Positions 1 through 26,800 of a stretch of DNA of 26,800 bases are shown in pieces. This DNA is from Candidatus Sigynarchaeum calidifontis (GTDB taxonomy: Archaea; Asgardarchaeota; Lokiarchaeia; Sigyniarchaeales; Sigyniarchaeaceae). The notes below the pieces were generated by a model. That model did not search any database and was not told the origin of the DNA. It saw only the letters and a program-made list of their open reading frames with translations. The position numbers and the translations under genes were made by a program. Position 1 is the first letter of the stretch. Each line of letters starts with the position of its first letter. The stretch spans positions 1 through 26,800 of the forward strand of contig JAUQYZ020000093.1 in NCBI GenBank assembly GCA_030587475.2, in the 5' to 3' direction.

Positions 1-2
1 AG

Positions 3-242
3 GAACGGAGCCGGCCGGCGCTGTTCAGCCTGCCAGCTGACGTGCCGGCCCTGGTCATGCGGGCGGGCGAGCTCCTCAAGGGCGCGGGATGCAAGGACGC
101 CGCGATCGAGGTCTACGAGCGGTTCATCGCCGGCCTGCAGCGGTGCGCCATGAGCACCATCCAGCCGTCGAAGTACTTCGCTTATTTTATGGAATCGCCT
201 GGAATCATGAAACACGCGATGGTAGGTGCGTCAACCTTTTAA
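3..242 (+). CDS. 3' end of a hypothetical protein, 5'-truncated by the window edge
   Basis: The frame is open from position 3 to TAA at 240-242, followed by an AT-rich intergenic region. AGELLKGAGCKDAAIEVYERF resembles a TPR-like helix pair (weak). Confidence 0.55.
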   Translation, partial: ERSRPALFSLPADVPALVMRAGELLKGAGCKDAAIEVYERFIAGLQRCAMSTIQPSKYFAYFMESPGIMKHAMVGASTF

Positions 243-444
243 TCATTGACAAGTGCTTGTTAGAAAAAAACAAGATTCCTATAATCAAGAGATAGGTCCG
301 CCTCACATAATCGATGGAATTAAATAGAAGAATTTTATTGAAGGTTAATAGCGCGCCTTAACTGAAATGTATTTAAACCGTGCGTGATTAGATCCAAAAA
401 TCCACGACAACATCGTGTGGAAAATGCTGTTAAAATGTGTTGTA

Positions 445-458
445 GAAAAATATTTAAG
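445..458 (+). promoter_or_regulatory. Putative archaeal BRE-TATA promoter of the TFS/RpoM-like gene
   Basis: Purine-rich GAAAAA followed directly by TATTTAAG, about 50 nt upstream of ATG 509. Confidence 0.45.
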
Positions 459-508
459 CATTGATGGATAGAGTCAAGAATCAAATTCCGAAAGAAGAAT
501 GATGCACA

Positions 509-817
509 ATGGAATTTTGCCCGAAATGTGACAACGTTCTTTTGATCAAGAAGAAAAAGGTAAAGGTCACCTCCTCCAAGAAGAAGAAATCCGAGGAAGA
601 ACAGGTCCAGAAAGTGCTCTACTGCCCCGGCTGCGGTTACGAGCGGGAATTCGAGGCCGAAACCCACAAGGAGCGCTACACGCTTTCGACCAAGCTCGAT
701 CACTCGGAGAAGGACAAGACCCTCGTGCTCGAAGGCCCGAAGAAGGAGATCACCATCACGGACGAGGAACGGGAAGCGAACGAGGACTTGTTCCAAGACT
801 TGCCCGAGATGGACTAG
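509..817 (+). CDS. TFS/RpoM (Rpb9/A12/C11)-like protein with only the N-terminal zinc ribbon
   Basis: MEFCPKCDNVL...LYCPGCGYE is the typical N-ribbon of TFS/RpoM. There is no second ribbon and no QxRxADE hairpin. It has a Lys-rich insert and an acidic C-tail. Confidence 0.85.
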   Translation: MEFCPKCDNVLLIKKKKVKVTSSKKKKSEEEQVQKVLYCPGCGYEREFEAETHKERYTLSTKLDHSEKDKTLVLEGPKKEITITDEEREANEDLFQDLPEMD

Positions 818-841
818 TTTTACCTTTTACCGCTCGTTTTT
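817..841 (+). terminator. Oligo-T archaeal terminator-like tract
   Basis: TTTTACCTTTTACCGCTCGTTTTT directly after the stop codon. Confidence 0.4.
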
Positions 842-1096
842 CACCAGCATCCAACGCCAGGCGTTCGGCAGCTCGGCCATGCCGCGGCTTGATTCGCGCG
901 CCGCCGGGTGCCCCGTCGTGTCCTTCTTTCTCCTTCGATTTCATTCACGTGATAGCCACATCGTCGTCGTGGCATGGCTCCCATCGGATTACACGGCTCG
1001 GATTGCACGGCGGTAAGGCGGATCGATAACGGCCTCGCGTGTCCATTGCCATCCGTACCGTGCAACTCTTTTAATCGCCCGCGGCATCCTTCAAGC

Positions 1097-1783
1097 ATGG
1101 GAAAAGAAAGAAAGTACGACAAGTACAAGTACACGTTGGCCTACCGGCGGGTCACGACCAGCATCGGCTGCACGATAGGGCTCGGTATCCTGTGGATATT
1201 CATCGAGGCACTCTGGGGTGGCCTCGGCTATTTTTTCTGGATCGACACGCTGCTCTACATGGCCATGTATGCTAATATCCCTTTCGGCATCATGCTCGGG
1301 ATAATGATCGGCATGATGATCAAGCGCATCCGGGATTTCAAGCGGAAAGTGGCTGATGGCTCTATCGACAAGGATTTGACTTCGACCGTGTACTTCCCCG
1401 CCGGTCCCTCGAAGGTTATGTCGGTGTTGCAATCAATGGGGGAAAGGGCAGGCCGGCCCCTCACGCTGGAAGAGCAAAAAATCAAGGGCTTGATCCAGAT
1501 GTATCCCAAGATCACCCTGGCCGCCCTCGCGGCGAAGGCAGGCGTGCCGGAAGACCAGATCGAGGACAAGCTGTCGATGCTCCTCTCGGAAGGGGTCATT
1601 CGCGGCCACGTGGATCCTGGCACGGAGGAGTTCATATCGGGCATGATCGACACGACGCGGGTGAAGCCCGTCGATGACGCGGTGTTCGACTGCCCGCACT
1701 GCGGCGCGGTGATGAAGTCCGCGCCCGTCAAGGGCACGTCGGTGCGGTGCGCGTCGTGCGGGAACTTGATCGTCGTGCACTGA
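1097..1783 (+). CDS. Membrane-anchored PCI-like winged-helix protein with a C-terminal zinc ribbon
   Basis: ATG 1097 (MGKERKY) is preferred over 974. Two hydrophobic helices are followed by YPKITLAALAAKAGVPEDQIEDKLSMLLSEGVIRGHVD, matching the PCI winged-helix pattern, then CPHCG...CASCG. Confidence 0.8.
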   Translation: MGKERKYDKYKYTLAYRRVTTSIGCTIGLGILWIFIEALWGGLGYFFWIDTLLYMAMYANIPFGIMLGIMIGMMIKRIRDFKRKVADGSIDKDLTSTVYFPAGPSKVMSVLQSMGERAGRPLTLEEQKIKGLIQMYPKITLAALAAKAGVPEDQIEDKLSMLLSEGVIRGHVDPGTEEFISGMIDTTRVKPVDDAVFDCPHCGAVMKSAPVKGTSVRCASCGNLIVVH

Positions 1784-1936
1784 ACTGGCTGCATCACCTT
1801 TTTATGTTCAGACAAAAAAAATGGCTACTTCTCCACATATCGCTAAATTTATTTGTGAATGCTGTTATGTTTGATGTATCTTGCAACATGGCTCGGAAAA
1901 TGAGGCTGATGTAGTACGAACTGGACGCTGGAGGTC

Positions 1937-2992
1937 GTGGTGTCGCTCGTGTCGTGGATATTGATCACGATCACGGCGTTCATCCATGGCCGGCTCTACC
2001 GCCGGACGAGGATCAAGTCATATCTGTTCTTTTTCTTGAGCTGGGCGAGTTTTTCCGCTTATGTCGCGGGAGAATTTTTTTCGTACTTGATGTTGTCCGA
2101 GCTGATTTTCCGGCTTCACTATATCGCGCTCGTGTTCACGGGTTTTTTCTTGATCTTGTTCATCGATTTCATCAACCAGGAGACCGCGGGCAACGTGAAG
2201 ATTGCCATCCTTTGCGCGATCTCCGCCCTGGTTGTCTTCACGAGCTTCCAGGATGGAACCGTGCTCGACCAAGTGTTTCCAAACGGGGCGCGATCGCTGC
2301 AAACCGTCGGTTTCCTCCGGTACTTCCTTATCGCGTTCTCGCTAATATTTTCTTCATTTTACCTCTATTACATGATCGTGCTGAACAAGCACGCGCCCGT
2401 CTCGTTGAAAAAATACTCGCGGGTCGCACTAGCTGGCGCATTCATTTTTTGCGTGGTCACGACAGTGATGTATGGTTCGGGATTGACCGGGGTTATCCCC
2501 GGCATCCACGTGCTTTCAGAGGCGGTGGGCGGGCTCATCACGGCCTGGGCATTCTCGAAGCAGCCGCACCTCGCGTACATCTTGCCGTTCAAGGTGATGC
2601 GGCTGCTCGTCATCGATTCACGGAGTGGCATCGACATGTTCGATCATGCATGGGCTCGCGAGGATGAAATGGTGGAAAGCTCCCTCGTTTCTGGCATGAT
2701 ACAAGGTATCAATTCGGTTCTCCAGGAATCTTTCCAACGTGGCAATTGCAAGGAGATAACGATGGATCAAGGCATCGTGATGCTGAGTTTCGCGGAGGAT
2801 AGCCCCATCATCGCCGCGCTGGTCACGACGCGGTCATCTCGTTCCCTCCGCGCCTCCCTCGCCACGTTCACGGCCAAGTTCACGAAGCGTTACGATGAAA
2901 CCATCAAGGCCGGGGTCTATGGCAAGCACCAGTTCGACGGGGTTGCAGAGATCGTGCACGAATGCTTCCCGTACATTCCTAGATACACGTGA
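1937..2992 (+). CDS. Multi-pass (about 7 TM) membrane protein with a C-terminal longin-like domain
   Basis: About 210 aa of hydrophobic helices, then LLVIDSRSGIDMF...SLVSGMIQGINSVLQES...KEITMDQG...ALVT...LATFTAKFTKRY, the beta-beta-alpha-beta-beta-beta-alpha longin pattern common in Lokiarchaeia. GGAGG lies just upstream of the GTG start. Confidence 0.8.
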   Translation: MVSLVSWILITITAFIHGRLYRRTRIKSYLFFFLSWASFSAYVAGEFFSYLMLSELIFRLHYIALVFTGFFLILFIDFINQETAGNVKIAILCAISALVVFTSFQDGTVLDQVFPNGARSLQTVGFLRYFLIAFSLIFSSFYLYYMIVLNKHAPVSLKKYSRVALAGAFIFCVVTTVMYGSGLTGVIPGIHVLSEAVGGLITAWAFSKQPHLAYILPFKVMRLLVIDSRSGIDMFDHAWAREDEMVESSLVSGMIQGINSVLQESFQRGNCKEITMDQGIVMLSFAEDSPIIAALVTTRSSRSLRASLATFTAKFTKRYDETIKAGVYGKHQFDGVAEIVHECFPYIPRYT

Positions 2993-3372
2993 TAGACCGC
3001 GCGTCACGTGGTGGCGAGATGTTCCCCCGGCGGTGCCTTGTTCACGTGGTCTTTCCAAATCACGTCGAGGCCGAAATAAAGCGGAAGTTCATCGCGGATG
3101 GCGGGCAAGAGCTCGATGAAAACGACGAGCTCAAGCAACACGGGCAGCGGTGGGGGATTGCCATTATGGTCGGCGCGGCACACGAGTTGCAAGTGCGCGC
3201 ACGCGGCCACGGGGCGGGCCATTTCTCGCTCAGCGCGCACTACGAGTACGGCAGGGATTCCGGCAAGCACTTGCTGGCGGCGGGAGATTACAAGGAGGGA
3301 CAGCGCATCTTGCTCGACTATATGGCTCGAAACGGTTTGGATGTGCCGGCGGGTGGTACCCGCCAAGGATAA
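2989..3372 (+). CDS. Small hypothetical protein (start may be ATG 3019)
   Basis: GTGA overlap with the upstream stop and a globular-looking composition with HELQVR...SAHYEY...KH. Confidence 0.55.
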   Translation: MIDRASRGGEMFPRRCLVHVVFPNHVEAEIKRKFIADGGQELDENDELKQHGQRWGIAIMVGAAHELQVRARGHGAGHFSLSAHYEYGRDSGKHLLAAGDYKEGQRILLDYMARNGLDVPAGGTRQG

Positions 3373-3508
3373 TGGCCGGCATCGCGATCATGCCCCCTTC
3401 CACCCGGTTTATTTCGCGCCCGCCCGCGCCCGTTAAACCGGTTTCGAGAACGGAAAGAAACACTTGGTGGCCGGGTGATCATGCATTCAAAGGATTTTTT
3501 TATACCGC

Positions 3509-4498
3509 GTGCGGATCTTTTTGACCGAGCACGAGGTGGAAATCAAGACGAGCCAGAAAAAAAAGGCGACCGGAGCGCCCGGCCAACCGCGCCCCCGTAC
3601 ACGCGCGAAAAAGGCCTTGGCCGACCAAGTCGTGCCGCTCGACGATATCATCGCTTCGAATGGCATTTTCGACGCTCGTGGGCGCCTTGCTAACGTTTAT
3701 CTTGGAATGAGCCATGCCGAACGCAAGTTTAACATGTGGGCAGAGGATCCAACGCTCGCCAGGAAGGCCGTGTACCATGTCAGTTTAAAGACGGCAAGCA
3801 ACGCGCCGGCGAGCATCTCCGTGCGTTTCACGAAAAGCTCCGGGACTAGCATCGAGAAAGTGAGCGAAGTCGTCTTGCAAGTGTCCATGCTGAAGCAGTT
3901 GATGGAATTCATCCAAAGAAACGAGGCAAACTTGTTTTCGGAAGTGAAATTCTTCGTGCACGAGTCAACGGTCGTGTATGGCAGCGATCCCGTGCACCAG
4001 TACCTCAAGCCCGTGCTCAACGAGCCCGGCAAGACGACCAAGATCGCGCGAGGCGGGCGCCCCGTGAGCGCGTGCAAGGCGTGCGACGCGATGTTGTTGC
4101 GATACAGCTTCGACTGGAAGATGCAGCGCGACGATTTCGCCTTGAAGGATTGCCCCTATTGCGGCAAGCCCCTCGAAATTGCCACGCGCCCGCCACGTGT
4201 CGAAGCAGTCTTGCTGGACTTCAATGCCAAGGATTGCATCATCACGGGCACCAACAACCAGATCGGCGCGATATACCACGGGGTGCCCGTGAAACTCACG
4301 GTCAAGGTGCAGTCGCTCATTCACTACATCCAGAACTACGAGCAATTGTTTCCGAACAGCGCGATGGGCCCGTTCGAGATACGGATCGACAACAAGTACA
4401 ACCGCATCAACCTCAACAGCATGAGGTTCAGCGGTTTGCCGGCGGCCGTGGAATGGCGTCCCGTCGTGCTCTATCCAGAGGATCTCATCGCGTGGTGA
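3509..4498 (+). CDS. Hypothetical protein with a basic N-terminal tail and a central zinc ribbon
   Basis: 329-aa ORF with natural composition and CKAC...CPYCG. A TTTTTTATA tract lies just upstream. Confidence 0.75.
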   Translation: MRIFLTEHEVEIKTSQKKKATGAPGQPRPRTRAKKALADQVVPLDDIIASNGIFDARGRLANVYLGMSHAERKFNMWAEDPTLARKAVYHVSLKTASNAPASISVRFTKSSGTSIEKVSEVVLQVSMLKQLMEFIQRNEANLFSEVKFFVHESTVVYGSDPVHQYLKPVLNEPGKTTKIARGGRPVSACKACDAMLLRYSFDWKMQRDDFALKDCPYCGKPLEIATRPPRVEAVLLDFNAKDCIITGTNNQIGAIYHGVPVKLTVKVQSLIHYIQNYEQLFPNSAMGPFEIRIDNKYNRINLNSMRFSGLPAAVEWRPVVLYPEDLIAW

Positions 4499-4599
4499 TG
4501 CGAGTCGACGTGGCTCGGTGGTCCCGTCGCCATCGTGTTTGTCATCGTCATCATCTCGAGCATCACGATCAACACGATCAAGCAAGCGGGCGGTTCGGG

Positions 4600-6555
4600 T
4601 CACCCGACGGCGCCCTTGAAGCCGATGACCTTCCGCTCGTAAAGCTTGGCCACGTGGTCGCGCTTCATGAGCATGAGCTCCTTGATCTCTCGCATGGGCT
4701 GTTCCCACGGGATCTTGAACCGGTTGTGCAGGCGGCTGCGCTTGGCGCCGAAGAGCACGGCCTTGTAGAGCAGGTTCGCGAAGGGCCTCGACGGGCCCGA
4801 TAGCTTGACCGCCTTGCGCAGCGTCATGAGCCCGAAGTCGTCCCACCCGCCCAGGAGGCCCGTGAGCGGCAAGAACAAGAACAGCGGGACGACGATCAAC
4901 GCCACGAGTATCGTGATGGCCGCCGGCGGTATCACGGCATAGGCGCCGAGGCCCGAGAAGAGCGGGATCAGCTTGTCGAACACGAGCGGCTCCCAGAGCA
5001 AGCCGAAGGCGAAAATCGGGAGGCTGGCGATCGCGGGGCAGATGAACATCTGCCAGAAGTACAGCTTGACCGGGAAGCATCGCTTGTGGATGTAGATCCA
5101 CATCATGACCATCTTTATGTTGCGGCAGAGAAAGCGGTCCATGGCGAGGATGTAGACGATGCCCCAGATCCCGAACGTGTCCTGGATGCGGAACACGTAC
5201 ATCCAGAGATAATTCTCGGTGATGTAGATGACCTCCTCGAAAATCCTGGAAAACGTGTAGAAGTTGATCTTCAAGATGCCGACGAGGATCGAGTCCGGGT
5301 ACGAGATGAACGGCAGCTCCATCTTGTGTATCAACGCGGGGACGAAGAACACGAAGGACGTGACGTAGTATTGCAGCCCCGGCAGGCCGAGGATGACCTG
5401 GATGACCATGCCAATCGCGGCGAGCAGCACGGACGCGAACATGACCATGAGAAAGCCGTTCCACCGCAGCGAGTTGGCGATGTAGAAGCGGGCGAGCTCG
5501 GTCTTGCCGTTCATGTACGACTCGGCGATGCTGGGGACGAGCGCGAAGTTGCCCGCGTCGATGACGCCGATGATGCCGCCGATCCAGCCGAGCAAGGCCT
5601 TGTAGGTCGCCAGGGAAGGGATGCTGTCGATCATCATGAACAAGACCCACGTCGACGTGGCGGTCGAAACCATGGGCACGACACTGACTTGAAACCCGAA
5701 CCAGAGGCATTGCTTGACGATTTGCCTGTCAAACTCGATCTTGAAGCAATCGCGCCACGTGAACCCGAACGTCTTCATGGCCTTGTCGAAGAACTTGGCT
5801 GCCACGGCGAAGGCGAAGAAATCGTCCACGTACGCGCCGATCGCCGCGCCGATGGTCATGCCAACGAGCTCCCCGACTGCAGGGTTATTGAACCCGATCC
5901 ACCTGCCGAGAAGGATGAACGTGATGTTCGTGATGTTCTGGAACAATGTCCCGCTGATGAAGCCGAGAACTTGTCCTTTATTATAGAGCTGGAGGCCGTT
6001 GAGCACGGCGTGAAAAATTCCTAATTGACCAGGCCATTGCTTTTGGCATATGATGAGCAAGAGCCACGTGAGATGGGCGAGGTTGCCGAACCGGACTGTC
6101 TGGAGCACCATTATCGAGATCCATGTCACCTGGACGATTCCAGTCATCATCTGATACCAAACGTAAAATTGGACGTACTTAGTCATCCTGGAGGGGTTCT
6201 TGACGCGCCATTCCGCGATAAACCGCTCGATGCCGAAGCCCGTGCCCGTATCAAACACGGTGAAGATGATAGCATAAATGCCGCCCGAGATGTTATTGTA
6301 TCCTTGTATCTCCGGGAAGGGGTAAAGCAAACTCGTGAAAAAATCCAGCAGCACGAGGCCGATGATCATCGTGAAGATCGAGATGAAGATGCCGTAGAAG
6401 TAATTGCCCAGCGGGCGGTGGAACCCGATGTCTTCCCATTGCCCGCCAGCCTTGATGACCTCCTCCGTGTCCTCCCTGGTCTTTGCCTCGAGCTCGTCGA
6501 TCGCGACCTCCAGGGGATGTTGCGGTTTTTCTTTCCTTCTGAACGTGGTGATCAC
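4600..6555 (-). CDS. MOP-superfamily (Wzx/MATE-like) flippase or exporter
   Basis: About 13-14 hydrophobic helices and FDTGTGFGIERFIAEW, resembling the Wzx 'D.G....l.r.ia' motif. The ORF is open to TTG 6594, but a TATA-like element at 6597-6604 favours GTG 6555. Confidence 0.7.
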   Translation of the reverse strand: MITTFRRKEKPQHPLEVAIDELEAKTREDTEEVIKAGGQWEDIGFHRPLGNYFYGIFISIFTMIIGLVLLDFFTSLLYPFPEIQGYNNISGGIYAIIFTVFDTGTGFGIERFIAEWRVKNPSRMTKYVQFYVWYQMMTGIVQVTWISIMVLQTVRFGNLAHLTWLLLIICQKQWPGQLGIFHAVLNGLQLYNKGQVLGFISGTLFQNITNITFILLGRWIGFNNPAVGELVGMTIGAAIGAYVDDFFAFAVAAKFFDKAMKTFGFTWRDCFKIEFDRQIVKQCLWFGFQVSVVPMVSTATSTWVLFMMIDSIPSLATYKALLGWIGGIIGVIDAGNFALVPSIAESYMNGKTELARFYIANSLRWNGFLMVMFASVLLAAIGMVIQVILGLPGLQYYVTSFVFFVPALIHKMELPFISYPDSILVGILKINFYTFSRIFEEVIYITENYLWMYVFRIQDTFGIWGIVYILAMDRFLCRNIKMVMMWIYIHKRCFPVKLYFWQMFICPAIASLPIFAFGLLWEPLVFDKLIPLFSGLGAYAVIPPAAITILVALIVVPLFLFLPLTGLLGGWDDFGLMTLRKAVKLSGPSRPFANLLYKAVLFGAKRSRLHNRFKIPWEQPMREIKELMLMKRDHVAKLYERKVIGFKGAVG

Positions 6556-6762
6556 TCGAAACGTGCGGTTGATTGATGAACGGTTCGTCGTCAAGCTTTA
6601 TAATTCTGCGAGAAAAGCCAGCCTCTAAATCCAAGCCTGGTGCGAGGCGAGCTCCACCAAGAACATAAGCCACCATGGCCAGAGCTCTGCAAGCACGAAT
6701 TGCGATTAGCGATCGACGGGTCGCCTAAATGGTGCCGTGATTCGTATCGAGGTTGTTCGATC

Positions 6763-7953
6763 TTGGAAAAAAAGAAGGCAGGCACGATCATCGTGCTCCT
6801 CATCATCGTGGGCGCGGCCGGCACGGGCGGTTTTCTCGCGTGGTACTTCTTGACGGGGCAGCAATACCCGCCTTGCACCACGGCCACGCCGTTCACCGCT
6901 TTTCCCGTGAACATGACCCGGCTCAACACCATCACGCCGCTGGGGAACCTGAACCCGCCCGGCCACACGTTCCCGACCGACCACATGTACTTCAACTGCA
7001 ACGCGTCGTACCCGGATGGCTTCCAGGTCTTCGCGCCGGGTGCCATCACGATCACGCGCCTCGACAGGGTCAACTACAACCCGCCCCAGGTCCTCAACAT
7101 CACGGACGATTACACGATCGAGTTCCGCGCGTGCCGGGAACTCACGGGGCGGTTCGGCCACGTGAACAACCTGAGCGCCCTGCTCTGGAGCAAGATCACC
7201 CCGTTCGGTTCCGCCGGCGATCGGGTGGAAACGTATACCATCGCGGGCCGCGTGTACACGTCCTACCAGAAGGATGTCAGCATCGCGGTCCCGGCTGGCG
7301 AGCTGCTCGGGATGGCGGGGATCGGCGGCGGTTACGACTTTTGGTTGAAAGATTCCCGCGTCTCGCTCTCGTGGGTGAACCAGGACTGGACGCGGCAGTT
7401 CCAGAACACCGTGTGCCCTCTCGATTACTTCACGCCCGCGCTCAAGACCGTGATGGAAACATACTTGCGGAACTGGGACCAGACCCCGGTCGACCCCGCC
7501 AACTACTGCGGGAAGATCGCCTTCGACGTCGCCGGCACCTCCCAGGGCATCTGGACGCGAGGCGACTACTCGCCGTCCGGCTCGACCCGTGCGGAGGAAA
7601 TCGGCCTCGCCCTCGTTCGGAGCAATTTCAACGCGTCCGTGGGTGCCATTTCCATCGGAATCGCTGGTTCCAGCTCCGGCACGCATGGCTGGGACGAGCA
7701 CGTTTACACGTTCACGCCGACGCACTCGGGGCTTTGCAACCGCGATTTCAAGGAGGTCATGCCCGGGGCTAGCATTTATTTCTATTTCTGCGACCAGTTC
7801 GGCGCCCCGGGCTCCTACACGAAAGCCATCTTGCTGAAAATGGTCGATGCGAGCCACGTCCGCATCCAATTCGTCGACAACGGCGGGACTCCGCTCCCCG
7901 CCGATCCGGCGGCATACTGGAGCGAAGCGGCGAGCATCGTGTATACGAGATGA
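6763..7953 (+). CDS. Membrane-anchored or secreted protein with degenerate peptidase M23-like motifs
   Basis: TTG 6763 follows GAGGT. KKK plus a hydrophobic anchor, then GHTFPTDH, VFAPGAITIT, FGHV and VPAGELLG in M23 order. Many N-x-S/T sequons. Confidence 0.7.
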   Translation: MEKKKAGTIIVLLIIVGAAGTGGFLAWYFLTGQQYPPCTTATPFTAFPVNMTRLNTITPLGNLNPPGHTFPTDHMYFNCNASYPDGFQVFAPGAITITRLDRVNYNPPQVLNITDDYTIEFRACRELTGRFGHVNNLSALLWSKITPFGSAGDRVETYTIAGRVYTSYQKDVSIAVPAGELLGMAGIGGGYDFWLKDSRVSLSWVNQDWTRQFQNTVCPLDYFTPALKTVMETYLRNWDQTPVDPANYCGKIAFDVAGTSQGIWTRGDYSPSGSTRAEEIGLALVRSNFNASVGAISIGIAGSSSGTHGWDEHVYTFTPTHSGLCNRDFKEVMPGASIYFYFCDQFGAPGSYTKAILLKMVDASHVRIQFVDNGGTPLPADPAAYWSEAASIVYTR

Positions 7954-8042
7954 TTTATTTCATATCTTAATCATGCTTGTCGTCTGCTATTCCATTGACA
8001 ACCATTACGAGAGAAAAAACGTGAAAGCACGCCAGCACGCCA

Positions 8043-8834
8043 TCAAGCCTGGATCCGGTAGCCCGTCCCCAGGAAGACGAAGCCGACGATCATGACCGTC
8101 GGGCTGACGAGTCCCATCCATGGATTATCCTTCGGCAGCTGGGTCAAGACCAGGCCGATGAAGACGAGCATGAAGCCGAAGGCGATCAAGAAGCTCTTCT
8201 TGCGCACGCTGCCGCTCGTCTTGCCGCCGAGATACATGTAAAACCCGATGATGAGCACGAGTGCCAGGATGAAACCGATGCCACCGATGCCCAGCACGCC
8301 GTACATCACGTATTCCAGCACGTTCCACGCCTCGCTGCCATCCGCGATGCCGGGAAAGAACCACGGGACGACGAAAATGTAAACCGACATGGCGATGGCC
8401 CCGATCAAGTTGATGCTGGTTGCCGGGAACCGCTTGGAATTCGTCACGTACTTCTCCACCGGCCAGCAAACAGCGACGAATCCCCACAAGAAGAGCATGA
8501 ACAAGTACGGGTTGATCGCTCCCTTTCCGACAAAGGGCAAGATGAAATTCAAGACATAGCTGCCATCGAAGTTGGGCGGGTTCGGGACCGTGTTCAACGC
8601 GCCGATCCACTTGTCAATCGTCCAGATAGCCTGCGTGACGAGGTTGAACGCGACGAACCCCCCGAGCCCCATGTAGAAGTGTTTCTGCGAGGCGACCTCG
8701 CGCATTTTCACCGATTGGGCGAAGAAATAGACCATCATGACGAGCATGATGAGCGCGATGAGTGTTTGATAGACGAGATTGAGTTGCGTGTTGATATCGA
8801 GCGTTTCCCATTGAAAAATCAATATTTTCACCAC
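8043..8834 (-). CDS. Multi-pass (about 7 TM) hypothetical membrane protein
   Basis: 263 aa with about 7 hydrophobic segments and short basic loops such as GSVRKKS. Confidence 0.8.
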   Translation of the reverse strand: MVKILIFQWETLDINTQLNLVYQTLIALIMLVMMVYFFAQSVKMREVASQKHFYMGLGGFVAFNLVTQAIWTIDKWIGALNTVPNPPNFDGSYVLNFILPFVGKGAINPYLFMLFLWGFVAVCWPVEKYVTNSKRFPATSINLIGAIAMSVYIFVVPWFFPGIADGSEAWNVLEYVMYGVLGIGGIGFILALVLIIGFYMYLGGKTSGSVRKKSFLIAFGFMLVFIGLVLTQLPKDNPWMGLVSPTVMIVGFVFLGTGYRIQA

Positions 8835-8974
8835 GAAGCTCTATCGATCAGATCATTCCTTCACGAATCTGATATTAAAACATGTCCGAAAAGGTCTCGG
8901 TGCGCGATATTTCGTGCAACTGAAAAGAGAGAAGGAAAGAACAGCACGACAATCAAGGGACTGCTTGCGCAGCA

Positions 8975-10048
8975 TCATGTTCTCGCGAAATGGGGAATCA
9001 CTTTCTGCGAGAGCAGCTGCAAAGAGCCCCAATAGTCGTCGCCGAAGATCTGGAACATGAAATGCTCGCAGCCAGCCTGGATCCACTTCTCGATCTGGCC
9101 AATGACCTCGTCGCTCGACCCGGCGAGGACCGGTTCCATGACCTTCTCGGGGGGAATGTTCGCTTTCATGGCGAATTCCATGGCCGCGCCCTGGTGGCGC
9201 TTGTGTTCGGAAACCCCCGGCTTGCTGAAATGCTTGATGAAATTCACCTTGTCGGGGACCTCTATACCGCAAGCTTTCATGACTTCCGGCCGCAAGCATT
9301 GAACCATGCCGATGTACTTCATGCGCTCTTTTGCAGCCGCGGGATCCTTGTCCGAGATGTTGATGAATGCGTTGTAGGCGAGCTCGACCGGCCGGCCTTC
9401 CGAGCGGACGATCGCTGCCTGTTCCTTGTAGAGACTTGGCGTTGCACCGACGGGGATCCACCCGTCCGCGTACTTCGCAGCCAGTTTCAAGGTGCGGGGG
9501 CTTCCAGCGGCCACCCAGATCTTGGGCGGTGGCGTGGAAGGCTCGTCAGCCTTTTTCTTGAACTGCAAGAATTGCTTGTTGAACTTGTAGTACTTCCCGT
9601 CGAATGATACCTTGTTCCTGGGATCCGACTCGAACATGAGCTTCATGACCTGGATCGCTTCCTCCATGTGCGACACCGGCTTGTCCGCGTTGATACCCCA
9701 TCCCGCCAAGTTTGGTCCCTCGCCCGCGCCGATACCAAGAACGAACCGGTTGTTGCTCATCTTTTGCATGTGCATGGCGTGTTGTGCCATCTGGACGGGG
9801 TGCGTGCGGAACACGTCGGATACCATGATGCCGACCCCGATTTTTTTTGTCACCATGACGATTTCAGCTGCCATGAGCCACGCGCTGTAGATTTCCGTAT
9901 AGTCCGGATACCAGTTCACGTGATCCATGACCGTGAGCATCGAATAATTGCCGAGATCCTCTATTATCTTCGCTGCCTTGAGCATCTCCTCCCGGCCATA
10001 TACCAAATTACAAAAGGCAGTTGCATTTTGGATGCTGAATTTGACCAT
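8975..10048 (-). CDS. LLM-class (luciferase-like) flavin/F420-dependent oxidoreductase
   Basis: MDH, HPVQMAQ, SNNRFVLGIGAGE, FDGKYY and PPKIWVAAGSPRTLKLAAKYADGW. Start is ATG 10048 (or GTG 10057). Confidence 0.92.
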   Translation of the reverse strand: MVKFSIQNATAFCNLVYGREEMLKAAKIIEDLGNYSMLTVMDHVNWYPDYTEIYSAWLMAAEIVMVTKKIGVGIMVSDVFRTHPVQMAQHAMHMQKMSNNRFVLGIGAGEGPNLAGWGINADKPVSHMEEAIQVMKLMFESDPRNKVSFDGKYYKFNKQFLQFKKKADEPSTPPPKIWVAAGSPRTLKLAAKYADGWIPVGATPSLYKEQAAIVRSEGRPVELAYNAFINISDKDPAAAKERMKYIGMVQCLRPEVMKACGIEVPDKVNFIKHFSKPGVSEHKRHQGAAMEFAMKANIPPEKVMEPVLAGSSDEVIGQIEKWIQAGCEHFMFQIFGDDYWGSLQLLSQKVIPHFART

Positions 10049-10089
10049 GCTTCTCACCCAGTGAAAATGCGATTTTGACTCTCTCTAGG

Positions 10090-10110
10090 TCGATAAAAGG
10101 ATTTTATCGA
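10090..10110. promoter_or_regulatory. Perfect inverted repeat, candidate operator
   Basis: TCGATAAAA-GGA-TTTTATCGA, about 40 nt upstream of the LLM gene start. Confidence 0.45.
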
Positions 10111-10307
10111 TCCAGTTCTATTTGCCTATCATCTTTTCGAGATTGGACGTGGAACAAACGGGGGGAAAAAATCGGCAACGCGTGATAACCCCGCGTAATG
10201 AAAGCTTTCACGAGGGCTCATGTTCCGATGTCTTATTTCGGTGCAGCAAATATTTTTTAACAATGTCCCGATCAATATCAAGCAAGTCATTGAGGACGTG
10301 TTCGCAA

Positions 10308-10799
10308 ATGGAGCGAGGAATGAGCATTGCAATCGTCGCCTTGATTCTTGGATTCGGATCAATGGCCATCGGGCTATACCATCTAATGCAGCCACAGGTT
10401 CAACAGCGAGGCGTCACGCAAACGTGGTTCGGAAGGAATGCATACAATTCCACCACGTCAAGTGTGCACCAAGACATCGGGAACTTGTCGATCTCGATTT
10501 CGGTTCACAGCGGAGAAGCAATATACGCCTTGTACTGCGCGACTATCAAGGTATCCGGGGGTTCACCTGGAAGTGCTGGCGTGCATGTTCGCTTTTGGTT
10601 GCGCAATGCGACATGGATCCAATTCTATGGCGGTTCAATTTGTTATAGCACATCGTGGGAATCCTTCTCAACACAGTATCTCATCAAGGGCGTGCAGCCG
10701 GGGGAATACAGCCTCGTGATGAGGTGGTACTTGTATAATGGAGCTACCTCGGCCGAAGCGCGAGATTCAACCGTGTTGGTACAAACGCTCGTGGCGTGA
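10308..10799 (+). CDS. Small membrane-anchored or secreted beta-rich protein
   Basis: MERGMSIAIVALILGFGSMAIGLY forms an N-terminal anchor, followed by a Ser/Thr/Gly-rich beta-strand pattern ending GEYSLVMRWY...TVLVQTL. The ORF extension to 10122 looks non-coding. Confidence 0.7.
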   Translation: MERGMSIAIVALILGFGSMAIGLYHLMQPQVQQRGVTQTWFGRNAYNSTTSSVHQDIGNLSISISVHSGEAIYALYCATIKVSGGSPGSAGVHVRFWLRNATWIQFYGGSICYSTSWESFSTQYLIKGVQPGEYSLVMRWYLYNGATSAEARDSTVLVQTLVA

Positions 10800-10827
10800 C
10801 ATTCCCCCGGGGTTATCCTCTCTTCCA

Positions 10828-10840
10828 TTTTTTTTTAAAA
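10828..10840. terminator. T-tract/A-tract between convergent genes
   Basis: T9 followed by AAAA between the stops at 10799 (+) and 10857 (-). Confidence 0.4.
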
Positions 10841-10856
10841 ATAGAATTTCGGGAGA

Positions 10857-11654
10857 TCACGACAATTTCCACAGGTACTCGTGTTCCAATGCCAGCCCCT
10901 TGAGTAACACGGCACCTCTTGGTTGATCCACCAGGATCTTCGCGAACCTCAAGGTTTCGGGATGCTTCTGTGCCAGGCTCTTGGCAAATTTCATCGTTTC
11001 ATCGGGCAAATCCGCATCCTTGAATATGTCATGGACGAGCCCGATCTCTTTTGCCTTTTGTGCCGGGATTTTTTCCCCCGTGAAGATCATCTGCTTCGCA
11101 CCCGGCGTCCCGAGCACGCTCACCGCACTTTGCGTGCCGCCCCATGCAGGAAAGAGCCGCATGTCGATCTCTGGCAATTGGAAAACGGCCTTTTCCCCGG
11201 CGAACCGGAAGTCGCAAGCGCATGCTATCTCGCAACCACCGCCGATCGCATAGCCGTTGACCTGTGCGATAACCGGCTTCCACTTTTCCGAGATTTCAAA
11301 CTTCGGGTTCTCGTCGTGGGCAAGTGCATCCCAGAACTCCTTCGGGTCATCATTGTGTTCGTTGCCCGTCATTATCTCCAGGATCATGAGCCTTCCGAAA
11401 TCGGTGAGCCAGCGCATTTTATCGGGTGGCGTGCCGTACATGGACTTCAAGTCTTGGCCCGTGGAGAACGAGTCGCCCGCGCCCGTCAATATGATCACCC
11501 GGATCGCCTTGTCTTGACGCAATTCACGCAGCACGTCCCGGAACTCCTTCCTCGCAGGCTCGTCGAACGCATTCTTCACCTCGGGCCGGTTGATCGTTAC
11601 CACCCCGACACGTCCCTTTTTTTCGACCAAAATGCTTGTGCCCACGTTTTTCAC
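10857..11654 (-). CDS. Enoyl-CoA hydratase/isomerase (crotonase) family protein
   Basis: VTINRPEVKNA, FSTGQDL, KPVIAQVNGYAIGGGCEIACACD and FQLPEI...PAWGGTQ. Both catalytic Glu positions are present. Confidence 0.95.
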   Translation of the reverse strand: MKNVGTSILVEKKGRVGVVTINRPEVKNAFDEPARKEFRDVLRELRQDKAIRVIILTGAGDSFSTGQDLKSMYGTPPDKMRWLTDFGRLMILEIMTGNEHNDDPKEFWDALAHDENPKFEISEKWKPVIAQVNGYAIGGGCEIACACDFRFAGEKAVFQLPEIDMRLFPAWGGTQSAVSVLGTPGAKQMIFTGEKIPAQKAKEIGLVHDIFKDADLPDETMKFAKSLAQKHPETLRFAKILVDQPRGAVLLKGLALEHEYLWKLS

Positions 11655-11694
11655 CTTCGTGCTTGTAATGAAAAGAATAATGGAGCCCGGTGGT

Positions 11695-12222
11695 TTATTT
11701 CTCGCTGGCCTTGGATGGATCCTTGATCAACTTGGCTGCATCTTCGATGGCATCGAAATACTCGATATCGCTCAAGTTTCCCTGGAGCTCGCCATCGCGC
11801 CATTTTACCTTGACGGGCATGCCGACGTACACGTCATCGAACTTGATCTTCGGGTTCATTTCCACGATATAGATCGTGTCGGCACCGTCTAGCCGCACGG
11901 CCACGATAGGAACGGGCACCAGCTCGCCCGTTTTTTCGTCCTTGTCGTAGGTGGCAGTGAACGTCGCGACGACGCCGGTTTCACGCAAGCCCACCCACTT
12001 GTCCGGCATGGTCATGCACCTGGGACAGATGAGCTTGGGGGGAAAGAACGTCGTGTTGCAGCCTGTACACCTTAACCCGACAAGTTTCCTCTGCTTGAGC
12101 ATCTCGAAACACGTTTTCACGGGCGTTATGTTGAACTTGTACTTGCAAGACGACAAGTACCACTTGCCTTCAACGGTCCTCGTCCGCGGGTATTCCTTCT
12201 TCACATAATCGAGCTTTCCCAT
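11695..12222 (-). CDS. DUF35 family Zn-ribbon/OB-fold acyl-CoA-binding protein
   Basis: LVGLRCTGCNTTFFPPKLICPRC, GVVATFT, VRLDGAD and VGMPVKVKW. Starts 3 nt after the thiolase-like stop. Confidence 0.92.
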   Translation of the reverse strand: MGKLDYVKKEYPRTRTVEGKWYLSSCKYKFNITPVKTCFEMLKQRKLVGLRCTGCNTTFFPPKLICPRCMTMPDKWVGLRETGVVATFTATYDKDEKTGELVPVPIVAVRLDGADTIYIVEMNPKIKFDDVYVGMPVKVKWRDGELQGNLSDIEYFDAIEDAAKLIKDPSKASEK

Positions 12223-12225
12223 TTT

Positions 12226-13482
12226 TTAATCACCTCCCTTCCACTTGCGCTTCTGCTTGTCGCTCAGAACCATTAGCGTAACGAGATTGATAACTCCACC
12301 CCATGAATGTGCGAGAGCGTTGTGCACGGTTCTTGGCACTTGGTTCCCCGCCTTGCCCATGATTTGCAGCGCTGCCTCGGCGATCCGTTCGAGCCCCGAT
12401 GCCCCGATGGAATTGGTCGAGTTCACGCCGCCAGAGCAGTTCACGGGTAGCTCGCCGTTCGGTGCCGTCGTCCCATCGCGATACCGGAAATGCGCGGTGT
12501 TTTCCTTGAACAAGCCGAGTCGCTCGAGCCAGAAGAGTTCCTGGTTCGGGAATGGCGAGTATACCTCCACGTAATCGATTTCCTTCTCGGGGAACGAGAT
12601 CCCGGCCTGCGAATAGGCCAGCTTCGCTGACTCGACCGCACCTACTTGCTCGCAGGGGTCTATCTGCTCCGTTCCCGATCCGGCATATCCAACCATGGCA
12701 TTCACGTTGCTCACGCTCGCGACACCATTAACGAACACGGGAATGTCCGTGAACTGCTTGCTCTTTTCTTCCGTGGTGAAGAGCACCGCACATGCCCCGT
12801 CTGTCGCCGGGGTCAACATGCCGTATCGCAGCGGGTAGGACACGTACGGCGTATCTAGAACATCCTGGATCGTGAGATTTGGCATTTTCAAGTGCGTGTA
12901 CCAGTTTTTCGCCGCGTTGTGCCGGTTCTGCACGACGACACGGGCGAGGTCCTCCTCGGTACATCCGCTCCGTTTCATGTAATTGATGGCCTGGTACGAG
13001 GCGAGGCCGATTGCACCGCCAGCACCGAAGATGCGTTGCATCTTGTCCATGGAAAGACCGAACTTCGTGAACAACGAGACCTCCGCGTAGGCAACGGATG
13101 CAAGGCCGACGCTCGTGTCGCCGCATGATTGCTGCTCGAATCCCACGACCAACACGTTGTCGATACCAGGTAAACCCGCGGCAACATTGTAATAGCCTGC
13201 GATCCCGATGGAACCACCCGTGGTGCCGCCCGTGGTCACGCGCATGAGTGGCTTGTCCCGCGCCCCCATCCAGTCGGTCATCCAGAGTTCCGGGAAACCG
13301 ATGCCCTCGAAGCCCGGCATGTTGCCCGTGACGAAGGCGTCGATGTCCTTCAGCTCGCAATTGGCATTTTTCAAGCAGTTATCAATGGCCTCGCGGACCA
13401 TCTCTGCCATGTTCACGTCGGAACGCTTCGACGCGTGCGCGCAAAAGCCCGCCCCTGCAATCGCGACTTGTCTGCCCGCCAT
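12226..13482 (-). CDS. SCP2-thiolase-fold protein, Ltp3-like (putative aldolase subunit)
   Basis: Thiolase-fold motifs DGACAVL, EVYSPF and PVNCSGG. FEGIGFPELWMTDWMGARDKPLMRVTTGGTTGGS closely follows my recollection of mycobacterial Ltp3. No nucleophilic Cys. TGATG overlap with the upstream gene. Confidence 0.88.
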   Translation of the reverse strand: MAGRQVAIAGAGFCAHASKRSDVNMAEMVREAIDNCLKNANCELKDIDAFVTGNMPGFEGIGFPELWMTDWMGARDKPLMRVTTGGTTGGSIGIAGYYNVAAGLPGIDNVLVVGFEQQSCGDTSVGLASVAYAEVSLFTKFGLSMDKMQRIFGAGGAIGLASYQAINYMKRSGCTEEDLARVVVQNRHNAAKNWYTHLKMPNLTIQDVLDTPYVSYPLRYGMLTPATDGACAVLFTTEEKSKQFTDIPVFVNGVASVSNVNAMVGYAGSGTEQIDPCEQVGAVESAKLAYSQAGISFPEKEIDYVEVYSPFPNQELFWLERLGLFKENTAHFRYRDGTTAPNGELPVNCSGGVNSTNSIGASGLERIAEAALQIMGKAGNQVPRTVHNALAHSWGGVINLVTLMVLSDKQKRKWKGGD

Positions 13483-14627
13483 CACTTTTCCCCTCCTTCC
13501 AAGACGTATAGAATGCTATTCTGCGCGCAGAAGCCCCATTGCCCGGTGGCGATCGCCCGCTTGACACCTGGCACCTGGTGGCCCTTCGCTTCTCCCTTGA
13601 TCTGCTTCACCGCCTCGATGATGCGCACCAGCCCCGCCGCGAACAGCACGTTCCCGCTCATGGCGCCGCCCGATGGATTGATCGGCATGTCGCCGTCAAT
13701 GCCCGAGGCAAGCTTCGATGCCTGCCCCGGCTGGGCAAGGCCGATGGCCTCGGCCTGGATCAGCTCCTCGTGGGCGAAATGCTCGTACAACTCTGCCACG
13801 CAGATCTCTTTTTTCGGATCTGTGATGCCAGCCATTTTAAAGGCCATCTTGGCGGCATTTTCCATCGATTTGCTCTTGCTCAAGTCCCGCTCGCCGAGAT
13901 AATATTGTTCTTGCGAGTACCCGACACCCGTGATCCACACCGGGTCGTCGGTGATCCGCAGCGCTTGTCGTTCTGGCGCGAGCAAGACGCACGCCATGCC
14001 ATCGCATGGCCTGGCGTACATTTTCTCGGTAACCGGCGAACTCAACATTTCCGATTCGAGCACGTCCTTCACCGTGATATTGTTCTCTTGCGATTCAGGC
14101 AGTGCCAGGTCGTTTTTCGCTGCGTTCTTCCGGTTCTTGACGGCGACGCTCGCGATGTCCTCGGGGCCCACCTTGTATTTGTTCATGTATGCCCGCATCT
14201 GGAACGCGCCGGCCGTCATGACGTTGAGCGCCTCGACTTGCCGCTCGAAGGTCGGGTCGGTCGACATCAGCGAAACCGACTCGTACGGGAAGCACGATGC
14301 CATGCTCCCGCCCCAGACCGCGACGAGCTTGTGGTTCCCCGAAAGTACCCGCATCATGCCGTATAGCATGGCATACGCGGCATCCATCTCGACCTTTGTC
14401 TCGTCCTTCAAGTAAGACCCGGATGGCTCGACGGTGAAACAATTGGAGATCGTCCTGCCATCGTAGAAATCGTTCGTGGCGCTAACGACCGATGTCAAGT
14501 CCTTCCGTTCCAGCTTGGCGCTGTCCAGGGCACCCCTGACCGCGTGGAAAACGGCGTCGTACCGGCCCATGTCCAGGTCCATCGACGGCTTGATCTGGTA
14601 ATACCCGACGATGCCTACCTTGTCCAC
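13482..14627 (-). CDS. SCP2-thiolase-fold protein, Ltp4-like
   Basis: True start is GTG 14627 (VDKVGIVG) after GGAGGGG. NDFYDGR...ETKVEMDAAYA parallels recalled Ltp4 (DYLAGR...ESHVEMDAAWA). Also DGMACVLL, AELYE and INPSGG. Confidence 0.88.
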   Translation of the reverse strand: MDKVGIVGYYQIKPSMDLDMGRYDAVFHAVRGALDSAKLERKDLTSVVSATNDFYDGRTISNCFTVEPSGSYLKDETKVEMDAAYAMLYGMMRVLSGNHKLVAVWGGSMASCFPYESVSLMSTDPTFERQVEALNVMTAGAFQMRAYMNKYKVGPEDIASVAVKNRKNAAKNDLALPESQENNITVKDVLESEMLSSPVTEKMYARPCDGMACVLLAPERQALRITDDPVWITGVGYSQEQYYLGERDLSKSKSMENAAKMAFKMAGITDPKKEICVAELYEHFAHEELIQAEAIGLAQPGQASKLASGIDGDMPINPSGGAMSGNVLFAAGLVRIIEAVKQIKGEAKGHQVPGVKRAIATGQWGFCAQNSILYVLEGGEK

Positions 14628-14629
14628 GT

Positions 14630-15100
14630 TTATGCCCCTCCGGCGACCTTGAACCCCTTGATGTCGTTCGGGGTTCCTTGCAATTTCTTGTTCCAGACGA
14701 TGTCGAGCTTCATCCCGATCTTCATGTCTTGCTCTTGCGCGTCGAGAATGGGAAATATCATGGCCGTGTTGCTGCCATCGATCTGTACCAGCCCGAATAT
14801 CGTCACCTTCTCGTTTTTCTTTTTTCTCCGCTCCGAGACCGTGTACCGCGTCGCGGTGAAGTTGAGCAGCGTTCCCTTGGCCGCGAGCTCGACCCACTGG
14901 CCTTCGAGCGGGATCGTCGCTGCACAATCGCCACACGCTTTCCGGGGCGGTACATAGACCTTCTTGCACGACGGGCACTTGATACCTACGATCTTCTGTT
15001 TTTCGAGGCCGTCATAAAACTTGTCCATGTATTTCCCGACCCAATATTCATAATCGGCTCTAACGATGCCTTCTGTGCGTTCTATCCATTTTTGTGCCAT
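14630..15100 (-). CDS. DUF35 family Zn-ribbon/OB-fold acyl-CoA-binding protein
   Basis: ATG 15100 (MAQKW). IVGIKCPSCKKVYVPPRKACGDC, GTLLNFT, VQIDGSNT and IGMKLDIVW. Confidence 0.92.
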   Translation of the reverse strand: MAQKWIERTEGIVRADYEYWVGKYMDKFYDGLEKQKIVGIKCPSCKKVYVPPRKACGDCAATIPLEGQWVELAAKGTLLNFTATRYTVSERRKKKNEKVTIFGLVQIDGSNTAMIFPILDAQEQDMKIGMKLDIVWNKKLQGTPNDIKGFKVAGGA

Positions 15101-15214
15101 GTTCGCCTCACTTGCCAATCGTTCGAGTGCGAGTATCGTTATGAATGTGGTTTCGATGGACCTAGTTCCCACTTTGACTTAAAATAGTTCCCCGCGGCAC
15201 TGAGAAGGGCAGCG

Positions 15215-15652
15215 CTATCCATCGGAATTTTTGCTACCGTGCATATCTAAAGAGATCTCCTCCCGGTTCGCGTGGATCAACGAGGCAAGATCGTACAGTT
15301 CACGTTTAAAGCTCAGAACGATGTTATTTTCGATAGGAAGCTCGACCAAGGCTCTATTATTAATGAAATCATCGACAGCCTTATCAATATCGACTATTCG
15401 CGTTTCTTTGAAATAATCAAGAAGAAGGTGGAGATAATATGCTTTTACATAGCTATTTTTAACTGGATCCTTGTGATACAAGTATTTTATCACGAAATAT
15501 CGCTGGTCGTCCTTGAATTGATTGGGGGCTGCATCCACGTTGAAAAACGTCGAGAACGAGCCGTAATCGATGATTTGATTGACAACGTGGGCAGTCGACT
15601 CGCTGATCCCTGCTTTCTTTGCCCATCTTGCATGTACCATCCAATTTGGCAT
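15215..15652 (-). CDS. Small putative Zn-dependent hydrolase (phospholipase C/P1 nuclease-like or YdjM-like motifs)
   Basis: ATG 15652. N-terminal MPNWMVH, a conserved-looking IID, and YYLHLLLD (HxxxD) fit this helical metal-binding pattern. Confidence 0.6.
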   Translation of the reverse strand: MPNWMVHARWAKKAGISESTAHVVNQIIDYGSFSTFFNVDAAPNQFKDDQRYFVIKYLYHKDPVKNSYVKAYYLHLLLDYFKETRIVDIDKAVDDFINNRALVELPIENNIVLSFKRELYDLASLIHANREEISLDMHGSKNSDG

Positions 15653-15752
15653 CCAGGAAAAACCACCGGTCGTTTTAACATGGTATTTAATGCATTTGGA
15701 ATTTTTATTCCCGCCGCGCACCGGTGCATTATCGATCAACCAAGGCGATCCT

Positions 15753-16832
15753 ATGATTCGGACGAAAATATGCGACATGCTCGACATCACGTATCCCATC
15801 ATCCAGGCCCCGATGGGTCCTTATGATACAAAAGATCTCGCGGTGGCAGTTGCAAATGCAGGCGGGTTCGGGATGGCAAGTCATCCCGTTCCCGATCCCC
15901 AATTTGGCATTGCGACGATCATCTCCGATGACGAGACGAGGGCGAAGGCATACGAGAATATCAAGCAAAAATTCATGGGGAGCGTGCGCCACGTCGCGGC
16001 GAATGCGAAGGGAAATTTCGGCGTGAACTTCCGGGTGGCGACCGTGCAGTTCGATGTCCCGCTGCTCCTCGACGAGTTGCTGAAGGAATACGACACGAAT
16101 CCCGCCGTCAAGAAAAAATTGCGGGTCGTCATCTGCTCGGCGGGGGATCCCTCGCAGCGATACTTGAGAAAGATCAAGGACGCGGGCCTGCTCCGGTTCC
16201 ACACGGTGCCGAGCGTGTACCATGCCAAGAAAGCTGAGAAATCGGGTGTTGATGCCATCGTGGTCACCGGATACGAGGCCGGCGGGCACGTTGCCCACGA
16301 ACCGTTCCATACTTTTGTTACAGTACCAGAAGTCATCAAATCCGTGAATGTTCCTGTCATTGCAGGCGGGGGTGTCTGCGATGGTCGCGGCCTCGTCGCC
16401 ATGCTCGCGTTCGGCGCGCAAGCGATTTACATGGGAACCCGGTTCATCGTGACGAAGGAATGCGAGTTCAACGACAAGGTGAAAAACCTCATCATGGAGT
16501 CCTCGATCAAGAATCCACGGGAGGATCCCACGATCGTGACGCAAGGCGTTTATGGCCCCCTGCGACACTTGAAAAACAAGTTCGCCTTCGAGCTCGCCGA
16601 GATGACGCAGAAGCTCAAAAGGAAGGAGATTTCCATCGAGGACGTGTACAAGTTCGAATCGGTCGCGACGTATCGGGCCAAGGGTCCCGAGGGGAATCTC
16701 GATGACGGTGCCATCTGGTGCGGGCAAGTGGCTGTCCGGTTGCACGAAAAATTAACGTGCAAGGAGGTCATCGATGGCATCATGGCAGAAGCCACGGAGA
16801 TCATGCAACGCCTTGGCAAGCTCGCTGCATGA
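15753..16832 (+). CDS. Nitronate monooxygenase/FabK-like FMN-dependent oxidoreductase
   Basis: MIRTKICDMLDITYPIIQAPMG, LAVAVANAGGFG, GYEAGGH, PVIAGGGVCDGRG, MGTRF and WCGQVA. Confidence 0.93.
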   Translation: MIRTKICDMLDITYPIIQAPMGPYDTKDLAVAVANAGGFGMASHPVPDPQFGIATIISDDETRAKAYENIKQKFMGSVRHVAANAKGNFGVNFRVATVQFDVPLLLDELLKEYDTNPAVKKKLRVVICSAGDPSQRYLRKIKDAGLLRFHTVPSVYHAKKAEKSGVDAIVVTGYEAGGHVAHEPFHTFVTVPEVIKSVNVPVIAGGGVCDGRGLVAMLAFGAQAIYMGTRFIVTKECEFNDKVKNLIMESSIKNPREDPTIVTQGVYGPLRHLKNKFAFELAEMTQKLKRKEISIEDVYKFESVATYRAKGPEGNLDDGAIWCGQVAVRLHEKLTCKEVIDGIMAEATEIMQRLGKLAA

Positions 16833-16950
16833 GCGCGGCATGTTCGCATCGGCCGTCCATTTTCTTACTATTTTTTTAAATATTCCCTTGCCGTTTCTTG
16901 AAGCAGCACGTGTATCTCCAGAACACATCGACAATGGAAGCGATCTCATC

Positions 16951-18081
16951 ATGACAAGCGTAAAAACATGCGCGGTCATCGGTCCTGGTGGCCAAGGTGG
17001 CAGTTGGGCCAATCGGCTGTACAAGCACAAGGAATGCAAGCTCGTCGCGGTATGCGACATCAACGGGAAGCGCGCGAAGCAAGTAGCGGCTGCAAATGGT
17101 AATTGCAACGTGTATACAGATGTCAACCAGCTTTTCGAGAAAGAACGGCTGGATTTTGTTGTCATCGCCACGCCGCACTATCTCCACGCGCCGTTCACGA
17201 TCCTCGCGGCGGAGCACGACGTGAATGTCTTGTGTGAGAAACCGATGGCCATCAACCTCCAGCAATGCGACGAGATGATCATCGCCGCCCGGAAAAACGC
17301 CATAAAACTTGGCTTCGGGTTCCAGCACCGCTTCGAGCTCGCGCACCAGTACGCTTACGACGCGGCTCGCGGTGCCAAGGGCGACCTCGGTGACCTCGGC
17401 CGCATCACGGACTTCCAGTTGCATGCGAAGCATTACCGTAGCGGGTCCTACTACCTCACGTCGTCCCAGGTCGACCCGAAAACTGGCGTCGCCCCTGGGC
17501 CGTGGCGTGGTCGCTGGCAGACAGAGGGCGCCGGCATCTTGATCAATCAAGCGGTCCACGATCTCGATATCTTTCAATATATCGTCGGCCCGTTCAAGGC
17601 CCTCTCGGCACATGCCGCGACGATCGCGAGGGAGCACGCGCTCATCGAGGTCGAGGACACGGTTGCAGTTTCGTTCACGACCTTGAGCGGTGCCGTCGGC
17701 ACGATGATCTTCAGCTCGTCGAACAAGAATGCACCGGGTAATTTCTACCGGGTGAGCGGCGAGAACGGCTACGTCGAGGTCGCGAACAACATGGTCCGGG
17801 CCGACACGCGATACAAGAACGAGGAGGACTGGGAAGTGCCCTTGCAGCCCCCGCCCCGGCACAACTTGCTCGAGAACTTCATCGATGCGATCGATAAAGA
17901 CGTGGATCCCTTGATCCCGCCAGAAGAGGCGCGCAAGTCGATCGAAATCATACGTGCAATCCTCAAGTCGGTTCAAGAAGAGCGCACTATTTACTTCCCG
18001 GTCAAGGATACCATTGCCTATCCAACCATCCACAATGTATCAAGAGATAATCCGTTGAAACCAGAGGACATGGGCTTTTAG
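16951..18081 (+). CDS. Gfo/Idh/MocA family NAD(P)-dependent oxidoreductase
   Basis: AVIGPGGQG, IATPHYLH, VLCEKPMA, WRGRWQTEGAGILINQAVHDLD and VEDT. Confidence 0.95.
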   Translation: MTSVKTCAVIGPGGQGGSWANRLYKHKECKLVAVCDINGKRAKQVAAANGNCNVYTDVNQLFEKERLDFVVIATPHYLHAPFTILAAEHDVNVLCEKPMAINLQQCDEMIIAARKNAIKLGFGFQHRFELAHQYAYDAARGAKGDLGDLGRITDFQLHAKHYRSGSYYLTSSQVDPKTGVAPGPWRGRWQTEGAGILINQAVHDLDIFQYIVGPFKALSAHAATIAREHALIEVEDTVAVSFTTLSGAVGTMIFSSSNKNAPGNFYRVSGENGYVEVANNMVRADTRYKNEEDWEVPLQPPPRHNLLENFIDAIDKDVDPLIPPEEARKSIEIIRAILKSVQEERTIYFPVKDTIAYPTIHNVSRDNPLKPEDMGF

Positions 18082-18180
18082 AACGATTTGCTCCGTTTTT
18101 TTCTTTTTACTTCATGCTTGCACGTCTTTTTTAGGAACGGTCGTGCTTGTTGCTATCAGAAAGGACCTCGGTAATCCCGG

Positions 18181-18852
18181 ATGAAACAACAGAAAATGCC
18201 CCGGCATGGCATCCATGCCAATCCGGAGCTGCAAGAGATGCTCGATGCCTTGAAACTGCAATCGCAAAAGACAGAGGAACTGGTGCGGCAAGCATGCGAC
18301 GGATCCGAAAAGGCCATCATCCGCGTGCAAGCACTCATAACGGACGTGATCGGGCTCGAGAAAAAAATCGACCGGCTCAAGGAAACCTTCATCCAAAGGC
18401 TCTACACGCAAAAAGGTTTTCTCCCGAGCATTCAAAAAACCGATTACTTGTTTATCACGGAAAACATCGATGAAATAGCTGATGAAATAGAGATCGTGGC
18501 TCGCCAGTTTCAAATCTACGATTATTCATTTCCCGACCAGATGAAAAATGATTTTATCAGCTTGGCAATTGCAGTTAACAATACTATCGCCTCGCTTGTG
18601 GAGCAAGTCGTGTATCTTTTTAAGGATTTCAAGATCGCCGGCTCCACGTGGAACAAGGTTCAAGAGGAAAGACGGATGGCCCGGGAGGTCTCGTGGTCGC
18701 TATTGCGAGAGATCCTGGGGGCGAACGTCGACCACAAGAAATTCCTCATGCTCCGCGCCCTCGTCAAATCGCTCATTGCCGCGGCAGACAAGGCGGAGGA
18801 CTTCTCGGATTCCATCAACGCGCTGGCCGTGAAATATCTTTCGCTCGATTGA
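18181..18852 (+). CDS. DUF47 / PhoU-like phosphate transport regulator
   Basis: All-helical protein with LEKKIDRLK...IDEIADEIE and EERRM...AADKAED repeats, directly upstream of a PiT transporter. Confidence 0.85.
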   Translation: MKQQKMPRHGIHANPELQEMLDALKLQSQKTEELVRQACDGSEKAIIRVQALITDVIGLEKKIDRLKETFIQRLYTQKGFLPSIQKTDYLFITENIDEIADEIEIVARQFQIYDYSFPDQMKNDFISLAIAVNNTIASLVEQVVYLFKDFKIAGSTWNKVQEERRMAREVSWSLLREILGANVDHKKFLMLRALVKSLIAAADKAEDFSDSINALAVKYLSLD

Positions 18853-18870
18853 ATCGAGGGATTCAGGCTC

Positions 18871-19893
18871 GTGAACGTGGAAGTCATCCTCACCATCATC
18901 CTCGGCCTTGCATTCGCTTTTGGCATCGGGGCAAGCGACGAGACGCTGGCGACACTCGTGGGGAGCGGCGGGATGCGACTTCGACAAGCGACGGTCGTCG
19001 GTGCCATCCTCGCGACCATCGGGGCGATCTTCTTGAGTCAAGGGGTCGCCACATCCATCGGGATAGAGATCGTGAACCACGAGAGCTTCGATCTCGCCCG
19101 GTACCAATCATGGATCCTCGTATCCGTGCTTATATCGGTCACCACCTGGCTCATCATGGCATCGAGAACGGGGTTACCTGTTTCGACCACGTATAGCATA
19201 ATCGGGGCTTTTGTTGGCGTGGCCTTATGCGCGCCCTTGCTCGGCACGGAATTCTCGAAGATGCTCAACTGGGAAAAATTGCAAAACATCGTGATTGGTT
19301 GGATCGCGAGCCCGTTACTCGGTCTTGCATTTACATGGATCATGGGTCACTTGATGAAGCGTTTCATCCGGAGGCGGATTCGAGGGCTTGGCGGGATGGA
19401 AAAACTCGAGCGCACGCTTATGATCGCGCTCATCTTTTTTTCGTGCTTCAACCAAATAAACCGGGCCGGCAATGACGCGGGAAAAGCACTCGGCATTTTC
19501 TACAGCCTTGGTGCGGCTGCTCAAATCGATGGCCCGACGATGGTCATGATGATCATCGCAGGCAGTGTCATGGTTGGATCGGGTCTATTAATCATCGGTC
19601 GGCATCTCCTAAGGAACGTGGGGAAAAATCTCATCGAGATCCGGCCATCCGATGCCATTTGCATCGAAACGAGTATGAGCATCGTGCTTCTCCTTGCAAA
19701 CTTGATTGCATTACCCATCAGCGGCGGTCAGGTGCTTGTCTTTGCCATTATCGGTCTTGCCATGGCAAAGCACGAGTCCGTGAACAAAAAAAGGCTCAAG
19801 CGAATCGTATATTCATGGCTCATCACGTTTCCCTTGGCGGCAGCATCTTCGGCAGGGATTCTTGCGCTGTTTTTCAGGGGTGTCACATTGTAA
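18871..19893 (+). CDS. PiT family inorganic phosphate transporter
   Basis: FGIGASDETLATLVGSG, GLPVSTTYSIIGA, WIASP, AGNDAGKA, LPISGGQ and WLITFP. Confidence 0.92.
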   Translation: MNVEVILTIILGLAFAFGIGASDETLATLVGSGGMRLRQATVVGAILATIGAIFLSQGVATSIGIEIVNHESFDLARYQSWILVSVLISVTTWLIMASRTGLPVSTTYSIIGAFVGVALCAPLLGTEFSKMLNWEKLQNIVIGWIASPLLGLAFTWIMGHLMKRFIRRRIRGLGGMEKLERTLMIALIFFSCFNQINRAGNDAGKALGIFYSLGAAAQIDGPTMVMMIIAGSVMVGSGLLIIGRHLLRNVGKNLIEIRPSDAICIETSMSIVLLLANLIALPISGGQVLVFAIIGLAMAKHESVNKKRLKRIVYSWLITFPLAAASSAGILALFFRGVTL

Positions 19894-19969
19894 GCGCGAT
19901 GAATTCCTTTTTTCATTAACAGTTGCATTTTTAGGCATACCCTCGGATAATACATCGAGATGGGATATC

Positions 19970-21544
19970 TTGTCGGAAGAAATCAAGGCCCGAGATTTCC
20001 GTGAATCGGGTTCTATATTTAGAAAAACGCTCTTGAAAGGTATCTTCGGCTTGAGCCGCATGGGCTCTTCATTGTTGCTCGACCTTATTACGATCTTGAT
20101 CTTTTACATCTATTTCGAGTATTACGGGCTTGATGCCATGTTTACGGGTATCGGTACCATGCTCGGTAAATTCGCAATATCGATTAGCGGTTTCCTCATG
20201 GGGTATTTGTCAGACCGTTTTCCCCCGAACAAGCTTGGTCGGCGGAAACCTTTTTTACTCGTGGGTGCCCCGTTGCTCGGCATATCCTTCATCATGCTAT
20301 TCATTCCCTACATGCTTCTCCCCGCAAATCCCTCTAACATCGATCTATTTTGCTGGCTAACAGGATGGATAGTCGTCTTCAATGTTGCGTATGGTACCTT
20401 GATCGTGCCATACCAGAGCATGCTCCCGGAGACCTTCGGTGAACGAGATCGATTCGGGGCTTCTCTTTCAGAAAATGCGTTTAACTTCGGTGGTACCATC
20501 ATCAGTCTCATCCTCTTCGTCGATTTCGAAACGAAATTCAGTGAATGGCGCGCTTTAGACGTGTTGCCAGACGAGACATTCACCGAGACAATTATTATTG
20601 TGGGTCTCATAGTCATCGTGTTTTATGTCCCCGCGTTGATCCTCATACCCATCTCCGCGGAGGATGCCATGGCTGCATGCATAGCGAAAGGAAAAACATC
20701 TCCCGCCATCAAGGCCACCAAATCCCTTTCCCAGGCGATCAAGGGTGATATCTTTCAAGCCATCGTTAATAAGAACTACGTGAAATTCATTTTCTTCATC
20801 GGTATTTCAGAAGTTGGGGTGTTCATGGCAATCAGCGCCCTTGCCGGCTATATTGATAACGTGTTCAACTATACTGGTGATGATTTCTTGGTGGTCGGAC
20901 TTGCGGTTGGCCTGGCCTCGCTCGGATCGACTTGCCTCTGGTGGTGGATGAGCAAAAAAAGGTTCAACATCCACAAGACGCTCGTCGTCGGTTATCTCGT
21001 GCTCGTCGTGACGATGCCCTTCTCGTTGGTCATCGGACTCACGCAAGAAAATGCCGTGTTGCAAAGCGCCATCTTCTTTGGCGGGCTGTTGGCGGGCCTT
21101 GATTGCGATTATTTCTTGCAATACGTGATGCTTGGCAATATCGTGGAGGAAGATGAGCATCGTACTGGCAAGTCGCGTTCCGGCCTATATCACGGGCTGC
21201 TCGATGCTCCGGAGAACTTTTTTCAGGGTTTGGCGATGTTCTTGCTCGGATTCATCTTATCCATCCCTGATGTGAGTGTGGGCGGCAAAAGTTTTTCTGG
21301 CGGCTATTACTGGTGGGGCCCGGTTGCTGCCGTGTTCATCATCCTTGGTTTACTAGTTTTTCGTGGCATAAAGGCAGATCTCGGGGCGATCATCGAGGCG
21401 AACAAGTCAGGCGGCATAGCAACAAGCATCTCGATATTCACGAATCGCCACCCGGATATCAAGGGCGTGCGGGGGGTATTCGCTCGCGTGAAGGATTTTT
21501 TCAGGGATGCCGGCAAGTTCGTTAAATTTTTATTCGAAAAATAA
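19970..21544 (+). CDS. MFS transporter, GPH/MelB-like (MFS_2)
   Basis: GYLSDR...LGRRKPFLLVG, VPYQSMLPE and NIVEEDEHRTGKSRSGLYHG, with about 12 TM. Likely start is TTG 19970. Confidence 0.9.
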   Translation: MSEEIKARDFRESGSIFRKTLLKGIFGLSRMGSSLLLDLITILIFYIYFEYYGLDAMFTGIGTMLGKFAISISGFLMGYLSDRFPPNKLGRRKPFLLVGAPLLGISFIMLFIPYMLLPANPSNIDLFCWLTGWIVVFNVAYGTLIVPYQSMLPETFGERDRFGASLSENAFNFGGTIISLILFVDFETKFSEWRALDVLPDETFTETIIIVGLIVIVFYVPALILIPISAEDAMAACIAKGKTSPAIKATKSLSQAIKGDIFQAIVNKNYVKFIFFIGISEVGVFMAISALAGYIDNVFNYTGDDFLVVGLAVGLASLGSTCLWWWMSKKRFNIHKTLVVGYLVLVVTMPFSLVIGLTQENAVLQSAIFFGGLLAGLDCDYFLQYVMLGNIVEEDEHRTGKSRSGLYHGLLDAPENFFQGLAMFLLGFILSIPDVSVGGKSFSGGYYWWGPVAAVFIILGLLVFRGIKADLGAIIEANKSGGIATSISIFTNRHPDIKGVRGVFARVKDFFRDAGKFVKFLFEK

Positions 21545-21599
21545 TGAAAACAAGAGTAAAGCGCAATCCATTGAACGATATCGAAAAGATCGATGGTAA

Positions 21600-22766
21600 T
21601 CAGAGCTCCTTGATTTCTGGCGGTGCGATATAATCCACGTACTTGTCCTTTATCTTCGCAGATCGAGCGTCCCCGGCATGCGCGATGAGCCGGTAGAAAA
21701 ACGAGATGGAGCTACCTTTTGCCAATATATAATCCCCGTTCAGCTTCCCCTTGGTGAAATGTTTCAATCCAAATGGGTTCGCGGCAAATAAACCATAGTC
21801 CCGAACGTGCCAGTACGTGGGATGGCGGAAGCTCTCGGGGTGCTCGAGCATCGCGAAACCAACGCGGTTTCCTTTCACTATTCCCGAATAGTCAACCCAC
21901 GGGGCCTGTTTTCCCCAGCATCCCTTTTCACCGACCGCTCCATAGAAGTTTTCGATGCGACCGCCCTTGTCGCCATCCATGGATGTCGCCACGCGCACGG
22001 CGAGGAGGCCGCCTTCCTTCGTGTCGCCGAACCTCACGTCGTCGTTGATCGCGGTGAGCGCGATAGAGAAATCGATGGTCTGCAGCCCACGGGGAAGGTT
22101 GAAAAATCGCATCTCCCGGCGTTCCTCCAAGTCGACGTCGCCGAACTTGTTCTTCCACTCGTTTCGGAGCACGATCTGGCCGGCGGCGACGCCGGACCTA
22201 GCAACTGGCACATCTTTTGTGGCCTGGATGCCCGCCATGTCCGTTGCCGACCAGTGATCGACCTCGTTCACGTCGCCATACGCGGTCCAGATCGACGTGT
22301 GGTGCGGGTGGTCGTTCGTCTCGCCGGACACGCCTTTTTTCATCGGGAAGTGGCGGGTGATGGGCTCGCCGAACGGCCCGATGAAGGGGTAGAGATACGG
22401 CCGGAGGCCATCGTTCACGTGCAGTGTCGTGAACGGCTCGCCGTTGATCTTGACCTCGTACTCTTTTTCTCCCTTCTTGCTGATGTCGACGGGGTTCTTC
22501 TTGGTGATCCCGTCCTTCCACGAGGGACCATCTGGATCCACGCCAAGCTCTAGCTCTTGATCAGGATGCATGTATGGGATGACCATCGCGATCTCGGTTT
22601 TGTTCTCCTCGGTCGTCCACGCGTCCACCGGGTACCACGTGTCCTTCTCTTCGTCCTTGAACCAGACGATGCCATCGATCCCGTAGTTTTTATCCAGTAC
22701 CTTGGTCACGGGGCAATTAATTCGCTCGTGTGCCCCGGCCAGGACGACAATGTGCAGCTCTTGCAT
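21600..22766 (-). CDS. DUF6807 ('PmoA family', PF14100-like) protein, not a methane monooxygenase
   Basis: RPYLYP...ITR, DHPHHTSIW, FGDTKEGGLLAVRVA, WVDYSG and WHVRDYGLFAANPFG. Soluble and beta-rich. Confidence 0.85.
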   Translation of the reverse strand: MQELHIVVLAGAHERINCPVTKVLDKNYGIDGIVWFKDEEKDTWYPVDAWTTEENKTEIAMVIPYMHPDQELELGVDPDGPSWKDGITKKNPVDISKKGEKEYEVKINGEPFTTLHVNDGLRPYLYPFIGPFGEPITRHFPMKKGVSGETNDHPHHTSIWTAYGDVNEVDHWSATDMAGIQATKDVPVARSGVAAGQIVLRNEWKNKFGDVDLEERREMRFFNLPRGLQTIDFSIALTAINDDVRFGDTKEGGLLAVRVATSMDGDKGGRIENFYGAVGEKGCWGKQAPWVDYSGIVKGNRVGFAMLEHPESFRHPTYWHVRDYGLFAANPFGLKHFTKGKLNGDYILAKGSSISFFYRLIAHAGDARSAKIKDKYVDYIAPPEIKEL

Positions 22767-22818
22767 GATCGTACCGAAGGCTAATGGGTTAAAAAACGTA
22801 TGTTGAGGAACCAGAGGA

Positions 22819-24390
22819 TCACGGCGGGGGCAGCCGGAAATCGATCACGGGATCGACCAAGCCCGCAGCGGCGAAGCCCTCGGCACGTTCCCTGCACGGC
22901 TTGCAATGGCCGCACGGGCTTGCATCGTCGAAGGCGCAGCTCCACGTCCATTCGAACGGGACGCCGAGGGTTTTTCCAAGCCTGACCACGTCTCCTTTCG
23001 TCTTTCCCTTCAAGGGGAGAAGGAAGGTAGGGGCCACGGCCTTTTCACCGACCTTGAGCTGGGCCACGAGCTTCTCGATAGCATCGAAAAACGGCTGGTT
23101 TGCATCGGGCAGCGGGTCTGACGTGATGTGGCCCGAGATGATGTACCTTGCCCCGTAAATGTCTGCAAAATAGGTCGCGATGGCGTTGAACACCAGGTTG
23201 CGATAGGGCACGTAATAATCGGACGAGCCGAACAAGCTCGGCACCGGATACCCGGCGAGCTTGAGCTCGAGCACCTCCATGATGTACGGGACGGGAACGT
23301 CCACGGCCTTGATGCCAAGTGCCTTGCAGACCTGTTCGACCGCTTTCACCTCGCGGGCCGGGCGATTGTGGTAGTGCATGGAGAGTGGTATCACCTCGTA
23401 GCCCTGGTTGCGCATCCAGTAGAGCGTGGTCACCGAATCGAGCCCGCCCGAGAATAACATGACGGCCCGCTTCTCGGGCATCGGCTCATCTGGCTTCAAG
23501 ATCGCCCGCACAGCCGCGGTAATTGCACCGTTCACGGTGGAAAGCTGCATGTCAAGGTCTTTCATCAAGGTATTCGGATCCCCTCGCGCTTTGCACGCGA
23601 GAAACTGGAATGATTCATCGATGTTTGATGATTCTTGATTGGGGAGAATGCGTTCTATCACTGGCGGGGATATGTTTACGTTCGCATCCCGGATGGCTTG
23701 ATATATTGCCATGACGAGTGTTTCGACGGTCATCGGTTCTGGTCCGACGAGATCGTATGTGTGATCGTGCAAATCCTTTGCTACGGCCGCTTTGATAACC
23801 GCGGTCGCGGCATCGTCGATCGATATTGGTTGGACGAGGCCCCCCTCCATGTAGGGATACCGTACACGTCCCCCGGCGATCGCCTCGAGCACCGCCCGGG
23901 TGAACCAGTCCCCTGGGCCGATGATGAAAGACGGGCGAAGGATCGTGTAATTAATTCCTGATTCCTTCACGAGTGATTCCGCTGCCTCTTTTGACCGTAA
24001 ATATAATCTGGTTGCCGGCGTGCAAGCGCCAGGCACGCCGACACCCAACCCCGAAACGTAGACGATCCTCTTCACAGCTGCATTCCGCATGGCGCTGAGC
24101 ACCCGGCCGAGCAGCTTCACGTTGACCTCGTCGACATGGCTCTCGGAACCGGTTCCTGTTGCTACCAGATGAATGACTGCCGTGGCACCTTGAAACGCGG
24201 CTTCAAGATCGTTCACGAAATACCCGTTGCATATACACGCATCGATGCCAAGTTGCTTGATTTCTTTAGCTGCTTGAAAACTACGGACAATCCCTCTGAC
24301 GGGAATCCCTTGTTTCTTTGCTAATTTGATGATAGCCGTTCCCAGGAAGCCGTTCGCCCCTGTTATTGCGATCAACGTCGTAATAACCAT
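22819..24390 (-). CDS. queC: Fusion of an atypical SDR (NDUFA9-like NAD(P)-binding) domain and a QueC-like 7-cyano-7-deazaguanine synthase domain
   Basis: ATG 24390. N-half: ITGANGFLG, YLRSK, ILRPSFIIG and QPISIDD. C-half from about 23481: AVMLFSGGLDS, YVPYRNLVF, K.DVVRLG..LGVP and TWSC-x7-CGHCKPC. No stop codon between the domains. Confidence 0.9.
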   Translation of the reverse strand: MVITTLIAITGANGFLGTAIIKLAKKQGIPVRGIVRSFQAAKEIKQLGIDACICNGYFVNDLEAAFQGATAVIHLVATGTGSESHVDEVNVKLLGRVLSAMRNAAVKRIVYVSGLGVGVPGACTPATRLYLRSKEAAESLVKESGINYTILRPSFIIGPGDWFTRAVLEAIAGGRVRYPYMEGGLVQPISIDDAATAVIKAAVAKDLHDHTYDLVGPEPMTVETLVMAIYQAIRDANVNISPPVIERILPNQESSNIDESFQFLACKARGDPNTLMKDLDMQLSTVNGAITAAVRAILKPDEPMPEKRAVMLFSGGLDSVTTLYWMRNQGYEVIPLSMHYHNRPAREVKAVEQVCKALGIKAVDVPVPYIMEVLELKLAGYPVPSLFGSSDYYVPYRNLVFNAIATYFADIYGARYIISGHITSDPLPDANQPFFDAIEKLVAQLKVGEKAVAPTFLLPLKGKTKGDVVRLGKTLGVPFEWTWSCAFDDASPCGHCKPCRERAEGFAAAGLVDPVIDFRLPPP

Positions 24391-24684
24391 CCCTTCAAAA
24401 TCGTTGCAAAATCGAGACCATAGTTCGAATGGACAAACATGTCTATAAAAACGCACTGCTATGCTTGTACATCGTGAAGTCGACCCCGCCCTCGCGAAAC
24501 GTAAGACGACAGAAGGCAATTGGTGCCTTTTTGACCAAGCTCGAGCCCGGGGCTTTTGGCTGCCACGTGCACTCTCGGAATCGAGGCTACATGATGACTT
24601 TTTTATAGGCCCGGTGTCATATCAACATCGTTATAGTTTAAGAATTCCCGTCCAGAGTCGGAAAACAAAAAAGATGAGAAAATA

Positions 24685-25278
24685 ATGCTATACGCGGCGT
24701 TCGGAAACTTGGGGATCATCGCTTTGATATTGATGTGGATTTTCCAAGGCTTTAACTTGAAATTCATCGATCAAATCGTAGATGAAGGGAAAAAAGTGCA
24801 TATCCTCGTGATATGGTTCGTCATGGTTCTATCAGGGATTGCCGCGGGATTTTTCATGTGCGTGGATTCGTTCACTGGTGGTTGTGTCCTTGCACTGATT
24901 CTTGGTATGATCATTGCAAATAAAATCGATCATAAATTATGGTTCGTCCAAATTATTCTCGTGCTTGGGGCATACATCGTTTTTTTAAACTTGTTCATAA
25001 GGATCGGCGTGCCCTTGATCGCTGATTTTTTCGAGGTCATCACCGTATTCGTCATCGTGCTCTTTGGATCAATCCTCGATGAGGTCATCCATGATGCTTC
25101 TATAACGAGAAATTCCAAGTTCTTGAATTTATTTGGCGGGTTCCGGATGATCATGAAATTTATCGTGATTATCATGGCTATCGTGTTCCCCACGTTCATC
25201 TTTTGGTATCACGCTGTCGCATGGTTGCTCTTTGATATAATGTATGAGATCCAAGCACGTCGGGCATTGAGGACGTAA
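24685..25278 (+). CDS. Hypothetical integral membrane protein (about 6-7 TM)
   Basis: Highly hydrophobic 197-aa ORF with polar motifs KFIDQIVDE, NKIDH and LDEVIHD. Confidence 0.8.
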   Translation: MLYAAFGNLGIIALILMWIFQGFNLKFIDQIVDEGKKVHILVIWFVMVLSGIAAGFFMCVDSFTGGCVLALILGMIIANKIDHKLWFVQIILVLGAYIVFLNLFIRIGVPLIADFFEVITVFVIVLFGSILDEVIHDASITRNSKFLNLFGGFRMIMKFIVIIMAIVFPTFIFWYHAVAWLLFDIMYEIQARRALRT

Positions 25279-25369
25279 AAATCCAAAAAACCGAGACAGC
25301 CATAATGTATTTAAATTGATATCGAAAAAGCCGATATAGTATTTCTCACGCGATGTCTAATCTCACGAG

Positions 25370-26413
25370 TCATTTCAAGAAGCGCTCATATGCAGATATG
25401 TCTATACCCGCTTGCTTGGCTAGTGCGACGAAATCGAAGTTGTCAAAGTAATATATGGACGCGGGTATTTTTTCGAATTGTTTTGCGACATTCCACGACC
25501 CGTGCTCTTTTCTCGACACGATCCCTGATGCCATGTAATTCCAGCTCCAGATAATTGGACACTTGTATTCATCCATTCCTCCATCGAAACTTGCATGAAT
25601 TCCAGTCTCCTTTAAATGCATCTCGAGTTTAAACCTTTGAGTTTGGCTTTTTATTGTAAATTCGTTCGGATAATTGAAGCAGGTTGCGGTGTCTTGTTTC
25701 CATGAGATAGGTTCAAAGATGGGCCTTCCGAGCTCGATCCACGTTTTTTTATCGATGCAACCCCCGGCGAAATCGTGTTTCGTTGGAATAACAACCGAGA
25801 TGATCTCGAAATCTGCATTATTCACAGTGACCCAAGGTGACCAGCGGAACTGCGTCGGAGATCCCCAGAAATGGTCGTGATAACCCAGACCGTTCTCGAC
25901 GCGATACTCCTTTCCCTCAAATCTAATTGTGCCGTTCACGTAAGCAGAGGGCATAGCTGGCAGATACCACATAACATCAAGGAACCGGCCGCCCACGCGT
26001 GTCTTGCGCTCCTTCCATGGTGGCAAATTCATCGAGAACGTCAAGTCAGCGACGACCCCCGTACCGGGATCGGTCCCCCAAAACCTTATCCGCGTGGCGT
26101 CGATAGCCTTGAAGAAGATCTTGCTCTCTAAGTTCACGTCGAGCGACTTGTCCGAGGCTTCAAATTGTTTCATGAAGCTGTCTTCTTTCGAAGTCGATTT
26201 CGTGACCTCCCCGACGATGATGGCCGAGGCAATGTCACAGCCCCTTGGGAGCGGGCTATCTAAGTTTTCCGGGTTGTTGATGGAACAGTTCGCCATAAAT
26301 TTAAGGTCGTGTGCAGCGTCCAACACCTCGAAAAACCACCATTCCTGGTAGAGTTCCTTGATTATTAACGGATTTCGCTTCACACGCGGATACCGAAGAG
26401 AATCCACATTCAT
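25370..26413 (-). CDS. Tocopherol cyclase / AttH / CrtC-like beta-barrel protein
   Basis: QEWWFFEV near the N-terminus and VNGTIRFEGKEYRVENGLGYHDHFWG are family hallmark motifs; also NYPNEF. Start is ATG 26413 or GTG 26425. Confidence 0.75.
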   Translation of the reverse strand: MNVDSLRYPRVKRNPLIIKELYQEWWFFEVLDAAHDLKFMANCSINNPENLDSPLPRGCDIASAIIVGEVTKSTSKEDSFMKQFEASDKSLDVNLESKIFFKAIDATRIRFWGTDPGTGVVADLTFSMNLPPWKERKTRVGGRFLDVMWYLPAMPSAYVNGTIRFEGKEYRVENGLGYHDHFWGSPTQFRWSPWVTVNNADFEIISVVIPTKHDFAGGCIDKKTWIELGRPIFEPISWKQDTATCFNYPNEFTIKSQTQRFKLEMHLKETGIHASFDGGMDEYKCPIIWSWNYMASGIVSRKEHGSWNVAKQFEKIPASIYYFDNFDFVALAKQAGIDISAYERFLK

Positions 26414-26657
26414 TATGCTGCGCACGGGAATGCACCAAGATTTGATACTCGGGTATGGATTATAAGTATGCTGCGAACGAAAGTCTCAGATCAGACATGG
26501 TCAATTAGACTTTTGAGCCTAAAGTCATCAAGTTATTCTCGTGAGATGGAACTTCGCCTCGCTGAACGCGGTCGAATATATTTTTAAGAACATTGACCGT
26601 TATACCTTCTATCGTAGTTATCTGTGGTTGAATAAAATAACGAAACGTGATGTACAC

Positions 26658-26800
26658 ATGCTATTCCAATCGGGAGAAATCTCGGATGACCAGATCATTT
26701 CATTTGGATTGGCCGCGGCAATCGCCATCGCCTTGATAGTAATCGCGATCGTCGCACTTGGCATATATCGAAAGCAAAAGAGTCGTTTGTTGCTATATTT
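26658..26800 (+). CDS. 5' end of a membrane protein, truncated by the window edge
   Basis: Hand translation: MLFQSGEISDDQIISFGLAAAIAIALIVIAIVALGIYRKQKSRLLLY. One TM helix plus a basic loop, similar in pattern to the first helix of 1937..2992. Confidence 0.65.
   Translation, partial: MLFQSGEISDDQIISFGLAAAIAIALIVIAIVALGIYRKQKSRLLLY

Follow-up and report, generated by a model that had tools for sequence, protein, structure and literature searches.

The degradation of C24-branched sterol side chains requires Ltp3, according to a genetic definition in Rhodococcus (Wilbrink 2012, as cited in PMC6273163 and PMC6678751), and Ltp3-Ltp4 is described as a heteromeric aldol-lyase that cuts the C24-C25 bond after hydration (PMC6678751). 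In M. tuberculosis, Rv3520c, encoding an F420-dependent oxidoreductase, precedes Rv3521-ltp4-ltp3 (PMC6429209). Two other steroid side-chain retro-aldolases, Ltp2-ChsH2(DUF35) (PDB 6OK1) and Sal-Shy(DUF35) (PDB 9MYR), are homodimers with a Cys-less thiolase fold; the role of their active-site Tyr has been described, as has the Gly that Sal carries at the position of the thiolase Cys (PMC12329534). Archaeal SCP2-type thiolase-DUF35 complexes keep the catalytic Cys and His and catalyse Claisen condensation. To our knowledge, Ltp3 and Ltp4 are known solely through knock-outs in sterol-degrading actinobacteria and no structure of a family member has been solved. Our literature search found no assay for any enzyme of this A/B (Ltp4-like/Ltp3-like) family, Ltp3 and Ltp4 included, and the aldolase label of the family rests on genetics and analogy.

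Here we analyse a locus that resembles this system, contained in a 26,800-nucleotide stretch of DNA ('the window') from Candidatus Sigynarchaeum calidifontis. The host is an Asgard archaeon, and the best relatives of the encoded ThlB protein carry the names Sigynarchaeum, Sigynarchaeota, Lokiarchaeia and Hodarchaeota.

Results

The operon and its neighbours

On the minus strand, positions 10857-15100 hold five genes in the order DUF35a, ThlA, ThlB, DUF35b and crotonase (Table 1). The tight packing described in the sequence-only reading is borne out in full by the ORF coordinates: DUF35a and ThlA are separated by 2 nt, ThlB and DUF35b by 3 nt, and DUF35b and crotonase by 40 nt, while the ThlA stop overlaps the ThlB start (TGATG with the ATG start, GTGA with the GTG start). 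Both DUF35 proteins combine a four-Cys zinc ribbon (PF12172) with an OB fold (PF01796), all above the Pfam cut-offs: DUF35a scores 33.9 bits for zf-ChsH2 and 27.3 bits for OB_ChsH2_C, with CxxC pairs at residues 42-45 and 56-59, and DUF35b scores 36.1 and 34.5 bits, with CxxC pairs at residues 52-55 and 66-69. Thiolase_C_1 is matched in both ThlA (91 bits) and ThlB. The five-gene order is kept in the closest relatives; 11 related loci have a DUF35a orthologue (49-69% identity) in the corresponding place, and DUF35b follows ThlB in all orthologous loci.

Table 1. Features of the operon and of the genes next to it, in window coordinates.
Feature	Coordinates	Strand	Description
Luciferase-like (F420/flavin LLM) oxidoreductase	8975..10057	-	Bac_luciferase 158 bits
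Crotonase	10857..11654	-	265 aa; crotonase-fold enoyl-CoA hydratase
DUF35b	11695..12222	-	175 aa; second zinc-ribbon + OB-fold partner
ThlB	12226..13485	-	B-type (Ltp3-like) thiolase-fold subunit; GTG start gives 419 aa, ATG at 13482 gives 418 aa
ThlA	13482..14627	-	GTG start, 381 aa; A-type (Ltp4-like) thiolase-fold subunit
DUF35a	14630..15100	-	ATG start, 156 aa; zinc-ribbon + OB-fold partner; first of four core genes
Small conserved ORF	15215..15652	-	~145 aa from Met51 of a 195-aa frame; directly upstream of the operon, same strand
NMO/FabK-like FMN oxidoreductase	15579..16832	+	divergent neighbour; recurrent partner of the module

The hydratase that had been assigned to the operon is indeed there: its product matches ECH_1 (PF00378) above the cut-off (168.8 bits) and keeps both catalytic Glu residues (GGGCE, LPEID), with an insert of ~24 aa. 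Orthologues (64-69% identity) lie directly behind DUF35b in three related loci (L111, L113 and L114), no relative at E <= 1e-40 was found in 200 other Asgard species genomes, and the crotonase is an operon member only in the near lineage of the window. It is not an EchA19 equivalog (NCBIfam NF051848), scoring 165 bits against a cut-off of 400, which hardly exceeds its scores to other crotonase families.

The small ORF upstream of the operon matched no Pfam family; L111, L113 and L114 each have a counterpart in the equivalent place (47-49% identity over 140 aa), and in the Atlas it begins at residue 51, with archaeal hypotheticals as the nearest clusters. The true start of the divergent NMO/FabK-like gene is probably near 15750, its Pfam NMO match (183.5 bits) beginning at residue 63; against the FabK model the protein reaches 206 bits, below the cut-off of 453. 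An NMO gene adjoins the module in nine related loci (L010, L012, L013, L014, L020, L022, L111, L113 and L114), co-directionally in six of them (L012, L013, L020, L111, L113 and L114), and adjoins echA19 in Tsukamurella. The luciferase-like protein gives weak matches to F420-dependent LLM families. Of 80 loci, 4 have an LLM gene in the vicinity of the module, as does L020; the association is weak, and the luciferase-like gene is a possible accessory.

ThlA and ThlB group with actinobacterial Ltp4 and Ltp3

Like the actinobacterial system (Ltp3-Ltp4 with tandem DUF35, of the Rv3523-Rv3522-Rv3521 type, plus EchA19/FadD19), the window encodes two distinct Cys-less thiolase-fold subunits by adjacent genes, with A ahead of B. 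Two DUF35 units, a crotonase, an acyl-CoA synthetase (beside the module in sister loci L012 and L013) and NMO and LLM neighbours are likewise common to both. Homology to Ltp4 and Ltp3 had been claimed from the sequence, and it is upheld by a careful maximum-likelihood tree of 64 rows. A-type and B-type proteins form a joint clade (support 100/100) that excludes the Cys-thiolases and an Ltp2 orthologue (PRK07855 711 bits, YDHF motif), with support of 100/99 for the A-type and 93/95 for the B-type half. ThlA falls into one clade with actinobacterial Ltp4 (98/96); the mirror clade of ThlB and Ltp3 (97/91) comprises nine rows, namely the window ThlB orthologues, two Asgard paralogues, the Planctomycetota B and two actinobacterial Ltp3. 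A and B have co-evolved: the two halves of the tree have an identical branching order, and in both the window pair groups with the Planctomycetota plus actinobacterial Ltp4/Ltp3 branch. Diagnostic motifs are shared as well with the syntenic Ltp4 and Ltp3 of Tsukamurella and Streptomyces, VEMDAA with a three-residue loop deletion in A, and a Gly-rich loop, Y-x-P-F and (S/T)NPIGA in B. In ThlA the A motifs read VEMDAAY, YEHF and GNVLFAAG versus VEMDAAW, HAPF and GNPMFSAG in Ltp4, the second being a point of difference.

Identity to the actinobacterial proteins is nevertheless 30-37% (ThlB 36.7% to Tsukamurella Ltp3, ThlA 30% to Ltp4), and both window proteins stay below the NCBIfam cut-offs. ThlB reaches 364 bits against 514 for the Ltp3 family (NF006180 / PRK08313), by far its best family (the next gives 202 bits), and ThlA reaches 164 bits against 419 for the Ltp4 family (NF005924 / PRK07937), its best families being the archaeal PRK06066 (222 bits) and PRK06065 (217 bits). 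The syntenic Tsukamurella proteins pass their cut-offs (Ltp4, PRK07937 593 bits; Ltp3, PRK08313 734 bits; EchA19, 428 bits). The double-DUF35 protein that the sequence-only reading named as the mycobacterial partner is found beside ltp4-ltp3 in both Tsukamurella and Streptomyces, where two OB_ChsH2_C stretches were seen in each case; there it is one fused gene upstream, whereas in the window two separate genes flank the pair. Unlike the actinobacterial system, moreover, the window belongs to an anaerobic archaeon, in whose genome (89% complete) we found no carboxyltransferase of the kind needed by the sitosterol route (C28 carboxylation), and its closest relatives add BKACE and CoA-transferase genes to the module rather than steroid genes.

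The conserved site lies in the B subunit

Neither protein has the Cys, HDCF His and GHP His of an SCP2-type thiolase (EC 2.3.1.9 / 2.3.1.16). The nucleophilic Cys had been reported missing from both, and the strings quoted for it, VTTGGTTGGS in ThlB and VEMDAAY in ThlA, are present and align with the C-A-S nucleophile loop of Cys-bearing thiolases on contigs C49 and C188 of the same genome. At the thiolase catalytic positions the loop of ThlA is deleted, followed by Tyr and Asn, and ThlB has Gly87 (for Cys), Tyr309 (for the HDCF His) and Asn358 (for the GHP His). Residues were counted in a 189-row alignment that includes 135 A-type rows, 44 B-type rows and 6 Cys-thiolases. The Gly87 column holds Cys in 5/6 Cys-thiolases. 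Among B-type rows Gly87 is conserved in 43/44, Asn358 in 42/44, Tyr309 in 41/44 and His198 in 39/44, and ThlB is 66-85% identical across Asgard families. A-type rows show a three-residue gap at the nucleophile loop, and their Tyr position is variable (Y or F among direct ThlA orthologues).

With Gly87 in place of the acyl-accepting Cys, neither an acyl-enzyme nor thiolysis would be possible for ThlB. Where a thiolase has His, ThlB carries Tyr309; its HDCF-equivalent motif, Y309-S-P-F, begins with Tyr like the catalytic-base motifs of Ltp2 and Sal (the N. farcinica Ltp2 orthologue has YDHF in this column), in keeping with the aldolase reading proposed earlier. The second catalytic residue of these enzymes (Tyr344 of Ltp2, Cys304 of Sal) is not kept in the window pair: Pro311 of ThlB occupies the Sal Cys304 position, the ThlB region aligned to Ltp2 E-A-Y-I-H-G has no Tyr, and no acid was identified. 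Judged by these residue patterns, ThlB is probably the catalytic subunit, and since A-type proteins combine the loop deletion with a variable Tyr position, ThlA is probably degenerate and non-catalytic. Of the proposal that both subunits are aldolases, the part concerning B is favoured and the part concerning A is not.

The window pair shares with Ltp2-ChsH2 and Sal-Shy the Cys-less fold, Gly at the Cys position, the leading Tyr, the DUF35 partner and a hydratase before the lyase step. It differs in being an A/B heteropair rather than a homodimer and in having a crotonase instead of a MaoC-type hydratase; Ltp2 also branches outside the A+B clade. The AF2 model of ThlB (pLDDT 80.9) has DUF35-binding thiolases as its best predicted fold matches, among them the archaeal Cys-bearing complexes (TM 0.84-0.90), whose catalytic Cys and His the window pair lacks; aldolases and thiolases could not be told apart by the fold search. 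By sequence, both proteins match best in the PDB to ST0096 of Sulfolobus tokodaii (PDB 4YZO; E 7.8e-30 for ThlA, 2.2e-35 for ThlB), which likewise has a Gly-rich loop and no nucleophilic Cys. However, ST0096 retains both the HD.. and the GHP histidine, as does the paralogue on contig C163 of the window's genome, and by these motifs ST0096 is neither A-type nor B-type. Elsewhere in this genome, contigs C49 and C188 encode Cys-bearing thiolase paralogues.

A widespread module of anaerobes

Among anaerobic bacteria and archaea, at least 557 places carry a B-type gene, and the hosts of the module include Archaeoglobi, Bathyarchaeia, Dehalococcoidia and Syntrophales; Asgard genomes carry several A/B paralogues, up to seven copies. 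In 60 of 80 loci A lies directly upstream of B, and the partners counted were ACAD (33), acyl-CoA synthetase (27), crotonase (12) and BKACE (8). Acyl-CoA synthetase, acyl-CoA dehydrogenase, BKACE and NMO are the usual B-type neighbours, and the module is repeatedly accompanied by a hydratase of the crotonase or MaoC type. A single BLAST query, blind to SDR-type enzymes, gave no match to a 3HCDH-type 3-hydroxyacyl-CoA dehydrogenase near the 80 loci. The recurrent partner in the window's sub-clade is the NMO/FabK-like reductase, not acyl-CoA dehydrogenase.

Discussion

We propose, with moderate confidence, that the DUF35-A-B-DUF35 complex is an Ltp3/Ltp4-type heteromeric thiolase-fold C-C lyase, cleaving a 3-hydroxyacyl-CoA that the crotonase produces. 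ThlA and ThlB would form a pseudo-symmetric dimer resembling that of thiolases, each subunit capped by its own DUF35 protein, in the alpha-beta-beta-alpha layout solved for Ltp2-ChsH2 and Sal-Shy and mirrored by the gene order DUF35a-ThlA-ThlB-DUF35b. The crotonase would hydrate a 2-enoyl-CoA, after which ThlB would take a proton from the 3-hydroxyl and cut C2-C3 by retro-aldol cleavage, yielding acetyl- or propionyl-CoA plus an aldehyde, ketone or beta-keto acid. Tyr309, at the position of both the HDCF His of SCP2-type thiolases and the catalytic-base Tyr of Ltp2 (YDHF) and Sal (YDCY), may act here, with Asn358 in place of the GHP His, and ThlA would probably be a structural or substrate-shaping partner. 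Such a route would fit substrates with a non-oxidisable beta-carbon, such as beta-branched chains.

Several alternatives were weighed against this lyase. The proteins could catalyse a different reaction on the thiolase fold, for example as a decarboxylase, hydrolase or ring-opening lyase whose substrate is a CoA ester, or a beta-keto acid passed to or from BKACE, a frequent neighbour; the missing second catalytic residue of the known aldolases would fit, as would the related Trypanosoma SLP, which has weak malonyl-CoA decarboxylase activity only and whose function is open (PMC12329534). Friedel-Crafts acyl transfer is carried out by other thiolase-fold enzymes that bind DUF35, but this and thiolase chemistry require a Cys, which both subunits lack. 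The conserved Tyr stands exactly at the aldolase base position, and hydratases recur next to the module; we regard a different reaction as unlikely. Distinctly improbable, in our estimate, is a lyase working in the synthetic direction, where acetyl-CoA and an aldehyde or ketone would give a 3-hydroxyacyl-CoA, the reversible crotonase would dehydrate it and the NMO/FabK-like flavoenzyme would reduce the enoyl-CoA, allowing C2 elongation without the unfavourable Claisen step. The adjoining, often co-directional NMO gene, the recurrent partner in the window's sub-clade in preference to acyl-CoA dehydrogenase, would also agree with a reductive or synthetic direction; fatty-acid synthesis via KT/DUF35 complexes has been demonstrated in archaea, and several KT/DUF35 pairs are present in Asgards (bioRxiv 10.1101/2024.07.05.601840). 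Yet the characterised archaeal synthase has a Cys-bearing thiolase, the NMO protein is far under the FabK cut-off, catabolic partners (acyl-CoA synthetase, acyl-CoA dehydrogenase) are usual across the 80 loci, and the known relatives Ltp2, Sal and Ltp3/4 work in degradation.

That every canonical thiolase catalytic residue is replaced in both subunits might suggest that the complex is catalytically dead, a pseudo-enzyme serving as scaffold or regulator; the near-invariance of the replaced Tyr, Asn and Gly across phyla, the high identity of ThlB among Asgard families, and the translational coupling of the genes and their location in metabolic operons make this highly improbable. We give as little credence to the kind of substrate suggested by the sequence-only reading, with the operon stripping phytosterols of their C24 branch, or hopanoids of a side chain, in the manner of Ltp3/Ltp4 in Rhodococcus. 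The well-supported clade with Planctomycetota and actinobacterial Ltp4/Ltp3 and the echo of the actinobacterial neighbourhood speak for it, but low identity, the scores of both subunits and of the crotonase below their family cut-offs, the lack of a carboxyltransferase hit in the 89% complete genome and the BKACE and CoA-transferase companions all argue against. As the module is so widespread in anaerobes, it probably cuts some blocked acyl-CoA other than sterols. The C-C lyase may further be an old, widely shared anaerobe device for beta-blocked acyl-CoA, e.g. 3-methyl-branched isoprenoid acids from phytol or archaeal lipids, with an Asgard route from crotonase to lyase to BKACE and CoA-transferase giving acetyl-CoA plus a ketone or beta-keto acid, and with actinobacterial Ltp3/Ltp4 as a late offshoot of the window pair's sub-clade; this broader picture is speculative, and we hold it to be unlikely.

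What is new here is the placement of an Asgard pair in the sub-clade that holds Ltp4 and Ltp3, and the finding of a conserved site in the B subunit only, the A subunit being degenerate, a split from which mutagenesis can be planned in concrete terms. Members of the wider A/B family are common among anaerobes, archaeal and bacterial alike, and databases label them acetyl-CoA acetyltransferase; therefore, Asgard metabolic reconstructions should leave A/B genes out of their thiolase counts, and the same caution applies to fatty-acid synthesis and lipid-divide arguments that count KT/DUF35 pairs. The significance once attached to the closeness of Asgards to sterol-making eukaryotes is not supported for a module that is widespread in anaerobic bacteria and non-Asgard archaea and present as several paralogues per Asgard genome, and the finding has no bearing on the origin of eukaryotic sterol metabolism. 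The sterol enzymes look like a single specialised offshoot of a module that cuts carbon chains in general.

A five-gene operon confined to its near lineage

The genome holding the window, which lies on contig C190, is that of an Asgard archaeon (5.0 Mb, 89% complete). That the host is Asgard had been guessed by the sequence-only reading, and the guess was right, as the closest relatives of ThlB (92-70% identity) carry the names Sigynarchaeum, Sigynarchaeota, Lokiarchaeia, Hodarchaeota and Promethearchaeota. The gene spacings given by the same reading, i.e. 2 nt, a stop/start overlap, 3 nt and 40 nt, are also borne out.

Features of the window, with coordinates, strand and domain assignments
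Feature	Coordinates	Strand	Assignment
DUF35a	15100-14630	minus	Pfam ChsH2-type zinc ribbon + OB fold
ThlA	14627-13482	minus	Pfam SCP2-type thiolase C-terminal domain
ThlB	13485-12226	minus	Pfam SCP2-type thiolase C-terminal domain
DUF35b	12222-11695	minus	Pfam ChsH2-type zinc ribbon + OB fold
Crotonase	11654-10857	minus	Pfam ECH_1
Small ORF	15215-15652	minus	no Pfam family
QueC fusion	22819-24519	minus	QueC fused to NAD(P)-binding reductase domain (Pfam)
PCI-domain protein	974-1783	plus	PCI domain, 26 bits

The crotonase has both catalytic Glu residues and carries an insert of ~24 aa before the GGGCE loop; its C-terminus is shortened relative to EchA19 and to the other crotonases of its own genome. 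In the three metagenome contigs that are the closest relatives (L111, L113 and L114; ThlB 82-85% identity) the small ORF, DUF35a, ThlA, ThlB, DUF35b and crotonase are all kept in order, and among 200 other Asgard species genomes we found no relative of the crotonase at E <= 1e-40. The five-gene operon is therefore real, yet it does not extend beyond the window's near lineage. An acyl-CoA synthetase stands in the place of the crotonase in family f13.

In the closest relatives, the crotonase is followed by a convergent BKACE gene, by genes for the alpha and beta subunits of a CoA-transferase and by one or two genes for an NMO/FabK-like flavoenzyme (NMO) (L111:6898-9875, L114:6854-7816). In the window's genome, the operon has its NMO on the opposite flank, the sole CoA-transferase found is on contig C163, and BKACE was not found (89% complete). 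This region is rearranged in the window's genome relative to its closest relatives.

The cluster on C163 (22400-28350) comprises CoA-transferase alpha and beta, an acyl-CoA dehydrogenase and a thiolase-like protein that lacks the Cys but retains HDAF and GHP, as in ST0096 (PDB 4YZO), its end being overlapped by a DUF35 ORF; with this protein, the genome has three kinds of thiolase-fold protein without the Cys. The small ORF directly upstream of DUF35a has a 195-aa frame, of which ~145 aa follow from Met51, and is kept in position, at 47-49% identity, in the three related contigs; the Atlas clusters closest to it consist of archaeal hypotheticals, and 14% of one such cluster has DUF6915. The PCI domain, also encoded in the window, is more familiar from eukaryotic subunits of the proteasome lid, CSN and eIF3.

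ThlB carries a predicted aldolase base

We aligned ThlA and ThlB with three thiolase-fold paralogues from their own genome. The paralogues on contigs C49 and C188 have the canonical C-A-S loop, HDCF and GHP. ThlB has a Gly-rich nucleophile loop with Gly87 in the Cys column, YSPF at the HDCF position and TNS at the GHP position, while in ThlA the loop is three residues shorter (VEMDAAY) and the two motifs read YEHF and GNV. Loss of the nucleophilic Cys from both proteins, as first read from the sequence, is thus confirmed, and neither ThlA nor ThlB is able to make a thiolase-type acyl-enzyme.

An exhaustive HMMER search with ThlA yielded 170 clusters at E <= 1e-30, and 118 representatives were put into a 189-row alignment. 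Among its 44 B-type rows, Gly87 is present in 43, Tyr309 in 41, Asn358 in 42 and His198 in 39; the nucleophile-loop gap is found in 130 of the 135 A-type rows, in which the Tyr column holds S, H, Y, D, C, F and others. The same column provides the catalytic base of both solved steroid side-chain retro-aldolases, Tyr294 in YDHF of Ltp2 and Tyr302 in YDCY of Sal, and in Sal a Gly occupies the thiolase Cys position (PMC12329534). Conserved in B and variable in A, this column points to ThlB as the subunit with the predicted aldolase-type base, set within a conserved pocket, and suggests that ThlA is a partner without catalytic function. Divergence is also quicker among orthologues of ThlA (61-69% identity) than among those of ThlB (66-76%). 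A second active site at the Tyr of ThlA (YEHF, compare YDHF of Ltp2) was rejected because direct ThlA orthologues carry Phe at this position.

ThlB has no counterpart of the second catalytic residue found in Ltp2 or Sal; His198 is a candidate for the acid, by conservation only. The AF2 model of ThlB (pLDDT 80.9) has a normal DUF35-binding thiolase fold. We set fold search aside as an arbiter of chemistry, since with this model thiolases, BbsB, Ltp2, PhlC and Sal were ranked alike, without discrimination between aldolases and thiolases. The reading favoured by the present analysis, and a rather probable one, is a four-subunit retro-aldolase mechanism drawn by analogy.

Relationship to actinobacterial Ltp3 and Ltp4

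When ThlB was compared with plasmid records by tblastn, the best matches were actinobacterial (35-37% identity). The Tsukamurella tyrosinosolvens record carries an NMO gene (opposite strand), a crotonase and an AMP-ligase (opposite strand), and then a 309-aa OB-fold protein and thiolase-like proteins of 359 and 390 aa; its proteins exceed the curated NCBIfam cut-offs, with scores of 428 bits for EchA19, 593 bits for PRK07937 and 734 bits for PRK08313. As this order matches that of M. tuberculosis, echA19, fadD19, Rv3520c, Rv3521, ltp4, ltp3 (PMC6429209), we took PRK07937 to represent the Ltp4 family and PRK08313 the Ltp3 family. The same five parts recur in a Streptomyces record, and the two syntenic records, checked by NCBIfam cut-offs, served as Ltp3/Ltp4 references; the Ltp2 reference was the N. 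farcinica orthologue (PRK07855, 711 bits; YDHF motif). Our literature searches turned up no biochemical studies of Ltp3/Ltp4 or of archaeal A/B pairs.

The double-DUF35 partner named by the sequence-only reading holds in these actinobacteria, where two OB_ChsH2_C stretches occur in the OB-fold protein. Pairing DUF35a and DUF35b with particular halves of this fused protein was ambiguous, the BLAST scores against the N- and C-terminal halves being nearly equal (56 vs 53 bits and 46 vs 42 bits).

Motifs are shared on both sides of the pair: VEMDAAY / GNVLFAAG in ThlA vs VEMDAAW / GNPMFSAG in Ltp4, and TTGGTTGGS / YSPF / TNSIGASG in ThlB vs HTAGSVGGS / YVPF / SNPIGASG in Ltp3. Our ML tree (LG+C20, 64 rows) comprised the window pair, Asgard orthologues and paralogues, A/B pairs from 15 named bacterial and archaeal genomes, two actinobacterial Ltp4/Ltp3 pairs, the N. 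farcinica Ltp2 orthologue and Cys-bearing thiolases. All Cys-less A and B proteins form a single clade (100/100), with Ltp2 and the Cys-thiolases outside; A-type proteins lie on one side of a branch supported at 100/99, and B-type proteins on one side of another (93/95; in 90% of bootstrap trees). The orthologues of window ThlA, two Asgard paralogues, Planctomycetota A and both Ltp4 proteins form a clade (98/96) that is mirrored, for the same genomes, by a B clade with Ltp3 (97/91), so the A and B subunits have co-evolved. The window pair thus falls inside, not outside, the sub-clade with Ltp4 and Ltp3. Homology to the Ltp3/Ltp4-type pair, as first proposed, therefore stands by motifs and tree, but both window proteins are below the curated cut-offs, ThlB reaching 364 of 514 bits for Ltp3 (the next family only 202) and ThlA 164 of 419 bits for Ltp4. 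Since archaeal and bacterial rows are interleaved across the whole tree, transfers have happened.

On a plasmid of Simplicispira suum (NZ_CP027671.1, 4093-8328), a single operon encodes a short A-type protein of 303 aa, a B-type one of 399 aa, a zinc-ribbon and an OB-fold protein, and an Ltp2-like protein (396 aa, YDHF motif) that is sister to N. farcinica Ltp2 at 100/99; both kinds of aldolase therefore stand side by side.

Distribution and neighbourhood of A/B modules

A ThlB relative at E <= 1e-60 is present in 44 of 201 Asgard species genomes. Close orthologues (>=66% identity) occur in two Asgard families (31/40 and 3/19 genomes), and the remaining genomes with relatives have 1 to 7 ThlB paralogues each, at 40-45% identity. 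The order DUF35a-ThlA-ThlB-DUF35b was found in all eight orthologous loci fetched; in paralogous modules the two DUF35 units stand in tandem behind B or are fused as one gene.

A scan of prokaryotes, one genome per species, with a query built on a 6-row B-type alignment uncovered at least 557 B-type relatives. Archaeal carriers include Bathyarchaeia, Archaeoglobi, Thermoproteota, Thermoplasmatota and Jord-, Frey-, Odin- and Atabeyarchaeia, and bacterial carriers Dehalococcoidia, Syntrophales, Desulfomonilaceae, Desulfatibacillum, Ammonifex, Acidobacteriota and Planctomycetota. Of the 80 loci kept, 72 have an A-type gene, which in 60 immediately precedes B. Genes found within 6 kb are those for acyl-CoA dehydrogenase (33 loci), acyl-CoA synthetase (27), crotonase (12), BKACE (8) and NMO (4); a 3HCDH-type dehydrogenase had no match within 6 kb in these 80 loci, in a single-query and hence weak test. 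Genes for activation, desaturation and hydration, with none for a dehydrogenase, make up the pattern expected of a hydratase-lyase route. In five loci from uncultured archaea, Desulfomonilaceae and Dehalococcoidia (L060, L061, L089, L090 and L040) the whole A-B-DUF35 module is duplicated, in tandem or inverted.

Putative substrates of the module

The Ltp3-Ltp4 step is described as C24-C25 cleavage after desaturation, C28 carboxylation and hydration (PMC6678751). Such a step is an HMG-CoA-lyase-like reaction on a beta-branched chain and would give a beta-keto acid as product. BKACE enzymes use beta-keto acids and acetyl-CoA as substrates, so by inference their frequent presence near the module fits such a product. 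A sitosterol-type carboxylation-hydration-lyase route was considered for the window's genome (89% complete), in which a carboxyltransferase was not found. A sterol substrate is unlikely because of the module's broad host range, which takes in anaerobic bacteria and non-Asgard archaea. The sterol substrate and the significance for eukaryotes suggested by the sequence-only reading are not supported. Beta-branched acids, e.g. isoprenoid acids, are a reasonable guess as putative substrates. The window's genome has seven acyl-CoA dehydrogenase genes and at least one 3HCDH gene; since the ordinary steps of beta-oxidation are thus present, the module probably supplements them for special substrates.

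Follow-up and report, generated by a model that had tools for sequence, protein, structure and literature searches.

An SDR-QueC fusion module of Asgard archaea and a diverged copy in Candidatus Sigynarchaeum calidifontis

The window analyzed in this report, a stretch of 26,800 nucleotides from Candidatus Sigynarchaeum calidifontis, carries a gene in which an SDR domain is joined in frame to a PP-loop domain of the QueC lineage. The module to which this gene belongs is conserved among archaea, and in its main form it most likely supplies preQ0. The window's own copy appears to have left that role: we hold, with moderate confidence, that it is a neofunctionalised paralogue within the preQ0-supplying module and no longer a housekeeping preQ0 synthase, because a canonical QueC coexists with it, its pocket residues are replaced, and a DUF6807 gene usually follows it.

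In queuosine and archaeosine synthesis the QueC step is regarded as settled, the work of a single-domain enzyme. The module described here is a distinct QueC subfamily tied to a dedicated NADP-type reductase, either fused to it or encoded by an overlapping gene, in one Asgard order, many Bathyarchaeia and at least one bacterium. No paper describing an SDR-QueC fusion or module was found in the literature searched, and a 2026 survey of the QueC family makes no mention of one (PMC13329287). Within the papers searched, the sequence-only reading was therefore right that a Rossmann-reductase-QueC fusion had not been described; the same literature held nothing on the function of DUF6807, nor on archaeosine in Asgard or Bathyarchaeota. 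The fusion proteins are found in the databases under the plain name "7-cyano-7-deazaguanine synthase."

The fusion gene

The SDR-QueC gene is a single open reading frame on the minus strand, 24390..22819 (-), encoding 523 amino acids, with its stop codon at 22819-22821; the reading frame, its translation, the two Pfam domains and an AlphaFold2 (AF2) model all support this description. The longest frame runs from a TTG start, 24519..22819, and the likely translation start is the ATG at 24390, which gives the 523-residue protein. A candidate archaeal TATA box, TTTTATAG, can be read from the sequence at 24443..24450 (-), 53-60 nt upstream of this ATG. The AF2 model (pLDDT 89.7, pTM 0.84) shows a confident two-domain arrangement. 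The domains are joined by the linker KPDEPMPEK (aa 299-307; 23470..23496 (-)), and alignments show that it is at this point that the split forms discussed below are cut into two genes.

The claim of an in-frame fusion made from the sequence is borne out by the one reading frame, by the two Pfam domains, and by the KPDEP linker near aa 299-303, and every motif named at that time (GxxGxxG, YxxxK, SGGLDS, VP.RN and four zinc-binding cysteines) was found in the protein. The chance that the fusion is an artefact of assembly, binning or gene calling is negligible, given that the identical unbroken frame is present in more than 60 independent genomes, closed chromosomes included. Recurrence of the uninterrupted frame across independent genomes rules out an assembly artefact, and the suspicion that the fusion might be a singleton or an assembly error can be set aside.

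The SDR and QueC domains

The N-terminal half (aa 1-298; 23497..24390 (-)) is an extended or atypical SDR domain of the NDUFA9/NmrA-like kind, according to Pfam, PDB sequence matches and Foldseek. Membership was examined with the Pfam entries PF13460, PF01370 and PF05368; the Rossmann motif and the SDR fold are both present, and NAD_binding_10, Epimerase and NmrA matches extend over aa 5-265 with E values from 1.6e-24 to 3e-11. The PDB sequence matches of this half are NDUFA9, SimC7 and triphenylmethane reductase; Foldseek aligns it over about 310-340 columns, at E values of about 1e-17, with NDUFA9, UDP-Gal 4-epimerase and cinnamoyl-CoA reductase, and it weakly resembles acyl and thioester reductases. 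Free-standing SDR homologues stop at the same boundary as the SDR half of the fusion.

The residues expected of a working SDR can be located in this half. The Rossmann motif G11-A-N-G14-F-L-G17 lies at aa 11-17 (24340..24360 (-)), with G11 and G14 invariant in 67 of 67 fusions, and the Tyr130-x3-Lys134 pair (Y130-L-R-S-K134) lies at 23989..24003 (-). Alignments place the catalytic Ser113 at 24052-24054 (-) and an NADP-type Arg36 at 24283-24285 (-); Ser113, Lys134 and Arg36 are all invariant, and the tyrosine at position 130 is kept in 73 of 76 sequences. The invariant arginine, which follows strand 2, suggests a preference for NADP. The Ser-Tyr-Lys triad and Arg36 are conserved across the whole family, in which mean identity is about 42%, and two motifs on the substrate side, WATNxYFxSK and GDELIP, are strongly conserved over the Asgard and Bathyarchaeia proteins.

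The C-terminal half (aa 308-523; 22822..23469 (-)) is a PP-loop ATP pyrophosphatase domain of the QueC lineage (PF06508, TIGR00364, PDB 3BL5). The PF06508 match covers aa 308-509 and model positions 1-209 of 210, with a score of 137.8 bits (E 4.5e-40; gathering threshold, 22 bits), and the QueC structure 3BL5 matches this half at E 7e-16. The PP-loop SGGLDS (aa 314-319; 23434..23451 (-)) is invariant in all 76 sequences, VPYRN at aa 394-398 holds the equivalent of the essential Arg99 of Escherichia coli QueC, and the residue matching Tyr35 is likewise kept. The zinc site, Cys485-x7-Cys493-x2-Cys496-x2-Cys499 (22894..22938 (-)), has four invariant cysteines at a spacing one residue shorter than the canonical C(x)8CxxCxxC. 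Taken over both domains, the invariant core comprises SGGxDS, RN, Lys465, the four cysteines, GxxGxxG, Arg36, Ser and Lys, which argues for a working protein.

The description of this half as a "complete QueC domain" stands for the fold and for the ATP and zinc core, but the domain is not canonical. Its TIGR00364 score of 113.8 bits falls under the cut-off of 150.3, which the other QueC of the same genome passes at 183.5. In the alignments LPDA (aa 427-430; 23101..23112 (-)) replaces the canonical YPDC, and residue 486 is Ala where canonical QueC carries an essential Tyr (Tyr189 in E. coli). The canonical YxQxHxxE signature reads Y340-H-N-R-P-A-R-E347, with the Tyr and Glu kept, Gln changed to Asn, and His changed to Pro.

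Distribution of fused, split and reversed forms

Homologues of the fusion are numerous. There are 27 full-length homologues at 36-82% identity; 71 of 400 genomes of the phylum match at E <= 1e-40, nearly all at full length and all in one order; and species-representative genomes add 49 more full-length fusions (>=505 aa) along with a few that are cut at contig ends. The recurrence that the sequence-only reading proposed to look for is therefore found, in those 71 of 400 genomes, and the distribution appears to reflect a single fusion event in the ancestor of one Asgard order.

Elsewhere the two parts are separate genes. In Bathyarchaeia and Thermoproteota they form SDR-then-QueC pairs that abut or overlap, with stop and start codons overlapping or the genes separated by no more than 3 nt, and in Bathyarchaeia they would be translationally coupled. 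One bacterium has the two parts in the reversed order. In one genome (G205) the SDR is deleted and the QueC part retained, and three others (G132, G133 and G405) have QueC proteins of the fusion-type subfamily with no adjacent SDR gene. As for the prospect that relatives would encode the two domains separately and unlinked, the genes are separate in Bathyarchaeia, yet they abut or overlap, and the fused form recurs in one Asgard order.

The main clade and preQ0 supply

The main-clade fusion and the split forms most likely convert 7-carboxy-7-deazaguanine to preQ0 for archaeosine, as inferred from genomics: the module is the sole QueC of its genome, and in Asgard archaea queD lies head to head with it. 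The fusion is the only strong QueC match in five near-complete Asgard genomes, as is the QueC part in five genomes with split pairs, and of 55 loci about 50 have a divergent queD upstream of the fusion. In a set of 95 genomes with a completeness of 90% or more, a canonical free-standing QueC occurs in 13 and the fusion in 49, with both present only in the window's genome. This mutual exclusivity, together with the presence of arcTGT and ArcS in the Asgard genomes that have the fusion, suggests that in most genomes the module is an ordinary supplier of preQ0, a role that rests on patterns of presence and absence in metagenome-assembled genomes. In the closed genome G189 a full arcTGT was not found, and the candidates for QueE are weak matches only.

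The link between the fusion and 7-deazaguanine metabolism that was drawn from the sequence is thus backed by the queD adjacency and by the sole-QueC status in relatives. The module would combine an NADP(H)-binding extended SDR with a distinct QueC subfamily of PP-loop ATP pyrophosphatases, which has a Zn(Cys)4 site and is predicted to adenylate a carboxylate; the SDR would be an accessory partner, lost in at least one lineage.

A diverged second copy in the window's clade

All four of the genomes checked from the window's clade (G000, G281, G280, which is a single contig, and G130) hold both a canonical QueC, at 214-239 bits, and the fusion, at 127-140 bits. The canonical QueC of the window's genome adjoins queD; the genome encodes a second PTPS protein (C189), and it is the QueD (C125) that is closer to the fusion-linked QueDs (median identity, 45% versus 38.5%). 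An inventory of the kind suggested earlier thus gives this genome a canonical QueC beside queD and no QueF.

The two clades differ at fixed positions in both domains. At the position of E. coli QueC Tyr131, all 18 sequences of the window's clade have Leu and all 49 main-clade fusions have Phe; at that of Tyr189, the 18 have Ala, Glu or Val and the 49 have Tyr; and a conserved SDR Trp, present in all 49, is missing from all 18. The window's SDR reads TPATRLYLRSK and GDWFTR for the WATNxYFxSK and GDELIP of the main clade, and with Leu427 and Ala486 it has none of the four markers of the main form (the two SDR motifs, Phe at the Tyr131 position, and Tyr at the Tyr189 position). A tree built quickly with FastTree, with one bacterial pair as its root, shows the window's clade as a derived sister clade with a support of 1.0; its stem measures 0.42 substitutions per site, compared to 0.09 for the main clade. 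Identity within the clade is 47-82%.

The predicted catalytic core residues of both domains are all kept in the window's clade, and the putative substrate-pocket residues are replaced in both. The window's protein would probably still adenylate a carboxylate and bind NADP(H), on a changed substrate or with a changed product. The fallback suggestion of the sequence-only reading, that the protein acts on another substrate, fits this diverged second paralogue.

It is also conceivable, though rather unlikely, that the window's copy is a second, redundant preQ0 synthase, an isozyme whose pocket changes are neutral drift under redundancy. The full ATP and zinc core and the Tyr35 and Arg99 equivalents are kept, the closest relatives most likely function as QueC, and QueC remains the best family match. 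Against this, the E. coli QueC mutants Y131A and Y189A are inactive (PMC13329287), and the alanine of the second is the residue that the window's protein carries. Since only Ala and Phe substitutions were tried at E. coli Tyr131 (PMC13329287), a Leu at that position might support activity, and hence a redundant isozyme. Drift does not readily account for substitutions fixed across the clade, with Leu at one position and a non-aromatic residue at the other in every one of the 18 sequences, and with both domains affected together; nor for a long stem branch followed by 47-82% identity inside the clade, or for the departure of the gene from queD and its gain of a new neighbor. We prefer the reading of a neofunctionalised paralogue. 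The clade amounts to a natural experiment in which the catalytic core is kept and the pocket residues of two domains change in concert.

The neighborhood of the window's gene

The new neighbor is a gene for a 388-residue DUF6807 protein, 21600..22766 (-), 52 nt downstream of the fusion (Pfam, 209 bits), with which it is probably co-transcribed. DUF6807 follows the fusion in six of eight loci of the window's clade, being absent from L130 and L131, and the link may have less to do with a common function than with synteny, since a Gfo/Idh/MocA gene lies nearby. An AF2 model of DUF6807 made from five orthologues reached a pLDDT of 38.7, too low to be usable. On the other side a divergent gene, 24685..25278 (+), encodes a hydrophobic protein of 197 amino acids, a probable membrane protein judging from its translation; it has no Pfam match, and its homologues are syntenic in L010, L012 and L029. 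A Pfam scan found no queD, queE or tgt anywhere in the window, as had been stated for the vicinity of the gene.

What the SDR may do

The role first proposed for the SDR was that it reduces the product of QueC, a claim that the results do not support as stated: the module behaves as a preQ0 supplier, and one lineage has deleted the SDR. In this proposal QueC would adenylate CDG or the amide, and the SDR would reduce the activated species or the nitrile, so that preQ1, an aldehyde or some other reduced 7-deazaguanine would be made independently of QueF. We consider it quite unlikely, even though the conserved Ser-Tyr-Lys triad and Arg36 (at the mean identity of about 42%), the tight coupling of the domains as fusions, overlapping genes and a reversed pair, the confident two-domain AF2 arrangement (pTM 0.84), and the weak resemblance to acyl and thioester reductases all speak for it. 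So does QueF, which was found in none of the genomes examined; its T-fold domain, PF14489, has no match in the fusion protein or in the window's genome (89% complete), and one bacterium has Tgt, QueA and the QueC-SDR pair without QueF. Archaeal arcTGT uses preQ0, however, so reducing preQ0 would starve archaeosine synthesis wherever the module is the only QueC, and G205 has deleted its SDR while keeping the QueC part. Nor does the absence of QueF appear to track the SDR, because G405, another member of that bacterium's order, lacks QueF too although its QueC-subfamily protein has no SDR; of the three genomes compared in the bacterial order around G402, QueA is present in three, QueF in none, and the SDR in G402 only, with G405 having the QueC subfamily alone. 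We know of no nitrile-reducing SDR.

The SDR might instead be a non-enzymatic domain that senses NADP(H) or serves as a scaffold, tuning or anchoring the QueC domain, which we regard as possible but doubtful. The preQ0 pathway (QueD/QueE/QueC) needs no redox step, and among proteins of solved structure the SDR is nearest in sequence to NDUFA9 subunits and NmrA-like proteins. In NDUFA9 the bound NADPH has a structural role, and the NmrA-like HSCARG is a regulator that binds argininosuccinate synthetase, which is also an adenylating enzyme of the PP-loop type. The SDR is dispensable in G205, and in G132, G133 and G405 the QueC proteins of the subfamily have no SDR gene beside them. The conservation of Ser, Tyr and Lys and of WATNxYFxSK and GDELIP is, however, more typical of a working active site. 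A role of this kind concerns the SDR only and is compatible with the main explanation, that of a neofunctionalised paralogue within a preQ0-supplying module. Equally tentative is a broader proposal, that the SDR is a working reductase which, with the QueC-type domain, makes a 7-deazaguanine other than preQ0 (reduced or an aldehyde). In Bathyarchaeia, where the genomes examined gave neither ArcS nor a fused QueC nor any match to the QueF family (PF14489), it might replace the missing last step of archaeosine synthesis, and in the window's clade it would have moved to a different carboxylate, possibly with DUF6807. If true, either case would add a branch to the deazapurine or PP-loop chemistry known from Asgard archaea and Bathyarchaeia; any role of the reductase would be new, whether in deazapurine chemistry, in redox sensing, or in the docking of another partner.

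Comparison with known systems

The best family match is canonical QueC (Bacillus subtilis 3BL5 and E. coli QueC; PF06508 cluster 1, PMC13329287), with which the fusion shares the fold, SGGxDS, VPxRN, a conserved Lys and the C-terminal Zn(Cys)4 site. It differs in the extra N-terminal SDR of 300 amino acids, in the change of YxQxHxxE to YxxRPxxE, and in that of YPDC to [F/L]PDA. Like canonical QueC, the fusion of the main clade is probably the preQ0 synthase of its genome. The window's clade differs further, with the essential Tyr131 and Tyr189 replaced by Leu and by Ala, Glu or Val and with a true QueC alongside, and the window's copy has no adjoining queD and scores under the TIGR00364 cut-off.

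The SDR half resembles SDRs of the NDUFA9/NmrA/HSCARG type, SimC7 and triphenylmethane reductase in GxxGxxG, in the arginine for the 2'-phosphate and in the extended fold, but it forms a subfamily of its own by WATNxYFxSK, GDELIP and the obligate linkage to QueC; within that QueC-linked subfamily, the window's clade has lost both motifs. QueF, the NADPH-dependent preQ0 reductase, would share cofactor and pathway neighborhood with the fusion only if the SDR were a nitrile reductase, which is hypothetical; the T-fold of QueF is unrelated to the Rossmann SDR, and nothing in the latter suggests thioimide chemistry on a catalytic Cys.

GAT-QueC of Crenarchaeota is a glutamine amidotransferase fused to QueC and tied to archaeosine, in lineages that may lack ArcS. 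Like the fusion, it is an archaeal QueC with an accessory enzymatic domain at its N terminus, but in the fusion a Rossmann SDR takes the place of the class-II amidotransferase, and the fusion-bearing Asgard genomes have ArcS; identity with GAT-QueC was rejected, as Pfam gave no GATase match in the fusion protein.

Cap9 and QatC are QueC-family enzymes that deazaguanylate proteins in the CBASS type IV and Qat defence systems. The fusion protein matches a structure of Cap9 (9NTO; E 2.8e-10), and the PADLOC model for Cap9-type QueC scores 63.7 bits, but assignment to a defence system was rejected: the QatC model reaches 16.2 bits against a cut-off of 280, the neighbors include no CD-NTase, Cap10 or QatA/B/D and have no defence matches, and the context is a housekeeping one. 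What the fusion would have in common with Cap9 and QatC is an adenylating scaffold that derives from QueC and has been turned to another purpose.

Gene structure and predicted fold

The SDR-QueC gene of the window occupies a single open frame on the minus strand (24519..22819), as determined by ORF search and translation. Its start codon is likely the ATG at 24390, giving a protein of 523 residues; this ATG is preceded immediately by a purine-rich stretch and, at a distance of 53-60 nt on the minus strand, by a TTTTATAG box. Pfam assigns residues 5-265 to an NAD(P)-binding SDR (NAD_binding_10, Epimerase, and NmrA) and residues 308-509 to a full-length QueC domain (137.8 bits). All of the SDR and QueC motifs claimed for the fusion by a sequence-only reading are present in the translation and the alignment. 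An AlphaFold model calculated from 21 homologues has a confident two-domain body (pLDDT 89.7, pTM 0.84), of which residues 1 to ~310 superpose on the extended SDRs NDUFA9, UDP-galactose 4-epimerase, and cinnamoyl-CoA reductase (Foldseek E ~1e-17). Among solved structures, the top sequence matches are NDUFA9-type proteins for the N-terminal part and Bacillus subtilis QueC (3BL5) for the C-terminal part.

Recurrence of the fusion and its split forms

The fusion recurs in independent genomes, which rules out an artefact. Within the phylum, 71 of 400 genomes match it at E ≤ 1e-40, nearly all over the full length, and one order holds them all (65/135, 2/3, and 1/1 genomes in three families, with two QueC-only matches in a fourth); the remaining 29 families among the 400 genomes have no match at that threshold. 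A survey of loci, using one genome per species and a separate HMM scan, showed 49 more full-length fusions in Promethearchaeota, plus a few truncated by contig ends. A search of 5.8 billion proteins returned 27 full-length homologues with 36-82% identity; those with a named taxon are all from Asgard archaea, and their source annotation is “7-cyano-7-deazaguanine synthase.”

When 1.84 billion cluster representatives were searched exhaustively by HMM, full-length fusions made up only three clusters at 50% identity, and many free-standing SDRs (~300 aa) and QueCs (~220 aa) of the same two subfamilies were found as well. On the contigs of these free-standing forms the SDR precedes the QueC, with stop and start codons abutting or overlapping. 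The locus survey placed such split pairs in Bathyarchaeia and Thermoproteota, with the two genes 2.6 kb apart in one Nitrososphaeria genome and in reversed order, QueC then SDR, in one uncultured bacterium; no QueC adjoins the more distant SDR relatives found in Nitrosopumilaceae. Other QueC architectures were also seen among the cluster representatives. Seven (P0102, P0119, P0123, P0131, P0145, P0150, and P0160) carry a ComB-like 2-phosphosulpholactate phosphatase domain (PF04029) fused to a canonical-scoring QueC (237-251 bits), an architecture of which we know no description. P0124, P0200, and P0215 (locus L138), all on short contigs, show a rare reversed fusion of QueC with a GDP-mannose-dehydratase-like SDR, and P0187 is a fusion of QueC with a QueE-like radical SAM domain.

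Distribution of QueC and linkage to queD

We took a census of QueC in 95 genomes of the order with completeness of at least 90%. The SDR-QueC fusion is found in 49 genomes, a canonical free-standing QueC (208-246 bits) in 13, a free-standing QueC of the fusion's subfamily in 2, and QueC fragments alone in 2 (G187 and G191, C-terminal pieces of 108-109 aa); in 28, including all four members of one genus, no QueC was found at E ≤ 1e-20. Within this set, two strong QueCs occur together in the window's own genome alone. Canonical QueC and the fusion replace one another even inside one genus, and in ~50 of 55 loci a divergent PTPS/QueD gene lies upstream of the fusion. One function carried in two forms typically leaves a complementary distribution combined with gene linkage, and because the fusion shows both with respect to canonical QueC and queD, we infer from genomics that the SDR-QueC module supplies preQ0 in most genomes.

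Five near-complete genomes of the main Asgard family have the fusion as their sole strong QueC-family match (165-178 bits, with the runner-up below 29). arcTGT is present in four of these five and an ArcS-like ORF in every one; in G207 this ORF scores 158.6 bits on the ArcS-specific domain. QueE-like candidates were also found. None of the five genomes that carry the pair in split or reversed form has a better QueC than that of the module. One of the synteny types in the main clade has genes for Snf7/ESCRT-III and for a type II 3-dehydroquinate synthase directly upstream of queD (L027:7090-7686 and neighbouring loci).

The window copy and its side clade

A FastTree phylogeny with the bacterial pair as root groups the fusions in a single clade (support 0.92) whose sister is the Bathyarchaeial split pairs. 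The window copy belongs to a side clade, group A, of 18 sequences contributed by two small families within the order; its named members are Sigynarchaeota-type. Group A is monophyletic (support 1.0), and its stem measures 0.42 substitutions per site, compared to 0.09 for the main clade. We compared the pockets of these 18 sequences with those of 49 main-clade fusions, and the differences fall exactly at pocket positions. The equivalent of E. coli Tyr131 is Leu in 18/18 group A sequences and Phe in 49/49 of the main clade; that of Tyr189 is Ala, Glu, or Val in 18/18 and Tyr in 49/49. In the SDR, the Trp of WATN is absent from all 18 and present in all 49, and the Glu of GDELIP, invariant in the 49, is mostly Tyr or Trp. 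The core catalytic residues of both domains are all invariant in group A too. In E. coli QueC, Y35A, R99A, Y131A, and Y189A are inactive and Y131F retains partial activity (PMC13329287).

A canonical QueC is also present in all four group A genomes checked, namely, the window's own, G281, G280 (on a single contig), and G130. The window's genome, 89% complete, has canonical queC and queD on contig C125, a second PTPS on C189, a QueE-like candidate (52 bits) on C136, arcTGT (TgtA, 466.8 bits), and an ArcS-like ORF of 705 aa (299.6 bits, under the cut-off of 440); QueF was not found in it. From this inventory, all steps of the ordinary archaeosine route appear to be covered with the fusion left out. 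The canonical QueC scores 183.5 bits on TIGR00364 and lies in a queD-queC operon (L038:8427-10128) that runs on into a 177-aa phosphoribosyltransferase-like gene with weak matches to xanthine and hypoxanthine PRTase models. On genomic evidence, the window gene is a diverged paralogue of the SDR-linked QueC variant.

The neighbourhood of group A genes lacks an adjoining queD. A DUF6807 gene follows on the same strand after 35-70 nt in six of eight loci (52 nt in the window) and is not downstream in the other two. A highly conserved Gfo/Idh/MocA gene (16774-18081) lies 3.5 kb away in the window and is also present in syntenic loci, so that the link of DUF6807 to the fusion is suggestive, not proven. 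At loci L132 and L010 of close relatives, two genes without a Pfam match (~521 and 426-436 aa) separate the fusion from a small membrane-protein gene; in the window both are absent from the corresponding stretch (24391-24684), and the membrane-protein gene is the immediate divergent neighbour. Elsewhere in the window are a cluster encoding a luciferase-like monooxygenase, an enoyl-CoA hydratase, and two thiolase-C-domain-like proteins (8975-14978), a nitronate-monooxygenase-like gene (15579-16832), and a 269-aa protein (974-1783) with a weak match (26.3 bits) to PCI, the eukaryote-type proteasome/COP9/eIF3 module.

Conservation and possible roles of the SDR

Across fused and split forms (~42% mean identity), Gly11, Gly14, Arg36, Ser113, Lys134, and Arg152 of the SDR are invariant, Tyr130 is retained in 73 of 76 sequences, and the subfamily can be recognized by two substrate-side motifs, YGxxxWATNxYFxSK and FRPSYILGPGDELIP. 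This conservation resembles that of a functional NADP(H)-dependent active site. The SDR is nonetheless not indispensable, having been lost naturally in G205, a 100% complete genome in which the usual locus (L037:1022-2621) holds queD, a 100-aa remnant of the SDR N terminus, and an intact 222-aa QueC, its sole QueC. Subfamily QueCs without an SDR gene alongside also occur in G132, G133, and bacterium G405.

It had been proposed that the SDR reduces a product activated by QueC. The fusion is real, and the conserved SDR triad and the tight coupling of SDR and QueC agree with this proposal, but genomes whose sole QueC is the module need preQ0, which speaks against it, and we consider it improbable. 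In the single bacterial order compared, QueF was not detected in any of the three genomes, all with Tgt/QueA-type genes, and its absence did not track the presence of the SDR. Two bacteria of this order, G402 and G405, have a LOG-family (Lysine_decarbox/SLOG) gene divergent from and adjacent to the QueC-subfamily gene (L137:11498-12208 and L136:7622-8413). Somewhat less doubtful is a regulatory or scaffolding role, in which the SDR would bind NADP(H) and not catalyze, with precedents in HSCARG with argininosuccinate synthetase and in NDUFA9; a dispensable SDR and a pathway without a redox step favor it, although the conserved substrate-side motifs fit it more poorly.

The SDR might also act outside the canonical route, for example at the last archaeosine step in Bathyarchaeia, for which it is a candidate by position only. 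G400, G401, and G404 (Bathyarchaeia) and G403 have arcTGT and a split pair with a short, unfused QueC; none of the four has ArcS, their DUF5591 matches being solely the C-terminal domain of arcTGT itself, or a match to the QueF family (PF14489). The known chemistry of that step, however, is not redox.

Comparison with canonical QueC

A 2026 survey gives the canonical PF06508 signature as SGGxDS, YxQxHxxE, VPxRN, YPDC, a conserved Lys, and C(x)8CxxCxxC. Asgard archaea and SDR fusions go unmentioned in that survey, which left three archaeal PF06508 clusters unstudied (PMC13329287). The SDR-linked subfamily retains the PP-loop, RN, Lys, and four cysteines, and its members score 137-155 bits on TIGR00364, near the cut-off of 150.3. 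It differs from canonical QueC in having YxxRPxxE in place of YxQxHxxE and [F/Y]PDA in place of YPDC, and no description of this new variant of QueC with a reductase-type partner turned up in the papers searched.
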